Shown: positions 1 to 64,000 of the stretch, piece after piece
Position numbering within the stretch: the first letter of the stretch is position 1
Layout of the letters: each line of letters opens with the position of its first letter
Virus record (IMG/VR): IMGVR_UViG_2881966637_000002
Span: 1-64,000 of that record
Source of the DNA: a virus
Lineage: Duplodnaviria; Caudoviricetes
Length of the DNA: 64,000 nucleotides
Reading direction: 5' to 3' (one strand)
The notes under the pieces: model-generated
Databases searched by the model: none
What the model saw: only the letters and a program-made list of their open reading frames with translations
Told to the model about the DNA's origin: nothing
Position numbers and translations under genes: made by a program

Positions 1-450
1 TCAGGATATATATTTCACCTGCTTGCGGTTCTTGCCTTTTCCCCGGTAGCCGATGTGTACCCATTCGGGTTTGTCTTTAGTGCCATACTCCCACAGCAAC
101 TGGTCGAAATCCACCTGGCTTTTGACGTGCGCAAAGAGCGTTTTGTTGGTCAGTTCGCGACCGGCCCCGTCCATGTCAATGTCGATAGCGTTGCCATTTG
201 GGTGATCAGACGTGCTCGACCCACCCACCGCACTGTTCAGGGCCGGAGTCCGAAAAAAGCTGCTGACGGGCAGTTTGTAGCCAAAGTGGTCGCAGAGCGG
301 GGCGTACACGTTGTCGTATAACCGCTTCATGTTGTTATACTGCGCCTGGGTTGGTGTATTGTCTATGCCCAGCCGGATGGCAGTGGTGGACTTAATGGCT
401 TCGGCATACGTCAGCCACTTGCCAAAGTCGGGGTAGGTTTTTTTTGCCAT
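1..450 (-). CDS. Endolysin, peptidase M15 family (Zn D-Ala-D-Ala peptidase-like)
   Basis: Motifs SFFRTPALNSAVGGSSTSDHPNGNAIDID and FDQLLWEYG...WVHIGY are typical of M15_3 phage endolysins. TGA stop at 1-3, so the gene is complete. Confidence 0.9.
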   Translation of the reverse strand: MAKKTYPDFGKWLTYAEAIKSTTAIRLGIDNTPTQAQYNNMKRLYDNVYAPLCDHFGYKLPVSSFFRTPALNSAVGGSSTSDHPNGNAIDIDMDGAGRELTNKTLFAHVKSQVDFDQLLWEYGTKDKPEWVHIGYRGKGKNRKQVKYIS

Positions 451-456
451 AGCTGT

Positions 457-3400
457 TTAGCGGCCAATGGTGATGTAGGAGAAGCGGTAAGTCGTGCTCC
501 CGCTGGGTGCGGTGGTTGTTGCGACAGAAAAGCCGGTCGTGGATTCACTTGTCGTGAATGCGGGCAGCGAGGTGCCCTGCGCTCCAGACACAACGACGAT
601 GGGCGCATTGGTCACATAGGCCGTGGGAAATGTAAGCGTGGCCAACGTGCCCGCTCCCGGCGCAGAACCTGTGACGACAGTAATTATCCCAGCCGTAGCC
701 GTTCCTACGATTGATACGGTTGGCCCCGTACCGGCCCCGGCCCCAGCGGCTACCGTGGGCGCAGCTCCTGCGCCATAGACCGCACTGGTAGACAGCGAGC
801 CGGCGAGTTGTGCAATATCCCGCCCATTGTCCGTTTGCGTGCCAATCAAAACTCGGTTGGTGGGCGTTGTTGTCATAGTAATCACGCCCATATTGTACAG
901 GCGCGTGAACCCATGCGTCCAGCCTGAGAGATTCTTGGATGCCTGACCGATTGACAGCACCCCTGTTCCACCGCCCAGCGTGCCCGTGATATATCTCAGG
1001 CCGACCGTCGCATCGTTTGAACGGGCCGTGCCCAGTTTCAACTCAAAGCGGGTTTGAGCGGCATCTGTCGTATATAGGAATGTTTCGTTAGGATCAGACG
1101 ACTGAAACCAGTGTCCCGACGCCTGGCCCGCTGTAATGAATCGCACACCGATACCATCGGTGTGCGAGAACGATACCGTACCTGACAGCGTAGGGCTTAC
1201 CGCCTGCGCCATTTCCCGCCAGCCCGTGTTTCCTGTAACACCGGACCCTTTGTAGAAAAACCGACCCGTTCCGGCGGTGATGTCTCGGTAAATAGCTCCT
1301 ACGGGAGCGGCTATAACGCCTATAGGGCTTCCTGTTCCGGCGTAATCGTAACCAGCGAGGCTCAAGTCGGCCCATACGCCCGGTGTTCCCGCTGTGATAC
1401 AGACCCACCCACTGACCGCTCCGGGCGCGGGATTACTGTTCAGCACCCGGTCGCCCAGCCGCCACGTGCCGGTCGTCGGGGCCGATGTTCCATCATGGCT
1501 CCGCAGGGTCTGGCGCAACACGACGGATGGGCTGAGCTGGTAGGGCGTCTGCACAGCGGCATCAATTTCGTTGCCGTCTATAAACGTCTTACCGTCTATC
1601 TCATCGGTGTATATCCCGTACCGATAGTTCCCTCTAATGTGATTGCTGCGAAGCGACAGGTTTGTACACAGTGACTGGCCCACGAACGACAAGTACTGAC
1701 CAACCGCGCTGAACGCCCCAGAGCCCCTTGTGCCGGTGAACTGAAACGTATTCCTGTTAATATTCACATCGTCCAACGGCCCGCGACTGATATACCCTGT
1801 GGTGCTGACGACCGCCCCTCCTGATTGGTAGTGCGTGGCTGACGTGTAGTCGGCTGAGCGCAGGAAGTGGTTACCTTCGATATAGACTTGGTTGCCTTCC
1901 ACCACAATGGCCTGGATTGGGGTCATCACCGAGTCGCTGATAAACTGATTGTTGGTAATGAAAATCTTTCTGCTGAGGGCTGCCGACTTGACGCCAGGCG
2001 TCACATGCGCCCCGCGAAGCATGATGACCGATTCTGTGAATTCCAGGTTGACAAATTTGTTATTGGATATTGTCCAGTTCTCAATAACGTCGTTGTAAGT
2101 GGACTGGATAGCGGATGGGGGGTCGGCAGCATTCCAGCTACTCAGGCCCGTTCCGGTAACTTGGTTGCCCTGAATCAGCACGTCGCGGTTCACGAACGCA
2201 ACCCCGCCGTCAGCACCCGTCAGGGCAATGAATTTGGGATTGTTGGTAGAGATATTATTCAGGAACGATACCCCCCTGATTTTGGATGTCTCAAACGCGT
2301 AGGCACTTTGGTTGGTGATGACATTTTTGCTAACAACGATTCCTTGCGAGGTCGATATACCGATACCGCGTGTGCCTGTGTTAATCGTGTTTCCCGATAC
2401 GACACCCCGAGTGACACCGTGGTACTCGATGGGTATCGGTCCGGCCGCCCCGGCGCCTGCCCGACAATTAACGATTGTATTGTTAGTGACCTGACAGTCG
2501 AAATACACGTCGAACCGCAGGTCGTTAATATTCAAGTTGTCTTCCAATCCGATGATATTCCCCCCACAATCATCGAATTTATTATGGTCAACTAAAACAT
2601 CGCTGCGGCCTTTTGAGGTGCCGCGTACGCTGATCGCGTTCGTACCGGACAGGAACTTGCAAAACGTAATCTGTAACCCACTGAACGGTGCCGATGTCCA
2701 GTGATACACAAACGGGTTGATGCCGTTTTTAAAGTTTACGTGATCGATCACCAGACTATTCACACTAGTCGAATACGACTTAATGGCCGAGACGGGCGTG
2801 GTATTGAGTGATAGATCGAGCGTCAGGTTCTCGATCGTAATGGAATCCTGACTAGCGTTTAGCCAGCCCGTTACCTGGTCTGGCTGTTCGAGGTTGGGGC
2901 TTGACTGACCCACAACGCCAGGATGGAGTACGAGCGTCGTTTTGCCCGCTACCCCCCCGATGCGACACCCGCGCGGAATCGTAATCTGTCGGAAACAGAA
3001 ACGACCTTCGGGCACATTGAGCGACTTGACCGACGTTAGCGCGGAGACCAGCAGCGCGGTATTGTCGGCTCCGTCGCCCGCTACGGGTGCCCACCACTCA
3101 AAGCGGGCCGGGCCGCGAAACTGCCGCACCCAGACGCCCCCGCCTGATGCCGGAAAGACGCACCCGCCATCCGGGGTGCCGGATGGCATATAACAGAAAT
3201 TACCGCCCCGCACCCCGTCGCGTACGTGGACCGCCAGGCCCGAGCTACCCGTTGTAGCTGTTAAACTAGGGATGTCCGCGACATGGACCACACGCTGTAT
3301 TAATGCAGCCGGTACTGAGGACAAGACTTCGAGTTGGGACTGAACCAGGTTAAGGTCGTTGCGTAATGCAGGGTCGTTGGTTGCCGTACCGCTTACGGGT

Positions 3401-3477
3401 GGCCGAATAACTAGCTGCGCTAAGGTACTCGTACTAAGTAATGTTGCGTAGACCAAAAAAAGCCAAAGTCGAAGCAT
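457..3477 (-). CDS. Tailspike-like right-handed beta-helix (pectate-lyase-like) protein with N-terminal Sec signal peptide
   Basis: GADNTALL...NVPEGRF beta-helix start and many xxNNxI/xxGNxF repeats. Tailspike motifs APTTGTWRLGDRVLN...GWVC..AGTPG.W and GTGSPIGVIAAPVGAIY...K..G.TGNTGW. N-terminus MLRLWLFLVYATLLSTSTLA|Q. Confidence 0.8.
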   Translation of the reverse strand: MLRLWLFLVYATLLSTSTLAQLVIRPPVSGTATNDPALRNDLNLVQSQLEVLSSVPAALIQRVVHVADIPSLTATTGSSGLAVHVRDGVRGGNFCYMPSGTPDGGCVFPASGGGVWVRQFRGPARFEWWAPVAGDGADNTALLVSALTSVKSLNVPEGRFCFRQITIPRGCRIGGVAGKTTLVLHPGVVGQSSPNLEQPDQVTGWLNASQDSITIENLTLDLSLNTTPVSAIKSYSTSVNSLVIDHVNFKNGINPFVYHWTSAPFSGLQITFCKFLSGTNAISVRGTSKGRSDVLVDHNKFDDCGGNIIGLEDNLNINDLRFDVYFDCQVTNNTIVNCRAGAGAAGPIPIEYHGVTRGVVSGNTINTGTRGIGISTSQGIVVSKNVITNQSAYAFETSKIRGVSFLNNISTNNPKFIALTGADGGVAFVNRDVLIQGNQVTGTGLSSWNAADPPSAIQSTYNDVIENWTISNNKFVNLEFTESVIMLRGAHVTPGVKSAALSRKIFITNNQFISDSVMTPIQAIVVEGNQVYIEGNHFLRSADYTSATHYQSGGAVVSTTGYISRGPLDDVNINRNTFQFTGTRGSGAFSAVGQYLSFVGQSLCTNLSLRSNHIRGNYRYGIYTDEIDGKTFIDGNEIDAAVQTPYQLSPSVVLRQTLRSHDGTSAPTTGTWRLGDRVLNSNPAPGAVSGWVCITAGTPGVWADLSLAGYDYAGTGSPIGVIAAPVGAIYRDITAGTGRFFYKGSGVTGNTGWREMAQAVSPTLSGTVSFSHTDGIGVRFITAGQASGHWFQSSDPNETFLYTTDAAQTRFELKLGTARSNDATVGLRYITGTLGGGTGVLSIGQASKNLSGWTHGFTRLYNMGVITMTTTPTNRVLIGTQTDNGRDIAQLAGSLSTSAVYGAGAAPTVAAGAGAGTGPTVSIVGTATAGIITVVTGSAPGAGTLATLTFPTAYVTNAPIVVVSGAQGTSLPAFTTSESTTGFSVATTTAPSGSTTYRFSYITIGR

Positions 3478-3478
3478 G

Positions 3479-4051
3479 TTATTGACGTTTAAAGATTAGA
3501 ACTCGTACGGTCGTTCCGGTTGCGTTCACCACTAGACTGGACAGCGGGGTTAGTTTGTTGCTGGACAAATCAAGCTCGGTACTAAATAGCCGCTGTTCGC
3601 CGGGATTCAGCGTGTACACAAACCCACCATAGGTCAGTGTCGCCGTTTGCCCACCCAAGTTTTCCGTTATGTACTTGAAAGCCCCGGTCGCCGGCACGGT
3701 ATTACCGCTGGTGGTGTAATCCACCGTCGCGTTGAGTACCGAGCCAACCGTGGTAAAGTTGCCTATCGTGGTTCGCCAGCTATTGAGCGCGTCGGCATAG
3801 GTCAGGCCGTAGGGCTGGCCGTCGCGGTTCAAAAACGTGTCGTAGGTCGCGTAGCGCACCGGCTCACCCGACACCGTGAGTGTTGCGGTACCGGGGTAGA
3901 GTACGACGCTTACATCCCTGGCGTCGCGGAACCGGACAAACGTACCCTGGGCGTCGCCAATCGCGTATTGAGAACCAACCGGATAGATCCGGAACTGGGC
4001 CAAGGCTCCCTGTGTACCCAGCAGGAGCAGAATGAGAATCTTGATTTGCAT
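3479..4051 (-). CDS. Secreted beta-rich hypothetical protein
   Basis: Signal peptide MQIKILILLLLGTQGALA|Q. Start overlaps the upstream stop. Confidence 0.7.
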   Translation of the reverse strand: MQIKILILLLLGTQGALAQFRIYPVGSQYAIGDAQGTFVRFRDARDVSVVLYPGTATLTVSGEPVRYATYDTFLNRDGQPYGLTYADALNSWRTTIGNFTTVGSVLNATVDYTTSGNTVPATGAFKYITENLGGQTATLTYGGFVYTLNPGEQRLFSTELDLSSNKLTPLSSLVVNATGTTVRVLIFKRQ

Positions 4052-4941
4052 CAGTACGTTTGTTTAGCCATCATTAACGAATCAAAATGGTACGTTGAGT
4101 CCAGGTACGATGTGGGCCGAACGGGCGGCAGGCTGCTGGGTAGCTTAAACTCCTTCCGCGCCGGGGGCTGTATCTTGGGAATAGGGGTTTGCAGCCGCTC
4201 ACGGACGCTTTTTTCTATCGCGTTCAACGCCCGCATCGTGGCCTTCGTCCGGCTCAGCTCCTGGCTGTTGCGGGCTTTGTTCGCCTGCTCCAGTTGCCGC
4301 AGCACGAGCTGCATTTCCTGTTTCTGCACCAGTAGCTGCTCCAGAAACAAACTGTCCTGGTGGCGTTTCAACGCCAGAGCAGCCAGTTTCGCCGTGCTGT
4401 CCTGCACCACGGCCTGCCGGGTCGCGGCTATCGAAATGGTTTGTTTCGTTTCAATCTTGTTGACGTTGCTGTACAGTACGCCGGTCGCAAAAATCAGGGC
4501 GATTACACCCAGCACCCACTTCTGCCACCGCTCCATTTGCGCCGTGAATAGCGCAACTTCCCGCCAGGGAATGACCTGGTTCTCGACCGATAACACTTGC
4601 TCAATCGTGGTGTCGTACTGAGTCCGTAGCTGATATAAGTACCGCAGGTACAGACTGGCCCGGCTCCAGACCGTCCAGGCCCAAGCCGTGTACAGAATCG
4701 GCCGGTTCACGTCGGCCCAGCTCGGATGCCGGGTCGTGGCCGTGATCACGTCGATGTATATCTGCATGACGACGCCCAGCAGCAGCAGCACGAACGCTCC
4801 CCTGTACACACGCCCTTTGTGCATGGAGAAGAAAAAGTTGATCACCAGGCCGGGGGCAGCAACCGCCAGGGCCAGGGTTTCCCACCAGTCGAAAATGACC
4901 TGCGCCAGTTCGGGGAAAGCGTTATACGTTGTTGGTTCCAT
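4051..4941 (-). CDS. Multi-TM membrane protein with C-terminal coiled coil (lysis-cassette associated)
   Basis: About 4 hydrophobic segments followed by a Q/L-rich coiled coil. Probable ATG at 4941 (MEPTT); the ORF track extends to 4998. Confidence 0.6.
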   Translation of the reverse strand: MEPTTYNAFPELAQVIFDWWETLALAVAAPGLVINFFFSMHKGRVYRGAFVLLLLGVVMQIYIDVITATTRHPSWADVNRPILYTAWAWTVWSRASLYLRYLYQLRTQYDTTIEQVLSVENQVIPWREVALFTAQMERWQKWVLGVIALIFATGVLYSNVNKIETKQTISIAATRQAVVQDSTAKLAALALKRHQDSLFLEQLLVQKQEMQLVLRQLEQANKARNSQELSRTKATMRALNAIEKSVRERLQTPIPKIQPPARKEFKLPSSLPPVRPTSYLDSTYHFDSLMMAKQTY

Positions 4942-5317
4942 CGTTACCGGGTTTACTAATATTGCGCCACTTGCTATACGCCTGGGCCAATGTGTCAAAC
5001 AGGTTCAGTGCCTGATCCGGGTTTCCCTTTATCCTGGTCAGAATAGCCGCGACCACGCTCATAATAGCCCAGCCTGCGAAGCTGACAATGGCATAGACCG
5101 ATTCAACCGGCCAGTCTGGCATCCACTTGCGCTGCACGGTGGCAGCGGCATAGTGGCTAACAAAAAAGCTGACGGCGATCTGCGAGAAACCACCCCGCCA
5201 GCCGGTTGGCGGGAAAAAAATCAGGGCGATAGACCCCCCGATGAGTTTGGCGAAAAACTGCCCGACTTCGGGTGGCATCCCGGCAAACAAGCCGAAAAAG
5301 TATTGCCAGAAACTCAT
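4922..5317 (-). CDS. Putative holin
   Basis: 131 aa, 2-3 TM segments, polar C-terminus, between the spanin-like pair and the endolysin. Confidence 0.6.
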   Translation of the reverse strand: MSFWQYFFGLFAGMPPEVGQFFAKLIGGSIALIFFPPTGWRGGFSQIAVSFFVSHYAAATVQRKWMPDWPVESVYAIVSFAGWAIMSVVAAILTRIKGNPDQALNLFDTLAQAYSKWRNISKPGNDGTNNV

Positions 5318-5342
5318 AGGGTTGGTTGATGGGGTATTGCGC

Positions 5343-5666
5343 TCAATGCGCCGAATAGCTTTCGACTCGTTTCAAGACCTTTTCCACTTTCCGTCGCTTG
5401 CACCAGCCCTTCATCGCGCTCCTGACGTCGGTGACGAACGAGTCGAAATAAGCCTGGCGCGTGACCAGCGAGTCGTAGCGGGGTCTGATCCGGCTCAACT
5501 CAGCGAGTTGCCGGTAGATTTCTTCCTCGCGCTGCCGGGGCGTTAGCGTTGTGGCGGTAGGCGCGGTTGACTGAGAGTAAACTGTCAATGGCATTGTGCA
5601 GCACAGCACTATCCAGACGAGTAGCGGCCAGCGAGTCGGCCAGTGAGTTTTTTTTCTCGGTTTCAT
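5343..5666 (-). CDS. o-spanin-like (Rz1-position) exported protein
   Basis: Starts inside the upstream gene in the +1 frame (ATG 5666). Basic N-region plus hydrophobic core. Weak lipobox VLCC or SPI site VYS|Q. Confidence 0.5.
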   Translation of the reverse strand: MKPRKKTHWPTRWPLLVWIVLCCTMPLTVYSQSTAPTATTLTPRQREEEIYRQLAELSRIRPRYDSLVTRQAYFDSFVTDVRSAMKGWCKRRKVEKVLKRVESYSAH

Positions 5667-5925
5667 GGTTGGCTTCAACTTTAGTAGTGGCGGTTCGGAT
5701 CGTCTCGAACTGGGTCTGTGACAGAGCCAGTAGCGAGTCGTGCCGGGGTTGCAGGTAGTCCAGTTGATTCTGCTTGCGGCCGCTGACGTAGAGCGACAGA
5801 ATCAGCCCCACCAGCAGCAGCAGCACCAGAATAAACGGGTTGCGGTATACATACAGAAAGCCGTCTCGCAGGACTGCGCCCGCTTTGGTGACAATAGGTT
5901 TTAGAAAGGCGATAAACATACGCAA
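5500..5925 (-). CDS. i-spanin-like (Rz-position) protein
   Basis: Single N-terminal TM (FILVLLLLVGLILSLYV) plus helical periplasmic region. Overlaps the downstream gene in Rz/Rz1 fashion. Confidence 0.55.
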   Translation of the reverse strand: MRMFIAFLKPIVTKAGAVLRDGFLYVYRNPFILVLLLLVGLILSLYVSGRKQNQLDYLQPRHDSLLALSQTQFETIRTATTKVEANHETEKKNSLADSLAATRLDSAVLHNAIDSLLSVNRAYRHNANAPAARGRNLPATR

Positions 5926-5944
5926 TATGGTTTAAATATTGTTA

Positions 5945-6427
5945 TTAACTTATTTCGAGCACGGCTTCTTTGGTCTGGATGGACGTGCTGGTGGACAGCG
6001 ACACGAACTGAGCCGTTACCCGCAGCGTCTGGGCCGTTGTGGTATCCACCGTCCAGTCCGCGTCGGCCGTAATGCAACTGGTGTTGTACTGACCAACGAC
6101 GCTGACGTACTGAGCACTCATGCTGTTCACGTTGCTGATCCGCACATCGAGTACCAGCGGTTTGCTACCACTGGCCAGCAGGGCTACGGCCGTGAACACG
6201 GTTAAGCTACTGCTACCCAGATACACCTTTATCGTGACGGCCGGGGGCAACAGACCCGTGGTTAGCCGACCCACGTAATGCAGGGCCAGCGTTTTCTCCA
6301 GGCCCAACTTGCCGGCCGGGATGGAAGCCGAGAAAAGATCGGTTTCAGCCGTTGAGTTGCTGATGGCCGAGACAACATCCACACTGGACATGGACATGCC
6401 TCGGCTGGTTTCTCTGCGATTTGGCAT
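5945..6427 (-). CDS. Beta-rich tail-fibre-associated hypothetical protein
   Basis: S/T/V-rich 160 aa, coupled to the upstream tailspike gene. Confidence 0.5.
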   Translation of the reverse strand: MPNRRETSRGMSMSSVDVVSAISNSTAETDLFSASIPAGKLGLEKTLALHYVGRLTTGLLPPAVTIKVYLGSSSLTVFTAVALLASGSKPLVLDVRISNVNSMSAQYVSVVGQYNTSCITADADWTVDTTTAQTLRVTAQFVSLSTSTSIQTKEAVLEIS

Positions 6428-8577
6428 TAGATAATCGTTAAGGTACCTCTGTTGGCGACAATAGAAAACTCGTTAGCGGCAATCTTCTCCACTACCACGG
6501 TGTCGTACCGGGACTGTGACTGAACGTAGCCACCGGTCCCCGTCGTGGTGTCGGACGCGCCGTGAATGACCTGACCTGCGTTCTGCGCCAGCCGCCAGCC
6601 GCCCGTTCCCATGCCCCGGATAGATACCTGTTCCCCAACCTGAATAGCAGAGTCAGCGGGTAGTGTTATGGTAATTAGCGACGAGCTGTTGGCTACGTAT
6701 TTTGTGTTGGGGCTTCCCGTGGCTGAGCTTGTTAAAACAACAACAGGCGTCACGACAGCGACCTTATTTCCTTTGGTTTTCAGACTATCCTGCCCGGCCT
6801 CCAAGATTGGCAACGTGGTAGAGGAGTCGTAGATTAAGGTACCTGTGGGTGTAGTAGAGGTAAACGTTAGGGCTGAGACAGGTGTTGCCTGTGTGGTTTT
6901 TACGTAAAAAACCCCAACCTCCATAAAGCTGTCAACAACAATATAAAGTGTTGTGGATGCGTCAGCGTTTCTGTAAGCGACCACCTTTCCGGGAGACGAA
7001 TTGTCGCCCTGACAAACCGCGCTGGCTATAAACGCATCGCGTTGACCTACGTTAAGGGTCAACACCTTTTTGGCGTTACTCGAATAGCCCCCCAGTGACA
7101 CGATCAACAAACTGCCATCATAGCTGGCCCCAGACGACCCTGGTAGCGAGAGGATCGGGGCGTACTGCACACCAGAAGCAGCCGTTACGGCGGACAGCTT
7201 TAGGTCAGACGTACCTAACGCGCCAATATTGGTTCTGGCCTGCGCCTTCTGTCCGCTTGATAAGGACTGACTGGCTCCGTAGGAAACCAGATTTGTGCCG
7301 TCACCGTTGGGCAAAATGTCGGGCAACGCTTGTCGTTTCTGCACATTGCCAAACACCTTATGGTTTGTAACCGAAGCGGTTAAGTTATGTGCTCGGGTAT
7401 AAGGCAAATTGAGACTGGGGAATGAATCAATAATGTTGTCGGTGGACAAGAAGCCGTTTACGTTGTTGGCGTAGATAGCATCCCCTTTTGTTTTAAGTAT
7501 GTTGTCGGTTATAAAAACGTTTTCAAGCGTACCGCCATCGCCGTTAAGGGCAATGTTTACGTTGGTTGGATTAGTCGAATAATCAACGATCTGGTTTTGC
7601 GAAATCAGCACGTCATAAAACTGACTACCGGCCCCCATTTGTAAAATGATTCCGTAAGACGTGTAAGACTCAATACTGTTTTGCTGAATAAACAAATCAA
7701 CGGTTTGCGCCCCAGGAGCTAAACTCATATTGAAGGCAACGCCATTTTCCACGCCGTCAAGGGGCAGGAATTTATTCTTGTACACCATTAATCCACCCGA
7801 TGACTTATAAAAAATAGACGCCAGGCTGTTGCCACGGAACTTGTTCTTTTCTATAATGCTATCCCCGCCGTCCGGGTGTGGCTGATTTTCCACCCACACA
7901 CCGTACTGCCCAGCCAGAAACCGATTGTTTTTGATGGTTTGAAACGCGGCATTGTGCAGGTGAATGCTTTGCTGGCAGTTCAGAAAAAAGCAGTTGTCGA
8001 TAATTGAGTAGCTGTTGCCGCCCGTCACGTACAAGCCTCCTGTGTTGAGCCCGTACGTGGGTGGCGACACCATAAAGACATCGCGCAGACAGGTCTGATT
8101 CAGGGTGTCGATCACAAAACAGTACGCGTCGTCCTCGGCTAGTGCAAAGATGCTTCGATTGCTGTCACCAAAAATAGTCAGACTGTTATTGATCAGTACA
8201 TTGGCAACCCGTATGTCTGGTCCACTTGGCACGTATAGGCTTCGGCCCGTGGCGATACAGTAATTGACCGCTTTCTGAACCTGGCTTGTCGCGTTTTGGC
8301 CTGACGGCACTTTCACATAATCGCGCAGATTTACGGCACGATCTACACGGGCTCGCCAGGCCCCGCCCCCTTTGCCTGGCGCAGCTACGGTCAATACGCC
8401 ATCTGCTCCACTACCCGTTGGGTCGTAGTCAAATGAACGCCCCGCAGCTATAGTAGCCCGGTTTTTTAAGCCCTGATAAGCCTCCAGTGCTGTTTCATCC
8501 AGAATAAAATCCTGCTTCCCTTTAGCTACTTTAGCCAGCTCCCGAAAACCAGCGGACACTCGTGTTTCAAGGCTCAT
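6427..8577 (-). CDS. Tailspike / receptor-binding protein with beta-helix depolymerase-like domain
   Basis: VNLRDY...NATSQVQKAVN...SLYVPSG beta-helix start, NN/GN ladder repeats, QKAQARTNIGA motif and C-terminal ITLPA...GGWRLAQNAGQ fibre domain. More AT-rich than neighbours. Confidence 0.8.
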   Translation of the reverse strand: MSLETRVSAGFRELAKVAKGKQDFILDETALEAYQGLKNRATIAAGRSFDYDPTGSGADGVLTVAAPGKGGGAWRARVDRAVNLRDYVKVPSGQNATSQVQKAVNYCIATGRSLYVPSGPDIRVANVLINNSLTIFGDSNRSIFALAEDDAYCFVIDTLNQTCLRDVFMVSPPTYGLNTGGLYVTGGNSYSIIDNCFFLNCQQSIHLHNAAFQTIKNNRFLAGQYGVWVENQPHPDGGDSIIEKNKFRGNSLASIFYKSSGGLMVYKNKFLPLDGVENGVAFNMSLAPGAQTVDLFIQQNSIESYTSYGIILQMGAGSQFYDVLISQNQIVDYSTNPTNVNIALNGDGGTLENVFITDNILKTKGDAIYANNVNGFLSTDNIIDSFPSLNLPYTRAHNLTASVTNHKVFGNVQKRQALPDILPNGDGTNLVSYGASQSLSSGQKAQARTNIGALGTSDLKLSAVTAASGVQYAPILSLPGSSGASYDGSLLIVSLGGYSSNAKKVLTLNVGQRDAFIASAVCQGDNSSPGKVVAYRNADASTTLYIVVDSFMEVGVFYVKTTQATPVSALTFTSTTPTGTLIYDSSTTLPILEAGQDSLKTKGNKVAVVTPVVVLTSSATGSPNTKYVANSSSLITITLPADSAIQVGEQVSIRGMGTGGWRLAQNAGQVIHGASDTTTGTGGYVQSQSRYDTVVVEKIAANEFSIVANRGTLTII

Positions 8578-9239
8578 TACGCTGCGAGTTCAGTGTTGAT
8601 AATAGCGACAAAATCTGTATCGGGGTTGCCGATTTCCGTACTCCCGTACTTGGCGTTCCAAGTTGCTTTTTCTAAAGCGGTTGTGTACAGGTTGACAACA
8701 CCCTGCGGTACGGCATCCGACGAACCGGGGCTGGGTGAAATCTCGGTGTACGAACTGCCGCCCCACCGCCACGCTTTGTTGGTGTCCAGCGCGACGTAAA
8801 TCTTACTGTTGGAGCCGGTAGCCGGAAATTCAGCCAGGCTGTTACGCTCTATCACTTCGTCCACGAACGACGGAAGCTGGGCGGACGGCACCTTGCCGGT
8901 GCTGTCCAGCGACGCGACGCCGTTAATCGCGCCTTTCTGCGCCTGAATCTGGTTGGCAACCGCATCGGCAAAGTCGATGATGGTACTGGCGGACTGCGTA
9001 CCGGTGTGGGTGGACCGGTTGCGGTACTGCTCAATTTTACTGCTGGAATACGTCGAGCTGCTGGACGACGCGTTGTCGTTGATGCCCACGGCATTGGCTA
9101 TCGACTGCTTGACCTCGTTGATCGCAGCGACCAGATTGGTTTTGTTGGTCGTGGCCAGGTCGCTCAACTTACCGGTCCTTGCGATAATCTCTTGGGCAAT
9201 GCGTCGAAACGCGGCACTTAGTCGTTGTTCTAAAGTCAT
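8577..9239 (-). CDS. Tail fibre adaptor protein
   Basis: Common fibre motifs LATTNKTNLVAAINEV, HTGTQSASTI and GVASLDSTGKVPSAQLPSFVDEV...FPATG..KIYVA.DTNK.WRWGGS.Y. Confidence 0.75.
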   Translation of the reverse strand: MTLEQRLSAAFRRIAQEIIARTGKLSDLATTNKTNLVAAINEVKQSIANAVGINDNASSSSSTYSSSKIEQYRNRSTHTGTQSASTIIDFADAVANQIQAQKGAINGVASLDSTGKVPSAQLPSFVDEVIERNSLAEFPATGSNSKIYVALDTNKAWRWGGSSYTEISPSPGSSDAVPQGVVNLYTTALEKATWNAKYGSTEIGNPDTDFVAIINTELAA

Positions 9240-9258
9240 GGCGGTTGTTGTGTAATAC

Positions 9259-9582
9259 TTACTTGCTCAATTCGTTTTCAAAAATTTCGATGTAGTCAAC
9301 GTCTTGTATCGGGTTGTTGCTGATCGTGCCCAGCGACGTCCAGACACTGGCGGTGGTGACCCGGTATTGCAACTCGTCTCCCTGCCGGCGCAGCTCGATA
9401 CCCGAGAGATTCGGGGCTTGATACGACGGGTAGCCGGTGACAGGGGGCGGGCTGGTCGGGCCGCAGCCGCAGGAGCTGGGTGGGGTGAGGTGAACGGTGT
9501 CACCCAACCCCTCTATCCCTAGCCCTTGTAACTGCTCGGGCGACAACTGCCCTAGTAACTCATACGGATTGTAGCAACTCAT
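9259..9582 (-). CDS. Small structural/adaptor protein
   Basis: 107 aa with SCGCG, Pro linker, IELRRQGDELQYR..W..L motif and C-terminal DVDYIEIFENEL. Confidence 0.55.
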   Translation of the reverse strand: MSCYNPYELLGQLSPEQLQGLGIEGLGDTVHLTPPSSCGCGPTSPPPVTGYPSYQAPNLSGIELRRQGDELQYRVTTASVWTSLGTISNNPIQDVDYIEIFENELSK

Positions 9583-12500
9583 GCGTTCTGGTTGGGGTTA
9601 ATGCCGGCCGGTGGCGCGACGTTAGCTGTATTGATCCACTCGACCCGCCAAAGCTCGCCAGCCGGAGCCGGGTCGTCCTGCCGCTCGGTGCCGAAGTCGA
9701 TGTAGCGTTGGAAGCTGACTTTGTTGACCACGCCCCGCCACTCACCGTTACCCGACAGCGGAACCTCAATCGTGCGCATCTGACCGTCGCTGTTGACCGG
9801 GAACTCGACAAAAATGGGCAGGCCGTAGGGCGACATGTCGTGCCGCCAGAACAGGAGCCTGAACTTGTTCAGTGGACCGGCGTACGCCATGCGGATAAAC
9901 ACGCTGCCGATACTCGACGCCGGCAAGCTCAGCCGCTGGGACGAGATACTGGCCTGCTTAAGCGTAGGTACAATGGTCCAGCCCGATTGCGGGAAAGGTA
10001 CCCCGCCGTCCGTTGCTTTGTTGCGAATCCAGCGGCCTCGGTCCAGGCTATAGGCGAAGTTCGTGGCCAGTGTACGCGGCCAGTTCTGCTCCATTGCGTA
10101 CTGACGCATTTCATCGACGTGCCCGGTCAGGATATGGTACTCGTTGTACAGCACCTGGTTCCAGTCGATGTGAAGCTGCGGTTGCCACGCGACGTACGGG
10201 CTGGCTTCGGCAAACTCGCCGTCACCGCAGTCCGGGCACTGGCGTTTACGCGTCACCTCGTACAAACCTGGACCGGCGACGCCCACGCCCCGGTTGTTGT
10301 TGTTGACCCTGGCAATCCAGGGCTCAGTGATCGCAAACGGGATCTGCTCACTCTGCGAGTTGGTCCTTGTAATCGGCTGGTTGGCGTAGGGCTGACCGCC
10401 TTCGTAATAGACCGCGTGCTGAAATTCTTCGTTGGCGTAGACGCACGGCATTTCCTGGCCGTACGCGTCGTAGATGCCCTTGTCGTCGGTCCGGTTGTTG
10501 ATCATGCGCTCATACACCCGACAGGCTGCTTTGCCCGGCACCAGCACGAACCAGCGTTCGAGAATAACGTCCGTCACCTCGTTGCGCACCGGCCAGTTGA
10601 CCAGTTGCGATTTGATGTAGAGCCGGTTCTCGTCCCAGGCCACGGCCAGAATAGGCGACGGGTTCCAGAACGCGTCACCGGCTGTAATCGGGTCGTTCCC
10701 CGTACCCCCGCCTTCGGGGTCGAGTTTACCCAGTGGCGTTGCCCAGAAGCTGAACTCGGCGTTGGGGTTGGGGCTGGTGCGGCCACCCCGGTAATACGCC
10801 GACTGCAACTGACGACCGCCGTTGTCAGCGTTGTTCACAATGTTTTTGGTTGGCTCCGGCCCTTTGAGGTCGTAGACCTCGCAGACCGCACCCCCGCTCC
10901 GCTCCCAGAACCCGACCATGATAAAGCCGTTGCTGATCCGGATCTTGCGGCCGACGATCCCACCAATCCGCTCGTAAGGCCGGGTGTCGGTGATCGGCCA
11001 CACGTTCTGGTTCGTGGTTAAAATCGGGTAGTCAAAATTGGTTGTGACCGGGGGCGGTGCGTAGGTCGGTGTCCCGGTGCCCGTGCCGCTGTTGCCGCCC
11101 GTCGAACCCGTACCCGTTCCGGTACTCGTCGCGGTAGGTGTCGGCGTACCCGTGCCGCTGGTCACGCTCATTGCCGCCCAGAGCCGATCTGCTATCGTCT
11201 GATGGACGGGATCAGTGGGGTGGTTGGCGTAGCCATCGGTAGACCCCGGTATGCCCGAGAGGTCGATCACCGGCAAACTGAGATCGTTGGCCACGCTCCG
11301 GATCATGTTACTGACCTGTACCTGCGCTGGCGTCAGAGACTCCCAGAGCGAGGTGGTGAGGAACACAGCGGCATTGGGCCGCGACTGGCGCAGCTTGTTG
11401 ATAAACGCTTTGTACCAGCCCGTGAAGTCCTGGCTGAGATTGGTAACGTTTTCCGCAAGCCGAATTACGATGGCGTCGGCTCCGAAAGCCGTAGCCGGGT
11501 TATAGCGTTCCAGCCCACCCTGTAACTGCCAGTAGTTGCCCTCAAAGTAACTACCGTCGTTAATGGTCAGGGGCGGGAAATCGCCTAACTGACACACCTG
11601 TACATTCGGGTTTTTGGACCGCAGGTAGTTGGTTAGAATGTGTACGTAATCCTTGTTAGCCGCGCTGGCGTCCATGCCCCAGGCTTTGGTACCCCCACCC
11701 CAGTCCGGTATCGCCGGATGGTTCGTGATGGAGTTGCCCACGATCAGTACTTTGTTGTACACGCCGTTACCTACCGGCAACGTGCCGGTGGCCATGTCGG
11801 GGTTGAACGCACCGAAGTACGTCCATTCAAACGCTTGCCCAGGGGTCACGAATCCATTCTCCCGGTCGTTGACCAGCTCGAAGCGTGAAATGATCCCGGA
11901 CCAGTTCGGGTTCGAGCGCATGTTGATTTCGTACGTATGGAACTGATTGTCGGGAATCAGGTTGAACCACACGATCTGGGTAGCGTACTGCCGGATGCCC
12001 AGTGGGTACTGCGTGAGACTGCCCGCGTTGTTGGGATCGAAGCCGGACGCTTTCTGCCCTACTTTCAAAAATTCAATGCCCATCTTCGTGGGGCCACCCG
12101 CGTATTTGGTACGAATGAACAGCGTGTCGAAGTCAGCCGCCCGCCACGACCCAAACGGGCTGTGCAGGGCCGTAGTCGAGGCATGGGTAACGGTGTTGCC
12201 GGCGATGGTTTCCGTTTTGCCCACATAGGTCGGTTTCCAGTTGTCGGTGGTGAAGGGTTCTTTCTGGTCCTGAACCCCGTCCAGCCCCACCCAACCGGCT
12301 CTCGATTTTACGAACGAGAAGTCGGGCAGCGGTGTGCGGGGCAGGGCGTAGGCTGCGGCCCTGATCTCCGACTCCGAACCATAGATATAGTCGTAACTGT
12401 AGTAAAAGGTCTGGTTCGGATCCAGGTGCGACATGGGCCGACCGCCTATGTACATGAACCGGTCCGAGTTCTCGGCACTCGCTTCGTTCACATCCAGGTT

Positions 12501-13889
12501 GGTAAAGTTGACGTTGGCGTTGTACATATCCACCGACACCATACCCAGCATTTTCCCTTCCGGCAGCTCGACAGCGGCCCAGGGCTCGGACAGCGGGAAT
12601 GAACTCATCGTCCAGCCAACGCCGTTGGTGGACGTGGCGGGCGCATTGGTAAATGGCTGTTGTCCGTTGTAGAATTTGGCAACGGTCGCCGGCCAGATCA
12701 TGCTGAAGGGCGTTTCCTGTTCTCTGGCCTCGTACAGCGTCGCGTCGCGCAGCGAGCCGGCTTCCACCGTGTCACGAAAATGGGTCAGCCTCAGTTTGAC
12801 CCGGATGCGGTTGCCGTCGATCTTCACCCACCGTTCCACGAACAGCGGCATGAGTAACGTGTTGTTGTGCGGCCAGGAAATGAATCGGGTCTTGGTATAC
12901 AGCCAGCCGGTGCTGGTGATACCTTTGGCCACGACCGGACCGGACTGGTTGTTTACCGAACCGGCCAATGGGTTGTAGCCGATAGACGACCAGGTGTTAC
13001 CCTGGTCAGCGGCAAAATTGAGTGGGCCGGCGTAAGGGCAAGCTCCTTCCAGCCGGCCCTGATCGCGCATGTTGATCGTGGACAACCACTGGCCGTTGAC
13101 ACGGCGGTATATCTGCATGGCCGAACCAAAGCCTTCCCGCAGCTCGATCCGCAGATCACCGGACTCCTGACGCAGTATGCCGCGCACCGGAATGCCGTAG
13201 GGCTGCATGACCTGGGTGCTGTTCTCGGTCCAGTTGCCGTTTACCGTTTCGTACACAAAGGCTGGCGAGCCCGACCCGGTACCCGTCGCCGTCGCGGTAG
13301 CCGTGCCGGTGCCACTTGTGCCCGTAGATGTGCCAGCCGTAGCGTTGCCACTGCCCGGTATGTACGGCCCGAAGATCGTGGTCAGGTTCGCCCGGCGCGG
13401 AGCGAGTAGCAGCGTCGCGGTTTCGACCGGAGCGTTGTTAACGAACCGGGCAATGGTGATCTCCAGCGTTTCGGTACCGATCCCGGAACCAGCCTCACCC
13501 GTCGCCCGGTAGCTCCACTCCTGCTTGAAGTCCCCCCTGGATCTAGGACCGGGCGGGTAGTAGCTGTTGGGACTGAGCACCTGCCCACCCGACGAGCGCA
13601 TGAGCAGGTTGATGTTGTCCTGCCGGCGTATTTTGACGCGGATGTCCACCGTGCCTTCGGGCGCGATTTCCAGATCCATCGACCGGGCACTGGTATAGGT
13701 CATTTGCAACCCTTTCAGCCAGGGGAACGGGCTGGGGATAAATGACGAGGTACTGACCCCGGCGTTGTTAGCCGATTTACGGGCTGCGGCCTGCTCCTTA
13801 CTTTCGTTCGGGAGCAGGGTGATTACGACGTTGGTTGGATCATCCACCGATGCGTCGGCATTCGTATTAAGCCACTGGTAACGTGCCAT
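9579..13889 (-). CDS. Large modular protein: two homologous beta-sandwich domains flanking an SGNH/GDSL hydrolase, joined by Thr/Gly linkers
   Basis: SGNH blocks VLIVGNSITNH..WGMDAS..DYVH, RLAEN and HPTD (~11170-11750). Internal paralogous domains (ERW...R.D...Y.A..QE.P ; EPW.A) at ~11800-13150 and ~9630-10940. Confidence 0.8.
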   Translation of the reverse strand: MARYQWLNTNADASVDDPTNVVITLLPNESKEQAAARKSANNAGVSTSSFIPSPFPWLKGLQMTYTSARSMDLEIAPEGTVDIRVKIRRQDNINLLMRSSGGQVLSPNSYYPPGPRSRGDFKQEWSYRATGEAGSGIGTETLEITIARFVNNAPVETATLLLAPRRANLTTIFGPYIPGSGNATAGTSTGTSGTGTATATATGTGSGSPAFVYETVNGNWTENSTQVMQPYGIPVRGILRQESGDLRIELREGFGSAMQIYRRVNGQWLSTINMRDQGRLEGACPYAGPLNFAADQGNTWSSIGYNPLAGSVNNQSGPVVAKGITSTGWLYTKTRFISWPHNNTLLMPLFVERWVKIDGNRIRVKLRLTHFRDTVEAGSLRDATLYEAREQETPFSMIWPATVAKFYNGQQPFTNAPATSTNGVGWTMSSFPLSEPWAAVELPEGKMLGMVSVDMYNANVNFTNLDVNEASAENSDRFMYIGGRPMSHLDPNQTFYYSYDYIYGSESEIRAAAYALPRTPLPDFSFVKSRAGWVGLDGVQDQKEPFTTDNWKPTYVGKTETIAGNTVTHASTTALHSPFGSWRAADFDTLFIRTKYAGGPTKMGIEFLKVGQKASGFDPNNAGSLTQYPLGIRQYATQIVWFNLIPDNQFHTYEINMRSNPNWSGIISRFELVNDRENGFVTPGQAFEWTYFGAFNPDMATGTLPVGNGVYNKVLIVGNSITNHPAIPDWGGGTKAWGMDASAANKDYVHILTNYLRSKNPNVQVCQLGDFPPLTINDGSYFEGNYWQLQGGLERYNPATAFGADAIVIRLAENVTNLSQDFTGWYKAFINKLRQSRPNAAVFLTTSLWESLTPAQVQVSNMIRSVANDLSLPVIDLSGIPGSTDGYANHPTDPVHQTIADRLWAAMSVTSGTGTPTPTATSTGTGTGSTGGNSGTGTGTPTYAPPPVTTNFDYPILTTNQNVWPITDTRPYERIGGIVGRKIRISNGFIMVGFWERSGGAVCEVYDLKGPEPTKNIVNNADNGGRQLQSAYYRGGRTSPNPNAEFSFWATPLGKLDPEGGGTGNDPITAGDAFWNPSPILAVAWDENRLYIKSQLVNWPVRNEVTDVILERWFVLVPGKAACRVYERMINNRTDDKGIYDAYGQEMPCVYANEEFQHAVYYEGGQPYANQPITRTNSQSEQIPFAITEPWIARVNNNNRGVGVAGPGLYEVTRKRQCPDCGDGEFAEASPYVAWQPQLHIDWNQVLYNEYHILTGHVDEMRQYAMEQNWPRTLATNFAYSLDRGRWIRNKATDGGVPFPQSGWTIVPTLKQASISSQRLSLPASSIGSVFIRMAYAGPLNKFRLLFWRHDMSPYGLPIFVEFPVNSDGQMRTIEVPLSGNGEWRGVVNKVSFQRYIDFGTERQDDPAPAGELWRVEWINTANVAPPAGINPNQNA

Positions 13890-13901
13890 AGTAGCGATTG
13901 G

Positions 13902-16900
13902 TTACGGGTAGAGGGCGACAAAGCCCGATGTCGAGTCTGTTGGAATATTCAGGGTGAGCGTGAGCAGGTTAGGGTTGCCCGCGTTGCCGTTCGCCAGCGT
14001 AGTGATGCCGAACTTGTACGAGTTGCCGGCCAGGGTGCCGGCGTTGGCCGTGTCGATGAACGCGCGACGAATGTTATCCGTGGCCGGCGATCCGTTCTGG
14101 TACTTGCGCTCAAACAGCGCGTACCCGGTTGTCGGTGTAGTGGCCGACGATAACCAGAACCGCCAAGACATCGGCTGGTCGGGGTAGCTGTCGATCATCT
14201 GGATTTCCAGGAAGTCTTTCACCGACCCCACACCCCGCACGTACCGGTACTGCACTTTGGTAATCGTGTTGGGCTCTACCGTTCCGGTACCCGTACCCGT
14301 ACCTGTTCCGGTAGGCGTTGCGGCCAGTACCGTAATCGGCTTAGAGTAGCCGTTGCCGTTTTCGGACACCAGCACGGATAAGCTCTGCGACGACGGCGGG
14401 GAGCCAACATTGCTGGGCAGGGTCAGCAAACCGGTCGCCGAATCAATGCTGTTGCCGTACAGCGTCGAGCTGATCGCGAACGTATGCGCTCCGGTAAACG
14501 GCCGGGTACTGCCATCACTCAGCACTTCGACCAGCGTGTAATCCGCTGTCGTTGGCCGGGTGAGTGTGTCTGGGCCCTCAATCCGTTTGCCAACCACCGT
14601 AGGAGCCTGCGTAGCGGTACCCGTACCGGTGGCCGTAGCGGTGCCAGCCGAATACGTGAAGTTTTCGGTATCGGTACAGGTCGAAGCACTGCCGGCCGAG
14701 CGGGCCGCGACCATCCGCAGCACGTAGGTTTGCCCATTGGCAATCGGAGCCGCGTTCATATCAATCACCAGTTTGGTGCCTTGCAGCGGAACGACGCCAC
14801 TTAGACTGTTGAGTTCGGCCCCGTCAAGGGTTAAGACCTGCCAGCGGAAATCCGTTTGCGTGCCGATATTCGATAGCTCAACCTCAAAGGTTTTGCCATC
14901 AACGCGGGTGATCGCACCAATGCCGAACGTACAAGCCCCGGTAGCGGTGGAGGTCGGTGTCGCGGTCGGCGTCGGCGTTCCAGACGTTGGACCCGCATAG
15001 GTGAAGCCTTCGGTGTCGCTACAGGTCGTGGTATCGCTGCTGGTGCGGTCCGCGACGATCCGCAGCACGTAGGCCGTGCCCTGCGACATTGGGGCCGCGT
15101 TCATATCAATGATCAACTTCGTGCCTTGCAGCGTGACCGGTCCCTGCACCGTGGTAATCGCGTTACCGCCCGTGTCCAAAACCTGCCAGCGGAAGTTGGT
15201 TTGTGTGCCGACGTTGGTCAGGCCCACGTCGTAGGTCTTGCCGTCAATCCGGGTAATGGAGCCAATGCCGAACGTACAGCCGCTGGGCGGTGGCGTGGTG
15301 GCCGTCGCCGTCGCGGTAGGTGTTGGGTTCACGGCACCGGAGGTCAATATCTGCGATTGGGCTCCCGAGATACCCGTCAGGTTCACCGGTACACTGGTCA
15401 CCTTGCCTGTGGCGTCTTTTACCCGCAGCGTGAAGTTGCCGTTGTTGATGTCGGCTCCACCCTGCACGAAGCCAGGGTGCCAGTTATACCGCCTATTGAA
15501 ATTGGTGGCCGATCCCTGAATCGTGAAGTTGCCGGTTTCGGTACGCACGTAACCGCTTGGGCTGGGGTTGCCCTGGTTGTCGAGCGGCACCAGTTGCACG
15601 TCGTACGCCTGGCTGTCATTGACGAACAGATAGGCCACGAAGTCTTTGGCTCCCCGGTCCGAGCGGTAGGCGATGCGGGCAATGTTGCCCCAGTCCTGAG
15701 CGGTAGGGCTCTGGCTGGGGGTGGGCGTCGCGGTGCCGGTTCCGGTCGAACCTGTACCTGTACCTGTACCCGTGCCGGTCGAAACGCCCGGTGTCGGGAT
15801 GTCCATGACCTCGCCAATCGGGAAGTAGGGCTTGTTGGTGGTGGTCGGCGCAATAGTCGCTGTATTGGTGCCGGTGCCGGTACCCGGTGTCAGCGTCGTG
15901 TCGTACACAACGCCCTGGCCCGGCAGCGGGAAACTCATCGTCAGCGTGTCGCTGAGCGTACCGTTGGTGAACTGCACATTGAACAAGCCGCGTCCCGAGA
16001 ACTGGAACACGCCTTGCCGCGTCAGGCCGTCCGGCAGATTGGCCGTGTCGTTCACCGGCCCGGTCACCGCCTGCCCCGTGGAACACGGTGCCGGAGTGAT
16101 GAACACACCGGTTACCACCGCATTGGTCAGCACCTGCAACAAGTTGAGGTTGGGCTGGCTGATGCGCGATTTGAAATTCTGAAGCATGAAGCTACCCACG
16201 CCCTGAGCGGCCAGCGTCGTAACCACGAAGTCGTAGAACGCCGGCTGTCCGTTCGGCACCCGCGCCGTTAATCGCAGGGTAATGGCTCCCGGCGTTGTGG
16301 TCCTGAGTGACAGTTGCAGATACCGAACTAAGGTCGGGTTGCCCTGGGCATCTTCGTCCGTGCTCTCGCTCAGCAGGAGCGATCCCTGCTCCGAGGTCAA
16401 GGCCGTACCGATGGGCGGGGCGAACGATAACTCAAAGACAGTCGGCCGGCCGCTGAACACCTGGTCGATGGGCAGGAAGTAGGTTACGGCCTCGGTGTTG
16501 GCCAGCTTGCGTATAGGGCCGGGGTTACAAAGCAGCGATACGCCGTTGCTTGTTCCGGTAGCGGTCGATGTGCCGGTGCCCGTGCCACCCGTTCCCGTAG
16601 CCGTACCGGTGCCGGTATTGGTACCCGTACCCCCGGTGCCGGTCGCAGTACTCGTGCCGGTGGATGTGCTGGTCGAGGTACCGGTAGCGGTTGATGTGCC
16701 GGTAGCCGTTCCGGAGCCCCCGGTGCCGGTGCCACTTCCGGTTGACCCATTGGGTACGTCGATGCCGGCGTTATACCGCACGCAGTCTTTGTCCTCAACA
16801 AAGCCGTTGGCTAACGCCTGCTCCGGCGAGAAGCAGTCGGCCCGGTTTCCCGACCAGCCGGCCGGGGCTATGTAGCACTTCCCGTCGTTCAGCTTTACAG

Positions 16901-16910
16901 TGATTGCCAT
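13902..16910 (-). CDS. Thr/Gly-linker-rich multidomain (Ig-like) virion appendage protein
   Basis: Long GTGTGT/TPTPTAT linkers between beta-rich domains. Contains a tandem duplicated 94-aa domain. Confidence 0.7.
14652..15278 (-). repeat. Tandem duplicated 94-aa Cys-bracketed domain (14997-15278 and 14652-14933)
   Basis: [15 protein letters not shown]...FRWQVL...[14 protein letters not shown]...YVLR...CSDTEGFTY versus [15 protein letters not shown]...FRWQVL...[14 protein letters not shown]...YVLR...CTDTENFTY. Confidence 0.95.
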
Positions 16911-16925
16911 GTTATTAATATGTTT

Positions 16926-17540
16926 TTAAGCTTGACGGTAGCCCGTAATATATTTGGCACAGCTAGGCACATCGGATACCCAGCGAATGCCGGTTATGGT
17001 TGTGCTACAAACCGAACCCGGTAGTACATCGACCACGATAGCCGTTTCGCAACCGGGCCGTATTTTCTCGCGCACAAAAACAGTTATCTGCATGGGCGGG
17101 ATGGGCACGATCACCGCGTTGCCATCCTGCCAGTTCACCCGGTTAACAGAGTACTCGACCTGACCGACGTGGCCCGTAGTGCCCAGAATCAAGGCCACCT
17201 GCGAGGAGCCTATTTTGATCTGGCTCACCAGTTGCGCCTGCAACCGACAGGTATTGGTGCCGGACGAGCCGGTACCTGTTCCCGTGCCCCCGGTGCCGGT
17301 ACCCGTGCCACCCGTTCCGGTTCCGGTACCCGACCCGTTGTTGCCCCCGTTTTCCGCAATGATCTTGATCTGCTCCAGGATGTGGGCCAGCGCGTCCAAA
17401 CACGAAAACGGCGTCAACGGCACGGGCCGAACCGGCGAGTTGAACAGCGCGTCGCCGGTTGAGAACCCGCAACCGCCCGGAAAAACCGAGGACGGGGGCG
17501 AACAGCCGCACGGAGTCTGGTTGCAGTTACACATGGTCAA
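16926..17540 (-). CDS. Cys-rich structural protein with Gly/Thr linker and small beta domain
   Basis: CNCNQTPCGC N-terminus, GTGTG linker, VEYSVNRVNWQ motif. Confidence 0.65.
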   Translation of the reverse strand: MTMCNCNQTPCGCSPPSSVFPGGCGFSTGDALFNSPVRPVPLTPFSCLDALAHILEQIKIIAENGGNNGSGTGTGTGGTGTGTGGTGTGTGSSGTNTCRLQAQLVSQIKIGSSQVALILGTTGHVGQVEYSVNRVNWQDGNAVIVPIPPMQITVFVREKIRPGCETAIVVDVLPGSVCSTTITGIRWVSDVPSCAKYITGYRQA

Positions 17541-17751
17541 ATAAGCTTAGGAAAGTATGGGTGTCACGCAAAGCATCGGTATCCCAGAACACCACCGCCT
17601 TATCCAGCATGAGCAAAAACTGCAAGTGCTGGTCAGCGGCATGCGTTGGCTTGCCCTGCCGCATCGTCTGGGCCAGGATTGCCGAGGCCCGTTTGATGCT
17701 GGGGGCGAGCCGCTGCTGCACGTTGCCGGGGGCGTTGATCGTTAGTTCCAT
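17527..17751 (-). CDS. Small hypothetical protein
   Basis: 74 aa with short overlaps to both neighbours in the operon. Confidence 0.55.
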   Translation of the reverse strand: MELTINAPGNVQQRLAPSIKRASAILAQTMRQGKPTHAADQHLQFLLMLDKAVVFWDTDALRDTHTFLSLFDHV

Positions 17752-18611
17752 GCCTTTAGTTCTGCGCGGATTCGTTTTAGAAATAAGTTGCCGGTTTCGC
17801 AGTCCACGTCTTTTTCCAGCAGGTCCAGGAGCTGGCCGATATACGCCAGCTTACCCTGCCTACAGTCGTCTACCGGGTAACCGCTGAGCATGTGCGCCGG
17901 GTACTGGGGTGTGGGGTCACAGGTCGCAGTACTCAGCTTTTCCTGAAGCAGCTTGCGCATCTTTTCCGCCCACTCCACCCGTTCGGACGCGGCCATGAAC
18001 AGGGTCAGCGTCGCGACACCCAGCGGCACGACCACGGTACGGGCCGTGGCGTTGGTACCCAATACCTGTTTGAGCACGGTACCGTTAGTCGCGGATACGC
18101 CATTGACCCGCAGCACCCAGTCGGTATACTCGTCCAGACTCCCCGTTTCCTGCCACTGCCAGCCACTGCCTTCGGGATAGCCATCGCAAGTCACCTCCGT
18201 CCAGATACCTTCTTTCTTCACCCAGAGTTGTCCGCCCGCTGGTAAAGGCGCGGTGAGCCGCACGGTATAGTTGGTCGGGTACCGGTTTTGGGTCAGGACG
18301 TTGACCGCCTGGATCTTCAGGCTCAGACAACCCGATAGAAACGCGCCGGCATAGCCGCAGCTCGCACTCACCCCGTTCGCCACCAGTTCACCGGCTGTTA
18401 CCGCGTAGGTGCCCTGGCGCATGGGTGCGGCCGGGAGCCCGCTGGTTTCGGTCGTGAACCCGTTTCGACCCGGATACGACGCGGTGACCAGGTATTTCTG
18501 TACCTGATTGCGGTCCAGTTTGGCCGCTGCCCAGTCCGCGTCGGACGTCACATCCTTCAGCGTCAGTTTGCCAGGGGCTACCAGTGTCGTCGCGATTGTC
18601 AGATTCACCAT
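17742..18611 (-). CDS. Hypothetical structural protein (possible tail hub)
   Basis: 289 aa in the structural operon. Beta N-terminal part, helical Cys-containing C-terminus. Confidence 0.55.
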   Translation of the reverse strand: MVNLTIATTLVAPGKLTLKDVTSDADWAAAKLDRNQVQKYLVTASYPGRNGFTTETSGLPAAPMRQGTYAVTAGELVANGVSASCGYAGAFLSGCLSLKIQAVNVLTQNRYPTNYTVRLTAPLPAGGQLWVKKEGIWTEVTCDGYPEGSGWQWQETGSLDEYTDWVLRVNGVSATNGTVLKQVLGTNATARTVVVPLGVATLTLFMAASERVEWAEKMRKLLQEKLSTATCDPTPQYPAHMLSGYPVDDCRQGKLAYIGQLLDLLEKDVDCETGNLFLKRIRAELKAWN

Positions 18612-18615
18612 AGTA

Positions 18616-18945
18616 TCAATGTGCCAGGACCGTCGCGGTCAGGTACAGATTTTCGTGCGTGTTGTCGTCGTAAAATACCGTGACCGCTTTGGTCGTGGTG
18701 AACTGGGTAGCCCCTTGCTGCCGGTGGTATTCGGGCAGGCTGGGTGGAGCCGCGTAGTCCACGTAGATCCCATTCTGGTCGAAGAATGCCGTTGTACAAC
18801 TACAATCGGCACTCACCGTCCGGATCGCGGGTCCGGCTTCGATCCGGGTAAAAATGCCCCGTCTTATTTCCCGCAGATGCACTTTGCCTATGTCTACGGT
18901 CTGCGGCCCGAAATAACTGACCTGGGGGGGTGGTTGGGTTATCAT
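18616..18945 (-). CDS. DUF1573-like Ig-fold protein
   Basis: DIGKV...IRTVSADCSCTT (CxCT motif) and terminal L.L.ATV, as in Bacteroidota DUF1573 domains. Confidence 0.6.
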   Translation of the reverse strand: MITQPPPQVSYFGPQTVDIGKVHLREIRRGIFTRIEAGPAIRTVSADCSCTTAFFDQNGIYVDYAAPPSLPEYHRQQGATQFTTTKAVTVFYDDNTHENLYLTATVLAH

Positions 18946-21047
18946 GCGTATTGCCTGGTGTTGTTGGTATACGAGTTTCTATACCCCGGTAAGCGGATAA
19001 ACTCGTCGGCGTCCGGCGTCCGGGTATACGAATCGGGTTGGTCGGTATACCGGCCGAGCTGGATATATTCGCTGTAGCCGGCCAAGAGCTGTTCGCTTTC
19101 CTGTTCGGTAAACGAACGGTCCTTCGTGGCGTGTAGCAGGTAGAGTAAGCAGTGGAAGGCCGAGCCGATGTCGTCATTCTCCCCCGAGCCCCAGAGCAGC
19201 AGGCTTTCCAGCAGCGGCACCAGCGTGATGTGGTGATGGCGGTTGCTGGCTAAGTACTGATAGCCCAGAGCGGTGAGCTCGGTCTTGACCCCACCCTTCA
19301 CCTCGATACCGGGTGTATGGTCATTGATCCACCACAGCCGGTGCGACTGGTTCCGGTCGCGCAGCCAGTCGGGAAACGCGTCGGTGTTGTATTCGTAAAT
19401 GGTTTGCTGCACGTCGTAGAGCAGCATCCCTTTGTAAAACTCGTGGTAGGTCGCCTGCATGTCGGGCAGTTTGTCGTAGTACAGGGCGACGGGCATATCG
19501 TTGTTATCACCCAGCAACAGCGTCGGTTGCCGGTAGATGATCATGCAGTTGCGCGAGTCCCGCTTTTTAAGTTTTTGACCCGGCTTGGCTTTTTTGTACA
19601 CGTCGTCAATCGCGCCGACGTGCAGGTTCGGAATTTTGTGGTTGGGTAAACCCGCCTGGTTGATCCGCCAAGGGCCGCGAAGCTTCTCCGGCGTACCGGG
19701 GGCGTCGGGAATGAACTCCACCTTTTTGTTATCAGACCCCCGGATGTACTCAATTTTGCCGCTCATCCACAACTGATCGAAACCGTGGGACGTCACGTAG
19801 CCGATCTGCGACTTGATCTTAAGCTGATCATAGGCAAAGGAGGCCGAGGGCTCGAACGCTTCCTGCGGGGTCAGCGGGTTCTCGACCAGTTCTTTGGCAT
19901 ACTTCTCGCCCGACCCCTCACTTTGTTTGCGCAGGGCCATGATATGCGCCAGTGCGTCGTCCACCCGACTACGACCGGTACGTTCATCAATGAACCCTAA
20001 CAACGCTTTGGTTTTGGGCGTGAAGTGGCTTTTCGCCTTATAGGCTTCGGGGTTGAAAAAGATCGTTTTGTAGTTGGAGGATTTGTTGATTACGGCGTTG
20101 GACGTGCCGCCAATCACCATCATACCCCATTTAAGGTCACCACCTTCCAGACAGTCCTTGTTCTCGACGTAGAAGTTATCCAGGCTATCCCCGGTCCAGA
20201 GCCCGGCTTCCACCGCCGTCAGCTTGGTTAGTCGCATCGACTTGAACACGCCGGCACTGGCCTCGTTGGGCACGAGCCGATACTGTATCCAGTTGTGAAC
20301 GATGTAGGACGAACGGCCCGTGAAATAGCCCACGGCAAAGTCGTCCTGATTCTCGACCACGACTTCTAAAGCCCGCCCGTTCCAGGTTTTGAAAAACGGG
20401 TGGATGTGCTCGGTATACAGTGTTTTGAACCAGCCGCGTTCGGCCAGTTTCGGCTTCTCGGTGGGGTAGCCTCTACCAATGTAGCGTTCCCGACCGGCCA
20501 TGAAAATGAAGTGGTAGCTGTCCACGCCCAGAAATTCCATCTGCGTATAGCCGATGGTCCGGGGTTTGGCAAACACCGAGTTCTTCGCGTTGATACTGGC
20601 CCCGCCCGCCAAATCGCGGTAGCGGTTGCGCCACATCATCGACATGATCTCGTCGTCGTTGTCCCGGTAGAACGGCGCGTCCCAGCCCGTTATTTCTTTG
20701 GTCTGGTTATCCTGACGCGGGATCTTGACGAAGTTCAGGTACCAGTAGTGGTAGCCGCAGATGTATTTGCCGGTTACGGGCTCGGTCCACCCTTTCTTGA
20801 TCCGGGTCAACTGCTCTTTCCACCAGGCCCACGACTTGTCGCCCCTGGTCTTGGGCGCGTCGGGAATACGCTGTTGCAGGACCGGCCGGTAGAGGATCTG
20901 CACCGACTCGTGCAGGTGACTGATCTCGGGCGACGGGGTGCCGGCGTCAAGGGTCTGGACAGGGACCGGGGTATGAAGCGTCGAAGCCGACACCGCCAGG
21001 GCGGTAGCGGCTACCAATGCTTTTTTAACAAATCCCTTTTTGTCCAC
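18942..21047 (-). CDS. terL: Terminase large subunit
   Basis: WKEQ..R...G....G.YI.G.HYWYLNF N-terminal motif, Walker A-like FAKPRTIGYT, Walker B LTAVEAG, IGGTS, ENPLTPQEAF, and RNase H-like HVGAIDD ... YEYN ... ENDD. Matches crAss-like/flavobacterial TerL. Confidence 0.88.
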   Translation of the reverse strand: MDKKGFVKKALVAATALAVSASTLHTPVPVQTLDAGTPSPEISHLHESVQILYRPVLQQRIPDAPKTRGDKSWAWWKEQLTRIKKGWTEPVTGKYICGYHYWYLNFVKIPRQDNQTKEITGWDAPFYRDNDDEIMSMMWRNRYRDLAGGASINAKNSVFAKPRTIGYTQMEFLGVDSYHFIFMAGRERYIGRGYPTEKPKLAERGWFKTLYTEHIHPFFKTWNGRALEVVVENQDDFAVGYFTGRSSYIVHNWIQYRLVPNEASAGVFKSMRLTKLTAVEAGLWTGDSLDNFYVENKDCLEGGDLKWGMMVIGGTSNAVINKSSNYKTIFFNPEAYKAKSHFTPKTKALLGFIDERTGRSRVDDALAHIMALRKQSEGSGEKYAKELVENPLTPQEAFEPSASFAYDQLKIKSQIGYVTSHGFDQLWMSGKIEYIRGSDNKKVEFIPDAPGTPEKLRGPWRINQAGLPNHKIPNLHVGAIDDVYKKAKPGQKLKKRDSRNCMIIYRQPTLLLGDNNDMPVALYYDKLPDMQATYHEFYKGMLLYDVQQTIYEYNTDAFPDWLRDRNQSHRLWWINDHTPGIEVKGGVKTELTALGYQYLASNRHHHITLVPLLESLLLWGSGENDDIGSAFHCLLYLLHATKDRSFTEQESEQLLAGYSEYIQLGRYTDQPDSYTRTPDADEFIRLPGYRNSYTNNTRQYA

Positions 21048-21355
21048 TATACCTGGGTGTCTGAGTAGTTACGCCATTCGTTCCGGTTCATCATCACCGG
21101 GTAACAGGGGGGCGATTTGGCACACGATTTATCAGCAAAAAACAGCTCCGGCGTCCGGCAGTGACAGACCAGACATTCCCCGTTTTGGTAGCAGGGTTCG
21201 GCGCGTTTCTTGCGCCACTCGTACTGGGTACGAATGTGCGGCCGGATCAGGGCCGGGCAACGCTGGTACAGCCAGTAGCGGATTTCTCCCTGCCAGTAGT
21301 ACCACGCGTCGCCCGGCTTATGCCAGAGGTGCCGTATCGTTTGCCGAAACGTCAC
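21047..21355 (-). CDS. Cys-rich (Zn-binding?) conserved phage protein
   Basis: QG.IRY, C..NGEC..C.C..P.LFFADKSC...CYP.MM...W. Confidence 0.65.
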   Translation of the reverse strand: MTFRQTIRHLWHKPGDAWYYWQGEIRYWLYQRCPALIRPHIRTQYEWRKKRAEPCYQNGECLVCHCRTPELFFADKSCAKSPPCYPVMMNRNEWRNYSDTQV

Positions 21356-22485
21356 TATACGGGGGTTGAGCTGCCTTTCTTGAACTGATCACCGCTGTCC
21401 GTTACCGCCGTAGGAGCCGTGGACGACGCCGTGGTGATGGTGTACGTAGACTTCGTGCCGTCGTAGCTGGTGCGCCACAGCCCGATAATCGCGGGGTACG
21501 CCGTTTTGGTCGCGGCATGAGCCGCAGCGTCACCCGCGTCCTGGCGCACCAGGGTATAGGTGTACTGGGGGCTATCAGCGCACTCATCACCCACCAGCTT
21601 GGCGATATAGCCCTGTGCCAGGTTACCCGAGGCCGGCCCTTTCAAAATGTTCTTCAGCGCGGTGAGGGCCGCATTGCCGTTTGTGTTGTCCGCGAAGCAA
21701 ACCGCGATGTTCTGATACACCTCATGCGGGCTCTGGGTGGCCTGGTTGGGGTTGGAGGTCACGGACCCTTTCACCTCGCCCGGAAACTTCACGGTCGTGA
21801 AGATCTCCACCACTTTGATCGCGTCGGTAGCTGTGCTCTCGGTGTCGGTAAACCACGCCCCGATCAGCGCACGAGTGTAGCCGCCCGTTGAGCCGGGGAC
21901 GACCAGGAATGGGCCGGTGAAGCCGTTTTGGCTCACGACGCGAAACCGTTGGCCGGCGTACTTGGTGGTGATGTGCAGAAACTTCTCACTGCCATCGGTC
22001 ACGACAGCGGCCGAGCCCAGGTGAGGGTACAAATCGTTGAACCGTTTAGCGGCTTCGGTCAGCTTCTGCTCCACGGTGTCGTACACACCCTGGCGGTAGT
22101 AAAGCAACAGCGGGATTTCTTCGTCGTACTCAAAGGTATTCTCGCAGGAGAACACGGGTTTGAGCCGCAGCGACAAATCGCCGGGTCCAGCCGTGGTGCC
22201 GAAGCGAAGAACCTGTTGGGTCGCGGCATTGGCGCAGCGCAGCTTGACGCCCGCACCCCCGGTCAGGATGTTGGCATAAACCGTTTTGAAGTCGCTCCCG
22301 CTCCCAATCACGCCGATGCCTTGCGAGGGCCGGTTGGTTTTGGCTCCGGCAAACACAATGTTGCCCCGATCCAGGAGGGGAACGGCGGTGGTGGTCCCGT
22401 CGTAAAAAACCGCTACGTCAGGGGTGGGCCGGCAGTCGATGGTAACAACCGCTTCCTGCGCCGGGAAAATCGTGTTTTGTGACAT
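21355..22485 (-). CDS. Probable auxiliary capsid/structural protein
   Basis: 376 aa, T/A/G-rich, downstream of the MCP where crAss-like auxiliary capsid proteins lie (inference). Confidence 0.5.
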   Translation of the reverse strand: MSQNTIFPAQEAVVTIDCRPTPDVAVFYDGTTTAVPLLDRGNIVFAGAKTNRPSQGIGVIGSGSDFKTVYANILTGGAGVKLRCANAATQQVLRFGTTAGPGDLSLRLKPVFSCENTFEYDEEIPLLLYYRQGVYDTVEQKLTEAAKRFNDLYPHLGSAAVVTDGSEKFLHITTKYAGQRFRVVSQNGFTGPFLVVPGSTGGYTRALIGAWFTDTESTATDAIKVVEIFTTVKFPGEVKGSVTSNPNQATQSPHEVYQNIAVCFADNTNGNAALTALKNILKGPASGNLAQGYIAKLVGDECADSPQYTYTLVRQDAGDAAAHAATKTAYPAIIGLWRTSYDGTKSTYTITTASSTAPTAVTDSGDQFKKGSSTPV

Positions 22486-22503
22486 TGTAAAGGTGTTTTG
22501 GAA

Positions 22504-23124
22504 TTAAACGTTCTCAGCGGGTATCTCCCGGCCGGTGACAGCCGCGTACCGGTTCACGTCGCCGGTCGCCAGGTCTGCTTTAGCCAGCACCCGCAGTAAA
22601 ATTTCATCAACAGCAAACTTGCTTTCAGCGAGTTCCGAGGCAAACACCGAGGTAAACACCGGTTCGTCCAGATCCTGCCAGTACGTGACACGTATTACGG
22701 TGGGTACGGTTTTCGACAGAATAGATAGCCGGTCGCCTTCTTCCCGGTACCGGGGAAACCAGTCGTCGGGTCGCTTGGTCGGGTCGGTCATCACGGTGCT
22801 GAACTGATCGTCGGTGACCGGGGGGCAGGGCCGGTTGCTCAGCTTTTTGCCGTTCAGGTCGAAGTCCGGCGATACGGCCCGAATGAACGAGAACTCACCC
22901 AGGCCCAACAGAACAAACGTAGCCGTGTTGCGAACAACTTCCTCTTTCCAGAAGGCTGCTGTCAGCCGCCGTACATATTCCGAATCCGGTTGCGACGCCT
23001 TATCCCGGAGCCAGGCCCGGCGCGAGACAATATACTGCCTGACAAACATTGGTGGGGACAAATACGCCCCGTCCTGTTCGTCGGCCATTTGCTGATACAG
23101 CTTGTAAGCGTCGCCAATCGTCAT
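22504..23124 (-). CDS. Probable tail ring / head-tail connector protein
   Basis: 206 aa, MTI..AY..Y....D....YLSP and I.VTY...P motifs. Size and position match crAss-like ring proteins. Confidence 0.55.
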   Translation of the reverse strand: MTIGDAYKLYQQMADEQDGAYLSPPMFVRQYIVSRRAWLRDKASQPDSEYVRRLTAAFWKEEVVRNTATFVLLGLGEFSFIRAVSPDFDLNGKKLSNRPCPPVTDDQFSTVMTDPTKRPDDWFPRYREEGDRLSILSKTVPTVIRVTYWQDLDEPVFTSVFASELAESKFAVDEILLRVLAKADLATGDVNRYAAVTGREIPAENV

Positions 23125-24149
23125 TATGCGTATTCTTCGAGCGTGAGCCGCACCTGTTCGTTTGCCTTCAGGTAATCCACGATGCTTTCCTTAGAACTAA
23201 ATTCTTCGGTCAGCTCCGGGCTGGTAAACTTGCCGTCCGCTTCCAGGATCAGCCCGCCCGCGATCAGTTTGTCAACCAGGCCGGTAAGCCGCGCCTGTTC
23301 GCGTTTGGCCACGGTCGCGGTATCAACCTGACCGGTGCTGGTCACCGGCAACTCGTCCACATCTTCACCCAGGCTGCCGGCCAGTCTGACCAGCTCCGAA
23401 GATTCGATCTGGAACGCGGTCGGCCGCTCTTTGCCTTCGGCCGGCTCCTGAAACCGCTCCTGCAAGTACTCGCGCAGCGGAGCGTCGTTCTGAAGCACAT
23501 GCAGCATCTTGCTCTCGCTCACGGCCAGCACCTTGACCTCTCCACCCTTCCGTAAGCTGTAGTCCTCCCCTACTTTCAGGATCAGACCCCGCTCAATAGA
23601 CAGGTCGAGCATAGCCCGCGTCTCAAAATAGTCGTCGTCAAACACCCATCTTTCGCCCTTACGGAACGGCGCGATGTCCTGCTTCGCTTTCTGGCTCAAC
23701 GCCACGGCCATCGTCCGGACCGGAATACCGGAAGCCGGGCCGATCACGCGCCGGTACAGCTTGCGCAGCCACTCCTCGTCGTCCTGGTGTTTGGTGATCA
23801 GCAGCCGCAGTTCCAGCTCCAGCCCTTCCTGCTCCATTGCCTGAAGTGAATCCACCTCCGGATTTTTGAGCACGATCCGCTCTTTGAGCGTGGCGTGATC
23901 GGGAAGTGCCATGAGCAACGACAGCAAATTGTAGTTCGCTTTCTGAACCGGATCTTCCAGATCAAAGGTGCGTTGACCCCGGATCACCAACCGCTCGGGT
24001 TCTCCGAGTTCGTTGCGAAACACGAACCGTTTAACGCCCTGGCCCTTGACCATGATTTTACGCTCAGCGGGCAAGTTGATCATGGCTTCGGGGCCGGGGG
24101 CTCCGTCCGTAAGACCAGAGTTAGATTTTATTTGTGCGACAGCTATCAT
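23124..24149 (-). CDS. Conserved protein downstream of MCP
   Basis: 341 aa with FDLEDP.Q...Y.LL motif, reminiscent of the gene after the MCP in related Bacteroidota phages. Confidence 0.55.
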   Translation of the reverse strand: MIAVAQIKSNSGLTDGAPGPEAMINLPAERKIMVKGQGVKRFVFRNELGEPERLVIRGQRTFDLEDPVQKANYNLLSLLMALPDHATLKERIVLKNPEVDSLQAMEQEGLELELRLLITKHQDDEEWLRKLYRRVIGPASGIPVRTMAVALSQKAKQDIAPFRKGERWVFDDDYFETRAMLDLSIERGLILKVGEDYSLRKGGEVKVLAVSESKMLHVLQNDAPLREYLQERFQEPAEGKERPTAFQIESSELVRLAGSLGEDVDELPVTSTGQVDTATVAKREQARLTGLVDKLIAGGLILEADGKFTSPELTEEFSSKESIVDYLKANEQVRLTLEEYA

Positions 24150-24178
24150 TGAGTGATGGTATTAATACGTTTTTTACC

Positions 24179-25765
24179 TTATACGATTTCGATAACCGAC
24201 ATCATATCGGTATCCATATCCGGGCAGATTTGGGACAGGATGTGCATTTCGTCCATGTCGGCGGTAGACGACAGGTTGTAGCGTTCGTTGTCCAGCATCC
24301 GGCGCAGCCCGTCCTCCTGCATCGCGGCTAGTGCCTGACCGGTCATACCGCCGTTGGCTCCGGTGATCCCACGGGTCGTGCCCAGTACAAAGCCCCGGCT
24401 GATACCGTTTCCTTCTTTGTGGTAGATCGTGGCGGGCAACTTACGGTCCATGCCTTGACCTACCGCGATTGGTTGCAGGTAGATCCGGTTCGAGCGGGGC
24501 GAGTAACCAACGTTGTTGTAGTTGATCATTGTGAACTCGGCCCCCCACTGGTTCAGCGCGTAGCCGATGTCCATGATGGTGATGCTGCCATCCGGTGTTA
24601 CGTACTCGTCAAAATCAAACCCAAAGGTTCCTTTGCCGAGTTTGTTGTTCTCGTCAACCTCAATTTGAATATTGTAGCCAATTTGCTTAATGGCTTCACC
24701 AAAGACGGCTTTCAAATACTGGCGACCCATGCCCATGCAGTACGCGATGTAGCGTTTGCCCGACCCCAGTTCGTTGCGTTTGAAGCTGAGAATATCTTGC
24801 AGCAGCTTCACACCTTCGGATAGCGGGGCTTTCTGGTACGCCTGCCAGATATAAGGGGCTTGATCCCACTGCTGGAACAGACCGGCGTAGCTCGGCCGCT
24901 CGGGGTAGCGGGTGGTGTTGGCCCGGTTCGCGATCCGGCGCGTTTTAATGTCGAAGTTGGCCCGAGAAAACAGCAGGTCGTGGTCGATAGCGGCCAGCAC
25001 CTTTTTCGCACCCCGCAGCGGCAGGTCGGTGACGTATTCCACCTCACGTTCTTCGGAGCCGTCCATTGCTTCGGTACCGGTGAACTTGAACGTTTCGTCC
25101 GCCATCGCATTACCGGTGCGCGGAATAACGTAGCGCAGTACGGGTAACACGTTGAGCCGGTCCGTGTAGCGTTCGTCGTCGTCCACCAGCGTGTTACCGG
25201 TCAGACTACCCTCGCCCACCGAGTTACCAAAGCCGTAGTTAATCGGGCTATCAATGGATATGATCGAACCCGATATGGTAGATTTCTCCGGTTGATCAAT
25301 GAGCTGGTACGTGTAGTCAAAGTTGCGGCCGTCCGCGCTGGGTCGGTACGAGGTTACCATGAGCTGCGTAACCATATCCTTCAGCATAACCTTCTCGCCC
25401 GCTTCCCCAATGAACTTGTCCTGGGTGAGCTCAAAGTTGTGCCCCGCGATCAGTACATCGGGTACGCGACTGGCGTCCACGACACGGGCGGGTACCATGT
25501 GCTCGCGATACTTACGCGAACGAATGTATTCAGCACCCACGGCACGGTGCATGATGTCGAACTGTTTCCCCTGCTCCTCGGTGCCCAACATCCGGCCACC
25601 CAGGTTGCTGAAGAAGTTGAACATCGACATCGGGTTCAACGACTTGCTGACAGAGGTAACGATCTCTTTGTGAAACAGCAGATCGTTCCGGCGCGGCATG
25701 TCGTCCGCAATGCGTTTGCCAACGCGCGACGTGCGGGTTAATTTGAAGGGGTTTACCTGTGGCAT
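24179..25765 (-). CDS. Major capsid protein
   Basis: 528 aa directly after an acidic scaffold-like gene. GEGS, DLLF.R and AGLFQQ motifs resemble crAss-like HK97-fold MCP. Confidence 0.72.
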   Translation of the reverse strand: MPQVNPFKLTRTSRVGKRIADDMPRRNDLLFHKEIVTSVSKSLNPMSMFNFFSNLGGRMLGTEEQGKQFDIMHRAVGAEYIRSRKYREHMVPARVVDASRVPDVLIAGHNFELTQDKFIGEAGEKVMLKDMVTQLMVTSYRPSADGRNFDYTYQLIDQPEKSTISGSIISIDSPINYGFGNSVGEGSLTGNTLVDDDERYTDRLNVLPVLRYVIPRTGNAMADETFKFTGTEAMDGSEEREVEYVTDLPLRGAKKVLAAIDHDLLFSRANFDIKTRRIANRANTTRYPERPSYAGLFQQWDQAPYIWQAYQKAPLSEGVKLLQDILSFKRNELGSGKRYIAYCMGMGRQYLKAVFGEAIKQIGYNIQIEVDENNKLGKGTFGFDFDEYVTPDGSITIMDIGYALNQWGAEFTMINYNNVGYSPRSNRIYLQPIAVGQGMDRKLPATIYHKEGNGISRGFVLGTTRGITGANGGMTGQALAAMQEDGLRRMLDNERYNLSSTADMDEMHILSQICPDMDTDMMSVIEIV

Positions 25766-25794
25766 TTTCGTGGGTGTTTGTCGTTAGTAATGGG

Positions 25795-26712
25795 CTAGTT
25801 TCGGGTCAGTGCCTTCGCCAGCCGGGCTTTCCCGCCTTTTTCCGCACCCAGATCGTAGTGCAGCTTGGCGAAATATTTAGTGCGCAGGTGCGGGTTAAGC
25901 ACGGTTGCGATCAGCGTCATATCTTCTTTGGACAGGTTCTCCAGTGCCTTGTCCAGTTCGCCGTTCAGAATGAAATCCTGTACGAACGTGGCGTCCTCCG
26001 CTTCGTAATCGTGACCGAAGGGTTTGTAGCCGGCGATGAACTCGCGCAGCTCTTTGCGGTCCGAAGCCGTTTTGTCAGCGGCCTCACGGGCTTTCTGCCG
26101 GGCCTGTTCCTCGACCGACTCCAGCCACTGTTTCGCGTCGCTGCGCAGGGTGGCCGCGTAGCGTTTGCCGTCCTCGTTGAGCACGTCGTCCTCCACGTAT
26201 TCGGCCATTTTCTGATCGAAGCCGCGTTCGGTAAAGCCGCGTCCCAGCATATTCCGGACGTTGGCCTCTACCAGTAGTTTGTCGTCCGCCAGTCTGGTGT
26301 CGTCGTTATCGTACTGACGCGACAGGAACTCGCGGTAGTCCCGGTAGCCGGGCGTGTTGGCGAGCATATGTTCTACGTGGCTGGCAGCGGTGAGATCGGC
26401 GTAAAACTTTTCGGCGTCGATCACTTCCCCCTCCTTCACGCTCTGCTCCCCGAATTGCTCTTTGTACAAGGCCGCCCAGTCCGGAGCCTGTAGTTCAGTT
26501 TTGTCCGGCAGCGTCAGGTACTCGGGTGTCTCGGGCGTCTCGGTGCTAACGGACGGGCCGGTAACGGGTTGAGCCGCCACTTTCTGCAACGCGGTTTTAT
26601 CCGCGTCTGACAAAGACGGGGTGTCGAGTACCGTTTCCTGTTCGGCAGGCGTGATACCGGCGTCGGCCAGGAAAGCGGCTTGTTGCTGGGCGGGGGTGAT
26701 GAAATCGCTCAT
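25795..26712 (-). CDS. Probable capsid scaffolding protein
   Basis: Acidic, helical, coiled-coil 305 aa immediately upstream of the MCP. Confidence 0.55.
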   Translation of the reverse strand: MSDFITPAQQQAAFLADAGITPAEQETVLDTPSLSDADKTALQKVAAQPVTGPSVSTETPETPEYLTLPDKTELQAPDWAALYKEQFGEQSVKEGEVIDAEKFYADLTAASHVEHMLANTPGYRDYREFLSRQYDNDDTRLADDKLLVEANVRNMLGRGFTERGFDQKMAEYVEDDVLNEDGKRYAATLRSDAKQWLESVEEQARQKAREAADKTASDRKELREFIAGYKPFGHDYEAEDATFVQDFILNGELDKALENLSKEDMTLIATVLNPHLRTKYFAKLHYDLGAEKGGKARLAKALTRN

Positions 26713-26798
26713 AAACGGGCAGAAGTCGTAGTTGGGATATGGTTTCTAACAGCGACAAAAAAACATGGTATAAATATGGTATTTAGCATAAATTGAAC

Positions 26799-26806
26799 TA
26801 CATTTG
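26799..26806 (+). promoter_or_regulatory. Bacteroidota primary-sigma -7 element (TACATTTG)
   Basis: Exact TAnnTTTG in an AT-rich divergent intergenic region, 27 nt upstream of the ORF at 26834. Confidence 0.65.
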
Positions 26807-26833
26807 TCCAGCAGTTAATAGTGTTTACGAAAA

Positions 26834-27328
26834 ATGAACGGAACCGACATAGAGCGACGGGTGGCCGAGCTCGAATCCACGGTGGAAAGCTTCTTCTGGC
26901 AGTTCCAGACCGAGCATCTGGACCGGTGTACGCTGACAAGAGCCATCCGCGAAACGATACTCGACTACTTCAAAATCAGCTTGCAGGAATTGACCGGAGC
27001 GGGTCAGATCGGAACGGGTAAAGGTGGCGGCTACGCGATTCGCACCAAGTCGGCTTACGACTTGCGGATGATGCTGGTCAGGGAGTGGACGGTGCTGCTC
27101 ATGCGGCAGTGCTGCCAGATGGAGTGGGAGCCGTTGCGCCGGGTATACCCCTGGTGTTTTCAGACCACGTTCATGGGCGCGTACCACAAACTCAACGCGC
27201 TGTACGCCGACCCGAATCATCAGGACCACGAACTCTGGATCACGTTGCTGCGGGACGTACGGGAGCGGGCGCATCGGAACGGCATTGATACGCGGCCGGT
27301 AGACATGGAGATCAGTCGGGCGTCGTGA
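26834..27328 (+). CDS. Hypothetical protein
   Basis: 164 aa, ATG after A-rich leader, 4-nt overlap (GTGA) with the next gene. Confidence 0.65.
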   Translation: MNGTDIERRVAELESTVESFFWQFQTEHLDRCTLTRAIRETILDYFKISLQELTGAGQIGTGKGGGYAIRTKSAYDLRMMLVREWTVLLMRQCCQMEWEPLRRVYPWCFQTTFMGAYHKLNALYADPNHQDHELWITLLRDVRERAHRNGIDTRPVDMEISRAS

Positions 27329-27675
27329 ACATCATCACCACGATACCAAAGCATAAATATGCGTCGTACGCGGAGCTGGAGTACGTGCTGCGGCACACGG
27401 ACGGGGCGGAAGGCGGGTTCTGGCTGGTCAACACCAAGACATTACCCAAACAGTGTCGTGTAGGCGAACATTGCTACATGGTGTACGACGGACAGGTTAG
27501 GGGCTACTTCACTATCGTGGATATGGACTGGTCGGAGAACTACCGGAAGCTGCATCGGATTGGGAAGCGTCGAACCACGCGCTGCATTGTACTGGCCAAC
27601 TGGGTACCGATCCCGGCCCAGCCGCACGTCGGGTTTCAGGGCTATCGGTACACGGCGTTGAACCCGTTGAGTTGA
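27325..27675 (+). CDS. PUA/ASCH/EVE-like nucleic-acid-binding protein
   Basis: VGEHCYMVYDGQVRGYF.I and C-terminal GFQGYRY, typical of PUA-superfamily (DUF1489/ASCH-like) proteins. Confidence 0.55.
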   Translation: MNIITTIPKHKYASYAELEYVLRHTDGAEGGFWLVNTKTLPKQCRVGEHCYMVYDGQVRGYFTIVDMDWSENYRKLHRIGKRRTTRCIVLANWVPIPAQPHVGFQGYRYTALNPLS

Positions 27676-27806
27676 TAACGAAACTATCTGAATGAGAACG
27701 ATAGGTACCAGAGCGGATTGATCACCCGCCAGCCCGTGCCAGGGTCAAGCGATCTGCGGTCGGCACAGCCGCAGACGTCTCTCCGAACGTGTCGGGCCGA
27801 GCGCAG

Positions 27807-27833
27807 GCCGGGTGAAAAAGACCGGCGTTTTTT
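27807..27833 (+). terminator. Hairpin plus T-tract (terminator/attenuator-like)
   Basis: GCCGG-GTGAAAAAGA-CCGGC followed by GTTTTTT. Confidence 0.45.
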
Positions 27834-27854
27834 AACCCAATTAACAATCAAAAC

Positions 27855-28085
27855 ATGGAGCAGGAACTGACATTCGGCCAGAAAGCGGTCGGGCTTTTAT
27901 TTAACCCATCCGGCGACGATGCGGTGGGGCAGTGCAAACAAGGGTTTGCGGACTTGATTGATCAGATGAACAATCTGCGCCAGACCTCGACCAGTAACGA
28001 TCAGAAACGTCACGCCAGTGTCGCGATCACTGAGATGGAAGGTGCCCAAATGCGGGCGGTCAAGGCACTTACCTGGAACGATTGA
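27855..28085 (+). CDS. Acb2/Tad1-like helical-hairpin protein (candidate cyclic-nucleotide sponge)
   Basis: 76 aa with FNPSG, K..FADLID and R.AS.AIT..E.AQM.AVKA.T, similar to the C-terminal helix of Tad1/Acb2-type sponges. Confidence 0.65.
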   Translation: MEQELTFGQKAVGLLFNPSGDDAVGQCKQGFADLIDQMNNLRQTSTSNDQKRHASVAITEMEGAQMRAVKALTWND

Positions 28086-28166
28086 CGAAATAAAAGGCCG
28101 ATGACTCACGGGAGAGGCCACGAACGCGATTGAACCGTGTGACAGCCGGGAATAGACCGGCAACAT

Positions 28167-28248
28167 TGCGTAGAGGTGGATAGTGGTTAGCCACGACGCG
28201 GCATGTCTGCGTTCCGTAAGGTTGTGAGTTCGATTCTCACCTACGTAA
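28167..28248 (+). tRNA. tRNA-like element with non-canonical anticodon loop (possible pseudo-tRNA)
   Basis: Acceptor TGCGTAG/CTACGTA; D-stem GTGG/CCAC with TGG loop; anticodon stem ACGCG/TGCGT with loop GCATGTC; 11-nt variable region; T-arm GTGAG-TTCGATT-CTCAC. No encoded CCA. Confidence 0.7.
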
Positions 28249-28362
28249 CAACCGCAGGGCTGGTGCCTTGTATGGTGTGGATAGAAGCGGATAAGCCGGG
28301 CTGGTTTCTGGCCTGGCTTATTTTTTTAGCACTGGACAAACTACTTATAGGCGATACTGAAA

Positions 28363-28905
28363 ATGTCCAAAATTATTTTCCTTGACGTGGATGGTGTGTT
28401 GAACTCAGAACTGTTCTACGGCCAGACGATCCGGAACGCGAAAAAGCAACTCCGGAAAGAGGTGAAAAGCGAGGAGCGAGAACGCTTTGATTACCACCTG
28501 GACCAGATCGACCAGCAGGCCGTCGAACGGCTCAACGGTATTATTCACGATACCGGCGCGAGAGTTGTTTTGTCGTCGTCCTGGCGGATCGGCAATAGTC
28601 GGGAGTATATGCAGTCCCTGCTCGAAGCGAAGGGGTTTACGGGACAGTTGATCGGCCGGACGCCCCGGCTGGACGGGCAGCGCGGCAAAGAGATCGACGC
28701 CTGGCTGAATTACTTCGGCATTATCCATCTGGTCGAACGGTACGTGATTCTGGACGACGATTCGGATATGACCGATTACCAGCTTGCCAACTACTACATC
28801 CACTGTGATTCGTATTGCGGCCTATCCCCTACCGTCGCCTACAAAGCAACACACATTCTAAATGGTGATTGGCGGGGCCAATTCCGGGGAATAACTACAA
28901 AATAA
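28363..28905 (+). CDS. HAD-superfamily phosphatase, Swiss-Army-Knife RNA-repair type (HAD_SAK_2-like)
   Basis: IIFLDVDGVLN, VVLSSSWR, G.TP, RG.EI..WL, YVILDDDSDM. Confidence 0.88.
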   Translation: MSKIIFLDVDGVLNSELFYGQTIRNAKKQLRKEVKSEERERFDYHLDQIDQQAVERLNGIIHDTGARVVLSSSWRIGNSREYMQSLLEAKGFTGQLIGRTPRLDGQRGKEIDAWLNYFGIIHLVERYVILDDDSDMTDYQLANYYIHCDSYCGLSPTVAYKATHILNGDWRGQFRGITTK

Positions 28906-29015
28906 TTAACGCGTTTGGAGACGATGAGGCTACACCGGGTCAATAGTCGTGTCGAATAATTGATCGAAAATAAACACGTTGCGTCAATGTGTTCGTTCGC
29001 TAAACATTTGAGGAG

Positions 29016-29251
29016 TTAATCTTTTGAAGGTGGCACCCAGATCACGTACTGCGTAAGAGAAATTACGACGATGTAAAGAAACCAGACGGAACTGGTCATG
29101 GATAGGTTAAACGCACTGTCGCCAGAATACTTACCTACTTCGTTCAGAGCCAAGTTGTAGAACACCACAAACAGGGCAAGGGCGGAACCAATCGACCATA
29201 TTGTACGGCCCGCAGGGGTCTGGTCCTGAAAAAATCTTTGAACTTGTTTCA
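29016..29251 (-). CDS. Small 2-TM membrane protein
   Basis: Probable ATG at 29251 (MKQVQRFF), two hydrophobic helices, divergent from the XRE gene. Confidence 0.5.
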
Positions 29252-29296
29252 TTGTGTGGCTTGAAATGAATCCACAAAACAAACTACTTTTACCAT

Positions 29297-29497
29297 ATGC
29301 TAAAGCAGCAGACAGCCGAACAACTAAAAAATGCACGAAAAGCGCAAGGGCTCACCCAGAAGCAGGTGGGCGAATTGCTGGGCATTGACGAGTCTACCTA
29401 CAACCGTTACGAAAGCGGAACGGCTAATTTATCGCTGGACACAATAGAGAAAATAGTTAAGGCTCTTAATAAATCGGTTACAATCCTGATACAGTAA
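29297..29497 (+). CDS. XRE/Cro-CI family HTH regulator
   Basis: LKNARKAQGLTQKQVGELLGI..STYNRYESG...SLDTIEKIVKAL. Confidence 0.93.
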   Translation: MLKQQTAEQLKNARKAQGLTQKQVGELLGIDESTYNRYESGTANLSLDTIEKIVKALNKSVTILIQ

Positions 29498-29514
29498 TAT
29501 ATTTTTTTGCCTAC

Positions 29515-29549
29515 AAACTTGGATTATATTCAAGTTTTATCTACTTTTG
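29515..29549 (+). promoter_or_regulatory. Operator-like palindrome AAACTTG-N9-CAAGTTT overlapping a promoter with -7 TACTTTTG
   Basis: Inverted repeat at 29515-21/29531-37 and TAnnTTTG at 29542-49, directly downstream of the XRE gene. Confidence 0.6.
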
Positions 29550-29622
29550 GATAAGCAAAAGCCCGTACCATCTGTCGCCAAACTTCGGATACGGGCCTTG
29601 TGACACACAAACCAATAGAGAT

Positions 29623-30024
29623 ATGTGCAATGATCAAAAGTACAACGCGGCCATCGATTCCGCAAAACCTATTGAGTTGCCGGCTAACCCCACTCCGTCC
29701 ATTCGCCTTGCTTTGTTGGCTGGTCCACAGTTACAGGAAATGTTTGAGGCATTTATTCAGCATAAGTATCGCCTGTACGAAGAAGCCGCTAACGAACTGG
29801 CTGCTCATGACCTTGACGCTTATTTTGACACTACCCAGCGCATTTCATTGATAAATGACACGTTGTACGAGGTTCTTTTTATGCTCAACGAAAAAGTGGT
29901 AGAGTTTTCTAATGGAGGTGCGGACGCCTGCGGTGTCAGCTTGGCAAAAGAAGTGCAACAGAAGCGCAGAGAAGAATTAGCGGCCCTTCTCACCACAACG
30001 CAAACAGCAATCGGTCATGAATAA
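29623..30024 (+). CDS. Hypothetical helical protein
   Basis: 133 aa, overlaps the start of the next gene. Confidence 0.65.
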   Translation: MCNDQKYNAAIDSAKPIELPANPTPSIRLALLAGPQLQEMFEAFIQHKYRLYEEAANELAAHDLDAYFDTTQRISLINDTLYEVLFMLNEKVVEFSNGGADACGVSLAKEVQQKRREELAALLTTTQTAIGHE

Positions 30025-30976
30025 GGTATTCAGACACCGTATCGGGTTCACTGACTTTGTGAAACGATCAAAGCTGGTGCATGGAGATTTTTATGGCTAT
30101 ATGGAGCCAGAGGGATTCAGGATGGATAAAAACATAGAGATTATCTGTCCGCTACATGGCTCATTTATGCAGCGCCCTCAACATCACGTTCGTGGCGTAA
30201 AATGCCCTAGTTGCGCAAGGGAAATAACCAATCGAAAGCCTTTGGGTGCGGCTACATTTATCGCCCGCTCAAAGTCGGTACACGGCGATCTTTACGACTA
30301 TAACCGAGTTGTTTACGTTAGAAATGATGTCAACGTAGAAATAGTCTGCCCTATTCACGGCGTTTTTTTGCAGACCCCGGACTCGCACTTAGTAGGTAGA
30401 GGGTGTAATTTCTGCTCTAAAAATCAGCGTCTATCAACCGAGCAATTTTTGGAGCGGGCTAAGAAAGTACACGGAGACAAATACGACTATAGCCGCGTTG
30501 ACTATTGCTCCTACAACGTAAAGCTGACAATAGTTTGCCCTACACACGGAGCTTGGGAGCAACTGCCCGGCAACCATTTAAGAGGCAAAGGTTGCTCTTT
30601 TTGCGCCAAACAAAATGTTAGTCCGAAAAACATTCGCAAGTCAGCATGGGTCAGCAGGCAGAAGGGTCGCCGGTCCACCCTTTATCTTATTGCGTGCAAA
30701 ACCAGAGACACCACGTTTCAAAAAATCGGCATTACGCACAACAGCCTAAAAATGCGTTTTCGGGGAGCCCCATTTCTGTTTACCAAAATTTTGGCAATTA
30801 CCAGTCATGACGCAGGGTTAATTTATGATCTCGAAAAATTGGTCGCCAGACAGTTAAGGCCGTTTCGGTACATGCCCGGTGATAGATTTGGGGGATATAC
30901 CGAATGTTATAATTTCCCTAACACAGAGAGTGCTGTTGATGTGATAAAAAAGACTTGGCGTACGATTAAACAATAA
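30017..30976 (+). CDS. Putative homing endonuclease with three DUF723-like Zn-ribbon repeats and a GIY-YIG/T5orf172-like domain
   Basis: 3x F..R.K.VHGD.Y.Y...I.CP.HG...Q.P..H..G..C..C. C-terminal LYLI...FQKIGIT...R...LEK...GGYTEC. Confidence 0.8.
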   Translation: MNKVFRHRIGFTDFVKRSKLVHGDFYGYMEPEGFRMDKNIEIICPLHGSFMQRPQHHVRGVKCPSCAREITNRKPLGAATFIARSKSVHGDLYDYNRVVYVRNDVNVEIVCPIHGVFLQTPDSHLVGRGCNFCSKNQRLSTEQFLERAKKVHGDKYDYSRVDYCSYNVKLTIVCPTHGAWEQLPGNHLRGKGCSFCAKQNVSPKNIRKSAWVSRQKGRRSTLYLIACKTRDTTFQKIGITHNSLKMRFRGAPFLFTKILAITSHDAGLIYDLEKLVARQLRPFRYMPGDRFGGYTECYNFPNTESAVDVIKKTWRTIKQ

Positions 30977-31020
30977 AAAGAGGTCCGCACTAACGATCAG
31001 TGCGGACCTCTTTTTATTGT
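30970..31020. terminator. Bidirectional intrinsic terminator, perfect 22-bp inverted repeat
   Basis: ACAATAAAAAGAGGTCCGCACT-AACGATC-AGTGCGGACCTCTTTTTATTGT between convergent genes. Confidence 0.9.
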
Positions 31021-34000
31021 TCTTCTTCAATGTCGTCCTTATCCTCGGTAGCTAGTTCACGAATAAGTCGGGTCGCGGTAGAGGAAAAGCCGGTTGATTT
31101 TGCCCCGAACTCAGTCAGATCATAGATCAGTTTGTCCATGATCTGCTTTTGTTTCGCTTCGTCCTCCTCGCTGAATAGCTTACCAGCCGAAGTAATAGCG
31201 TCGATACCCGTTTGCAAATTGTCAGCGGCCGGGATTTCCAGTAGATCGTTGTCTCGGTATCCCTGCTGCTGGCTGATATAATAATCAATGCCCGCCGTGG
31301 CAAACGTAGGGGCGATACCCGTAATGTTGCGCACGATGTCAAAGCCAATCTTCTGCGGCACCGCTTCGTAATCGGGTTCGTCTCCGCCGAGAATCGACAA
31401 TAGCAGATTGACGCCAACGCCGACCATAGCGGTGTAGACCGCATTCAATACAACCGCGTATCCAACGGTGCTGGCCAGTTGTCGCAAGGCGGCTTCGGCT
31501 TCGGGCGTCCCTTTTCCTGTTTTGAGCCATGTACCCATTGAGTCCACCAAGGTGTTGAAAATCTTGATCGACTGCCCGCCGTACAAGCCCAATATCTTAT
31601 TGATAAAGTTGAACGAGGTTTGCAGCGGGGCCTTCTCCGATAGCTGACCCATTACATTCGTTTTGTACGTAACAGCTTTGGTCAGATCAGCTACCCGGTC
31701 CCACCACGCATCGCTATTCAGGGCCAGCCCTTCACTGGTAGCCTGTTCTTTCGCGGCCTGCACAAAGGCATAAAACACGGCCCGGTCGCTTTTTCGCATC
31801 GGCCCCATTCCGTATTCCTGGGTGTATTCATCGAATTTGCCCAGCACCTTTTGTGCCTGGGTCAAGGTCTGTTTATTAACGCCCAGATCCTGGAACGAAG
31901 GGTTATCGACAAACGACGTTTGCGAACTAAACGCCCGGTCGAGCAACACGGCGAACCGGCGTTGCTGTTTCTTTCGGGCTTCCTCATCGGTAAACGTGTA
32001 GCCAAGCAATTCTTCGGCGTAGGGCCGCTCTATCGTGTCCAGCCCGGTTAGTCGGCCGGTGAGTCCGCTTTGCTCTTTATCGTTGGCCAGTACCGTGGAT
32101 GGCGCGTCGAAGTCTTTAAACGCACCGGCCGTTGTTTTGAACAAAATGCCAATGGCCTCGCCCGAACGCAAAAACTCGTCTTTTATAATGCCCTGCCCCA
32201 CGGCCCCGAAATAACTACCGGCCTGCTTCAGTGGCACCGAAACACTTAACGAAAACACGCTTTGCGTGTATCGTTTCATGATCTGATCGAACCAGCGGTT
32301 GTACCGGTTCTCGTCCCGGTTCTTAGCCTGCTCCCTGCGGTAAGACTGTAGCCGGTCGCGCTCCTGAGACAGATACGATTTGATCTGGTCTTTCTGGCTC
32401 CCTTCGTAATCGGATTCGATGCTGTCCAGTAACCCGTTGAGGTTGTTGACCACCTTCGTGTTTTCCAGCACATCGCTGACCGCGTTAAAATAGGTCTGCA
32501 TGGTTTGTACCGGGTCGGTCGCGAGTATTGCCCCCGATGGGCCGTTACGAGCAATTAACTGACGACTTTCTTCCAGTTTCTTAGCGTAACCCCGGCTTTG
32601 TTGTTCGGCCGACTGGTCGCTACCAAAGGTGGTCAACGGCCAGTAATAGTTGACCCGCTCGAACGGCTGGGCCGGATTGGCCTCATTCACTTCCTGCTCC
32701 AGCAAATCGGTTACGTCCGGGTTATTGAAGAATGTAGCAAGGCTAGAAAAAGCGTCAATTTCCTCCTGCGCTCCGGTTTTGGTAAACCGGTCATTGAGTG
32801 TGTTGAAGTCCTCACGGCTCAGTAAGATATAATGAGTTTTGTCATTCTCCCGGTCGTAATAAACTGCCCCTCGCGGTGTACGCCGTAGTCCACCTTCCGG
32901 GTTTTTCTCGTACAATGTAACCGGCTCTGGTGCTATCTCGCTGACAGCATCCGCTTTGCCGTAACTGGAAAACTGGCTTCTCGACTTACCAACAATGTCC
33001 ATCACGACGCCGACCGGCAGGTAGACCGGACGCCGGATAACGGCTCCCGTTTCATCGTAGTCATAGGTATTGACTTCGATGGTTCGCACTGTATCGGCCG
33101 TGTTGCCCGTGTTCAGCGAATAGCCAGCCAGCAGCCGGGTAGCTTGTATCTGGGCCGACTCCAATAGTACGCGGGCGTAAGCGGCTTTATCCGCTGATTC
33201 GCGCTTCACGGAGTGGATGAGTTCTTTCAGTAAGCCCCCCGAACTATCAATGAAGTTGGTAAACGTTTCCAGGTTCAGTAAGTGCCGTAGCGAAAAGGCC
33301 GACCGGAACAGTTGCCCTCGATACCCCTCTGCGTTATACGCGGTATCAAACCCTTCCTTAATCGCGTTGGCAATTTTGTACGCATCGACCTTAACCAGCG
33401 TACCGGACCGGGCGAAGAACAGTTCTTTGGGCCGGTTCCAGACCATTGTTTCGGGCGAAACAAGTTCAAATCCCGTTTCCTGCGCTACTTTCTTAATGTA
33501 GTCGCGGTCGGTCTTAGTCCAGAACATTTTAGGCGTGTAGTACAGCCGGGCCGATACCTCAATTGGCACTTCGCTATACATCTGCATCGCTTGTTGCCGT
33601 AGACTGTCGGGCGTTACGATGGTCCCCAGACTAAACTGCATGGCCTCGGGGTTGGTGTCGATACCCGACGTATCGAAGCCGGCATTGATCTGATCAATCA
33701 CGGTAGCGGCCCAGTTGGATAACTTGACGTCGGCCAGCTTCTGGTCGGAGACAAGGCCAATGGCGTTGCCGATCTCCGCAAACAGCCCGTCCAGCCACCG
33801 GCTAAATTTGCTCTTGCGGTCGCTGAGCCGGAACAACGCTCCCTTATCACCTATCGCCGTTTCCAACGCTTCAATTTCCTGCTCGGCAACGGGCAGGTTT
33901 TTATAATAGGAGTTGGCCTGAAGCTTGGTGAAGTAGCCCGACTGCCGCACTAAGGAAACGCCTTGCTGGAATAGGTCTGGGTACTGGGTGCGGGCGACTT

Positions 34001-37000
34001 CGGCCCATAATCCGCCAAACTCGTGCATGACCGTGTTCTCGTCGACGTCGGGCGACAAATACACCTTACCCTGCCAGCGGAACGCGAGTATTTTGTTGTT
34101 ACCAACACGCGCCTGCGCATTGCTGTCAGCAATAGCCTGGTTGTATTGCTGGGGGTCGGTAACGACCTCAACGCCCAGGTTCTCCCCGATCTGAAAGGCG
34201 AGGGCTTCAACCGGGGTGTCTACCCGCTGTTTAGGCAACAAGGACGCTAAGCTGTGCTGAGTGCCCCCCCGGCTTTCGACAATGGCGTTGGTCGGACTGA
34301 TGCCAGGCGTGCCTATGTTGGTGTAGGGTTGTTGTTGGGTTAGGCTGTCCTGAGACAGACCGACATTGAACTGCGTATCCCTGGCTTCGATTTCGCCAGC
34401 ATACGACCGGTACGCGTCAACCACCTTTGCTCGTACGTCGGCGGGTAGCTGACTGGTCGGTGTGTTGCGGTAGGTTTCGGGCAGAACGCCTTGATCAACT
34501 AAATAATCAAGTGCTTGTTTGATGCTGGCTCCGGATGCAAACCCTTCATATCGCTGGATGGCGTGTTGCAACTCGTGCAGGGTGACGGATTCGAGTTGAC
34601 CCACCCATCCAGGAACGTTGGGTTCCAAGTCACCTGTACGTCCGCCATTTCCATCAGATTCGGGTCGTCCAGCGAGGGAATCGTTTGCAGTAGCGTTTCG
34701 GGAAAGGGCGTCATAGTACGTGGCGTTAAGGATAATGAGGGGCAGGTTTTGCGGCACCATGCCCCACGTATTTTGCGTTTGGGCGCGTTCAAAAATAACG
34801 TGCCACTCGGCTAATTGTGGATACAAGGTAAGCAATTTGTCAATGGAAATCAAGTCCGACACGGGTATGGCCCCCGTGCGCTCACCGGACGGCAATGACC
34901 GCATGGTGTCCAGTACCTGTTGCGGGTTTTTTAGCCGGACATCCTGGTCGCTGACCCGGTGCCGCCACAACCCATCCATGCCCACGAACCAGCCGGTCGC
35001 TATCCGCACCCGCTCAGCTACGGCTTGCCAGTCGGGATTGGCCTGTAGCGTGGCAAACGTAACCCCGGCCGGGATACCCGCCTGAGCGTACTGAGCGGTA
35101 GCGATGGACAGGTTCTCGGCCAGGCTGACGCCATGTATGCCGTCCACGGTCAGGTCGGCAACCGGCCCTATCGTGGAGAAGCGAGGTACCTCATCCAAAC
35201 TGGGTATGTTGAACAGTTCGGTTTGCGCCTGATCACCGATAACCGCCTGTTCAATGGCCCTGATTTTCTGCTCGTTGTTCTCGGCAATCGCCCGGTCAAT
35301 AGCGGTTATCTGCTCATCGACCTGCGCAATGGCCTGCTTGGCCGCATCCTGCGCTTCGACGCCTGAGGTGTCCCCCGCGAACAGATCGCCTTGTTGCTTT
35401 TTTGTTGAAGCAGGTTTAGGTTGCGCATCCAGCCAAGCTTCCAGTTCGGCAACTGGTCGGTAGCTGGCAATGTCAATCGTAGGGGTACTGACAAAATAGC
35501 TCCGAAGGCGAAATCCTTCCGGCGCGGACGTAATGGCCTCCAGAGCCTTTTCTTTGCCACGCTGGTCAACAAACTCAGCAAGGCGATCAATCCAGGCACC
35601 GGACAGCTTTTCAACCAAATCAGTATTGTTGGCCTGCTTATTAGCGATTCGCTTAACCAGATCGGCGTTGTTGCGCATCCAGTCAGCAACGTCAAGACCC
35701 ATAGAGACGAAACGCCCACCCTGCATCACGCCTACATCAACAATCTGTCCGCTTTCCAAACGAACGGACTGGTTTGTGCCGGGCAGCGACTCAATACCGT
35801 TTAATGCCGACTCTGCCGTTTGTTGCGCTTTTTGCCGCAACTCGGCTAGTCTGTCCCGGTACGCCGTTGGCGGATTGATAGTGTCGTTAGCGAACAGGTC
35901 ACCGGTCTGCACCCGGTTGGATGCGTCGCGGACCAGCTTATCCCTTTTGCGAACTAAGGCGTCGCGTTGCTTTTGAAGATTGGCCCCTTCAATGTCGTAG
36001 GAAGCCGACACCTCGGCGGTGCGCACATCGCTCGACGCTTCGGCTAAAATCTCGCTGTCTACAGCGGAGGCAAGTTCAGTAGCTGTCGGCGTTTCTGCAA
36101 CAGGGCCTTCAGCCGGTCGGTCGTTGGAGCCGGTGTCGTATCCGAGTTGGGCGTCGGGGGCGGGGGTAATGTCTGCATCGCTGCGGTCAGCATCGCCGTT
36201 TTCAACAGGTGCCGGTTCGATTTGGGTTTGGGCTCTGGCTGCATCAAGTATAGGGCTAACCGTTCGGTTGGCAAAGATAAGACTTTCGCGCATACGGGCA
36301 TACAACTCGACACCCGCAGGATCAATACTTAGAAAGCCGGACTCAATGGCCGGCAGGTCCGCAATAAAGTTTTCGGCGTCAAACGTGCCGTCCTCCTGGA
36401 TGTAGCCGTTGCTGATCAAGGCTTCGACCAGCCGGTCAACTACCTCGTCGCTGTACGCATCCACCTCGCTGCTGACCACTGCCACCAGTTCGTCGGTAAC
36501 GGCTTGTCCCTCCCACATCACGCGGTCCGCGTCGTCCATCGCGTCCAGCGCATCGGCCAAAGCCGCTTCGTCCTCGGCCGATGTATTGTCCTGGGCGTAT
36601 TGCTGAAGCTGAACGGATGGACCGTTGCCTTTCCGGAACGAGATCACGGCATCAACAATAGCCTGCTCAACGGTCTGCTGGTCGTAATCGGTCAGCCCCA
36701 GCCCATCGGCAATGGCCCGGCCAATGGTATCCAATGGCGGTTGCCGGTTGGCCGGGTCCAGGTAGTTGAGGTACGGGTTGCCGCCCCGTTCGCCCCGGCG
36801 CATGGCTTCGCCCGCCACCCGGTCGAAATCCGCCATATTGATTTTTCCCCTGGTAGCGAAAAAAGTCAATATCGCACTTTGCAGATCAACGGGCTGATAC
36901 GTTTTGGCAAACGACGTCCTTACTTTCGGCGTTCGACCAGATCCTGTTGCAACAGCACTCTGGTCAGCGGGTCTTGGTTCAGTCCCCGCTCCAAGCTGGT

Positions 37001-39812
37001 CAAGCTCCGCTGCAAGCGCGTTATTTGCTCGGTCAAGCGATTCGAGTAATCCGTCTGCCCCTGCGACAGCATCTGTTCCTGCTGCTGCAACAGATCGGGC
37101 AAGGTCGTCTGTAGCTTCCTGTAGCTCTCGACCCGTCTGGTCGCGTTGCTCCTCGACAACCGCTCGTTGTAGTTGAGCATCGAAATCAAGCTCGACCGCT
37201 GGTGGTTGGGGGTTAAGGCCCGAAACTGACGGGGCGACAGGGTTCGGGCGTGGTGCCGGGGTAGGGGTTGCATCTTGTATCGGGGTTTCGGCCAACAAAT
37301 CAATATCTTCGCCAACAACGGACTCGGTTTCCGGCGTTGTCTCTACCGGCTGTACCAGAGCTCGCAGGGCGTCGGCTACCGGCGTATACGATTCGGCGTA
37401 GTCCGGGTTAGTCAGCAGGCCGTCAGCCGCGTTCAGATACGCCTGGGCCAGTGTTTTAAGCTCGACTACAGCCGGGTTTTCTTTGCGGGCTTTCCGCTTT
37501 TTGCCTTCATTGCCCTGCTCGACAGCGGCATACGCTTGTCCAATACGCTCCAGAATGGTTTCGCCATCGCGGATCAAATTGGCCTCCGCGCTATTATCGG
37601 GACTGGTGTACCTTGCCGTGGGTAACGGCTTGGCCGGGTCCGCTACGGCCGTGGCAATCGCCAGGTGCTGCGATAGGTCGTCGGCCGGCTGTTCGTAGCT
37701 GTCCACCAGGTCCGTGCGCTGGGACGGCACGAAGGCTCCGGATTCATCCAGACCCAGGGGGGTGGTTATTTCTCCCCCCACCCGGTTCAGTTTTCGATAC
37801 ACCCGCTTGTTGCCGTTGGTCACGTACGCCTGTCCGCTGGGATCAATAGCGGTTAAACTGGGCTGGAACGTATCGGGATAAGACACGGCCCCGAACTCCC
37901 GGTCCAGACTGTCCAGCTTTTCGGCTACGTAACTGTTGATCTGCGTGCGGTCGGTGTCGGCCGCGTACAGTTCCAACGCCTGCGCCCGGACTTTTTCGGC
38001 TTCGGCCCGGCGCGTTTGCTGCCGGATTTCGGCCTGGTACCTGGGGCCTTCCGGTGTCTCGACAACGCCCCCCAGTTGCTGGGTCAGTTTGCGCTGGGCG
38101 AGCTCCGCTTTGGTGCGTTCCCCGAACGAGGCATCGGGGTTTTGTAGCACCTGCTCCAGCTCGCTCAGCGACTGGCGGGCCTGGTTTAACTCGGCATCAA
38201 GCGTACGGGACACGTTGTCGGATTCGCTGACCCGGAACATGGTGGCCCGGTCGGATTCCGAAAACATATCCACGTCGGCAAAATCAGCCGATACCCGTGC
38301 CATGCGGCCCACTTTCTGCACCAGATCGGTATGGGTATCGGCGTCGATCTCACCGGCTTGCAACTTGTGATCCAGTACCCCCAGCATCTTTAACCGGCCG
38401 GGCGTCGATGGGTCGTCCGACAGCATCGTATCCAGGTCAATACTTTTGCGCAAGCCGTCGCGGACGTTGGCCCCGACGTAGCCAAACACCATTTGGTTCG
38501 CGGGCTTGGTTTGCAGAAAGGTGCCGGGCAGGGTACCGACGAGTACGCCCAGCGTCATGCCGTAGATGCTGTTGAACGCATACCGCCCCCAGGACGGGTC
38601 TTTGAATCGGCCGGTACTGTCGGCCGACGCCAGGTTATTGTACAGCAATTTGGCCAGTGTCTCGGCGGTCGTTTGTAAAAACTCCTCACCGGCTTCGGGT
38701 AGTCCCTGCTCAACAAAACCCCGACCCACGCGGCTGGACAGTAGCTTGCCCATTGCGCCTAACGACTTCGGGTTTTCGATGATACCCAACGCGCCTTTCA
38801 CCGCTTGCTGACCGGCATCGACCAGCATGTCCTGTGTGAAGCCTTTGGGTAGGTTCTGCAACGCTTTGACCGCTTCGGACATAGCCGCTTCACGGACGGT
38901 GGCACGGGCCGCTTTGTCGGAGATACCCAGCGCACGGGTCAAATTACCCATGTTCGCTGTCTCAATCACCGCGTTGAGCCCGGCCACCGGAATCGCGAAC
39001 AGCGTGGCGTCCTGTACGTCCAGGCCCGCCCCTATCGCTTCGCGCTGATAGAGTGGAAATGTTTGCAGAAAGGAACTGGCCCCGGTCACCCGCGTCGCGA
39101 CTTTACCGGCCGTCGCCAGTTCCGACGTTAAAATGCCCCGCTCCGCAGCGGTAGCCGCTGTGCGCAACGCGGCCCGGCTCCCTATCGTCGCAACGGTACC
39201 AGCTCCGGCCGTGAGCAAACCGGGCAGGATATAGCTCATGAGCGTACCGGTGGTGCCGACCAAGTTCTTAAAATTAACGTCAAACTCCACCCCGTTTTCC
39301 TCACTGTACGAGGCTAACGGTTTCTGGTAGTCCTGAGAAACATAGGCTTTGTAGCCGGCGAACGTTTTCTCAATGCTTTTCTGGGTCCGCGTCCACTCCG
39401 GTTTGTCGATCAACCCCGTTAGCCCGGCTCCGGCCGTGGCGAGCTGGGGCACGGCTTCGGCCATATCCACGAACCCGTTGTATATCTGGCCGAAGAACGC
39501 GTTGCCTGCCGTCGAGCTGTTGTAGGCGGGTGCCGCTTCCTGCTGGGTGGGGAGCCGGTAGGCGTCGAGGTAGTTGCTACCGGCGTTGCCCCCTTCCACC
39601 TGATCGTTGAGGTACGCCAGTTTCTGAGCCAGCGTCGCCTTCGTGGCAAAATCACCCTCGCGGTGCGCCTTCTCCAGCCGCTGAATATCGGCGGTTGGGT
39701 TCAGGCCGTTTTTCCGCATCACCTGTTCGGTGCGGGCACTGATCTGGAACGTGGAGAGCTCAGGGTATAAATCCTGATCCAGCTTCACGGGTTTAGTGGG
39801 CTGTTTTCCCAT
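31014..39812 (-). CDS. Giant polyvalent virion/ejection protein (LPD23-like plus zincin-like motifs)
   Basis: 2932 aa. TGWFVGMDGLWR (~34960-34997), LHELQHAIQRYEGFASG...Y...AGEIEAR (~34380-34580), and a second degenerate HEFG zincin-like region (~34020). Hydrophobic N- and C-terminal segments. Confidence 0.8.
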   Translation of the reverse strand: MGKQPTKPVKLDQDLYPELSTFQISARTEQVMRKNGLNPTADIQRLEKAHREGDFATKATLAQKLAYLNDQVEGGNAGSNYLDAYRLPTQQEAAPAYNSSTAGNAFFGQIYNGFVDMAEAVPQLATAGAGLTGLIDKPEWTRTQKSIEKTFAGYKAYVSQDYQKPLASYSEENGVEFDVNFKNLVGTTGTLMSYILPGLLTAGAGTVATIGSRAALRTAATAAERGILTSELATAGKVATRVTGASSFLQTFPLYQREAIGAGLDVQDATLFAIPVAGLNAVIETANMGNLTRALGISDKAARATVREAAMSEAVKALQNLPKGFTQDMLVDAGQQAVKGALGIIENPKSLGAMGKLLSSRVGRGFVEQGLPEAGEEFLQTTAETLAKLLYNNLASADSTGRFKDPSWGRYAFNSIYGMTLGVLVGTLPGTFLQTKPANQMVFGYVGANVRDGLRKSIDLDTMLSDDPSTPGRLKMLGVLDHKLQAGEIDADTHTDLVQKVGRMARVSADFADVDMFSESDRATMFRVSESDNVSRTLDAELNQARQSLSELEQVLQNPDASFGERTKAELAQRKLTQQLGGVVETPEGPRYQAEIRQQTRRAEAEKVRAQALELYAADTDRTQINSYVAEKLDSLDREFGAVSYPDTFQPSLTAIDPSGQAYVTNGNKRVYRKLNRVGGEITTPLGLDESGAFVPSQRTDLVDSYEQPADDLSQHLAIATAVADPAKPLPTARYTSPDNSAEANLIRDGETILERIGQAYAAVEQGNEGKKRKARKENPAVVELKTLAQAYLNAADGLLTNPDYAESYTPVADALRALVQPVETTPETESVVGEDIDLLAETPIQDATPTPAPRPNPVAPSVSGLNPQPPAVELDFDAQLQRAVVEEQRDQTGRELQEATDDLARSVAAAGTDAVAGADGLLESLDRANNALAAELDQLGAGTEPRPADQSAVATGSGRTPKVRTSFAKTYQPVDLQSAILTFFATRGKINMADFDRVAGEAMRRGERGGNPYLNYLDPANRQPPLDTIGRAIADGLGLTDYDQQTVEQAIVDAVISFRKGNGPSVQLQQYAQDNTSAEDEAALADALDAMDDADRVMWEGQAVTDELVAVVSSEVDAYSDEVVDRLVEALISNGYIQEDGTFDAENFIADLPAIESGFLSIDPAGVELYARMRESLIFANRTVSPILDAARAQTQIEPAPVENGDADRSDADITPAPDAQLGYDTGSNDRPAEGPVAETPTATELASAVDSEILAEASSDVRTAEVSASYDIEGANLQKQRDALVRKRDKLVRDASNRVQTGDLFANDTINPPTAYRDRLAELRQKAQQTAESALNGIESLPGTNQSVRLESGQIVDVGVMQGGRFVSMGLDVADWMRNNADLVKRIANKQANNTDLVEKLSGAWIDRLAEFVDQRGKEKALEAITSAPEGFRLRSYFVSTPTIDIASYRPVAELEAWLDAQPKPASTKKQQGDLFAGDTSGVEAQDAAKQAIAQVDEQITAIDRAIAENNEQKIRAIEQAVIGDQAQTELFNIPSLDEVPRFSTIGPVADLTVDGIHGVSLAENLSIATAQYAQAGIPAGVTFATLQANPDWQAVAERVRIATGWFVGMDGLWRHRVSDQDVRLKNPQQVLDTMRSLPSGERTGAIPVSDLISIDKLLTLYPQLAEWHVIFERAQTQNTWGMVPQNLPLIILNATYYDALSRNATANDSLAGRPESDGNGGRTGDLEPNVPGWVGQLESVTLHELQHAIQRYEGFASGASIKQALDYLVDQGVLPETYRNTPTSQLPADVRAKVVDAYRSYAGEIEARDTQFNVGLSQDSLTQQQPYTNIGTPGISPTNAIVESRGGTQHSLASLLPKQRVDTPVEALAFQIGENLGVEVVTDPQQYNQAIADSNAQARVGNNKILAFRWQGKVYLSPDVDENTVMHEFGGLWAEVARTQYPDLFQQGVSLVRQSGYFTKLQANSYYKNLPVAEQEIEALETAIGDKGALFRLSDRKSKFSRWLDGLFAEIGNAIGLVSDQKLADVKLSNWAATVIDQINAGFDTSGIDTNPEAMQFSLGTIVTPDSLRQQAMQMYSEVPIEVSARLYYTPKMFWTKTDRDYIKKVAQETGFELVSPETMVWNRPKELFFARSGTLVKVDAYKIANAIKEGFDTAYNAEGYRGQLFRSAFSLRHLLNLETFTNFIDSSGGLLKELIHSVKRESADKAAYARVLLESAQIQATRLLAGYSLNTGNTADTVRTIEVNTYDYDETGAVIRRPVYLPVGVVMDIVGKSRSQFSSYGKADAVSEIAPEPVTLYEKNPEGGLRRTPRGAVYYDRENDKTHYILLSREDFNTLNDRFTKTGAQEEIDAFSSLATFFNNPDVTDLLEQEVNEANPAQPFERVNYYWPLTTFGSDQSAEQQSRGYAKKLEESRQLIARNGPSGAILATDPVQTMQTYFNAVSDVLENTKVVNNLNGLLDSIESDYEGSQKDQIKSYLSQERDRLQSYRREQAKNRDENRYNRWFDQIMKRYTQSVFSLSVSVPLKQAGSYFGAVGQGIIKDEFLRSGEAIGILFKTTAGAFKDFDAPSTVLANDKEQSGLTGRLTGLDTIERPYAEELLGYTFTDEEARKKQQRRFAVLLDRAFSSQTSFVDNPSFQDLGVNKQTLTQAQKVLGKFDEYTQEYGMGPMRKSDRAVFYAFVQAAKEQATSEGLALNSDAWWDRVADLTKAVTYKTNVMGQLSEKAPLQTSFNFINKILGLYGGQSIKIFNTLVDSMGTWLKTGKGTPEAEAALRQLASTVGYAVVLNAVYTAMVGVGVNLLLSILGGDEPDYEAVPQKIGFDIVRNITGIAPTFATAGIDYYISQQQGYRDNDLLEIPAADNLQTGIDAITSAGKLFSEEDEAKQKQIMDKLIYDLTEFGAKSTGFSSTATRLIRELATEDKDDIEEEQ

Positions 39813-41431
39813 TAGAACGTGGTGTCGGTATAAGGGGTGGGTATGGATGGGCTATCCCATTCGTCGTTGGCCCGTTTCTGGCCCTGCTGCGCTTTGATCA
39901 ATGCGTTGACAAAGTTGGGGTTGGTTGCTTCGTCCACGGCTCCGATAGGCACGAAGATCGTGGCCTGGCGGGTGGACGGGTTGTACACCCCGGTGCCGGC
40001 TTTGGTTGGCCCGAACCCGGTCCAGTTGTCAAACAAACCGGCTTTCCGGGCTTCAGTCGGGTCGTTGAACTGAACCGTTACCCGGCTGTAGCCCCGCGTA
40101 TCTCGGTTCAGTGCGCCTTTGGCCGGGTTCATGCTTTTGGGGTCGATGAACACCTTTGGCTCCACGGCCATGACCTGAAAGTTGAGTCCTTTCAGATTGA
40201 TCGGCTGAACGCCGTTCGCGTCAATAAACCCTTCCTGAATATTGCCTTTGGAAAAGCCGGTTTTGGTTTTCTGAATGCCGAGCTGCTTCAGCAAGACATC
40301 ACCCAATTCACCGAACAACGTAGCTCCCTGCAACTGGCCCACTTTGGACAGGTCAACTTTGGAAAACGGCAGCACCTTGCTGCCTTCCGCATCGGGATTG
40401 AGTCGGATTCGGTCGGCGGGTGCTGCCCCTTCGCCAAACAACTTATAGTCGTAGCCCTTGCCGTCCGCCGATTTGCCCGACAAGTCCTGGAGTCCCTTCG
40501 CGATTTTGATCTGGTTGAGTTGGTACGCCTGCCCTTTCAACGCCTGATCGGTTTTGAAGCCGGCCGCAGCGCGTCGGTTCGCGTCGAACGCCAGCCCCAA
40601 CCGCTGACCCTCCATACCCAGCCGCGCCTGGCTACGTTTATCGTCATTGACCGCCATTTGGTAGCGGCCCTGGTCCATCTGAAACTCGTAGGCTTTGGTA
40701 ATCGGGTCGGTTTTGTAATAGACCTGGGTGCCGGCGTGTTGACGTAAGTATTTATCGACGCCCATTTCCCGGCCGTATTTATCAACTAACCGGTTCAGCT
40801 TTTCATCCTCACCCACGGCTACCCGCTCCCACGGCAACCGGCCCGGCGCGTACTGGTCGCGAATTTCTTTTAAGTCGTCGTCTGGCTTGTAGCTGCCCCT
40901 AAACTTATAAACGTCGCTTTGCCCGGTCAGAAAGCCCTCCAGCTCTTTTTCGCCACTCCGGAAGTTTTTCAGATCGCCGTTGCCGACCAGGAACTCGGAT
41001 TTATTCGCGGCCTCCTGCGCGGCCAGCACGTTGCGCACATTCTCGGTAGCCTGCGCGTACCACGGCTGTTGCTGCAACCGACTCGCGGAATCAGCCTGCC
41101 ACGTAGGTAATTCGGCTTTGGCAAATGCCCGGAAATTGCCGTTGTACTCCGTGAGCAGTTTCCGGTACAACGCTTTTTCCTCGGCGTTTACATACGCTTG
41201 CAGCCGCTGCCGGTCTTTACCCAGAAACGGTAAGCTGCGGGCTTTCTGCAAAAACTGCTGGGTCAACGCTTCGCCCTGCTGCTCCTCGGCCAACTGCTGT
41301 TCGCTTTGCTGGTTGGCGATTGCGCCGACCTGAACGGCTTCCTGCCGGGCGGCTGAAGCCGCGCTCCAATTGGTAAACGGCGCGGTTACCGCCCCGATTA
41401 GATTTGCGTTACCCGATGCAACCGGAACCAT
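39812..41431 (-). CDS. Probable internal virion (ejection) protein
   Basis: 539 aa with Q/A-rich helical N-terminus, between two other cargo-like genes. Confidence 0.6.
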   Translation of the reverse strand: MVPVASGNANLIGAVTAPFTNWSAASAARQEAVQVGAIANQQSEQQLAEEQQGEALTQQFLQKARSLPFLGKDRQRLQAYVNAEEKALYRKLLTEYNGNFRAFAKAELPTWQADSASRLQQQPWYAQATENVRNVLAAQEAANKSEFLVGNGDLKNFRSGEKELEGFLTGQSDVYKFRGSYKPDDDLKEIRDQYAPGRLPWERVAVGEDEKLNRLVDKYGREMGVDKYLRQHAGTQVYYKTDPITKAYEFQMDQGRYQMAVNDDKRSQARLGMEGQRLGLAFDANRRAAAGFKTDQALKGQAYQLNQIKIAKGLQDLSGKSADGKGYDYKLFGEGAAPADRIRLNPDAEGSKVLPFSKVDLSKVGQLQGATLFGELGDVLLKQLGIQKTKTGFSKGNIQEGFIDANGVQPINLKGLNFQVMAVEPKVFIDPKSMNPAKGALNRDTRGYSRVTVQFNDPTEARKAGLFDNWTGFGPTKAGTGVYNPSTRQATIFVPIGAVDEATNPNFVNALIKAQQGQKRANDEWDSPSIPTPYTDTTF

Positions 41432-41460
41432 AGTATGCGATAAATAAGGTAAAAAACGTA

Positions 41461-44400
41461 TTATGCCCCCAATGCGTAGGCCCGTTCCCGAACCCGACGC
41501 CGTAACGCGGCTCTGGTCGCGGCCGTTTCGCTGGCCTGCTGAATCTGGTTCTCGGTCAACGCGTCGTACAGTGGAGCGTTCTGCTCAAAAATTCGCCTGT
41601 TCTCGGCGTTCTGCAACGTAGCCGATACCAGGCCCGCTCCGATTTGCTGACGGGCCGCATCCCGGTTGATACCTTCCCGCTGGATCGCGCTTTCCATTGC
41701 CGCCGTCTGACCTGTAACGGCCCCAAACAACGCAAAGTTACGTTCGCGACGGGCATTATCCTCGGCCAGCACCTGCTGAGTCGCGTTGTTGCGCTGCAAG
41801 CCGATGTTGGTCAACCCCGCCAGCGTAACACCGGGCGATGCCCCACCCCCGGTCAGCCGGCTTAGTGTGTTGACGCCCTCGGCGTAGTTATTGGCGATGT
41901 TGGTGTTGGCGGTTGCCCGCTCGATAGCACTGAGCCCGGTTCCTTTTCGGTTCGTCACCTCACCGACGTAATCCATCCATCGGTCGGGTACGGTGGGCAT
42001 GGCTACCGGTTTGGACGCCAACGATACGCCCGTAGCGATGCGGGCCGCGTCACCAACACTGTTGAGTAATGTACCCGCCTTTCCTTTCTTTGTCGCGGCA
42101 CTACCTGTTTCGTCACTACCCGTTTGAGACGTACGGCGACCCAGTTCTGCATTCAGGCCAGCAATTTGCGTCGCGAACGGATTGGCCGCATTGTCCAGGA
42201 TCGACATAACCCGCTCGTTGGTAACGGACGGTGAGGTGATCGGGGCCGGGGTTTTTATAGCCGTCCGGGGGTCGGTCAGGGAAATGGTCTGGCCCGGCTG
42301 TAGCTGGTCGGGATTGCCAATGCCGTTGTTCCGCATCAGGTCCAGGGTCAGCAAGCCGGTACGGGCCGCAATATTGTCCAGGGTATCGCCGGGCTGCACC
42401 GTGTACTGACCAGCGACCGCTGTTACCGGTGGCATGGTCGCGGGATCGGTCGTAACCGTGGCGTAGGTACCCGTCATTTTTCGCGTTGTCGTCTTTTGGC
42501 TCGTTGCTTTGGGAGCCGGTTTACGTTTGGCCGGTCCACCGGTAGCGTACATAGGTAAGCCGGCCGGCACGAAGTCGCGACCCGGCGCACCAAACGCCCC
42601 GATCTGACCCATTGAGGCCCGGTACTGGCTGGACAGTTCGTTGCCGCGCTGGGCCGCAACCTGACGGTAGGCGATCCGGCGTGGCCGGCTGAACAGACGG
42701 GCAAAGAAGCCTAAGTTTGGCTGCTCCACCTGCGGAAACATTGTTTCAATCCGGAACGGGGCCGGTAACGGTGGGGGCACCAGGCCACCCCCGGCAAACA
42801 GCTTGCTGCCATCGACCGGCTGCTCGCTGAGCTGTTCAAACAGCAACGCGCCGAGCGCATATTTCTTTTGTCGGGGACTGACCTCGCTCGTCATGATATG
42901 GCCTGCTGACAGGGTTTTGTCCTGGGGTAAAATGTATTCGCCAATCCGCATTTCGCCAAACTTTTCTCCGGTGCCTTTGACCGAAATGATCAGATCCTCG
43001 GTCGGGTCGTTTTTGCCGTACACCTTGTAGTCTTTCGGCCGGGGTACGGAGCCCGCTACTCCCCCGTACTTATACAGGATAGCCGGACCACCGGCCGCAT
43101 AGGTCCGGGGTGGCGTTATGCGCTTGCCCGTTTTAGGGTCGTAGTATATTCGCCCTTTTATTTCATAGGGCTTGCCAACAAAGTTCTCAACTTTGATTTT
43201 CGACCAATCCTGGCCCGGTATAAGCTGTGGTTCCAAATCCCACCAGTCCCGATAGTTGATATAGTTGCCATTGGCATCTTTCCCTTTGGCAACCGTATAG
43301 TTGCCCATAACCTCCCCTATATCATAGTTAACCCAACGATCTTCACCGTCTACGTTTCGATAATCGGCCGCTTTATATTCTACCGGGCCGTTCGGCGTTT
43401 TGATGTCCTGTCCAGCTCGTAGCTTGTTGACGTCCACCCGAAGGGCGGACCGCAGTATATCTTTCTCAATGTCGTTGTGAAGCCGGTATCCGCCCCCTGC
43501 CGTTGGTCGCAGCGCATCCCCTTGTGGCTTCATACCCAAATAAACCCGCCAGGCGTCATTTTTATTGAGTACCGATTTTTCTCCGATCGGTGCGTTGCTG
43601 GCTAGTTCAGCTTGCAAGTACCCGTCATACTCTTTTCTGGCATCGCCGGTTTGCTTGGTAAAATCGTACCCTACAGGATTTACGAATTTATACGCCAGCT
43701 TTTCAGCCAGGCCGGGCGTAAAGGGTTTATTGGCATCTTCCCGTTGAGCCGCTGACACCCGTTGCTGGTGGTGACGCATGGAGGTAGTCAGATCCAGGGT
43801 GCCAGCCAGTTCGGTTACCAGTTTAGGCGCGTCGAGCAAGGCGTTTTTCGCCCGATTCAGTGACCAGCCTGGCTTGATCGGTCCGCCCGTAGCGTAGCTG
43901 AAGTAAGACGTTGCTTTGGGTCGTTTGACGCCAAACAACAAATTATCCATCGCACCCAGATACGAGGGCTGTTCGGTCAGGGTAATAGCCCCGGCTGCAC
44001 CGGGCAACGCCGGCAGGGCGGAGTTCATAGCCGTGCTTGTACCCAGTTGCGCCGGGGCATTGGGCGTAACGGCTGGCGGGGTTGGCACGGGTGTTTTGTC
44101 CGCTGTACCGTTGGGTATAAAGTTAGCTGCCAGCCCGCCGACCTGCGACCCTATGGCTGACAGCCCGACTCCCTGCGCCATCGCGTTTTCCGCGTTTTCG
44201 TAGCTGTCGGTAAAGCCTTCACCCGGCATGTTCAGATCGAGTTGCCGATTCACCACCGCCCGGCCCAGCTCACCCCCGGCCTGTCCCAACCCCTGAATGC
44301 CGGTCACCGCCCCCACCACGCTGCCGGCTGCGGACGTAATGGCGGGTAGCGCGGTGGACACGACCTTACCAAAACCGGTCAGTTTGCCATACCGGTTGAA

Positions 44401-44475
44401 ATACATATTACCGCCACCGTACACCGGAGGCCGGTAGTAGGCGGTGCTGGGCAGGGTGGTGTCGTACAGTGCCAT
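41461..44475 (-). CDS. Cargo/ejection protein with LysM domain and repeated [YF]xxGG motifs
   Basis: LysM YTVQPGDTLDNIAARTG...NGIGNPDQLQPGQTISL (~42277-42405). Gly/Ala hydrophobic N-terminus, EYIL motif, five GG motifs. Confidence 0.75.
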   Translation of the reverse strand: MALYDTTLPSTAYYRPPVYGGGNMYFNRYGKLTGFGKVVSTALPAITSAAGSVVGAVTGIQGLGQAGGELGRAVVNRQLDLNMPGEGFTDSYENAENAMAQGVGLSAIGSQVGGLAANFIPNGTADKTPVPTPPAVTPNAPAQLGTSTAMNSALPALPGAAGAITLTEQPSYLGAMDNLLFGVKRPKATSYFSYATGGPIKPGWSLNRAKNALLDAPKLVTELAGTLDLTTSMRHHQQRVSAAQREDANKPFTPGLAEKLAYKFVNPVGYDFTKQTGDARKEYDGYLQAELASNAPIGEKSVLNKNDAWRVYLGMKPQGDALRPTAGGGYRLHNDIEKDILRSALRVDVNKLRAGQDIKTPNGPVEYKAADYRNVDGEDRWVNYDIGEVMGNYTVAKGKDANGNYINYRDWWDLEPQLIPGQDWSKIKVENFVGKPYEIKGRIYYDPKTGKRITPPRTYAAGGPAILYKYGGVAGSVPRPKDYKVYGKNDPTEDLIISVKGTGEKFGEMRIGEYILPQDKTLSAGHIMTSEVSPRQKKYALGALLFEQLSEQPVDGSKLFAGGGLVPPPLPAPFRIETMFPQVEQPNLGFFARLFSRPRRIAYRQVAAQRGNELSSQYRASMGQIGAFGAPGRDFVPAGLPMYATGGPAKRKPAPKATSQKTTTRKMTGTYATVTTDPATMPPVTAVAGQYTVQPGDTLDNIAARTGLLTLDLMRNNGIGNPDQLQPGQTISLTDPRTAIKTPAPITSPSVTNERVMSILDNAANPFATQIAGLNAELGRRTSQTGSDETGSAATKKGKAGTLLNSVGDAARIATGVSLASKPVAMPTVPDRWMDYVGEVTNRKGTGLSAIERATANTNIANNYAEGVNTLSRLTGGGASPGVTLAGLTNIGLQRNNATQQVLAEDNARRERNFALFGAVTGQTAAMESAIQREGINRDAARQQIGAGLVSATLQNAENRRIFEQNAPLYDALTENQIQQASETAATRAALRRRVRERAYALGA

Positions 44476-44855
44476 TATGGTCGGAATGCTAAGTAGATAC
44501 AGAGGGAGTTGATCAGCACATGAAACGCGTTGTCAATAATGATCATGAGCCATACCGACATCCAAACTGGCTTGTCCGCGTCGTAGCCCATATTTGTGCT
44601 TGACCAGTTCCAGTTCACGAGCTTGATCCAGTACACGGCCAGCCGGTAGCGGTCGATGAGTACGTGACTACCCCACACAATCAACCACCAGCCCGACCAG
44701 CAAACCAGCAGGAACGGCAGCGCATATATCGTTGCGTGCAAAGCAGCCACCAGCAGCGACCTTGTTTTTTCTCTAGCCATAAAGTCATTTTGCAGTAGGT
44801 AGTCCCCCACAAAATGAAGCAGCAGGCCGATGTACAAGGCAAGTTCCAGTGTCAT
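44475..44855 (-). CDS. DUF3307 family membrane protein
   Basis: LHFVGDYLLQ, LHATIY, SHVLIDRY, DNAFH. Confidence 0.85.
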   Translation of the reverse strand: MTLELALYIGLLLHFVGDYLLQNDFMAREKTRSLLVAALHATIYALPFLLVCWSGWWLIVWGSHVLIDRYRLAVYWIKLVNWNWSSTNMGYDADKPVWMSVWLMIIIDNAFHVLINSLCIYLAFRP

Positions 44856-44977
44856 GGTTTGGTCGGGTCTGTGGGTAACTGAGTAGATTTGCCGTTGTCG
44901 CGTCGAGCTACCCAGTAAATGAATCCGGTCAGCAACAGAATGATGCCAATACTATATACAATGTTGAACACAAGCAT
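44852..44977 (-). CDS. 41-aa single-TM protein (not in the ORF track)
   Basis: MLVFNIVYSIGIILLLTGFIYWVARRDNGKSTQLPTDPTKP*. ATGA overlap with the DUF3307 start. Confidence 0.6.
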   Translation of the reverse strand: MLVFNIVYSIGIILLLTGFIYWVARRDNGKSTQLPTDPTKP

Positions 44978-45006
44978 AAAAATAGTGTATTAATATGTTT
45001 TTTCAC

Positions 45007-48000
45007 TTATCTAAATACGGTTGAAAACGCGACCAGCACCACCTGCTTGTTCTCGGCATCGTTACCGATCTCAATTTCCACCGTCATATAGTCGTCCCGG
45101 AGTCGCTGTTTGGTGCCCGACCAGTCTACTTCGTGCATGGCGTAGCGCAGCGCATTCTGAAAGAACCGGAACCGCTCGTCATTCGCCGGAAACAGCGTAT
45201 GCACCTGCGCTGGTCCGCCGTCCGGCGTCCAGTGGGTGATCCGGGTGATTTTCCGCCAGCTATCGGCACTGATATTAATCTGGCCGGCGTCGAACGTTTT
45301 TTTCTGGTTGGGATAAGGATTGACAATGAACCTGACCACGGACGGGTAGAACGTGCCGAAGTACTGACCGAACGGCCCCCGGTCCATCGCCCATAACGTG
45401 TTAGGCTGGCTTCGGGCCGACGCCAGCAGCAGCCGGCCGCGATTGACAAACCGGCTATAATCGCCGTCCTTGATCTCGACAAACGAACTCATAGCCGTGC
45501 TGTACACAGCGGTGAACGTGGGTATGCCCGGTTTGTAAAACGAGAACAGGATTTCCTCGTTGTCGCGGTTGGTACCGGCCACGCACTGCCAGTTCCGCAA
45601 GCTGTCGATCCCGGCACCGGCCAGTTCATACGTCAGGCGTTTAAGCTGATCACTGAACAGCTCACTCGCACTCAGACTGTCGAGCCCTCCGGTATACCGC
45701 AGCAACGCCCCCATCCGGGCATCCCACGCCCCCACCTGCCCATTGCTGGACCAGACGGATTCGGGGTGCTGGGTACCGAACTCGGTGCTGATCGTGATCA
45801 TCCGGTTGAACACGGCTCCGGAATCCGTTTCGATCACGCCGGCATCGGTCGTCTGGTAGCTCAGCGGGTCGAGCGGCAATATACCGACGCCCCGTTCCTG
45901 CCAGCACAGGAGCCCCCGGCCCTGACCCCGTTGCAACTTGACAATCGCGCCCAAACTGCCATTGGCCTGGCCCGCGTCGCCCGGTAGCCGGCTGCGCCAG
46001 GCGTCAATAAACTGGCCGGGTTGTTTGGGTGGCGTCCAGCTAAAGCCGGCCGGGTCGTTGGTCACGGCCAGAAAGTCGCGGGGCATGACCGCGTAAGGAT
46101 TGACCCTGGTGTCCACGGTCAACGCTTTGTTGTAGTTCCAGTCCTCGGGCTGATCCGGATTAATCCCGTTTTGAAACTGCTCTCCTTCCTCCCGGCACGT
46201 GGTCCGTTCGGGCCGGAACGCGTTGCGGGCCAGCGTTCGGCCGGGTCGCAACGCGAGGTTGTATTTGGATTCAACCGGAACAACGTGTCCAATGCCGTAA
46301 TCGCTTTGCCGGCAGCTATCGGAATAAAAGGGGTAAATGCGGGCGAAATCAAACAGCGTGACGTACGCCGGTCCGCCCCAGACCTCAATGTCGTTAAACT
46401 CGAAAAATTGACCCGCAGCGGTTTCCACCGGTTTGGCCATACCGAGTAACGACTCGGTGATGGGCTGAAAGTGGCCGCAGGGGTAGTACGGTTCTATGGA
46501 CGACTGCGCATCGACCGGCTGGGTCGTGCGCTGGATGTAGTTGACGATCCGGAACGTGCCGGGGTTCTCTTGGGAGCCGGCGTCTATACTGGTCCAGTCC
46601 GCCGTTTTTACAATCACGGCGTTTCGCTGCAACAGCCCGTCGCCGTAGATATAGAGTCCGCCCGCGCCCGACCACTGCGGGTGGGTCTGGGTTTCGATCT
46701 TCAGGTTCAGGTTGTTTTTGTCCAGCTCTTTGTAGGTGGTGTTGAAGCCATCGCTGTGCAGTTTGGCCAGCGTCAGCCTCGTCTCACTGCCCAGGCGCGG
46801 CCGGCCGCGCGCGAGCAGCGTAGGGAGCCAGGATAGGTTCGTTGCGGTCCGGTACGACTTTGTATAACCGTGGGTGACGTGGGTTTTGTCAGGCAGGGCC
46901 CGGCTGTAGCCGTCCAGCGCAATTACGTTGCTGGAGTACGCCCGCGATACGATGCCGACGTGGTGGAGCACATCGCCCTCCTCCAGTTCTTTGAGTCCAC
47001 CTTCGATCAGCACATCCGGGCTGTGGTAGGTCAGGTAGTAGGGCTGGCTGCGGGTTTCGCGCCAGTCGCCTTCATTGGGTGTCGTGCAGGGCGTAGGCCA
47101 GGGGTAGCTGTGGCGGTTCTGCCCATCGAAATCGGTGGAGAACCAGTTCAGGTAAGGCAGGGGAAACGGCTTTTCCGACCGGCCCGAATCCAGCTTACAT
47201 TCGTCGGTGCGACAAACCGGAAACACGACGCCCTGGTGCAGCAGCCGGGGAACGCGCTGCCGCTTCACGATCATAAAGCCGCTCACGTTCAGTTTGCCCT
47301 CGCTGTCGTACAAATCGGCCACCGGTAGCCGGAGCCCGGAGATCAATACACCCATCGGCACCAGCTCATAAATACCGGCCGGGCTGAGTTTGGTCAGTGC
47401 GTAGTGGTCGGTTTCGCCAGCCGGCCCTTCGTCGTACAACTGGGGAAAGGTGAAGGCGGGTAGCGGGGTGACGAACATCGGCTGGCCCAGCCGGTCGAAC
47501 AGCAATACGCCGAACTCCTCGGTTTCGCCCCGGAAGTACGAGCCGTGCAGCCACTCCCAGACTTGGCCTTTGTCGTTGAGGTAGTCGTTGGTAACGGTGT
47601 AGGTTTCGGTCAGGCCGTTGAACGTTTTACGCACCACACTACCCAGCGTCACGGTTGACGAATTGGTCAGCGGGTTGCCATCGGGCTTGCCTGACGTCGG
47701 ATTGGCAACGGGCCGGAAGGTGGGCTCTTTGACCTCATCCAGCACACATCGTTTCAGGAAGGGCTGAAAGCGGACGGCCGACGCATTCATAGTAATCGGC
47801 GGGAGCCGCAGCAAGTCGCCCTCCACCAGCCGGTTGTTTTCCGGGGCCAGGGTACCAACGCGCAGCACCGTTTCGTGCCGCTGGTTCAGTTCGGCTACCG
47901 TGATTTCGTCTCCGCTGTTATCAACGATCTCCACCGTTATCGCCGTGCTGCCTGACAACGCCGGGGTGATGGTTATGGGTGGCAGGGTCCGGATTGAGGT

Positions 48001-48933
48001 GGGTAAGCCTTCCGTTTCGTAGTACAGAACGGCGACAACCACCCGCTCCCAGCGGACATCGACCCGGCTGAGCTCCCAGCGCAAACTTTCCTGGGTTACG
48101 ACGCCTGACGCGCCCATGACCCGGTTGTGGTGCGAGAGCCGAACGCCGGTCGTCGGGATCTGGCTGGGGAATCTGTCGAAGCCCAGCACGTCCAGCTTTT
48201 CGCTGGTGACAAACACGCGCCGGGTCACGGGCGTGAACGCGGACCGTACGCCGTCCCGCGACTCGTAGGCTATCGCGATTTGATACGTGCCGGATAGTAG
48301 CTTGCCAATACCCCGGCCCAGGAGCTTAATGGTAGGAAAAACGACGTCCGGCCGTTCCCGGAATCCGTGAGCCGACCAGGACGACGGGTACGGGGTGGTG
48401 GTCGGTGCATGGCGCAGGTTCAGCACATGCTTCGTGCCGCGCCGGTTCGTCCAGTACACGCGCTCTACCGACTCGTTCTCGTACGCAATTTCAATGTCAA
48501 AGGTGTCGGTCGTTCGCCAGCCCAGCCGCTCGGGAGCCGCGCTGCCCCGCTTGGACCAGGGCTGGTTCTTGGCGTGCGGATCATTGTCGTCACTGTACAG
48601 GACGCGAAAGGCACCCGTAACCACGGCTCCGTTCACCTCACTATCGTAGTCCCAGAAGCCGACGATACTGGTCGTGTTGTTGGTCAGGAATAGCACGTTG
48701 CCGCGCTGCGCTTCGGCGTCGCCAACGATGTGGTAGCCTTGCGTCAGGGTTAAGGTGAGTAGATTGCCGGGGCTGTTGGCCAGGGACAGGCTTTTCCCAT
48801 CGGACGTATCGCTGCGATTCCGGTTGTACAGAGTCCGTACGTTCCGGCCGTAGCGATACGTCCCTTGCTGTTGCAGGTGTGCATCCACATCCTGCTTCAT
48901 GCCGCCAGAAAAAACCTGTGTGTGCGTAGGCAT
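45007..48933 (-). CDS. Tail stabilisation / muzzle protein (crAss-like, P22 gp10-like role)
   Basis: 1308 aa. N-terminal FSGGMKQDVD....YRY.RNVR, RVYWTN, G.L.SGTYQ.A..Y, YFRGE...FGV.LFD..GQ, FGTQHPESV, C-terminal RLRD.Y. Confidence 0.8.
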   Translation of the reverse strand: MPTHTQVFSGGMKQDVDAHLQQQGTYRYGRNVRTLYNRNRSDTSDGKSLSLANSPGNLLTLTLTQGYHIVGDAEAQRGNVLFLTNNTTSIVGFWDYDSEVNGAVVTGAFRVLYSDDNDPHAKNQPWSKRGSAAPERLGWRTTDTFDIEIAYENESVERVYWTNRRGTKHVLNLRHAPTTTPYPSSWSAHGFRERPDVVFPTIKLLGRGIGKLLSGTYQIAIAYESRDGVRSAFTPVTRRVFVTSEKLDVLGFDRFPSQIPTTGVRLSHHNRVMGASGVVTQESLRWELSRVDVRWERVVVAVLYYETEGLPTSIRTLPPITITPALSGSTAITVEIVDNSGDEITVAELNQRHETVLRVGTLAPENNRLVEGDLLRLPPITMNASAVRFQPFLKRCVLDEVKEPTFRPVANPTSGKPDGNPLTNSSTVTLGSVVRKTFNGLTETYTVTNDYLNDKGQVWEWLHGSYFRGETEEFGVLLFDRLGQPMFVTPLPAFTFPQLYDEGPAGETDHYALTKLSPAGIYELVPMGVLISGLRLPVADLYDSEGKLNVSGFMIVKRQRVPRLLHQGVVFPVCRTDECKLDSGRSEKPFPLPYLNWFSTDFDGQNRHSYPWPTPCTTPNEGDWRETRSQPYYLTYHSPDVLIEGGLKELEEGDVLHHVGIVSRAYSSNVIALDGYSRALPDKTHVTHGYTKSYRTATNLSWLPTLLARGRPRLGSETRLTLAKLHSDGFNTTYKELDKNNLNLKIETQTHPQWSGAGGLYIYGDGLLQRNAVIVKTADWTSIDAGSQENPGTFRIVNYIQRTTQPVDAQSSIEPYYPCGHFQPITESLLGMAKPVETAAGQFFEFNDIEVWGGPAYVTLFDFARIYPFYSDSCRQSDYGIGHVVPVESKYNLALRPGRTLARNAFRPERTTCREEGEQFQNGINPDQPEDWNYNKALTVDTRVNPYAVMPRDFLAVTNDPAGFSWTPPKQPGQFIDAWRSRLPGDAGQANGSLGAIVKLQRGQGRGLLCWQERGVGILPLDPLSYQTTDAGVIETDSGAVFNRMITISTEFGTQHPESVWSSNGQVGAWDARMGALLRYTGGLDSLSASELFSDQLKRLTYELAGAGIDSLRNWQCVAGTNRDNEEILFSFYKPGIPTFTAVYSTAMSSFVEIKDGDYSRFVNRGRLLLASARSQPNTLWAMDRGPFGQYFGTFYPSVVRFIVNPYPNQKKTFDAGQINISADSWRKITRITHWTPDGGPAQVHTLFPANDERFRFFQNALRYAMHEVDWSGTKQRLRDDYMTVEIEIGNDAENKQVVLVAFSTVFR

Positions 48934-49427
48934 TAGACTCTTGATTCCTTGTAACCAACCACGTTTTCATCCAACCAAACCTCCACCTCTGGCCAGACCA
49001 GATCCGGATTGCCATTCGCCACTTTGTCCTCGACAAATTTGCGAATCAACGCCCCGATCTCGGTAAGTTGTGCCAATCGGTCACTCACAACCGGACGTAG
49101 TCCGGCAGGCCCATTGCTGCCGGGTGCTGGTCCCTGGTGCGCTTCGTCTGCCGAGTTTTGTTCGTCTGCCGGTGGATCGGTGATTGGTGGCGCAGTATCC
49201 GTACTTTCCGCAACAGCCGGCGTCTGTGGCTCGATACCCGTTTCCGTTGTTTCGGGAGCAGGCGGTGTCACGGCTTCGGGTGCGGTGTCCTGGGGCTTCG
49301 CAGACTCGGTAGCGGGCGACTTGCTTTGTTCCGGTACGCCGGCATCGGTTTTCTCGGGCGGGGTCTGGGTAGACGCATGGGCATTGTTTCGTTTAGCCAT
49401 TGGTTTTTTTGGTTTGTGGTTCAACAT
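48933..49427 (-). CDS. Low-complexity (P/A/T/E) hypothetical protein
   Basis: Disordered-looking N-terminal part and short helical C-terminus. Start may be 49400. Confidence 0.6.
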   Translation of the reverse strand: MLNHKPKKPMAKRNNAHASTQTPPEKTDAGVPEQSKSPATESAKPQDTAPEAVTPPAPETTETGIEPQTPAVAESTDTAPPITDPPADEQNSADEAHQGPAPGSNGPAGLRPVVSDRLAQLTEIGALIRKFVEDKVANGNPDLVWPEVEVWLDENVVGYKESRV

Positions 49428-49770
49428 TCTTTTCCCAGATCGCTACCCAGTCGGCTTTGATCTCTTTGCCGTTCAGGGTGCGGTACCGCTGGAAGCGGGT
49501 TTCGTACATCCGCCCGTCCGGCATCGCGATAGCGTATACATCAGGGATCACGGCCTGCACACGACTGGCTATTTGCTGAGCGGAGAGCGCACGGGCGTCA
49601 AAGGCAAAGGTTTGTTTCTGGCCGAAGCCTCTCTCACCATTGCCGCCCGGCCGGTCCACAATAATGATCGTGGTAAACGTGGGCGGTGGGTTATGGGCAA
49701 TGGAACGAACAACGAAGGGCGTAGCTAATAGTATGCCCATGCAGCGAATAAGGATTTGTTTGCGGTTCAC
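49393..49770 (-). CDS. Hypothetical protein with N-terminal hydrophobic segment
   Basis: 125-aa ORF fills the gap in the operon. Confidence 0.45.
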   Translation of the reverse strand: MNRKQILIRCMGILLATPFVVRSIAHNPPPTFTTIIIVDRPGGNGERGFGQKQTFAFDARALSAQQIASRVQAVIPDVYAIAMPDGRMYETRFQRYRTLNGKEIKADWVAIWEKNVEPQTKKTNG

Positions 49771-49787
49771 GGCGGTACTGTTTTGGG

Positions 49788-50405
49788 TTAGTAGAAAAAA
49801 CGGTCGTTGGTCTGGTTACGAATAAAGCCGCTGGCCTGCCGTTCGGTACGGCGGGTCGCGGCTGTTTCGCGGTTGAGCTCGGCCCTGGTCTGGGCAATTA
49901 GTGTATCGGCGTTTTGCTGCACCCGGTAGCGGTCGTTGTAGCGGGGGTGAAGCGGGTGGCTTTCCAACAGTTTGCCTAACACAAACTCGTAGCAGGCGGC
50001 ATAAGCCTCCCTATGGATCAGGGCTTGCCCCCGTTCATCCTTCAGCAAGCCAATGTAGCGAACGTAAAGGTCGCCGGCCGGGTAGTTGGGTAGTTGCAGC
50101 CCTACCGGCGTCCGTTTGAAAGCGAGTAACGCTTTGGGGTACATTTCGGTCGTGACTTCGTAGCCGGCCCATTGCTGCCCGTCCAGGCTCAAATCCTCGA
50201 CCTTCAGCACGTAGCTGGGGGTGGTAAGCGTGTGTTGCGCCACGGGCATTTTTTCCGTGAACTCACTCGCGATCAGGTCATAGCCAATGTTTCGGAACAC
50301 GGTGCGCATATGATCGTTGACCCGAAAGCGGAAGCGTTCGATGTTGGGGAAGTTGAACTCCTCCGTCAGATCAGACAGCAAATCATCCAGTACCCGCGTT
50401 TCCAT
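49788..50405 (-). CDS. Probable tail ring protein
   Basis: 205 aa with G.LYVRY.GL..DERG..LI motif, like crAss-like ring/tubular proteins next to the muzzle gene. Confidence 0.6.
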   Translation of the reverse strand: METRVLDDLLSDLTEEFNFPNIERFRFRVNDHMRTVFRNIGYDLIASEFTEKMPVAQHTLTTPSYVLKVEDLSLDGQQWAGYEVTTEMYPKALLAFKRTPVGLQLPNYPAGDLYVRYIGLLKDERGQALIHREAYAACYEFVLGKLLESHPLHPRYNDRYRVQQNADTLIAQTRAELNRETAATRRTERQASGFIRNQTNDRFFY

Positions 50406-50422
50406 GTTTTTAATATTCTATT

Positions 50423-51001
50423 TTAGATTTCCCAAGACACGATTATGCTACCGGTCTGCCCAGGGTTATAGTTCGGCTGAAACTCGGAAACCTTGTAGCG
50501 TTCTTTGCGTAAACGAGCTAACAGTTCAGTAGAAAATCCGTGCCTGGAGTCAAACTTTTTAATCAAGCAACCTTGTTTAGCCGCCTGTTGAATGCCGGCG
50601 AAAACTTCAGCAAATTCTTGATCGTCCTTTTCTTTCGCTACCCGAGCCCTTAATGCTATAGTTTTTGCCTGTTCGGCCGACAACACTATAGTACCATATC
50701 CTTTCTCGTTCTTCTCAATAAACGGACTTTCAATGGTTGACGAAGGCTCTATCGGAGTAAAAATTACGCCCGCATCTGCGTTTTTTTCCTTAGCACTATC
50801 TGCCGCGAAACAGGCAGCAATTTTACCCAATGCTCCCGTAACCAAGTTGGCATCTTCCCGACTGTCAAGCACAACATATAGCTCAACAGATTTCGCATTG
50901 TCCGGAAGTGGAACATTCTCAATACGATGCACCTGGTCGCTTGTAATATCTGAATACAGCCAGCCGTCGTGGCAGAATGATCTTATTTTTAGCTTACTCA
51001 T
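50423..51001 (-). CDS. Hypothetical protein
   Basis: 192-aa AT-richer ORF inserted between ring-like genes. Confidence 0.6.
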   Translation of the reverse strand: MSKLKIRSFCHDGWLYSDITSDQVHRIENVPLPDNAKSVELYVVLDSREDANLVTGALGKIAACFAADSAKEKNADAGVIFTPIEPSSTIESPFIEKNEKGYGTIVLSAEQAKTIALRARVAKEKDDQEFAEVFAGIQQAAKQGCLIKKFDSRHGFSTELLARLRKERYKVSEFQPNYNPGQTGSIIVSWEI

Positions 51002-51012
51002 CTTTAGTTGGG

Positions 51013-51690
51013 TTATGGTTGGTTTATGGGCGTTTCAGTGCCCTCATTCTTTTTGTCGGCTCGTTGCCAGGTCGCGACGTTACCACCGCGCAGGCGCATT
51101 TCGGCCCGTTCCTTGATCACGGCCCGGTTGTTCTCCCACTGCCACGGTCCTTCCCAGTACGCCGGATCATTGCGATCCAGCCCTTCCCACGGGTTTTCCA
51201 TCGCCCCGGTAACGCTCAGCTCATCGACCGCCACCAGTTGCGTCGTGGTATACACGAATAAGCTGTTGCCCTCCACGCAATAAGTCGAGACGTTGTTGCG
51301 CCTGGACACAACGGGTAGCTGCCACCGCTGAGCGACCGGCACCAGCGAGGCTCCGCAGCACGACACATTGGTGATGTAGGGCGTGCCGTTCCACGATAAG
51401 AAGGTGGGGATCGGTGCAGAGCGAACATTGGTGTCGCAACTCGCGCACTCGTCTCCGGACAGGGTGACGGTACGGGTCGTTATACGCCACGGCGCGATCT
51501 GCTGACCCAGTTGCAGCGTCCGGGCATCGTCTTTCACCCGTAACGCTGTCTGTTGCGCGATCAGCTCGGGTTCGATCTGATAAATCGTGATATTGCTATC
51601 ATCGACCGGACCACTGCCGTACAGCGCATTCAGCACCTCGTAGGCGCAGGCCCGCAGACTGTCCGGGTGTATAACGACCTCGTTTTCCAT
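51013..51690 (-). CDS. Probable tail ring / connector protein
   Basis: 225 aa with DDSNI...I and V.G.MENP motifs, typical of crAss-like ring proteins. Confidence 0.6.
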   Translation of the reverse strand: MENEVVIHPDSLRACAYEVLNALYGSGPVDDSNITIYQIEPELIAQQTALRVKDDARTLQLGQQIAPWRITTRTVTLSGDECASCDTNVRSAPIPTFLSWNGTPYITNVSCCGASLVPVAQRWQLPVVSRRNNVSTYCVEGNSLFVYTTTQLVAVDELSVTGAMENPWEGLDRNDPAYWEGPWQWENNRAVIKERAEMRLRGGNVATWQRADKKNEGTETPINQP

Positions 51691-51691
51691 C

Positions 51692-52150
51692 TTACTTCGC
51701 GTTGTGCTCTATTAAGCCCTTTATAGCCGACTGGTATAGCTTGCCAAGAAGCTCTGCGTATTCCTTCTCCATAAAGGCATCATAGTTAGTCTTTCCGCTA
51801 TGCCTTTTTTTGCTAATGAGAATCTGTCGCTGTTCGCCCCCTACGGTGAATGTCTGACCATTTACATAATCAGCCATGTTGATCAATCCAGGCGAAACAA
51901 ATTCTTCATCGGCTTTCGCGTTACCCACAAAGCAGTTTTCTGGCCGAATCAGGTTTTCTCTCGCCAGAAGGCAACTCGTAGCGTACTGTTCAGACGACAA
52001 GTCCAGTTGCCGATGGTGATTTATATATTGCCGGGCTTTGGACAACTGACCCACACCGTTGATTTGTTGCGATCCCCAGTCCTGAAACGGATTGGGCTCA
52101 CCGGATCTGACCGGGAACGCATACGTTTCCCATTGGCTTTTGCCCGACAT
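51692..52150 (-). CDS. Hypothetical protein
   Basis: 152-aa ORF abutting the downstream gene. Confidence 0.55.
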   Translation of the reverse strand: MSGKSQWETYAFPVRSGEPNPFQDWGSQQINGVGQLSKARQYINHHRQLDLSSEQYATSCLLARENLIRPENCFVGNAKADEEFVSPGLINMADYVNGQTFTVGGEQRQILISKKRHSGKTNYDAFMEKEYAELLGKLYQSAIKGLIEHNAK

Positions 52151-52218
52151 TCGGGCCTTTGCATAAATTGTTGTTATGCCTTGATTCGCGGCAACGTCCT
52201 TGTCGAACGTTGCCGCAC

Positions 52219-52425
52219 TTAAAAAGGTCGGATAACGACCTCGACCTGTTCCAGCTTGTCCAGATACTTCTCAGGGATTTCCCGGCTGGCGAGCGTCTTG
52301 GCATGATCCTCGTTAGTGGCCAGCACGTTTTTAGGATCAAGGATAATTTCGGTCTGCTTCCCGGCCTCTACATCTTTGGCACTGGGGTGAAACAAAATGG
52401 CAATTTGAAACAGTCGTTTTTTCAT
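52219..52425 (-). CDS. Small conserved-type phage protein
   Basis: 68 aa, LFQ.AIL.HP...VLA....A...A.REIP...V.V.IRPF. Confidence 0.7.
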   Translation of the reverse strand: MKKRLFQIAILFHPSAKDVEAGKQTEIILDPKNVLATNEDHAKTLASREIPEKYLDKLEQVEVVIRPF

Positions 52426-52438
52426 CTGTATTTGGGTT

Positions 52439-52996
52439 TTATAAAATTGCGTTCCAGAGTTGGTCCAGGGTAATCGTGCCGCCCTCCGCGATCATTTTCT
52501 GCAACCGGGCTTCGGCCTCCGATAGCTCTTTGGCCGTTTCGTTGATCAAGCCGCGCAGGTTCTTAGCGGCCGTAACCTGCTTGGGAAAGTCAGCGTGATC
52601 AGCCTTTTTCCACACCATCGAATCTTCCTGTTTCTGATACTGCGCCAGTTTGCGCTTTAAAAACGCGACGTTCGTAACGTCCGGAATGGACGGCAATTCC
52701 AGCAGCGCATTGGTCAGCTTCACAAAAGCATCGTCCTTGTACAAGCCGGTGGGGTACAGCGTCCGGCCCATGTTGTTGACATGGCCCTGGTTCATGGCGG
52801 TCATGTGCTCAATGACCTCTTTTTCCCGCAGCTCCAGGTCGCTTTGCTTGCTGTGCAGGGAGATCGGGTGAGCGAACCAGCACGCGTAATGCAGGGCCGC
52901 GTCGCCCCACAAGTTGACCAACGGCTTTATGTCCGGGTGATCCAGTACCGTGATCGGCCAGCCAAACCCTTTGTCCGGTGTATAGAAAACAAGCAT
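52439..52996 (-). CDS. Hypothetical protein, candidate terminase small subunit
   Basis: 185 aa helical with C-terminal coiled coil, near the portal. The TerS call is inference only. Confidence 0.4.
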   Translation of the reverse strand: MLVFYTPDKGFGWPITVLDHPDIKPLVNLWGDAALHYACWFAHPISLHSKQSDLELREKEVIEHMTAMNQGHVNNMGRTLYPTGLYKDDAFVKLTNALLELPSIPDVTNVAFLKRKLAQYQKQEDSMVWKKADHADFPKQVTAAKNLRGLINETAKELSEAEARLQKMIAEGGTITLDQLWNAIL

Positions 52997-52999
52997 TAT

Positions 53000-53272
53000 C
53001 TATTTTTTCTGGTTGTTCCAGTACGCGAGCCGGCGCGTTCTGCATTCGGTATGCACATTCTCCCAGAACGTAGCCGGATCAACCGAACCCGTTTTAAGCT
53101 GCTCGATCAATTCGGCCAGCACCGTTTGCACAATCACCTCGGTATGACTGTGCCGGTACGGCATAACGGGCGGTACCAGTAACCGTTCCAATTCACGGAT
53201 CTGGGCCGGGGCATTTGCCGGGGTGGGTGTATTGACAAGTCCCATGAATAGTTTTACTAAGGTTTTTACCAT
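53000..53272 (-). CDS. Small hypothetical protein
   Basis: Probable ATG at 53272 (MVKTLV), right after the portal stop. Confidence 0.5.
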   Translation of the reverse strand: MVKTLVKLFMGLVNTPTPANAPAQIRELERLLVPPVMPYRHSHTEVIVQTVLAELIEQLKTGSVDPATFWENVHTECRTRRLAYWNNQKK

Positions 53273-53273
53273 A

Positions 53274-55790
53274 TTACTGGGACGACGATAACGCGGCCTG
53301 TTGCTCGGCTGACGCCTGCTCCATTTCTGCATCCATAACCTTATTTTCCCGGTCGGTGTTCGTCTTTATATCGGTCAGCGTCCCTTTGAAATCTTCTTTC
53401 TCCCGGTTATCCGCTACCCGCATCTGAGCGACGAGAATATCCTTCTCAATTTCCATGCGCAGTAGCTCTTTTTCGTGGTCGCGCTGGGCCTGTTTGTCGG
53501 CCAGTTGCATCTGAGCCAGTTGACCCTCTTGCTGGGCCTGTGCCGACGCCCGTTCGGCCACGGCCTCCCGTGCTTTGCGGTAATTGGCGTAGCCAACGGA
53601 AGGATTGGGCGAGAGAATGATCTGCATCAACGCTTCGGCGTCGTCCGAGCCGCCCGACTGCATGAGCAAGGTGACGAGTTGATCCAGGGCCTGCTTCGTA
53701 TCGGAGAGTAACTGACCCGACTCTAACCGGATCGCGAAGTCCGCGCTGCGCAACTCGCGGGTGAGCTGGAGAATTTTCTGCTCGTTTTTGCTGATCACCA
53801 TCAACGCCTGGTTATCGACGGCGTAATGGAATTTGGATACGTCGGCGCAGGTCTGTAGCAGCTCGTTCATGAACTGGCTGTGCTCCCAGTTGAAGTCGAT
53901 ATTGAGCTGCTTTTGATTCGCGATGTTGAGCTGCTGCTGCTTACCCGAGGAGTACGGGCTGGTCTGACCCTGAACATCGGGGCCGGCCCCGACCCGTATT
54001 TCGTAGCTGGTTTGCCAGTCGCGAAACATTTGCCACGCGACTTTGAGCTGTTCGCTGGCGTTGGAGAGCTCGATTGTTTTTAAATGCTGCAAGCCGGCCA
54101 TGTTGCCCGGCTGGTACTTGGTGCTGTCGATCTTGACCACACCGGTCATTTTCGCATTGTAGCGGTAGGCCACCGCGTTTTTACCCTGCGTATCGTCAAT
54201 GATCAGGGCTTTGTCATACCCCATGTCGGCCAGAAACATATCGACCCGCTGCATGAGTACGTTGCCACGGGCCGCGTCGTCCTCCCCGAGCCTGGCCATC
54301 GACTTCTCGTAGCTGATCCGGCCTACAACCGGCCAGTATATTTTGTCCCGCTCCTGGGTATCTTCATCAAAATCAGGTTGGTATTTGTACGGGCCGATGT
54401 CGATAAACGAGTCGTGGCCGATCCGTTTAAACGACCATAGCTGAGGCCGGGCGTATACTTTCACATTGGCCCGGCTTGGTAATTTGGTGCCGATTGGTGT
54501 AAAGTCGATGTCGTAGCCGATCCCACCGCTACGAGCCGTTTGCCAGCTCTTTAGCTCTCTGTCGGTCGCCGGGCTGCGGGTGCCATCGCGATCCACGCGC
54601 TCGACCATGAACCGCTTTTCCCGCAGCATGGTGAAAAAGTTGTGCTGCACCAGCATATTCACCAGCAGCTTGCCCGTCCCGCGCATGGGATAGAACAGGT
54701 TGCGCATCCAGTTCACCTCCGTACTGGTGTAGTCCCTGTTCTCGTCCAGGCAGTAATTGGTGGTGTCGGCTGATATGCCCCGGCTGGACCAGTAGGTGCC
54801 GTACGGGTCGTAGCCGATACGGGGCGCGTTGCGCTCGAACAGCTTTTCCACGTACCGCAACGCACCCTTCACCCCGGTGCCGGTCGCGAGCTGGCCGGTG
54901 CCGAACGTATTGATCAGTTCGGTCGGCGTCATGTACTCGTTGACCTGGATACCGAACACAGCGGGGTCGCTGAGCTGCTCGACGGGTTTACCCGCCATCC
55001 ACCTTACTTCGGCCGGCGTAAGGGCCCTGGCGCACACCCGGCCGTTCTTGACTTCGGTGAACGCGAACTGGCCATTGACCCGGAACTTATGCTTTAACGA
55101 TTTACGACCGATGTCCTGAAAGCTGCACCGGGCGTCAATGTCTTGCAACAGGTCGTAGACAATGCCTTGTACCTGCTCTTGCCCGGTGGCGAAACTCAGC
55201 CACTCGTCGGTGGTTTTGGGCAACTGGATGTTGGGGTCAATTACCGGCGCAACGTGGCCTTCCCCCTGGGCGTACATGGTCTGAAGCATGGATTGCATCG
55301 CCAGCTTCGCGCCTTTCTTCGCGTCGTCCAGAATAGACTTCTGGGCGAAATCGGTATTGATATTGCGGACGCCGAACTGAAACGGCTGGGCCAGGATCTG
55401 GCTGAGAATGGTTTTTTCCGCGCCGTGGAAGAAATGGTTGTCTTTCACCCCTAACGCCGGCTCCTCCCCGAACAGCTTCATCAACGGTTCGTAATCGCTG
55501 CGGTTCAGCTTTCCGGCCACGACGTCATAGAGTCTGGCGTGGTTCGGGTTATGATTGCCGTAGAGCGGGTGGGGGTTGAGCAGCATGTAGTCCGATACAC
55601 GGCGCAGGAACTCAACCAGAAGCAGGGGGTTGGTGTTGAACTCGTCGTTCCAGACCAGGATTGGCTGGTCGAATAGCTGCTTCTGGCGGGCTTCGCTCGA
55701 CGCCTGGTATTGCCACGGCAGTTGGTCATGCCGCGACACATAGGCGTTGTACGCGTTCTGGTGAGCTATCGGTACGTAGTTGGAAACCAT
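53274..55790 (-). CDS. Portal protein
   Basis: 838 aa. N-terminal YDVVAG.LN..DY, PFQFGVRNIN, mid EYMTP.E.I..FG, C-terminal Q-rich crown coiled coil. Size typical of crAss-like portals. Confidence 0.78.
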   Translation of the reverse strand: MVSNYVPIAHQNAYNAYVSRHDQLPWQYQASSEARQKQLFDQPILVWNDEFNTNPLLLVEFLRRVSDYMLLNPHPLYGNHNPNHARLYDVVAGKLNRSDYEPLMKLFGEEPALGVKDNHFFHGAEKTILSQILAQPFQFGVRNINTDFAQKSILDDAKKGAKLAMQSMLQTMYAQGEGHVAPVIDPNIQLPKTTDEWLSFATGQEQVQGIVYDLLQDIDARCSFQDIGRKSLKHKFRVNGQFAFTEVKNGRVCARALTPAEVRWMAGKPVEQLSDPAVFGIQVNEYMTPTELINTFGTGQLATGTGVKGALRYVEKLFERNAPRIGYDPYGTYWSSRGISADTTNYCLDENRDYTSTEVNWMRNLFYPMRGTGKLLVNMLVQHNFFTMLREKRFMVERVDRDGTRSPATDRELKSWQTARSGGIGYDIDFTPIGTKLPSRANVKVYARPQLWSFKRIGHDSFIDIGPYKYQPDFDEDTQERDKIYWPVVGRISYEKSMARLGEDDAARGNVLMQRVDMFLADMGYDKALIIDDTQGKNAVAYRYNAKMTGVVKIDSTKYQPGNMAGLQHLKTIELSNASEQLKVAWQMFRDWQTSYEIRVGAGPDVQGQTSPYSSGKQQQLNIANQKQLNIDFNWEHSQFMNELLQTCADVSKFHYAVDNQALMVISKNEQKILQLTRELRSADFAIRLESGQLLSDTKQALDQLVTLLMQSGGSDDAEALMQIILSPNPSVGYANYRKAREAVAERASAQAQQEGQLAQMQLADKQAQRDHEKELLRMEIEKDILVAQMRVADNREKEDFKGTLTDIKTNTDRENKVMDAEMEQASAEQQAALSSSQ

Positions 55791-55867
55791 TTGGGCCGCA
55801 GCTACCGATATAGGTAAACCTGCGGCCCAAAAATAAAACTATTGTTTAAATATGCAAAAAAACATAT

Positions 55868-56440
55868 CTACAGCTTAACTTCCTTCATCTCGTCAAACCA
55901 CTCTTTTGTCGGAAAGACAGCGTGTTGCATATCAAAGAAAAAGGCTGGGTTTCCCTGCGAGTTGCCATGTAGTTTTGCATCAATGCGAACCAAGACGCCC
56001 ATCTGGCTTAAATCGGTTAACACTTCTACAACCAGATCATAATCCAATTCGGTGTTACGCATGATATGGTCGGGCTCAATTAAAAAGTACACATTTTCTT
56101 CGTGCACCGACTTGAGCATATTAGCTTTTTCAACCCCGGCCATGAACCTGAACACAGTTCGGCTGGCCTCGAACAGCACTACGGCAATTTCCCGAGTAAA
56201 CTCCTTTACGCACGGGGCTGCGTATCTCGCTATCCGATCTTCCACTAGCATGGAGTCGTAGATGCGTTTGGGGCCGATTTTTTCCTGTTGCTCCTCAGAC
56301 CATAAATAAGAAAATCCTATTTGGCATATCTCGTACGGACTTAGGGATTGTCTGGGTTCACGGTCGTTTGAGTGGTTGTGCATTTTAGGTGCCGGGGCTT
56401 CCGCTAAGCAACCTTCTGCGACGCGATTTGAATTGAACAT
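55868..56440 (-). CDS. Hypothetical protein, possible winged-helix C-terminus
   Basis: IMRNTELDYDLVVEVLTDLSQMGVLVR resembles a wHTH. Confidence 0.55.
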   Translation of the reverse strand: MFNSNRVAEGCLAEAPAPKMHNHSNDREPRQSLSPYEICQIGFSYLWSEEQQEKIGPKRIYDSMLVEDRIARYAAPCVKEFTREIAVVLFEASRTVFRFMAGVEKANMLKSVHEENVYFLIEPDHIMRNTELDYDLVVEVLTDLSQMGVLVRIDAKLHGNSQGNPAFFFDMQHAVFPTKEWFDEMKEVKL

Positions 56441-56506
56441 AACTCAGGGGGGTTATTGGTTTATGATAATAAACTGTCTGTAATTGGGCCTTAAAACACT
56501 TTTAGT

Positions 56507-57058
56507 TTACACGATCTCGTTGCGGTCGTAATACGCAAACACCTCGGCCAACTGCGTTTCGTCTTTCACCGTGAACTCCCAATCGTCGGGGGCTACTTCT
56601 TTCTCGATCACGTTGATGTAAAACGTTTTCGGCGTGAAGGGTAACCGGACCCATTGCCGCGACGGTATTTTTTTTCCGTCCGCCAATATCGCACTGCCTG
56701 TATACGACCCTCCGTTTTGGGTTTGCCACACAATGGCGTCGAGGTAGTACGGCTTACCTTCTTTTCCGTTTTTGAACACCGCACCACACCGACTGTTCTG
56801 AAATATGCCCCCATCAACCTCGCCCCACTCATTGTCGTTTCCGGTAATAGGCAGCAGCGGCTTGAAGTTAGCGAGGTCATAAAACAGCTTACTCACCATT
56901 GGAGCTGAGCTGCCCGAGTGGCCCTGCTCGGCAAAAACCGCCATTAAGTCGAGCACGTTTTTTTTAAGGTGCTGGGTATACTCGTCTTTTTCTTCCTGAT
57001 TGTCGGTTGCGATCAGGGCATCAAGCTCACGCTCGGCATGGGAAATGAGATTACTCAT
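56507..57058 (-). CDS. Widespread conserved phage protein (GHSG.SA / PL.PITG..EW family)
   Basis: HAEREL, FAEQGHSGSSA, KPLLPITGNDNEW, FQNSRC..VFK. Function unknown. Confidence 0.7.
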   Translation of the reverse strand: MSNLISHAERELDALIATDNQEEKDEYTQHLKKNVLDLMAVFAEQGHSGSSAPMVSKLFYDLANFKPLLPITGNDNEWGEVDGGIFQNSRCGAVFKNGKEGKPYYLDAIVWQTQNGGSYTGSAILADGKKIPSRQWVRLPFTPKTFYINVIEKEVAPDDWEFTVKDETQLAEVFAYYDRNEIV

Positions 57059-57079
57059 GGTTTTATTATTGTATTTGGG

Positions 57080-57358
57080 TTATTTGGTTGAATTTTCGGC
57101 TTGGTACTGGCCGCAGGCCGGCCAGTTGATCAGGTGATCGGTGGTAACAGAGCTGGATACGCCCCGTTTGGCACATTTGTAGTACCGTTTGCTGTACTCT
57201 ACGTACCGGAGTAGCGCACAGGTCTTGCATTTCGCCCCTTCCGGCCCCGGCCCAAACACTTTTATGCATGGATTGCCGTGTTTGGTGCCCGAATGCCAGG
57301 CTGATCGGTTTGGTTTGGGCGTGGCGTCCGGTATTTCCTGCCCGAACAGATCAATCAT
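57080..57358 (-). CDS. Small Cys-rich (Zn-finger-like) protein
   Basis: CKTC...YYKC...DH...WPAC. Confidence 0.65.
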   Translation of the reverse strand: MIDLFGQEIPDATPKPNRSAWHSGTKHGNPCIKVFGPGPEGAKCKTCALLRYVEYSKRYYKCAKRGVSSSVTTDHLINWPACGQYQAENSTK

Positions 57359-57656
57359 GGACGTAACGGAGGAACTTTAACGCGTGGTAGCCAATAGATC
57401 GGGGGGTCGGGCTGTATTGGAACGTGATGTAACGCCGACAAAGCCGATTTTTAGACACGGTTTCCAGCGAGGCCCTTATTACACCGTCGTTCGTTTTGTG
57501 AACCGTAACGATCACGATTCCCAACAGATGGGTGTACTGATAGATGTGGTTGGACATAACCCACGCCACCATATTTTTTTCCTCAAACAGTAGCTGAGTA
57601 GAGCCGCTGGTCAGTGCATAGGAGGTGTCTTGATCCGGATCGAGCGTATAGGACAT
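57351..57656 (-). CDS. Hypothetical protein
   Basis: 101 aa in a tightly packed run. Confidence 0.5.
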   Translation of the reverse strand: MSYTLDPDQDTSYALTSGSTQLLFEEKNMVAWVMSNHIYQYTHLLGIVIVTVHKTNDGVIRASLETVSKNRLCRRYITFQYSPTPRSIGYHALKFLRYVHD

Positions 57657-57658
57657 GG

Positions 57659-58528
57659 CTATGCGGAGGTTTCAGGTTTATCCAGTAGCTCGGGGCCGAT
57701 GGTGGCCCGTCTGGCGATTACTTTTTGGTAGGATAGCTTGGCTAGATCCTCCAGGCTCATGCCCAGACAGGAGGCCGTGGCGTTGAGGTAGTAGAACACG
57801 TCGGCAAGTTCGACGTTGAATTTCGTCTCGGTAACCTCAAAGCGGAGTGCCTGGCTGTATCGGCTGTCACTGCGAACTTTTTTCTTGATCCGGTCAATTT
57901 CGGACGCGAACTCCACAAATAGAGCCTTATAGTGGGCAATGACTTGTTCAAAAGTCAATAGGTCGTCTATCTCACCGATCTGTGTGTTGTCAGCATATAT
58001 CTCGGCTTCGGCCGCGACCTCCCCTACTTCACCCAGTAACCCGAGTAAGGCGACGGGCTGTATCCGGCCCTTGACATAGCCGATCTGGTGCTGAAGCGCG
58101 GTCAGCTTCGTTACGTAGTTTTGTGTCTCGACTTCCGCGCAATAGGTATTAATAAACGTGATCGGATCAACCCCTTCGTCGCTGGCCAGGTTGCCAATGA
58201 CCAGAGCGCGGTTCGTTTCCTTTGTTAAATTGAGTTCATCTTCAATCAAATAAAACAAACCAACCTTAGCAATCTCCGCGCAATCAAACTCGCTGGTGTC
58301 CATGCTACCGGGTTCGCAGATGCAATACCAGAAGTCGATGTGGTTATGCCGGGTTTTGTTGTTGTACGGCTCAATCACTTTGTTATAATATTTGCTGGCG
58401 ATTTTATGATCCAGTTCAGCTACGTAGTACAAATCGGTATCGTCATGGTAACCGGAACGAAACGGTTTGGAAACTTGGGTTGGCTGCATGTGGTCGATCA
58501 CAGCCTGGGTACACAGGTATTGCTCCAT
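57659..58528 (-). CDS. MazG-like nucleotide pyrophosphohydrolase fused to an unknown N-terminal domain
   Basis: LGLLGEVGEVA ... KKKVR ... ELADVFYYL...A..LGMSLEDLA..S.QK. Confidence 0.8.
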   Translation of the reverse strand: MEQYLCTQAVIDHMQPTQVSKPFRSGYHDDTDLYYVAELDHKIASKYYNKVIEPYNNKTRHNHIDFWYCICEPGSMDTSEFDCAEIAKVGLFYLIEDELNLTKETNRALVIGNLASDEGVDPITFINTYCAEVETQNYVTKLTALQHQIGYVKGRIQPVALLGLLGEVGEVAAEAEIYADNTQIGEIDDLLTFEQVIAHYKALFVEFASEIDRIKKKVRSDSRYSQALRFEVTETKFNVELADVFYYLNATASCLGMSLEDLAKLSYQKVIARRATIGPELLDKPETSA

Positions 58529-58599
58529 TGTTTTAATAAGGATTTTTAGTTGCTTTATTGTTTGACTTTATTGATAAATCTGCCGGACAACGATGTTGC

Positions 58600-59052
58600 T
58601 TATGGCATCTGTTTATGTACGGCTAACCCTTCTTTGATCCAGTTGTTGGTGTCAACGCCAATAGACCGCAGGTAGTCAATGAGGCTGGCGTAAGGAAGCA
58701 TTTCATCGCAGCCAATCTCGCCATCGTTCCAGATCGTTAAGAAAGGTTTGCTTTCATTTGGGTAGCAAAACAGAACATGGTCCCCTTCTTCAGCCTGCGT
58801 TATAACAAAGATGTCTCCAAAATGGGCCACCCACTCTTGGTTTGTTACGTCTGTTGGTAGCCGAAGGACGGGGCGCAGGTAATTTGGCGAAAACATACCG
58901 AAGCCGCCTGAAAAAAGCACCTCGGCTCTTGCCGATAAGCTAACCAAGATTCCACGCTGGCCGTGGTACGGGTTATAAATGCAATCTATCTGCACCTGTT
59001 TGTTGATGCACTGGCCCAGTTGCTGCGGGGTAAGTTGCCTGGTCTCGCTCAT
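58600..59052 (-). CDS. Hypothetical phage protein
   Basis: 150 aa with RPVLRLP.D.T..E and IDYL...G.D...I..GLA, common in Bacteroidota phage accessory genes. Confidence 0.65.
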   Translation of the reverse strand: MSETRQLTPQQLGQCINKQVQIDCIYNPYHGQRGILVSLSARAEVLFSGGFGMFSPNYLRPVLRLPTDVTNQEWVAHFGDIFVITQAEEGDHVLFCYPNESKPFLTIWNDGEIGCDEMLPYASLIDYLRSIGVDTNNWIKEGLAVHKQMP

Positions 59053-59113
59053 GTGGTTGTCGTTTTGGAAACAACCCGACCAGCACGGCCGGCCGGGTGT
59101 CCGAACCTTCCTC

Positions 59114-59725
59114 TTAACTTACTGATTCCGCAAAGTCTATTGCCATCTGTTTAGCGTCGTCCAAGGTCAGGGCGGTCCATTCGCCCCGGCCCCATTTAGG
59201 CGGAAAGGTGCAGAACGCCTGCCCCTGTTTACCGCGCAAGGCTTCGTTGCCGATGGTATCGGCATAGGTCCACGTTATTTTCGCCCCCGGATGGCCTGCT
59301 CCGTCGGTTTGCCCCAGCTCGCCCGATACTAACAGGTGCTCAGGCTCCGTATGAAAGTTTATGGCCCATTCCAAGAAGTCTACTTCATTCGCTGGGCTGT
59401 AGTTAGCCCCGTCTTTCTGAACTGTATAGCCTACTCCAAAGCCGTAATACGCCCGGTGTGACCAGCCGTACCACTTCTGCTCAGCCGGGTTGAAACCAAT
59501 ACAGGCGGTATTGCCGTCCGGGTCTTTTTTCTGGATCTGCTCGGTAATGCCTTTGTTGTACAGCCAGCGCACATCTTCGGTCAGGTTACCGAAGCACAGG
59601 TACGCACCGTCGAGCCGGGTGACGTACATATCAATAGGTTCCTGACCTTCGCCCGGACTCCACGGCTTTATCTCTGCAATTCGCTCAAGCCACTGCTCAA
59701 ATGTTTCCTTTATTTCTGTTGTCAT
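59114..59725 (-). CDS. Conserved hypothetical phage protein
   Basis: CIGFNP.EQKWYGWSHRA.YGFG.G ... GRGEWTA.TL.DAKQMAIDFAESVS. Confidence 0.75.
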   Translation of the reverse strand: MTTEIKETFEQWLERIAEIKPWSPGEGQEPIDMYVTRLDGAYLCFGNLTEDVRWLYNKGITEQIQKKDPDGNTACIGFNPAEQKWYGWSHRAYYGFGVGYTVQKDGANYSPANEVDFLEWAINFHTEPEHLLVSGELGQTDGAGHPGAKITWTYADTIGNEALRGKQGQAFCTFPPKWGRGEWTALTLDDAKQMAIDFAESVS

Positions 59726-59759
59726 TTTGTTAGCCGTTTTGCGCCCGGTCGGCGTTGGT

Positions 59760-59960
59760 TTAAACTATTCGGCCCTCTGGCTCTACCCACACATTTGTAG
59801 GGTCACATGGCGGGGCAGTATCATACACTGTATCGTTGAGAAAATAGGTTACGCGTCCGGCAACATATTCACGTACACAGGCACAATCCTGACAGTTTTG
59901 AGCGGATTCGTATATGGTTTTTTTAATTGGGGTTCCGCCCCACTTGTGACGTTTTGCCAT
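59760..59960 (-). CDS. Small Cys/His protein
   Basis: RHKW...CQDC.C.R. Confidence 0.5.
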   Translation of the reverse strand: MAKRHKWGGTPIKKTIYESAQNCQDCACVREYVAGRVTYFLNDTVYDTAPPCDPTNVWVEPEGRIV

Positions 59961-59967
59961 TTTACTG

Positions 59968-60204
59968 TTATCCGCAGTCTGTGAATAAGTATCGAAGGTC
60001 TTGGTCGGTCAACGGTGTTTTGTCTAGCACCATCCGCAACGTGTTGGCCATTGTACTCGCCTGCATGAACACTAAGCTGAGTTCCTGGCTTCGCTGTGCG
60101 TAGTTCGGCGTTGTTTTGGTAATTTTCAGCTTTTCCAGCAACGCCTGATTACTACGTTTAGTGGCTACCGTTATCAGCTTTTCGATCTCAGCTTTCTTTT
60201 TCAT
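59968..60204 (-). CDS. Hypothetical protein
   Basis: 78 aa, ATGA overlap with the upstream gene. Confidence 0.6.
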   Translation of the reverse strand: MKKKAEIEKLITVATKRSNQALLEKLKITKTTPNYAQRSQELSLVFMQASTMANTLRMVLDKTPLTDQDLRYLFTDCG

Positions 60205-60563
60205 GCGTCGAAAAAGGATTCGATTGCTGAATCTGGAATGTCTATACCGGCTTCCTTTTTTAGATGCTCGGCAAATGCGCTGATCAGGTTCATATTTCGG
60301 TCGGTGCGGGCCATCAGCTCCTCGTCCGCTTCTTCACAACCAACAAGCATTCGTTCCCGTAACAGTTGCAAAGCCTCAATCGCTCTGTCTACCGTCCCTT
60401 GATCTGGAAAGGTGAGTGTAATGTATAATGGTAGCCTCATTGTGTCGTCAATCTCTGGAGAGAAACAGAATCCGCGCTCCCATTTTTCAAACGCATTTCT
60501 TCTAAAGCTGTCAGGGGCTACCACGACGTGAGAAATTGCGATAGGTATGATAATTTCGGCCAT
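60201..60563 (-). CDS. Hypothetical protein
   Basis: 120 aa, A-rich start context. Confidence 0.6.
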   Translation of the reverse strand: MAEIIIPIAISHVVVAPDSFRRNAFEKWERGFCFSPEIDDTMRLPLYITLTFPDQGTVDRAIEALQLLRERMLVGCEEADEELMARTDRNMNLISAFAEHLKKEAGIDIPDSAIESFFDA

Positions 60564-60583
60564 TGTATTGAAGTTTATAAATC

Positions 60584-61189
60584 TTAGACTTCTTTTTTCA
60601 CTATTGTTCGGTTGAATGAGGCTAACGCTGCTTCTCGGCTCGGATAGTAGGCTCCGGTCCAGCTATTAGAATTTCTGGACATGTCGTAATCCCAGCCATA
60701 TTCATAATTGGCTATCCGACCGCGTTTCTCGTGTTTGCACACGCTTTCATAGTTTAGGCGCAACTCGTATTTAAAGCAGGCGATTACAAAACTGACAGCC
60801 TGTATTGTCGCTACCAGTTCAGGTTCCGTAGGCGGTTCGTACCCCTGCCCCAGATGGTAATACCCAAGCCATATTTCGTGAGACGGCAGGCCGGAGTTAA
60901 TTTCCTGTAAGCTGTCTGTGTCGGATTCAATCACCTCTACTTCAACATAGGCTTGGTAATTAAACAGGCTCGCCGTATTGTGTATGTGAGGGCCGAATAT
61001 TTGGGCAAACTCCCAGCCTTGTATGGACACGTATCCATCCGAATCAGCCACGCTTTTGTAAACCTCTACTGGATGGTGGAATTTTTTGGGCAGGTATTGC
61101 TCTTTGCCAGCTTTCCAAACTTCATACCCAGCCTCGGTAAGTTTCACCCATATGGGATAGTTGAGGTTATAGGGAATTTTGGTTGTCAT
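60584..61189 (-). CDS. Hypothetical two-module phage protein
   Basis: N-terminal NLN..I.VKLTE.G...DGY...Q.W.F.QIFG module plus a second aromatic-rich module. Confidence 0.65.
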   Translation of the reverse strand: MTTKIPYNLNYPIWVKLTEAGYEVWKAGKEQYLPKKFHHPVEVYKSVADSDGYVSIQGWEFAQIFGPHIHNTASLFNYQAYVEVEVIESDTDSLQEINSGLPSHEIWLGYYHLGQGYEPPTEPELVATIQAVSFVIACFKYELRLNYESVCKHEKRGRIANYEYGWDYDMSRNSNSWTGAYYPSREAALASFNRTIVKKEV

Positions 61190-61204
61190 GGTTTTAATAA
61201 GGTT

Positions 61205-61729
61205 TTAAAAATATATGCGAATCTGTTTATCCAATCGGGACGGTGGCCATTTCTCAATGACCGACTGCGCGTATTTCTGATCTTTATTGATCAGGGATTT
61301 CAGCGATATGCCGGTGAAAGGGCCGAAGTTGATAATCGTTTCCATTGTCACGATACCAGTTTTGGGCAGCAGCTTACTGTCAAGTTTTTTCAAGCCGTCA
61401 ACCGTTTCGCTGACAGCTACGGGCTCCGCTTTTATTTCAGCACTTTCCCGCTTTTTCTGATCACGGATCGCGACGCGTTTAGTCACGCTTTTTTTCTTGA
61501 CCTCAATCATGTAACCCTGTATGTAATCGCGTACCAAATCACTTACTTTATAATAGGTCCAGGTTTTTAACAGGCGTTTCATCCACCATACATCACGATC
61601 TATTATATCCGCTACGGTCATACCGGCATAAGGCCCGAATAAAACAAGACTATTCATGTCTACTTCGACATTAATATCGTCTTTATTTGCCAGCGGCTTT
61701 AGTAAATTACTTGGGGTGAGTTTGCTCAT
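61205..61729 (-). CDS. Protein with two FG.Y/F.G (DUF3820/ExoX C-terminal-like) repeats
   Basis: LFGPYAGMTVADII..D.WW and INFGPFTGISLKSLI..D.KY. Confidence 0.6.
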   Translation of the reverse strand: MSKLTPSNLLKPLANKDDINVEVDMNSLVLFGPYAGMTVADIIDRDVWWMKRLLKTWTYYKVSDLVRDYIQGYMIEVKKKSVTKRVAIRDQKKRESAEIKAEPVAVSETVDGLKKLDSKLLPKTGIVTMETIINFGPFTGISLKSLINKDQKYAQSVIEKWPPSRLDKQIRIYF

Positions 61730-62027
61730 CTTTTCCGTAGCTTACATATTGCTTGTTGACCTGATATTCTCCCTTCCCTTTTTTCAGCAGCAGGCCGTTT
61801 TTTACCAGATTTTTCATGTAGTTAAACTGGCTCGCTTCTTTAAGCCCGTATAACTGCTCAACGGCCAGCCGCTTTTGCTTCGTGTTGGTCCATAAACCAT
61901 CGGTCCGGTTCATGGTAGCGAGGATATAACCAAATAGCTTGGCTTCGCCAATATGATCGCATTTTGTGATCCACGAACAAGTTCCTTCCAGGATGTTCAT
62001 CTTTAGCCAGTATCGTATTTTGTGCAT
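61707..62027 (-). CDS. Winged-helix DNA-binding protein (RepL-like)
   Basis: LYGLKEASQFNYMKNLVKNGLLLKKGKGEYQVN..YVSYG. Confidence 0.65.
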   Translation of the reverse strand: MHKIRYWLKMNILEGTCSWITKCDHIGEAKLFGYILATMNRTDGLWTNTKQKRLAVEQLYGLKEASQFNYMKNLVKNGLLLKKGKGEYQVNKQYVSYGKDEQTHPK

Positions 62028-62049
62028 TGTGCTGCACGATTATGCTCCA

Positions 62050-62057
62050 CAAATATA
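62050..62057 (-). promoter_or_regulatory. Bacteroidota -7 promoter element (TATATTTG)
   Basis: Exact TAnnTTTG on the minus strand, 22 nt upstream of the ATG at 62027. Confidence 0.65.
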
Positions 62058-62118
62058 GAGTAATCATCTAAAAAAACATATTAATACAATATATTTTTAG
62101 ATAATAAGGCGAGAAATA

Positions 62119-62180
62119 GCAAACTATGTTAGAGTATTACTCTACACTATTTTAGACTTTTTGGCAAACTATGTTAGAGT
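62119..62180 (+). repeat. 17-bp direct repeat GCAAACTATGTTAGAGT x2 (62119-35, 62164-80)
   Basis: Exact copies with 45-bp period. Palindrome AGAGTA-T-TACTCT at 62131-43. Confidence 0.85.
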
Positions 62181-62473
62181 GGAATGTTGCTATATCAGGC
62201 AGTTAGCTCATTTTGGCCCATGCCCCGAACCCTATATATCGCCTATCTGTAACGTTTCATTTATACATGCCGCTTACGCGGACCTGCTACCCCAGTAGCT
62301 GCCCGTTTTTTGGCCGATTTACACAATTATCTTCCCGGTCTGGTGCTGGGACTACCACCACGCCCGGCCCCACACGCGGCCCCGTTTTGTCTACCCCCCC
62401 CTACCTAGTGGTGCGTGCATGGGTAAGGAATCCCTTATAAAAAATGGTATGCTGTGCGTACACTGTCTTTTTT

Positions 62474-62839
62474 TTATGAGGTGGTGAGGATCGATACAGG
62501 CAGGAACGCACGAGGGCTAAGCCAATAGGTATGGGGTCTGGGTCCATAGGCTACCAGCTCAGCGTATAGCAGTGATTTGATAGCAGTGGACAGGTCAGCG
62601 GGTTTCCCTCCTACGTGGTCGCGCATCTGCTTGCGTGTGAGTGTTGATAGTTTGGTGTCGGGGTCCAGTTTGGCAGCGAGTAAATACAGCATACGTAAAC
62701 CGGACGCTGGCAACTGTAGTATTTTGGTCAGTGTATAATCGTCAGGCTGGTATATGGTTGCTAACCTGGTTTCTGACCCAGTGCCGAAAGGGTTCTTTTT
62801 AGAAAGTGAATATCCGTCAACATATCTCATGTTAGTCAC
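62474..62839 (-). CDS. Winged-helix replication/maintenance protein (RepL-like)
   Basis: SGLRMLYLL...LTRKQM......LSTAIKSLL.AELV......YWLSP. Confidence 0.6.
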   Translation of the reverse strand: MTNMRYVDGYSLSKKNPFGTGSETRLATIYQPDDYTLTKILQLPASGLRMLYLLAAKLDPDTKLSTLTRKQMRDHVGGKPADLSTAIKSLLYAELVAYGPRPHTYWLSPRAFLPVSILTTS

Positions 62840-63315
62840 AACCTGTCAGTAAGTAGCTGAGTTTGTTACGGGACGAATACGGAGGGACGAACGAGGTTGG
62901 GGTTGGTGGGAATGGGTGAGGGGGTGGATAGTTACCTGAGGCAATATCGGGGTTTACCTAATGGGTTACCTGAGGGCTAAACTAGGCTAGGGGTCTGGGC
63001 GTAGTATTGGGGTAAATCAGGGAACAATACGGGCGTAGCGTCAGGTAACTTGAGGGGTATATCAGGGAAAAGCATCGGCAGTTACCTAGGGATTAGTATC
63101 GTCAGGTAACTGAGGAAAAGTACAGGAGTTACACAGGCAGGTAGCCGGGGGTCAGTAGCAGGAAAACAGCACAGATAAAGCAGTAAAAATTTATCTGTTG
63201 ATAGAGCACACGTCTGCGGATACCTCAACACCTGGTAGGCCAGGGCACCGGCCGACCGGTCGTATAGTTGTAGCCGTGGCTGGGACAAGGCAGGCCGTTC
63301 ACTCAAATAGTCTCA

Positions 63316-63759
63316 TTAGACCAGCGCAACCATTGGGCGACTATCCTTTTTCATTTGCTCAATGTGTTCTGCCTTGTTTGCTTCATACCTCAACATAAGG
63401 GCAGGAAGTACAGATTTTGGCTGCAACCTCAGAAATAGACGATTGTACAATTCAAACCCAGCCTGTTTAAACTTATGCATCCAAATAGCTTCATAGTACT
63501 TCAGCGTCTCCGGGTTGCACTCTTGAAGCATGGTGCATGTAAAAGATTCCTGTCCGTGCGTGTGGTAGTCACTTAGCATAAGATCAGAGAACAGTAACCC
63601 GCTTTTAGCCTGTGCCATGTGTGTGTAGAAGCGGTTCGACACGCAAGACGACGACCCAACATAAATACGCATAGTGCTTTTGCAGGTAAGCAGGTAAACC
63701 CCACAATCGGAAGGGTCTTGCAGGTAACTAGTGTAACCAGGATGATAAGTGCCGTACAT
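63316..63759 (-). CDS. GIY-YIG nuclease
   Basis: GVYLLTC....RIYVGSS....RFYTH ... D...HG.ESF ... E..W ... YN. Confidence 0.85.
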   Translation of the reverse strand: MYGTYHPGYTSYLQDPSDCGVYLLTCKSTMRIYVGSSSCVSNRFYTHMAQAKSGLLFSDLMLSDYHTHGQESFTCTMLQECNPETLKYYEAIWMHKFKQAGFELYNRLFLRLQPKSVLPALMLRYEANKAEHIEQMKKDSRPMVALV

Positions 63760-63833
63760 GGTTTTAATAAGTTATTTATAATAAAACGCTATATACACTT
63801 GCAGGGTTCAATTGAATTAAGTACTTTAGTACT

Positions 63834-64000
63834 ATGAAACCAATAACACCCTACCAATATGCCAAGCTTTGCGGAGTCTCAGCGCAGGCCATAAACCAGC
63901 GTATTCTACGAGGTACGCTACCCGTGATAAAGCACGAGAACCCGGACGGTTCAGTAAGCAACTATATAGATGCAGACGCGCACCCACCGGTAAAATTTGA
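63834..64000 (+). CDS. HTH DNA-binding protein (partial, runs off window)
   Basis: MKPITPYQYAKLCGVSAQAINQRILRGTL..., excisionase/Nu1-like HTH. Not in the ORF track. Confidence 0.65.
   Translation, partial: MKPITPYQYAKLCGVSAQAINQRILRGTLPVIKHENPDGSVSNYIDADAHPPVKF

Follow-up and report, generated by a model that had tools for sequence, protein, structure and literature searches.

A leader-bearing tailspike-like protein and its small partner within the lysis operon of a Spirosoma prophage

Tailed phages build their particles in the cytoplasm, and classical tailspikes carry a cytoplasmic N-terminal virion-binding domain and no signal peptide. Among proteins that do leave the cytoplasm of Bacteroidota, Gln typically stands at position +1 of the SPase I cleavage site (the Q-rule). 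The searched literature only touches on exported, leader-bearing tailspike-like proteins of phages. In the Cellulophaga phage phi18:3 (NC_021794), three consecutive large proteins (gp085, gp086 and gp087) each start with a leader whose last residue is small and precedes a Gln, are encoded directly upstream of the lysis genes and are listed as virion or tail proteins from MS/MS (annotation of Holmfeldt et al. 2013). Five genes of Porphyromonas gingivalis phages encode proteins predicted to be cut by SPase I before a Gln, and are described as being of unknown function (Matrishin et al. 2023, PMC10367356), while XepA of the Bacillus subtilis prophage PBSX, whose gene belongs to the lysis cassette and comes right behind the tail genes, is made late, exported and not found in mature particles (PMC6834076). 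Two cellular systems also bear on the question: WceF of Pantoea stewartii, an exported trimeric beta-helix of tailspike fold, which cleaves the exopolysaccharide made by the same cell (PMC7949094), and the MAT fibres of Bdellovibrio, phage-tail-fibre-like trimers exported by a diderm cell and used outside the cytoplasm (Caulton et al. 2024, PMC10769870).

Here we describe a pair of leader-bearing genes in a 64,000-nucleotide stretch of tailed-phage DNA (positions 1 to 64,000 of IMG/VR record IMGVR_UViG_2881966637_000002; hereafter the window), which comes from a prophage carried by a soil-dwelling Spirosoma and sits in an isolate genome. Like phi18:3, the window has large leader-plus-Gln proteins of a Bacteroidota phage beside lysis genes; phi18:3, however, is a cultured podovirus in which gp085–087 lie outside the holin–endolysin pair, whereas the window pair lies between its members, and no sequence homology to gp085–087 was detected beyond the leader for the window proteins or the family of the smaller one. 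The P. gingivalis proteins are not described as tailspike-like, have no conserved partner and are not tied to a lysis cassette. XepA has a C-terminal jelly-roll domain, as does the model of the smaller, 190-aa protein, but it comes from a Gram-positive host and forms a pentameric dumbbell with no beta-helix; fold comparison of the 190-aa jelly-roll with XepA/YomS-type structures gave background-level scores (6i56, Z 6.7; 6i5o, Z 6.6), and a PDB sequence search for an XepA-type match to this protein found none. WceF differs in being chromosomal, encoded in an EPS biosynthesis cluster rather than phage-borne, and led by a Tat rather than a Sec signal; the MAT fibres, likened here by description, are cellular predator proteins on the cell surface and involve no phage late genes. 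The sequence-only reading had put the pair forward as an undescribed system, which is right in part, although the virion records of phi18:3, the Q-rule leaders of P. gingivalis phages and the exported non-virion XepA were already known.

Architecture of the gene pair and its operon

The ORFs encoding the 1006-aa tailspike-like protein and its 190-aa partner, both with a leader followed by Gln, are found where the sequence-only reading had placed them, on the minus strand (Table 1). As read from the sequence, the 315-aa and 190-aa genes meet in a stop/start overlap (TGATG), the ATG of the 1006-aa gene lies 1 nt past the upstream stop (TAA-C-ATG), and 6 nt separate its own stop from the endolysin ATG (TAA-ACAGCT-ATG). 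The pair is packed in one tight operon, between the holin-like and three-TM genes on one side and the M15 endolysin on the other, and these overlapping or 1–6 nt junctions leave it no room for an obvious promoter or terminator of its own (the scan used a sigma-70 consensus, uninformative for Bacteroidota). Of the lysis genes named earlier, the endolysin has matches in Pfam and PHROG; the holin is a weak match and the spanins are called on topology and gene overlap only. The 315-aa protein was not found as a query against 300 sampled genomes of the family. Among prophages the position of the cassette varies, as for an accessory module, and in the relative locus L033, too, genes for an endolysin and a small TM protein precede that for a leader-bearing beta-helix protein.

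Table 1. Positions of the lysis operon, the leader-bearing pair and the leaderless appendage genes in the window
Feature	Position	Strand	Evidence
Endolysin, Peptidase_M15_3, no leader	1..450	-	Peptidase_M15_3 E 6.9e-15; phrog_894
1006-aa leader-bearing tailspike-like protein, gene	457..3477	-	ORF; PF13229; phrog_23059; Pam1 tailspike fold match, Z 30.1
C-terminal module of 1006-aa protein, about residues 808-1006	459..1056	-	common to P0001
Right-handed beta-helix core of 1006-aa protein (predicted), residues 122-674	1456..3114	-	AF2 and VIA fold comparison
Conserved N-terminal module, residues 58-121, motif QRVVHVADI..SLTAT, common to leader-bearing relatives	3115..3306	-	
Predicted signal peptide of 1006-aa protein, residues 1-20, cleavage TLA|Q	3418..3477	-	sequence and heuristic (20, Q)
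190-aa leader-bearing partner, N-domain and C-terminal jelly-roll, gene	3479..4051	-	
Predicted signal peptide of 190-aa protein, residues 1-18, cleavage ALA|Q	3998..4051	-	
315-aa protein, three TM segments and coiled coil	4051..4998	-	ORF, topology
Holin-like 131-aa membrane protein	4922..5317	-	weak phrog_2359 holin match, E 5.6e-4
Overlapping spanin-like pair	5343..5925	-	topology and gene overlap only
Spanin-like, 111 aa, leader ending VYS|Q	5343-5678	-	
Spanin-like, 141 aa, N-terminal TM	5500-5925	-	
Signal-less 716-aa beta-helix tailspike	6427..8577	-	ORF, Pfam
Signal-less 1436-aa appendage protein	9579..13889	-	homologue with leader and Q in second prophage

The 1006-aa protein matches the Pfam Beta_helix family (PF13229, E 4.7e-10, residues 267–431) and a tail-fibre PHROG motif (phrog_23059, E 1.4e-10, residues 663–706), the latter shared with SPO1 gp18.1-type fibres. 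Its core was modelled with AF2 at a pLDDT mostly of 70–90, and the best fold match of this model is the tailspike of cyanophage Pam1 (7eea; Z 30.1, rmsd 3.0, 452 residues aligned), followed by alginate epimerases and lyases, CBA120, Sf6 and phi29 gp12. Z scores from VIA were 25–30 against tailspikes (Pam1, Sf6, HK620, CBA120 TSP2/3 and phi29 gp12 have the same beta-helix core), alginate epimerases/lyases and RbmB. The modelled protein is thus a right-handed beta-helix whose predicted fold is nearest to phage tailspikes. Its C-terminal module is 74% identical at the DNA level to that of a signal-less fibre encoded elsewhere in the genome (P0001). No virion-binding anchor domain was found at its N-terminus, where a leader and a linker of ~37 residues stand instead; it has neither the anchor-plus-collagen region of P0001 nor the docking helix of the neighbouring fibre chain. 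A search for near-length homologues returned only the protein itself and one 26%-identical fragment, and tblastn against cultured phages matched only a 40-residue fibre motif.

Leaders, export and the partner family

Leaders were called with a leader-plus-Gln heuristic. That of the 1006-aa protein has R3 in its n-region, the core LWLFLVYATLL, T and A at -3/-1 and Q21 at +1; that of the 190-aa protein has K4, the core ILILLLLG, Ala at both -3 and -1 and Q19 at +1. Of the 190-aa family, 60 representatives are complete at the N-terminus; every one of them shows a hydrophobic core with Gln behind it, and in 48 the residue at -1 is Ala. Because the heuristic passes only 612 of 5776 ORFs of this genome (10.6%), these leaders are not due to chance. 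In its strict form the heuristic is passed by 83/97 family representatives, and a nine-sequence alignment (A1) has just five invariant columns, two of which are A18 and Q19. Relatives of the 1006-aa protein (L031–L033 and P0002) likewise have a leader and Gln, and leader-bearing relatives occur in other Spirosomataceae prophages. The conservation of the leader in homologues, which the sequence-only reading had asked about, is seen in these comparisons and lends strong support to the export it proposed.

Neither protein has a Cys in its first 40 residues or a lipobox, which sets aside lipoproteins processed by SPase II. Across both window proteins and seven relatives, no NCBIfam match at E<=0.01 to a C-terminal sorting domain (TIGR04183 / TIGR04131 type) marks them as T9SS cargo, and the C-terminus of the 1006-aa protein is also present on the signal-less P0001. 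SAR N-terminal TM segments are weakly hydrophobic, rich in Gly, Ala and Ser and without a cleavage site; the cores here are Leu/Ile/Phe-rich (mean Kyte–Doolittle 2.4–3.0) and are followed by an A-x-A-type site, so SAR anchors were rejected. Judged from these leaders, both proteins are very probably Sec/SPase I substrates that leave the cytoplasm, and with no T9SS domain and no lipobox the periplasm is their likely destination. For the O-glycosylation sequon D-[ST]-[AILVMT], the 1006-aa protein has 2 sites where 3.6 are expected and the 190-aa protein has none, and most relatives show no enrichment either.

The gene after each 190-like gene also encodes a leader-bearing protein, and these large partners are mutually unrelated: BLAST among them gave no matches and they have no common docking N-terminus. 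The domains they carry are of depolymerase type (Beta_helix, K1-lyase_N, GDSL, GTA_spike_fiber), and the conserved 190-aa protein could serve as adaptor or carrier of the large exported protein. With the 190-aa protein as query, a near-length search found only itself and tblastn against cultured phages found no match. No relative turned up when IMG/VR was scanned for the family motif, and a sample of 400 genomes of the phylum gave no match outside the window's own genome. Fold comparison of the 190-aa model gave nothing beyond a generic jelly-roll/cupin resemblance at background level (best Z 8.4), and leads from BFVD and Atlas were weak.

Paralogues and the fate of the leader-bearing proteins

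The phage has a leaderless fibre chain with docking peptides and a leaderless spike, the 716-aa tailspike that the sequence-only reading had contrasted with the pair and that ORF and Pfam evidence confirms. In the same genome, the leaderless P0001 and the leader-bearing P0002 have fibre bodies that are 83% identical, and where P0001 begins with its anchor and collagen, the leader-bearing form has a leader and a short linker. The signal-less 1436-aa appendage protein has a homologue in a second prophage of this genome (C21:551943-556601; 53% identity over 711 residues) that does have a leader and Gln, and in this second prophage, C21b, both large appendage proteins (1552-aa and 1188-aa) are leader-bearing and encoded among tail genes, adjoining the tape-measure gene. 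Two post-leader modules recur in three prophages with gene order fixed, in a layout of conserved modules after the leader and variable distal parts. A conserved module with a variable distal part is the usual layout of virion-attached receptor-binding proteins.

Assembly of particles in the cytoplasm together with a conserved secretion signal implies either a separate exported surface enzyme acting at release, or a particle part matured outside and added at lysis. The proteins may serve as a release enzyme, in exclusion or as an addition to virions at lysis, the three jobs named by the sequence-only reading. We tentatively favour a non-virion enzyme or adhesin complex released at lysis, to which we give a probability of roughly 0.4. 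Late in infection, Sec would translocate both proteins with cleavage before Gln, which would then probably cyclise to pyroglutamate as in host Q-rule proteins. Folding would take place in the periplasm, with the large protein probably forming a trimer. Having no T9SS domain and no lipobox, both would remain in that compartment until the products of the flanking lysis genes disrupt the envelope. The complex could then bind or cut polysaccharide of the producer's own capsule, EPS or receptor layer, freeing progeny from the matrix and keeping them from sticking to debris.

This non-virion complex is suggested by the conservation of the leader, the operon packing with lysis genes, the leaders and depolymerase-type domains of the partners, the replacement of the anchor-plus-collagen N-terminus, the lack of a detected T9SS C-terminal domain and the precedent of XepA, itself exported from a lysis cassette and absent from particles; the variable position of the cassette and the leaderless fibre chain and spike count in the same direction. 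It is only somewhat less probable that the large protein is a virion fibre that is exported, folds in the periplasm and joins finished particles only when lysis mixes the contents of cytoplasm and periplasm, in which case the 190-aa protein might be a tail adaptor and the phage would carry both leaderless and leader-routed receptor-binding proteins. The MS/MS records of phi18:3, the leaders on both C21b appendage proteins among tail genes, and the fixed order and layout of the post-leader modules all speak for such a fibre and against a non-virion complex, as does the 83%-identical body with or without leader, which fits one final destination; the C-terminal module in common with a signal-less fibre and the conserved, tightly coupled small upstream gene also agree with it. 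Against a fibre of this kind, the leader-bearing proteins are without the docking peptides of the full leaderless set, the pair lies inside a lysis cassette whose genome position shifts in relatives, and late attachment would be inefficient because lysis dilutes; MS detection can come from sticky contaminants, and the phi18:3 proteins are alike in the leader only. We know of no tailed phage that assembles by late attachment of periplasmic fibres.

Two further explanations carry much less weight. That expression of the pair extends to the resident prophage, making it a lysogenic-conversion or exclusion factor that trims or masks surface polysaccharide from the periplasm and so blocks adsorption of related phages using that receptor, seems quite unlikely, given junctions with late lysis genes that leave no room for an obvious promoter or terminator; yet tail fibres encoded by two further prophages of the genome match the body, which thus probably recognises the host's own surface, the cassette has a moron-like mobility, and WceF is a bacterial precedent for an exported tailspike-like EPS-trimming enzyme (PMC7949094). 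Public gene calls for the large protein differ, one beginning at Met97 (910 aa), and the tail-fibre homology of the body is clear, so the leader might be unused in an ordinary cytoplasmic fibre that starts downstream or gives its hydrophobic N-terminus another role. We hold this to be improbable: residues 58–96 are kept in paralogues and relatives (44% identity to P0002), so the 1006-aa form is right and the Met97 start, the downstream true start that the sequence-only reading had set against its own proposal, is wrong. Between codons 1 and 97 the reading frame contains no other ATG, the 1006-aa ATG is only 1 nt from the upstream stop, and a leader with A|Q is kept in about 60 distant partner-family representatives and all relatives of the large protein; its Leu-rich core and cleavage site are unlike those of SAR anchors.

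Implications for Bacteroidota phages

The locus makes a good test case, being in an isolate genome with a leaderless spike as internal control and sister prophages that carry the same bodies with and without a leader. Recombinant constructs of such proteins should begin at Gln +1. Should the proteins prove to be virion fibres, Bacteroidota tailed phages might send some, or even all, receptor-binding fibres through Sec, as pyroglutamate-capped periplasmic fibres picked up at lysis by cytoplasmically built particles; no tailed phage is known to assemble by such a route, and the Spirosoma genome would show N-terminal module swaps moving one fibre body between cytoplasmic and periplasmic routes. 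Whether the proteins are exported surface enzymes or particle parts added at lysis, the answer alters the annotation, expression and engineering of receptor-binding proteins and depolymerases of Bacteroidota phages.

The leader-bearing pair in its lysis cassette

The window lies in a 27-contig genome of 7.37 Mb whose host is a Spirosoma (Spirosomataceae, Bacteroidota), since relatives of the 190-aa protein come from organisms named Spirosoma validum (under an identical genus handle), Fibrella forsythiae and Fibrella aestuarina. This stretch belongs to a prophage in which the large terminase gene is followed by fibre genes and then a lysis cluster, with the host gene katG about 3.3 kb past the endolysin; most of its genes have no PHROG match, and it therefore represents a poorly known phage type. 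The sequence-only reading had placed a leader-bearing tailspike-like protein and its partner inside the lysis cassette, which gene order and tight junctions confirm: both genes sit between a holin-like gene with a 3-TM gene on one side and the endolysin on the other, and the 716-aa spike without a leader, which had been set elsewhere in the window, indeed precedes the lysis genes. Between the last four genes the junctions are TGATG, TAA-C-ATG and a 6-nt spacer; since these overlap or span 1–6 nt, the genes are predicted to be co-transcribed and are probably translationally coupled. Just outside the window, 31 nt downstream of the endolysin, lies a 434-aa ORF that may be the terminal accessory gene of the prophage; directly beyond it come host genes, first one for a small leader-bearing protein and then katG.

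Coordinates and order of the features discussed (numbers give gene order)
Feature	Location	Strand	Remarks
Window	G000:C1:88105-152104
Large terminase	window 18942-21047		phrog_6681, E 8.6e-29
1, 1436-aa appendage protein		minus
2, 107-aa protein		minus
3, 220-aa fibre		minus
4, 716-aa leaderless beta-helix spike		minus
5, 160-aa protein		minus
6, spanin-like pair, 141 + 111 aa	window 5500-5925 (141 aa)	minus	genes overlapping
7, 131-aa holin-like protein		minus	phrog_2359, E 5.6e-4
8, 315-aa protein	window 4051-4998	minus	three TM segments
9, 190-aa protein	window 3479-4051	minus
10, 1006-aa protein	window 457-3477	minus
11, 149-aa endolysin		minus	Peptidase_M15_3
434-aa ORF	L005:16665-17969	minus	weak DUF3431 match, E 5.6e-7
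1552-aa protein	G000:C21:551943-556601	minus
Lysis cluster, prophage C21b	~562517-564315
Five-gene row, Spirosoma G056	L030:3761-17206
Phage-like module, Spirosoma G261	L026:3957-14615
Phage-like module, Spirosoma validum G233	L027:8067-17980
Patatin-like phospholipase	L024:3629-4672	plus	PF01734, E 2e-24
Patatin-like phospholipase	L025:3544-4641	minus	PF01734, E 4.7e-20
gp086, phi18:3	L035:34544-36901

At both N-termini a basic residue precedes a Leu-rich core, positions -3 and -1 are small and +1 is Gln; neither contains a Cys. This anatomy, together with family conservation, bears out the earlier claim of leaders with Gln at +1. A lipoprotein or SAR-type anchor was ruled out by the lack of Cys and by the Leu-rich core with its cleavage site. 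The 1006-aa gene has two public calls, one of 1006 aa and one of 910 aa that starts at Met97 and cuts off the leader and part of a conserved domain. Because residues 58–96 are 44% identical to P0002, a paralogue from another prophage of the same genome, and are conserved in relatives, Met1 is the correct start. Our heuristic flags a leader plus Gln in 10.6% of ORFs of at least 100 aa genome-wide. Of the ORFs selected greedily in the 64-kb window, the 1006-aa protein alone is flagged, and a separate run of the heuristic called the 190-aa protein as well (18, Q). Judged by eye, the 111-aa spanin-like protein has a leader ending VYS/Q (slash, cleavage site). Two neighbouring membrane proteins are strongly enriched in D-[ST]-[AILVMT], the sequon for O-glycosylation in Bacteroidota: the 315-aa protein has 5 sites against 0.5 expected and the 141-aa i-spanin-like protein 4 against 0.4, with 0 of 2000 shuffles reaching the observed count for either; the same count test found no enrichment in the two leader-bearing proteins.

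The 1006-aa protein combines a Beta_helix domain with a tail-fibre motif common to SPO1 gp18.1-type fibres. Its AF2 model is confident for residues ~130–690 only; for this core the alignment to the tailspike of cyanophage Pam1 reaches Z 30.1, and numerous other tailspikes, alginate epimerases/lyases and RbmB, a VPS lyase, also match.

Spread and surroundings of the 190-aa family

A search of 1.84 billion proteins with a profile built from nine relatives of the 190-aa protein retrieved 97 representatives (50%-identity clusters), 83 of which passed the strict leader heuristic. In all 60 representatives whose match starts at the N-terminus, a hydrophobic core leads up to a Gln located 13–24 residues from the start, and Ala occupies -1 in 48 of them. 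The only invariant columns of the nine-sequence alignment are M1, A18, Q19, T84 and T114. The family was matched in 7 of 300 sampled Spirosomataceae genomes and in 0 of 400 genomes sampled phylum-wide, a patchy spread that would fit a mobile element. Its N-domain is frequently fused into proteins of 400–1160 aa; the C-domain of the 190-aa protein is a jelly-roll, for which structure searches found no informative relative.

Another leader-bearing gene lies within a few bases after the 190-like gene in the five closest loci, and follows each of two fused 190-like forms in Spirosoma G056. A locus of that genome holds five large leader-bearing genes in a row (736, 708, 1089, 467 and 1047 aa), two carrying the N-domain fused to longer bodies. 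The partners are mutually unrelated, with Beta_helix, K1-lyase_N, GDSL esterase, GTA_spike_fiber, fn3 or FlgD_ig domains. No T9SS sorting domain was found in the two window proteins or the seven relatives examined, which makes the periplasm the likely end station.

Leader-bearing clusters adjoin an endolysin in several loci (GH19 in L024, M15 in L028 and L029, GH108 in L032, glucosaminidase in L033); in L033 the endolysin gene and one for a small TM protein come before that of the leader-bearing beta-helix protein. The position of the cassette therefore varies among prophages, for elsewhere it follows the major tail protein (L027) or has portal-like genes on one side and scaffold-like genes on the other (L028/L029). 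In L026 and L027, compact modules of phage type (with a terminase, a major head protein, connectors and a 167-aa major-tail-like protein) lead straight into a 209-aa leader-bearing gene and its partner, and no tape-measure gene was seen in the stretches examined. Patatin-like genes stand beside the cluster in two Fibrella prophages and might encode membrane-attacking lysis or entry enzymes.

Appendage bodies with and without leaders

Two further prophages of the host genome, C21a and C21b, encode related appendages. P0001 (C21a, 1407 aa) has no leader and consists of a 210-residue N-terminal region, collagen-like G-X-Y repeats, and then the window-type beta-helix and C-terminus; these parts show 39% and 59% identity to the 1006-aa protein, the last 200 residues being nearly identical. 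P0002 (C21b, 1188 aa), with a leader ending GFA/Q, is 83% identical to P0001 over 997 residues. Directly upstream lies the gene for a 1552-aa protein whose leader ends GSA/Q and which, over 711 residues, shares 53% identity with the SGNH-bearing, signal-less 1436-aa protein of the window. The same appendage bodies thus occur with and without leaders, and the two comparisons (P0001/P0002 and 1552-aa/1436-aa) point to exchange by N-terminal module swaps. Two post-leader modules recur in three prophages (C21b, G111 and G006), where their genes stand in one fixed order. The C21b pair lies among tail genes, beside a tape-measure gene; upstream of it, a lysis cluster recognized by eye comprises three small TM proteins and a 189-aa muramidase-like protein.

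Fate after export

The interpretation originally attached to the pair is partly supported: its export part is well supported by sequence comparison, by which export and periplasmic maturation of both proteins are very probable; for the job after export, two readings remain close. We favour, at roughly 40%, a non-virion complex that the exported pair would form for release or receptor destruction. The phage's complete leaderless fibre set, the replacement of a virion anchor by the leader, the siting inside the lysis cassette and the mobile position between prophages all argue for such a complex, as does the precedent of PBSX XepA, an exported, non-virion lysis-cassette protein (PMC6834076). Somewhat more tentatively, the proteins would be fibres that mature in the periplasm and join particles at lysis, as suggested by the body that occurs, at 83% identity, both leader-bearing and leaderless, the C21b pair in which both members bear one, an RBP-like layout of conserved N-modules and variable distal parts, and the proteomics of Cellulophaga phage phi18:3. 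Like the window proteins, phi18:3 gp085, gp086 and gp087 carry leaders (GYS/Q, VSA/Q and LNA/Q, respectively); their genes lie just upstream of the lysis genes, and their annotation as virion or tail proteins derives from MS/MS, which supports 13 virion proteins in total. Apart from the leader, no homology links them to the window proteins. Mature gp086 begins with VIKIKQPNPQQITIAD, which bears a loose likeness to RIYRxGDQ(I/V)xxAD, the motif that follows the leader in the 190-aa family, but the hhalign probability is only 6%. Compared with the non-virion complex and the periplasm-matured fibres, expression of the pair in lysogeny for exclusion and a leader that goes unused are both improbable.

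Exported phage proteins and tailspike depolymerases are already known kinds. Q-rule leaders have been noted on five P. gingivalis phage proteins of unknown function (PMC10367356), signal peptides were simply tallied for two Bacteroides phages of the rumen (PMC5723332) and are present in 5% of soil prophage CAZymes (PMC13507307), and the bacterial protein WceF is an EPS hydrolase of tailspike-like type that is exported by Tat (PMC7949094). In the open-access literature searched we found no account of a Sec leader on a phage protein of tailspike type as such. If the pair are indeed fibres, they would represent a new assembly route. The locus contributes a conserved partner family of a leader-bearing tailspike-like protein, a leader-bearing pair sited within a lysis cassette, and leader/no-leader swaps within one genome, in a testable isolate.

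What the first reader, a model, noticed from the sequence alone, without database searches (positions are those of the whole stretch)
6427..9582. Head-to-tail docking peptides suggest a daisy-chain fibre assembly code
Seen: three consecutive genes show matched ends. The 107-aa protein ends QDVDYIEIFENELSK and the 220-aa protein ends PDTDFVAIINTELAA (shared D-x-D-[FY]-x-x-I-x-x-x-E-L, acidic amphipathic). The gene after each begins MTLEQRLSAAFRRIAQEI or MSLETRVSAGFRELAKVA (shared M-[ST]-L-E-x-R-x-S-A-x-F-R, basic amphipathic). The last member, the tailspike, has no C-terminal motif. Inference: each C-peptide binds the N-peptide of the next gene product, like PKS docking domains, giving plug-in receptor-binding modules.
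Basis: partly seen in the sequence, partly recalled or inferred. Interest (0 to 1): 0.7.

Follow-up and report, generated by a model that had tools for sequence, protein, structure and literature searches.

The report
Matched end peptides chaining phage fibre proteins
Three neighbouring prophage genes (small anchor, 220-aa rod, tailspike) carry matching short helices at their ends, and the same pairing across gene boundaries recurs in many unrelated phages, so the helices probably clip the fibre pieces together end to end, though binding itself could not be tested here.

Summary
In this 7.4-Mb genome both motifs occur only at these two gene junctions.

The three genes are a local copy of a widespread cassette:
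- an anchor ending in a C-peptide;
- a ~165-aa coiled-coil extender carrying both an N-peptide and a C-peptide (here 220 aa);
- a tip starting with an N-peptide (here a beta-helix tailspike).

Gene-order coupling is very strong:
- 33 of 34 genes sampled only by their C-peptide are followed by an N-peptide gene; 0 of 7 chance internal matches are.
- 78 of 80 genes sampled only by their N-peptide are preceded by a C-peptide gene.

Anchors and tips fall into about 22 unrelated families each and share only the peptides. Two peptide classes always pair like with like: Y..K with Asp17, and F..L with Glu17 or another residue. Rare natural fusions place the two peptides next to each other.

A junction-specific "code" is not supported: both junctions of a cassette use the same class. 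One prophage lineage has an extender N-peptide with no C-peptide partner.

I found no Pfam family, solved structure or paper for these peptides. Earlier notes of this scan report analogous plug-and-socket joints, with other motifs, on other phage DNA.

The parts
9259..9582 (-). 107-aa 'anchor' protein: a unique body ending in a C-peptide
   Evidence: ORF. No Pfam or PHROG match. No relative among 5.8 billion proteins by word-based search. Its start overlaps the stop of the 1436-aa gene (ATGA).
9262..9306 (-). C-peptide of the anchor (QDVDYIEIFENELSK; core DYIEIFENEL, F..L class)
   Evidence: Matrix score 4.2, within the top 0.15% of ORF ends in the genome.
8577..9239 (-). 220-aa 'extender': coiled-coil fibre protein with an N-peptide and a C-peptide, plus an inserted fibre-motif segment (about residues 97-185)
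   Evidence: Aligns over both ends with ~165-aa homologues (A1 and A2). Partial match to phrog_4757, E 3.6e-9. The AF2 monomer is mostly helical.
9174..9239 (-). N-peptide of the extender (residues 1-22, MTLEQRLSAAFRRIAQEIIART; Glu17 class)
   Evidence: Matrix score 33, the best in the genome. Predicted helix 3-21, pLDDT about 90. Heptad-like hydrophobic spacing at positions 3, 7, 10, 14, 18, 21.
8580..8633 (-). C-peptide of the extender (IGNPDTDFVAIINTELAA)
   Evidence: Matrix score 22, the best in the genome. Predicted helix 210-219, pLDDT about 91.
6427..8577 (-). 716-aa 'tip': right-handed beta-helix tailspike with an N-peptide and no C-peptide
   Evidence: Pfam Beta_helix PF13229, E 6e-12, and NosD PF05048, E 2e-7, both above their cut-offs. 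C-end is ...NRGTLTII.
8512..8577 (-). N-peptide of the tailspike (residues 1-22, MSLETRVSAGFRELAKVAKGKQ), a divergent member
   Evidence: Residues 1-9 fit the consensus MSLxTR[IV]xA and the later part deviates. Matrix score 3.0, rank 8 of 15,596 ORF starts.

Best explanation
The three genes encode one jointed, trimeric receptor-binding fibre built from separate proteins in gene order.

Proposed parts:
- A small anchor (107 aa).
- A coiled-coil extender (220 aa).
- A beta-helix tailspike tip (716 aa).

Proposed joint:
- Each joint forms between the last ~12-17 residues of one protein and the first ~21 residues of the next.
- The C-peptide is an N-capped amphipathic helix with core D-[FLY]-[VL]-x-x-[FY]-x-x-x-[LK], ending 1-3 residues before the C-terminus.
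- The N-peptide follows M-[ST]-L-x-x-R-[IL]-x-x-L-x-x-x-[IV]-[GA]-x-[DE]-[IVF]-K-x-L, a three-heptad coiled-coil helix.
- The likely form is three C-helices packing on a three-stranded N-terminal coiled coil.

What this allows: because the N-peptide is a self-contained tag, any receptor-binding body carrying it can be mounted on the same anchor or extender. That would explain why tips are swapped just downstream of it.

Shown here: the motifs, their strictly terminal position, the gene-order coupling, class matching, portability and predicted helicity.

Inferred: that the two peptides touch each other, the 3+3 stoichiometry, and the order of assembly.
For: 1. Uniqueness in the host genome.

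2. Gene-order coupling in independent samples.
- Loci found through the extender: the next gene starts with an N-peptide in 56 of 64 non-redundant cases, at the 99.9th percentile of the background.
- Loci found only by a DNA pattern for the C-peptide: 33 of 34 terminal occurrences are followed by an N-peptide gene, against 0 of 7 chance internal matches.
- Loci found only by a DNA pattern for the N-peptide: 78 of 80 genes are preceded by a gene ending in a C-type peptide, 60 by the strict matrix and 18 by variant forms.

3. Only the peptides are shared.
- 42 anchor bodies fall into 23 unrelated clusters.
- 99 tip bodies fall into 22 clusters.
- 109 extender bodies form one family.
- In an alignment of tip N-termini, conservation stops at about residue 22.

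4. Class matching.
- C-core positions 6/10 = Y/K go with N position 17 = Asp. F/L go with Glu or another residue.
- Junction pairs: 41 versus 64, with 0 mismatches.
- Second sample: 32 versus 44, with 2 exceptions that keep the Tyr.
- Within 115 diverse extenders: 52 D/K and 51 E/L, none crossed.
- On a tree of the extender body the class switches about 6 times, at least 2 of them forced by well-supported branches.
- One tip family occurs with both classes, each time matching its upstream partner.

5. Trimer context. 21 of 54 anchors have three or more Gly-X-Y collagen repeats just before the C-peptide. The N-peptide has coiled-coil heptads and weakly resembles designed coiled coils and viral HR1.

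6. Natural fusions ('Rosetta stone').
- P0381 and P0328 continue from an internal C-peptide through a 5-8-residue linker into an N-peptide-like heptad helix.
- P0250 fuses the extender to a tip body and drops the N-peptide.

7. The same triplet is present in cultured phages of different morphotypes and hosts:
- Pseudomonas PMBT3 gp030-032;
- Caulobacter CcrBL9 gp128-130;
- Sinorhizobium phiM7 gp76-74.

8. Precedent for a joint of three C-terminal helices with an N-terminal trimer: the Pa193 tape-measure C-terminus with the tail-tip N-terminus (PMC11456595).
Against: - No interaction was computed or measured.
- A C-peptide and the following N-peptide lie within about 60 bp of each other, so linkage alone could produce part of the class matching.
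- Both ends of one extender, about 450 bp apart, are also always of the same class. The class therefore behaves as a whole-cassette property and does not single out the junction.
- In the terminase-adjacent prophage lineage (Ralstonia, Pseudomonas, Stenotrophomonas) the extender's N-peptide has no C-peptide-ended partner gene upstream. None exists anywhere in one 48.7-kb provirus that is 82% complete. N-peptides can therefore exist, and presumably attach, without a C-peptide.
- The tailspike's own N-peptide is divergent after residue 9.
- If the joints are universal, nothing found here explains why the extender would not self-polymerise.
Confidence: 0.6

Rival explanations
1. The two peptides are independent end-caps of trimeric fibre modules. 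The N-terminal coiled coil and the C-terminal short helix bundle would nucleate or register trimer folding, much as the foldon does for T4 fibritin. The proteins would attach to each other, or to the virion, through other surfaces. Adjacency would then reflect only the habit of encoding fibre parts side by side.
For: - The C-core resembles internal helix motifs of the same fibres (TNLVAAINEL, DANFATTxxxAL).
- Both ends of one extender share the class.
- The terminase-adjacent lineage has an N-peptide without a C-peptide partner.
- The 40-residue C-fragment is confidently helical on its own.
Against: - It does not explain why unrelated tips need the same 21-residue tag only when they follow a C-peptide gene (78 of 80).
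- It does not explain why unrelated anchors share nothing but the C-peptide.
- It does not explain why a covalent fusion can drop the N-peptide (P0250).
- It does not explain why classes never mix across a junction.
Confidence: 0.2
2. The N-peptide is a general anchor that binds a third partner, such as a baseplate, collar or head protein or some other part of the preceding protein. The C-peptide is unrelated to that contact.
For: - Phage receptor-binding proteins commonly attach by N-terminal anchors (general statement in PMC12143355).
- The extender in the terminase-adjacent lineage must attach to something that lacks a C-peptide.
Against: - No conserved fourth gene accompanies the cassette.
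- The cassette sits in very different genomic places: after the lysis genes, after the terminase, next to capsid genes, next to sheath genes.
- The only element common to all preceding proteins is the C-peptide.
Confidence: 0.12
3. The conserved junction is a DNA-level recombination linker. It would be kept because it lets fibre modules be exchanged by homologous recombination, and the peptides would have no protein function.
For: Tip bodies are exchanged immediately downstream of the N-peptide, as expected if crossovers occur there.
Against: - The two junctions in the window share no DNA repeat and use different codons for the shared residues.
- Conservation follows an amphipathic or heptad pattern across phages whose DNA is unrelated, with hosts in Bacteroidota, Proteobacteria and Actinobacteria.
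- Spacers between stop and start vary from -4 to more than 40 nt.
Confidence: 0.05

Closest known systems
Phage T4 long tail fibre (gp34-gp35-gp36-gp37)
   Same: Consecutive genes encode separate proteins that join end to end, non-covalently, into one jointed fibre with the receptor binder last (established knowledge).
   Different: No sequence relation: none of the window's proteins gave a Pfam or PHROG match to these T4 families. T4 joints use whole domains and a monomeric knee (gp35). Here the conserved elements are ~12-22-residue terminal helices, and the cassette has only three parts.
Branched receptor-binding-protein systems of Klebsiella and E. coli podophages (KP32/KP34-type, G7C)
   Same: A short conserved N-terminal element lets interchangeable tailspikes dock on another fibre protein, giving a modular RBP architecture (PMC8262889 abstract; otherwise my own knowledge).
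   Different: In those systems the partner is a T4 gp10-like branching domain in the first RBP. No such domain was detected here. The partner proposed here is a C-terminal helix at the very end of the preceding protein, and the geometry is linear rather than branched.
Pa193 tape-measure C-terminus with tail-tip N-terminus (six-helix bundle)
   Same: Three C-terminal helices of one trimer pack with the N-terminal part of another trimer inside a phage tail (PMC11456595). This is the structural model I propose for the joint.
   Different: Different proteins, no sequence similarity tested or expected, and an internal tail location rather than an external fibre.
Polyketide synthase docking domains
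   Same: Short matched C- and N-terminal helices on successive gene products impose the order of a multi-protein assembly.
   Different: Unrelated proteins and context. PKS docking pairs are specific to each junction, whereas here both junctions of a cassette use the same class.
Extender relatives: phrog_4757, and fibre segments in PDB 9d93 (tail collar fibre gp4) and 6v8i (80alpha FibU)
   Same: The middle of the extender shares the LDTLxELAxAL-type coiled-coil segments. The Ralstonia-type extender matches phrog_4757 at E 8e-66 and the window's own extender matches it at 3.6e-9.
   Different: phrog_4757 has no assigned function. The solved chains match only internal segments and contain neither end peptide.

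Membership tests
Anchor-extender-tip cassette defined here (extender about equal to phrog_4757; no Pfam family) | Extender with an N-peptide at residues 1-22 and a C-peptide within 1-3 residues of the C-terminus | tested here: met
   The 220-aa protein scores 33 (N) and 22 (C), the best in the genome. It aligns at both ends with 37 homologues.
Anchor-extender-tip cassette defined here (extender about equal to phrog_4757; no Pfam family) | Preceding gene ends in a C-type peptide and following gene starts with an N-peptide | tested here: met
   The 107-aa C-end is in the top 0.15% and the 716-aa N-end ranks 8 of 15,596. The latter is divergent.
Anchor-extender-tip cassette defined here (extender about equal to phrog_4757; no Pfam family) | Class matching across junctions (F..L with a non-Asp residue at N position 17) | tested here: met
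   Junction 1: F6/L10 with Glu17. Junction 2: I6/L10 with Val17. Read against the table.
Anchor-extender-tip cassette defined here (extender about equal to phrog_4757; no Pfam family) | Physical contact of the C-peptide with the next N-peptide | not testable with these tools
Right-handed beta-helix tailspikes (Pfam PF13229 Beta_helix) | Score above the Pfam gathering cut-off | tested here: met
   716-aa protein: 45.9 bits against a cut-off of 25.9, residues 178-270. Also NosD at 31 bits against 23.6.
T4 long-tail-fibre proteins gp34-gp37 | Sequence homology to the T4 fibre families | tested here: not met
   No such Pfam or PHROG family among the hits of the five proteins.
Branched RBP systems with a T4 gp10-like domain | Presence of a T4 gp10-like branching domain in the upstream fibre protein | tested here: not met
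   No Pfam family at E <= 0.1 in the 107-aa, 220-aa or 1436-aa proteins.
PKS/NRPS docking domains | Location on megasynthase subunits and junction-specific pairing | tested here: not met
   The context is a prophage fibre module, and both junctions use one class.

The most novel reading that the evidence does not exclude
The two peptides form a universal, self-sufficient 3+3 helical snap joint that thousands of phages use, on hosts from at least three bacterial phyla. It comes in two orthogonal specificity classes: Tyr6/Lys10 with Asp17, and Phe6/Leu10 with Glu17. If so, fibre architecture could be read from gene order, the extender would be an optional spacer, and any receptor-binding domain could be mounted on a virion by adding a 21-residue tag.
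Probability: 0.3. Interest if true: 0.75.

Novelty: new variant of a known kind. Interest (0 to 1): 0.62.

Why it matters
Host range of phages is set by their receptor-binding fibres, and much of fibre diversity is still unreadable from sequence.

If these ~12-22-residue end helices are the joints, three things follow:
- A very common and so far unannotated three-gene cassette becomes interpretable. At least 1,825 extender clusters were found at 90% identity, and 728 representatives at E <= 1e-30.
- It would explain why tailspikes are exchanged exactly after residue ~22.
- It would offer a minimal natural tag for plugging new receptor binders onto phages of laboratory strains.

It would also add a helix-on-helix joint to the domain-based joints known from T4 and from the Klebsiella phages.

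Tried and rejected
Nothing was folded.
- HMMER profiles of the short peptides: local alignment truncates them and misses the divergent members. I replaced them with ungapped, terminus-anchored matrices.
- AF2 monomer of the extender. Both end helices have the highest pLDDT, which I thought might mean they pack together.
  - The 40-residue C-fragment alone keeps pLDDT 88.
  - No coordinates are returned.
  - So no inference on N-C contact can be drawn.
- Foldseek of that model against the PDB: nothing with E <= 0.001.
- PDB sequence searches with profiles of the N-peptide region and of the C-peptide region: only insignificant coiled-coil look-alikes.
- DNA repeat search across the two junctions: none.
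- Fused forms in the fetched loci and in 120 longer homologues: none. Three were later found among 385 proteins.
- A second class of joint in the same locus, looked for as a sign of orthogonality: none found.
- Literature searches: no description of these peptides. Only general statements and analogous joints.
- Search for a phiM12 virion proteome: the paper is not in the library.
Full report
**1. What is in the window**

The window lies in contig 1 of a 7.37-Mb, 27-contig genome. One fetched relative is an Arcicella, order Cytophagales.

On the minus strand the genes run in this order:
- a large terminase (18942-21047; phrog_6681, E 8.6e-29);
- 289-aa, 204-aa, 1002-aa and 1436-aa proteins;
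- the three genes of the finding: 107 aa (9259-9582), 220 aa (8577-9239) and 716 aa (6427-8577);
- a 160-aa ORF;
- small ORFs at 4051-5925 that earlier notes of this scan read as lysis genes.

Family matches:
- The 716-aa protein is a right-handed beta-helix tailspike (PF13229, 45.9 bits).
- The 220-aa protein matches fibre families only through its middle, and matches phrog_4757 through its first 105 residues.
- The 107-aa protein matches nothing.

In a word-based search of 5.8 billion proteins the 107-aa protein found only itself.

**2.

- The strict N motif occurs twice in all six frames of the genome, both times here.
- The strict C motif occurs here twice, plus once elsewhere by chance.
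- The two junctions share no DNA repeat and use different codons for the shared residues. The likeness is therefore maintained at the protein level.

**3. It is a local copy of a widespread cassette**

A same-genus genome holds two analogous triplets. An alignment of the three middle proteins retrieved 80 viral contigs.

The ~165-aa 'extender' has these consensus ends:
- N-terminus: MSLxTR[IL]xxLxxx[IV][GA]x[DE][IVF]KxL.
- C-terminus: [IV]G[DN][PT][DE]TDFVAx[FY]xxA[LK], followed by 1-3 residues and the stop.

The family is large and unannotated:
- at least 1,825 clusters at 90% identity, none with a Pfam domain on record;
- 13,509, 3,638 and 728 representatives at E <= 1e-3, 1e-10 and 1e-30 in a library clustered at 50% identity.

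The lower thresholds also collect other fibres through shared coiled-coil motifs.

Cultured carriers include a siphovirus, a jumbo phage and a T4-like myovirus:
- PMBT3 gp030-032;
- CcrBL9 gp128-130;
- phiM7 gp76-74.

There are further hits in Gordonia, Microbacterium and Ralstonia phages.

**4. Gene-order coupling**

I built ungapped matrices from the extenders' own ends. I calibrated them on 15,596 ORFs of the host genome and set thresholds at the 99.9th percentile.

| Sample | Result |
|---|---|
| Loci found through the extender | Next gene starts with an N-peptide in 56 of 64 non-redundant cases |
| Loci found only by a C-peptide DNA pattern (G[DN]P[DE]TDFV): 37 terminal occurrences, 34 evaluable | 33 of 34 followed by an N-peptide gene |
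| Same pattern, 7 chance internal matches in unrelated proteins | 0 of 7 followed by an N-peptide gene |
| Loci found only by an N-peptide DNA pattern: 80 evaluable genes | 78 of 80 preceded by a C-type peptide (60 strict, 18 variants such as DPLAYYILAKG or DLTLLFENGLV) |

Two points qualify these figures:
- In the C-peptide sample, one apparent miss was a start my script mis-scored.
- The N-peptide pattern excludes the Leu14 extenders described in section 8.

Typical chains are anchor-extender-tip. Chains with two extenders are rare.

**5. Only the peptides are shared**

With the peptides trimmed off:
- 42 anchor bodies fall into 23 unrelated clusters;
- 99 tip bodies fall into 22 clusters;
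- 109 extender bodies form a single family.

In an alignment of 39 tip N-termini, conservation ends at about residue 22.

The peptides are always terminal. The C-core ends 1-3 residues before the stop, and the N-peptide starts at residue 2-3.

**6. Two matched classes**

The strongest covariation between the two sides of a junction links C-core positions 10 and 6 with N position 17. K/R10 and Y6 go with Asp17. L10 and F6 go with Glu, or with Lys, Gln, His or Ala.

Counts:
- Junction pairs: 41 and 64, with no mismatch.
- N-sampled set: 32 and 44, with two exceptions that keep Tyr6.
- Within 115 diverse extenders: 52 D/K and 51 E/L, none crossed.

Other evidence on the classes:
- On a tree of the extender body with the ends removed, the class changes about six times. 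At least two changes are forced by well-supported branches. The tree is weak, at 125 columns.
- One tip family (PxGGTxGQVLxK) occurs with both classes, and each time it matches the gene upstream.

Caveats:
- The two peptides of a junction are adjacent in the DNA.
- The class is shared by both ends of an extender. These data therefore cannot separate contact-driven co-evolution from inheritance of whole cassettes.

The window's own junctions are of the F/L class, with Glu17 at junction 1 and Val17 at junction 2.

**7. Structural hints**

- AF2 predicts the N-peptide as helix 3-21 and the C-peptide as helix 210-219, both at about pLDDT 90.
- The N-peptide has a 3-4 hydrophobic spacing (positions 3, 7, 10, 14, 18, 21, plus 11). 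Its only PDB look-alikes, all insignificant, are designed coiled coils and a viral HR1.
- The C-peptide begins with a T-D helix cap and has one hydrophobic face.
- 21 of 54 anchors carry a collagen-like Gly-X-Y tract just before the C-peptide, which implies trimers.
- A 3+3 helical bundle is therefore the natural model. A precedent exists inside the Pa193 tail (PMC11456595).
- No solved structure contains either peptide.

**8. Fusions and exceptions**

Among 385 family members three are natural fusions:
- P0381 and P0328 run from an internal C-peptide through a 5-8-residue linker into a degenerate N-peptide-like heptad helix. They then continue into the LxxLxTxxKxxLVxAIN element.
- P0250 goes from the C-peptide straight into a tip body without any N-peptide.

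This is 'Rosetta stone' support for extender-tip association at exactly this point. It also suggests that the N-peptide becomes dispensable once the link is covalent.

The main exception is a beta/gamma-proteobacterial prophage lineage.
- The extender-tip pair follows the large terminase gene (phrog_15, E 4e-269).
- In one 48.7-kb provirus, 82% complete, the extender itself is the only ORF that ends in a C-peptide.
- There the extender's N-peptide must hold on to something else.

**9. Verdict**

- The reading that the end peptides are docking elements joining consecutive gene products is the best explanation. I put it at about 0.6. It rests on comparative evidence only, because the complex predictor was not available for this window.
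- The 'code' part is not supported. I see one joint in two classes, not junction-specific addresses.

I found no description of these peptides in Pfam, PHROGs (phrog_4757 has no assigned function), the PDB or the searched literature.

Earlier notes of this scan describe analogous plug-and-socket joints with other motifs in other phages, and one look-alike pair of N-termini. I did not test those notes.

Noticed in passing
L039:2553-5913 (IMG/VR provirus); also L026-L061 and many of L089-L161: In Ralstonia, Pseudomonas and Stenotrophomonas prophages a two-gene version sits directly after the large terminase gene. It consists of a 163-169-aa extender and a 130-aa tip (phrog_11355). There is no C-peptide anchor anywhere in one 82%-complete provirus.
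   Followed up: partly
Proteins P0381, P0328, P0250: Rare natural fusions of extender and tip. Two keep an N-peptide-like heptad helix 5-8 residues after an internal C-peptide, and one drops it.
   Followed up: partly
window:6427-6500 (-); L073 869-aa ORF; L004 241-aa ORF: The tailspike's C-end (..EKIAANEFSIVANRGTLTII) resembles the C-ends of two otherwise different tips (..EKLAANEWILTQ.., ..RAANEWVITNAVV). This may be a shared tip-terminal element.
   Followed up: no
window:9579-13889 (-): The 1436-aa protein upstream of the anchor gave no Pfam family at E <= 0.1 and no PHROG. It has Thr/Gly-rich linkers that appear as direct DNA repeats at 11064-11167 and 13270-13324.
   Followed up: no
window:5945-6427 (-): A 160-aa ORF whose start overlaps the tailspike stop (ATGA). 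It has no family match apart from an insignificant Band_7_C hit. It could be a fibre accessory or assembly protein.
   Followed up: no
Extender homologues in L003, L010, L047, L067, L085 and others: The C-peptide core resembles two internal helix motifs of the same proteins (K-T-N-L-V-A-A-I-N-E-L and D-A-N-F-A-T-T-x-x-x-A-L). The end helix may have arisen from an internal repeat.
   Followed up: no
Anchor ORFs upstream of extenders, e.g. L008, L145, L153, L162:4761-4982: Many anchors are tiny (55-120 aa) and consist of a few beta-strand-like residues, a short collagen-like Gly-X-Y tract and the C-peptide.
   Followed up: partly

Follow-up and report, generated by a model that had tools for sequence, protein, structure and literature searches.

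Proteins of the Acb2 family, among them PaMx33 Acb2, T4 Vs.4, Acb2_41 and Acb2_43, are sponges of about 75 amino acids for cyclic-oligonucleotide defence signals, and the family splits between CBASS and Thoeris signals. In Tad1, an N-terminal beta-sheet domain precedes the helical hairpin. Accessory and anti-defence genes cluster, so the neighbours of an acb2 gene carry a raised prior for a role in counter-defence. Phage tRNAs countering tRNA-targeting defences have been documented for T5 tRNA-Lys against PARIS (PMC11464382) and for a tRNA-Tyr against retron effectors (PMC11555353), and in both papers the effect is reported to come from supplying tRNAs. A third relevant group are the Swiss Army Knife RNA-repair proteins, from which the HAD_SAK_2 domain derives its name.

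The 64,000-nucleotide stretch of DNA analysed here (the window) is part of a prophage and corresponds to C1:88105-152104 of a 27-contig, 7.4-Mb genome of the Spirosoma family. Four plus-strand ORFs were found at 26834-27328, 27325-27675, 27855-28085 and 28363-28905, in agreement with a preliminary description. That description had interpreted the region as one early operon providing a signal sponge, a tRNA decoy, a HAD enzyme for RNA end-healing, a PUA-type reader and, with ORF164, a candidate for a new anti-defence gene. We assign a probability of about 0.68 to a different reading, namely that a mosaic accessory ('moron') island was assembled here from three or more modules, each acquired on its own, and that the region is not a coordinated cassette. 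The first module would be a promoter-proximal pair of overlapping genes, ORF164, probably a regulator as judged from its predicted fold, and the possibly PUA-like ORF116. The second would consist of acb2, a leader and a non-decoding tRNA-shaped RNA and would be closed by a strong terminator, while a stand-alone HAD phosphatase would represent the third.

Setting and transcriptional organization of the island

The island is located on the strand opposite to that of the flanking late genes; these are the terminase and head genes at one end of it and, at the other end, a 2932-aa ORF that probably encodes a virion protein. Among the minus-strand genes of the window are those for the terminase large subunit (18942-21047) and a virion structural protein (45007-48933). 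Further accessory cargo occupies the same opposite-strand gap at 29016-30976, where four ORFs are found on mixed strands: a 106-aa ORF on the minus strand and, on the plus strand, a 66-aa XRE-type HTH protein (HTH_3, 66.8 bits), a 133-aa ORF and a 319-aa endonuclease-like ORF (phrog_681 endonuclease, 199 bits). Related metagenome variants exhibited zero depth across most of this block. A DNA search of a phage collection with the whole island yielded no match, an NCBIfam scan of ten ORFs gave no match for any of them, and PDB sequence searches performed singly with the 76-, 116-, 164- and 180-aa proteins returned nothing useful.

In favour of a single operon, all elements share a strand, span no more than 2.1 kb and follow the only -7 box. 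This box, TACATTTG (26799-26806, plus strand), matches the Bacteroidota -7 consensus TAnnTTTG, lies in an AT-rich divergent intergenic region and ends 27 nt upstream of the first ATG, that of ORF164; it is the sole exact plus-strand TAnnTTTG between 26700 and 29500. Its position fits, and the host-type promoter claimed earlier is a plausible candidate in this respect, but no TTTG corresponding to a -33 element was seen 19-21 nt from the box, and the frequency of TAnnTTTG in the whole window is at chance level (28 observed versus 26.7 expected). The single operon is further favoured by the solid Acb2 assignment, by the documented ability of phage tRNAs to defeat tRNA-targeting defences (PMC11464382, PMC11555353) and by the naming of HAD_SAK_2 after RNA-repair proteins.

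In contrast, two terminator-like elements lie inside the proposed unit. Between the tRNA-like gene and the HAD gene lies a strong intrinsic terminator on the plus strand (28282-28329), with a stem of 15 bp and a U7 run behind it; its folding energy is -23.3 kcal/mol (z -3.85), none of 200 shuffled sequences folded as well, and a consensus scan agrees. A weaker hairpin with U6 (27807-27833) is present upstream of acb2. Read-through at these elements and co-expression of the genes may nevertheless occur; a search of sequencing runs for this stretch yielded no RNA dataset. The weaker hairpin, with its GCCGG/CCGGC stem, is also the only clear feature of the plus-strand intergenic spacer between ORF116 and acb2 (27676-27854), which had been described as a structured RNA. 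That designation is not sustained by our data, as the spacer folds no better than shuffled sequences (z -1.06 for the whole spacer and 0.18 for 27718-27800), has no meaningful counterpart in Rfam and gave no match in 200 genomes of the family.

The distribution of the elements among other phages is equally at odds with a single unit. Neither the HAD gene nor ORF116 or ORF164 was found within 5 kb of Acb2 at any of 80 loci, and ten of the 80 carried a tRNA of any kind. At 24 HAD loci, Acb2, ORF164, ORF116, a tRNA and the motif described below were all absent, so that the elements travel together in 0 of 104 related loci. Metagenome variants of 95-99% identity show loose ends at 27675/27680, 27853, 28378 and 28905, that is, breakpoints at gene borders, and one variant carries a 116-nt deletion in acb2 (27965-28080). 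Taken together with the lone HAD gene, the predicted DNA-binding fold of ORF164 and the supplying role of tRNAs reported for the published cases (PMC11464382, PMC11555353), these findings make the early operon, and with it the coordinated anti-defence cassette, highly improbable. Had it been correct, it would have introduced a novel cassette of several anti-defence parts as well as a novel anti-defence gene. The mosaic island, on the other hand, offers a correct annotation and a natural Acb2-CBASS pairing in one Spirosoma-family genome.

The Acb2-family gene and the CBASS system of the host

The 76-aa ORF at 27855-28085 (plus strand) had been described as Acb2/Tad1-like, and its membership in the Acb2 sponge family is supported by sequence. 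It exceeds the cut-off of the Pfam family PF24729 (Acb2_Tad1_hairpin) with 33.2 bits versus 27. Of its 479 homologs, the 120 listed share 65-85% identity with it, and PF24729 is present in each of these 120. Over 73 residues, the protein is 59% identical to Acb2_41, which inhibited the CBASS of E. albertii and was scored y/y/y against it (Table S2 in Hadary et al. 2025, bioRxiv 10.1101/2025.08.24.671296). Sequences of the FGxKAVG...FNPSG...AQMWAVKA type are found among the Acb2 homologs in Table S1 of the same study.

The AlphaFold2 model of the protein (pLDDT 94.7) consists of a short helix (residues 7-11) and two long antiparallel helices (22-44 and 48-73), as in the Acb2 protomer, and contains no strands; the N-terminal beta-sheet domain of Tad1 is absent. 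In length, predicted hairpin and a Pfam score above threshold, the protein thus agrees with the described Acb2 proteins. A comparison with T4 Vs.4 (7uq2) resulted in Z 6.8 and an rmsd of 2.6 Å over 60 residues, values with which unrelated hairpins tie. Foldseek gave no significant match because helical hairpins are too common, and an Acb2 profile reached Vs.4 in the PDB only at an E-value of 0.3. Since the family is divided between CBASS and Thoeris signals, the ligand specificity of the protein is not readable from family membership.

The genome carrying the prophage also encodes a type I CBASS system, in which the cyclase (229 bits with PADLOC, 88 bits with Pfam SMODS) adjoins a 4TM effector (176 bits); the pair is found on C1 at about 1,856.8-1,858.4 kb. 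As suggested by the 59% identity to an active homolog, the Acb2 product would sequester cyclic-oligonucleotide signals and thereby blunt the CBASS carried by the host. Within the island, a putative counter-defence role is backed by evidence for the Acb2 module only. With this gene, the already catalogued Acb2 family gains one more member, which sits in a hypervariable accessory gap of an ordinary kind. Among 53 other genomes from the genus, only one was found to contain the family.

The ORF164-ORF116 pair and the HAD phosphatase

ORF164 (26834-27328, plus strand, 164 aa) had been regarded as an unknown gene and a candidate for a new anti-defence function. Five distant homologs were identified among 1.84 billion representatives, and the structure was predicted from six sequences (AlphaFold2, pLDDT 82). 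The model shows a long N-terminal helix followed, at residues ~31-147, by a helix-turn-helix region resembling DnaA domain IV. All top ten Foldseek matches were DnaA domain IV. In the VIA comparison, six DnaA entries ranged from Z 8.7 to 10.6 (the best being 10.6, 10.2, 10.1 and 9.8), while the next unrelated fold followed at Z 5.3, well below them. With 3pvp_A (Z 10.6), 96 of 96 residues were aligned at an rmsd of 2.9 Å, and the Atlas linked ORF164 to phage Bac_DnaA_C clusters at 0.89.

These results predict that ORF164 adopts the fold of the DnaA domain IV DNA-binding domain, and that the match to DnaA and to small phage proteins carrying Bac_DnaA_C covers the whole domain (residues 31-147, Z 9.8-10.6). 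Unlike DnaA, ORF164 has no AAA+ domain and possesses the additional N-terminal helix; moreover, the DnaA-like call stands without support from sequence profiles, as no Pfam (E up to 0.1), PHROG or NCBIfam match, including Bac_DnaA_C, was obtained. Given the predicted fold, ORF164 is more likely to be a regulator than an anti-defence protein.

ORF116 (27325-27675, plus strand, 116 aa) overlaps ORF164 by GTGA and belongs to a rare family, with only four word-sharing homologs. It had been named PUA/ASCH-like, of which a weak lead remains: a sub-threshold match to Pfam DUF1489 (18.7 bits versus a cut-off of 25), which we take to be a member of the PUA clan, and look-alikes in the Atlas. Its Atlas features agreed with DUF3850-like and viral clusters at 0.96, and the structure matches had TM scores of 0.67-0.79, including 0.67 for a DUF1489 cluster and 0.70 for a cluster named DUF3850. 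However, none of the PUA-clan Pfam families scored above its cut-off, and a profile search of the PDB found no relative. Based on these matches, ORF116 is possibly PUA-like.

Downstream of the strong terminator, the 180-aa ORF at 28363-28905 (plus strand) encodes a HAD phosphatase that stands alone and belongs to the HAD_SAK_2 type. The match to PF18143 (HAD_SAK_2) reached 98.4 bits with a cut-off of 27.5, and that to phrog_1818, a family of unannotated function, 117.7 bits. HAD motif I is in place as DVDGV at residues 8-12, and a DDD is found in the segment VILDDDSD. Like the Swiss Army Knife RNA-repair proteins and the phosphatase domain of T4 Pnkp, the protein has the DxD nucleophile motif, and its Pfam match is strong. 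Homologs were present in 335 phage records and were unnamed in all 30 of those listed.

The gene had earlier been designated an RNA-repair phosphatase. In contrast to the Swiss Army Knife proteins, the HAD protein stands alone: no RNA ligase, kinase or other repair gene was found fused to it or in the window, and the two homologs inspected, in RB43 and ValKK3, likewise have none annotated next to them. In Vibrio phage ValKK3, the homolog adjoins an NMN adenylyltransferase/Nudix gene, which makes a nucleotide substrate as likely as an RNA end. A role in RNA end-healing is something that we infer from the domain name only.

The tRNA-shaped gene and the motif preceding it

The tRNA-like element of the preliminary description is confirmed as a complete cloverleaf at 28167-28248 (plus strand), in which the variable region measures 11 nt and CCA is not encoded, though it falls below the thresholds of both tRNA detectors. 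The Rfam tRNA model (RF00005) scored 25.7 bits (threshold 29, E 0.03), and ARAGORN called no gene at default settings and did so only at -ps80, with stems of 7 (acceptor), 4 (D), 5 (anticodon) and 5 bp (T). The anticodon loop GCAUGUC has C33 and U37 in place of U33 and a purine at position 37 and is therefore incompatible with normal decoding. Even in the nearest tRNAs, no more than 51-55 of the 82 bases agree with the element, and no homolog was found in 400 genomes of the family.

Upstream of the cloverleaf lies a conserved leader (28088-28166, plus strand), in which a pseudoknot-capable 5' part is followed by the motif TGACAG-CCGG-GAATAGA-CCGG-CA (28140-28162). Two genomes of the same genus contain stretches with 92% and 89% identity to the leader, located directly 5' of tRNA-Met(CAT) and tRNA-Tyr(GTA). 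Since the same leader precedes true tRNAs in sister prophages, the cloverleaf is, as far as can be judged from sequence, a derived phage tRNA gene, and it would fill the slot held by canonical tRNAs in these relatives. It has in common with the T5 tRNA-Lys and tRNA-Tyr cases that a phage carries a tRNA-shaped gene in an accessory region; unlike them, it has C33, U37, an AUG 'anticodon' and no CCA, and its scores are below threshold. The tRNAs of the published cases reportedly decode and resist cleavage and are not decoys.

It would be conceivable that the cloverleaf is a decaying tRNA pseudogene and that the island, apart from acb2, is neutral hitch-hiking cargo. The low detector scores, the incompatibility with decoding, the lack of a homolog in the family genomes, the canonical tRNAs that follow this leader in sister prophages and the deletion of the neighbouring acb2 in a variant are in line with such a decay. 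On the other hand, all 21 stem pairs are intact, the T loop (UUCGAUU) and the GG of the D loop are canonical, and the leader, the 6-nt spacing from the motif and the strong terminator have been kept. Two substitutions are listed in the variants, of which one is located in the D loop and the other strengthens a stem pair (28208, G.U to G-C); no change is listed in the anticodon loop. We consider a pseudogene unlikely, albeit less so than the single operon. The intact stems, the canonical T loop and the stem-strengthening substitution argue for some selected function of the tRNA-shaped RNA within the second module of the mosaic island.

The motif itself extends far beyond this genus. At least 118 IMG/VR contigs contain exact copies of this element of roughly 24 nt, as do at least 119 genome contigs. 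It is found in phages whose hosts are unrelated and belong to many bacterial phyla, and P1 carries it at 71173-71197, where trnI and ban flank it. It is often positioned 4-9 nt 5' of tRNAs, with 6 nt as the modal distance; the cloverleaf described here likewise starts 6 nt downstream. Covariation was seen in the stems, and the general form can be written as YUGACAG-CCGG-GAA(N0-2)AGA-CCGG-CA. No Rfam family was assigned (E up to 10 in the window and up to 0.1 at 19 motif loci), and a literature search for the motif sequence found no paper.

Several identities of the motif were considered and rejected. Hammerhead, HDV-like, pistol and twister ribozymes, the preQ1 riboswitch and attC were compared by eye, and none of them fit. 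A sigma-70 promoter was dismissed, as a consistent -10 box is missing, and a promoter for a phage polymerase is unlikely because P1, to our knowledge, has no polymerase of its own. A mimicry of RNase P RNA was suggested by the agreement of GGAAAGACCGG with the CR-I sequence GGAAAGUCCGG of the host rnpB in 10 of 11 bases, but a match this good was also reached by 5% of shuffled sequences and 3% of random pieces of the genome, and that of the 5' half was not significant. A link to the endonuclease-like ORF was also abandoned, given that the island proteins occur in none of the 118 viral motif loci.

The closest resemblance is presumably that to the boxB/nut hairpins of phage lambda and to further short RNA signals of phages, with which the motif shares a short GC stem and a purine-rich GAA..AGA loop in transcribed intergenic phage DNA; the loop varies in length by 0-2 nt, in a manner suggesting extruded bases. 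The motif differs from boxB by its sequence, its occurrence in many phyla, the invariant UGACAG and CA flanks and the frequent position 4-9 nt before tRNAs, and we know of no N-like partner. We tentatively suggest, as a possibility less probable than the mosaic island, that the motif is a new and very widespread phage RNA signal, a punctuation hairpin 5' of phage tRNAs, of mimics and of some mRNAs, and that the cloverleaf that follows it is being maintained as a non-decoding tRNA mimic and is not a dead gene. If this is true, the motif would act in processing, stabilising or antitermination and may point to an unrecognised step in the making or protection of small phage RNAs. This by-product of the analysis may matter more than the island itself; its letter-for-letter conservation extends to phages including the genetically tractable P1.

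Setting of the island and the company of its genes

The window corresponds to positions 88105-152104 of contig C1 of the host genome (7.37 Mb, 27 contigs), and a tRNA-Pro of the host lies 1.5 kb ahead of it. A Fibrivirga homolog of the 76-aa protein and the occurrence of the leader motif in Spirosoma and Arsenicibacter genomes suggest a host of the Spirosoma family. Given that the late genes flanking the island, encoding the terminase large subunit (18942-21047) and a virion structural protein (45007-48933), are on the minus strand, the island occupies a plus-strand gap (26834-30976) inside the prophage late region. Gaps in phage late regions are the usual site of accessory ("moron") cargo. 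A 2932-aa ORF between the late genes and the island matched no PHROG family. The 319-aa ORF at 30017-30976, with repeated zinc-ribbon-like segments and a match of 199 bits to phrog_681 ("endonuclease"), looks like a homing-endonuclease-type gene, and had zero depth in related metagenome variants.

The four ORFs, namely ORF164 (26834-27328), ORF116 (27325-27675), acb2 (27855-28085) and the HAD gene (28363-28905), were recovered as in the preliminary description, whose observation was partly confirmed and whose interpretation was partly supported. It had regarded them as a coordinated anti-defence cassette, a view that the co-occurrence check speaks against: relatives of HAD, ORF116 or ORF164 were present within 5 kb of an Acb2-like gene at 0/80 viral loci, and among 24 viral loci with a relative of HAD, neither Acb2, ORF164 nor ORF116 was found, and neither a tRNA nor the leader motif. 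Of 53 further genomes in the genus, a single one yielded the Acb2 family. The island genes are present in metagenome contigs at 95-99% identity, in which loose ends mark positions 27675, 28378 and 28905, and most of 28938-31033 had zero depth there. Contigs from three runs of one study carry a deletion of 116 nt (27965-28080) that removes the final 40 codons of the 76-codon acb2 gene; a sister population of the phage therefore has a truncated acb2. We regard the island as ordinary mosaic cargo and reject a conserved cassette. Any tRNA at all was found at ten of the 80 Acb2-like viral loci. In three IMG/VR contigs (L047, L049, L055), a tRNA-Met(CAT) follows the Acb2-like gene at a distance of approximately 465 nt, a looser form of the acb2-then-tRNA order in the window.

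Promoter, terminators and the question of a single unit

The -7 box TACATTTG (26799-26806) was confirmed; its position is favourable, and it is the only exact plus-strand copy in 26700-29500. The TAnnTTTG word occurs in the window at chance frequency (28 observed, 26.7 expected), and no -33 TTTG was seen for this box. Transcription of the whole island as one unit is contradicted by a strong terminator at 28282-28329 (15-bp stem followed by U7; z -3.85, 0/200 shuffles folding as well), which separates the tRNA-like gene from HAD, and by a weaker hairpin (GCCGG/CCGGC plus U6) at 27807-27833 upstream of acb2. The plus strand of 26700-29500 has no second -7 box. ORF164 and ORF116 with their GTGA overlap look like one pair, and the genes beyond it need read-through or unrecognised promoters. 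The terminator stretch behind the tRNA-like gene (28264-28330) shares short matches of 76-92% identity with about 11 further genomes of the family and with 411867-411921 of host contig C12, and may be a dispersed terminator-like repeat. The segment 27676-27854, formerly described as a structured RNA, folds no better than shuffled sequences (z -1.06; inner part 0.18) and matched neither an Rfam family nor any sequence in 200 family genomes; this designation is not supported.

Proteins encoded in the island

The one well-supported counter-defence call is the Acb2 gene, which by sequence is a further member of a known family. The 76-aa protein scores 33.2 bits (cut-off 27) with Pfam Acb2_Tad1_hairpin (PF24729). 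Of its 479 homologs, 120 were listed; their identity to it is 65-85%, and each of them contains PF24729. The invariant motifs are FG.KAVG, FNPS and AQM.A. Its AF2 model (pLDDT 94.7) consists of a short helix and two long antiparallel helices, and T4 Vs.4 matched it with Z 6.8 (rmsd 2.6 A, 60 residues), tied with other helical hairpins; the modelled fold is consistent with Acb2 membership, though non-diagnostic. The 4,204 Acb2 homologs of Hadary et al. (bioRxiv 10.1101/2025.08.24.671296) include exactly this sequence type. Acb2_41, to which our protein is 59% identical, was positive against Escherichia albertii CBASS in each of three assays, by transformation, in liquid culture and by plaque formation (Table S2, 10.1101/2025.08.24.671296), and the proposal of an Acb2-type sponge is thereby strengthened. 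In the host genome, an oligonucleotide cyclase gene adjoins a 4TM effector gene, meaning that a target system for Acb2 is at hand. This two-gene type I CBASS is located at C1:1856821-1858422, and the flanking resolvase and integrase-fragment genes indicate that it is itself part of a mobile island.

The HAD ORF was correctly assigned to HAD_SAK_2 (98.4 bits, cut-off 27.5) and has the DxD motif in place. Relatives were found in 335 phage records, most of which belong to large T4-like or jumbo phages; all 30 that were listed are unnamed. No annotated RNA-repair partner was present next to the two homologs inspected, and in Vibrio phage ValKK3 (KP671755 37998-38513) the homolog lies directly upstream of a bifunctional NMN adenylyltransferase/Nudix gene, which hints at a nucleotide as substrate in place of RNA. 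The role in RNA end healing is therefore putative and read from the domain name. A nicotinate-nucleotide adenylyltransferase was also noted near the HAD_SAK_2 homolog of KVP40-like phages (ValKK3).

ORF164 has no Pfam match and five distant relatives among 1.84 billion representatives. The top ten Foldseek rows of its AF2 model (pLDDT 82) were all DnaA domain IV; the VIA comparison covered this whole 94-96-residue domain with Z 10.6, 10.2, 10.1 and 9.8, the next fold reaching 5.3, and Atlas independently gave phage Bac_DnaA_C clusters. We read ORF164 as a predicted DNA-binding protein with a long N-terminal helix, which on its modelled fold would most likely be a regulator; it had been proposed as an anti-defence candidate but is no obvious one. 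ORF116 comes from a rare family, of which four word-sharing relatives were found. PUA-like look-alikes were seen in Atlas only, and Pfam gave a sub-threshold match to DUF1489.

The tRNA-like gene and its leader motif

The tRNA-like element (28167-28248) is borne out as a complete cloverleaf, although it stays under the Rfam tRNA threshold (25.7 versus 29) and is not called by ARAGORN at default settings. Its anticodon loop is GCAUGUC, with C33 and U37. It had been suggested as a decoy; the tRNAs of published phage counter-measures reportedly decode and do not act as decoys. The cloverleaf has no relatives in 400 family genomes and generic similarity only to tRNAs. All stems are kept, one variant having G-C for G.U, and it occupies the slot of a true tRNA, 6 nt after the motif, which is the modal distance; it may be either a tRNA mimic that is being maintained or a pseudogene of recent origin. 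Phage counter-measures that work by supplying tRNAs are described in PMC11464382 and PMC11555353.

The 79-nt leader (28088-28166) 5' of the cloverleaf has counterparts, at 92% and 89% identity, in two further genomes of the genus, where they immediately precede the canonical tRNAs tRNA-Met(CAT) and tRNA-Tyr(GTA). In four copies, the loop segment CACGG/ACAGG stays complementary to downstream CCGTG/CCTGT, a pattern that fits a pseudoknot. The last 23 nt (28140-28162) read TGACAG-CCGG-GAATAGA-CCGG-CA, generalised to YUGACAG-CCGG-GAA(N0-2)AGA-CCGG-CA. A search pattern of 19 fixed bases matched at least 118 contigs in IMG/VR and, in bacterial genomes from many phyla, at least 119 contigs; we estimate about a dozen chance matches in the 596-billion-base genome collection. 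Among the matches listed, the two unspecified bases after the pattern are CA in 83/122 instances, and in 70/86 in viral contigs. This retention, together with the excess over chance, indicates that the instances form a family. Their flanking sequences are otherwise unrelated. Stem covariation is seen as well (CCGG/CCGG to CCCG/CGGG, TCCG/CGGG and CCG/CGG). A same-strand tRNA starts 4-9 nt downstream in 25 of the 106 distinct viral instances listed, and in only 4/122 of the listed matches in genome contigs. Phage P1 has a copy between trnI and ban (NC_005856 71173-71197), and the N4-like Stenotrophomonas phage Paxi one about 350 nt ahead of its tRNA cluster. No Rfam 15 family corresponds to the motif, and its sequence was found in no paper of the searchable literature. 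As to function, our best guesses are a signal for RNA processing or stabilisation, or a hairpin for antitermination. A resemblance to CR-I of RNase P RNA failed controls.

A second copy of the motif in the host genome lies on the minus strand of contig C21 (~579950), 220 nt 3' of a tRNA-Met at c[580193-580265]. It is followed by a tRNA-like RNA with acceptor stem, T arm and an insertion of about 100 nt. Similar RNAs occur at two other loci (L025, L027), where default ARAGORN called no tRNA and Rfam gave no match at E up to 0.1; the form is TTGCAGTA...GGGGCTGAGTGACCC...GGTTCGAATCC...TACTGCAA.
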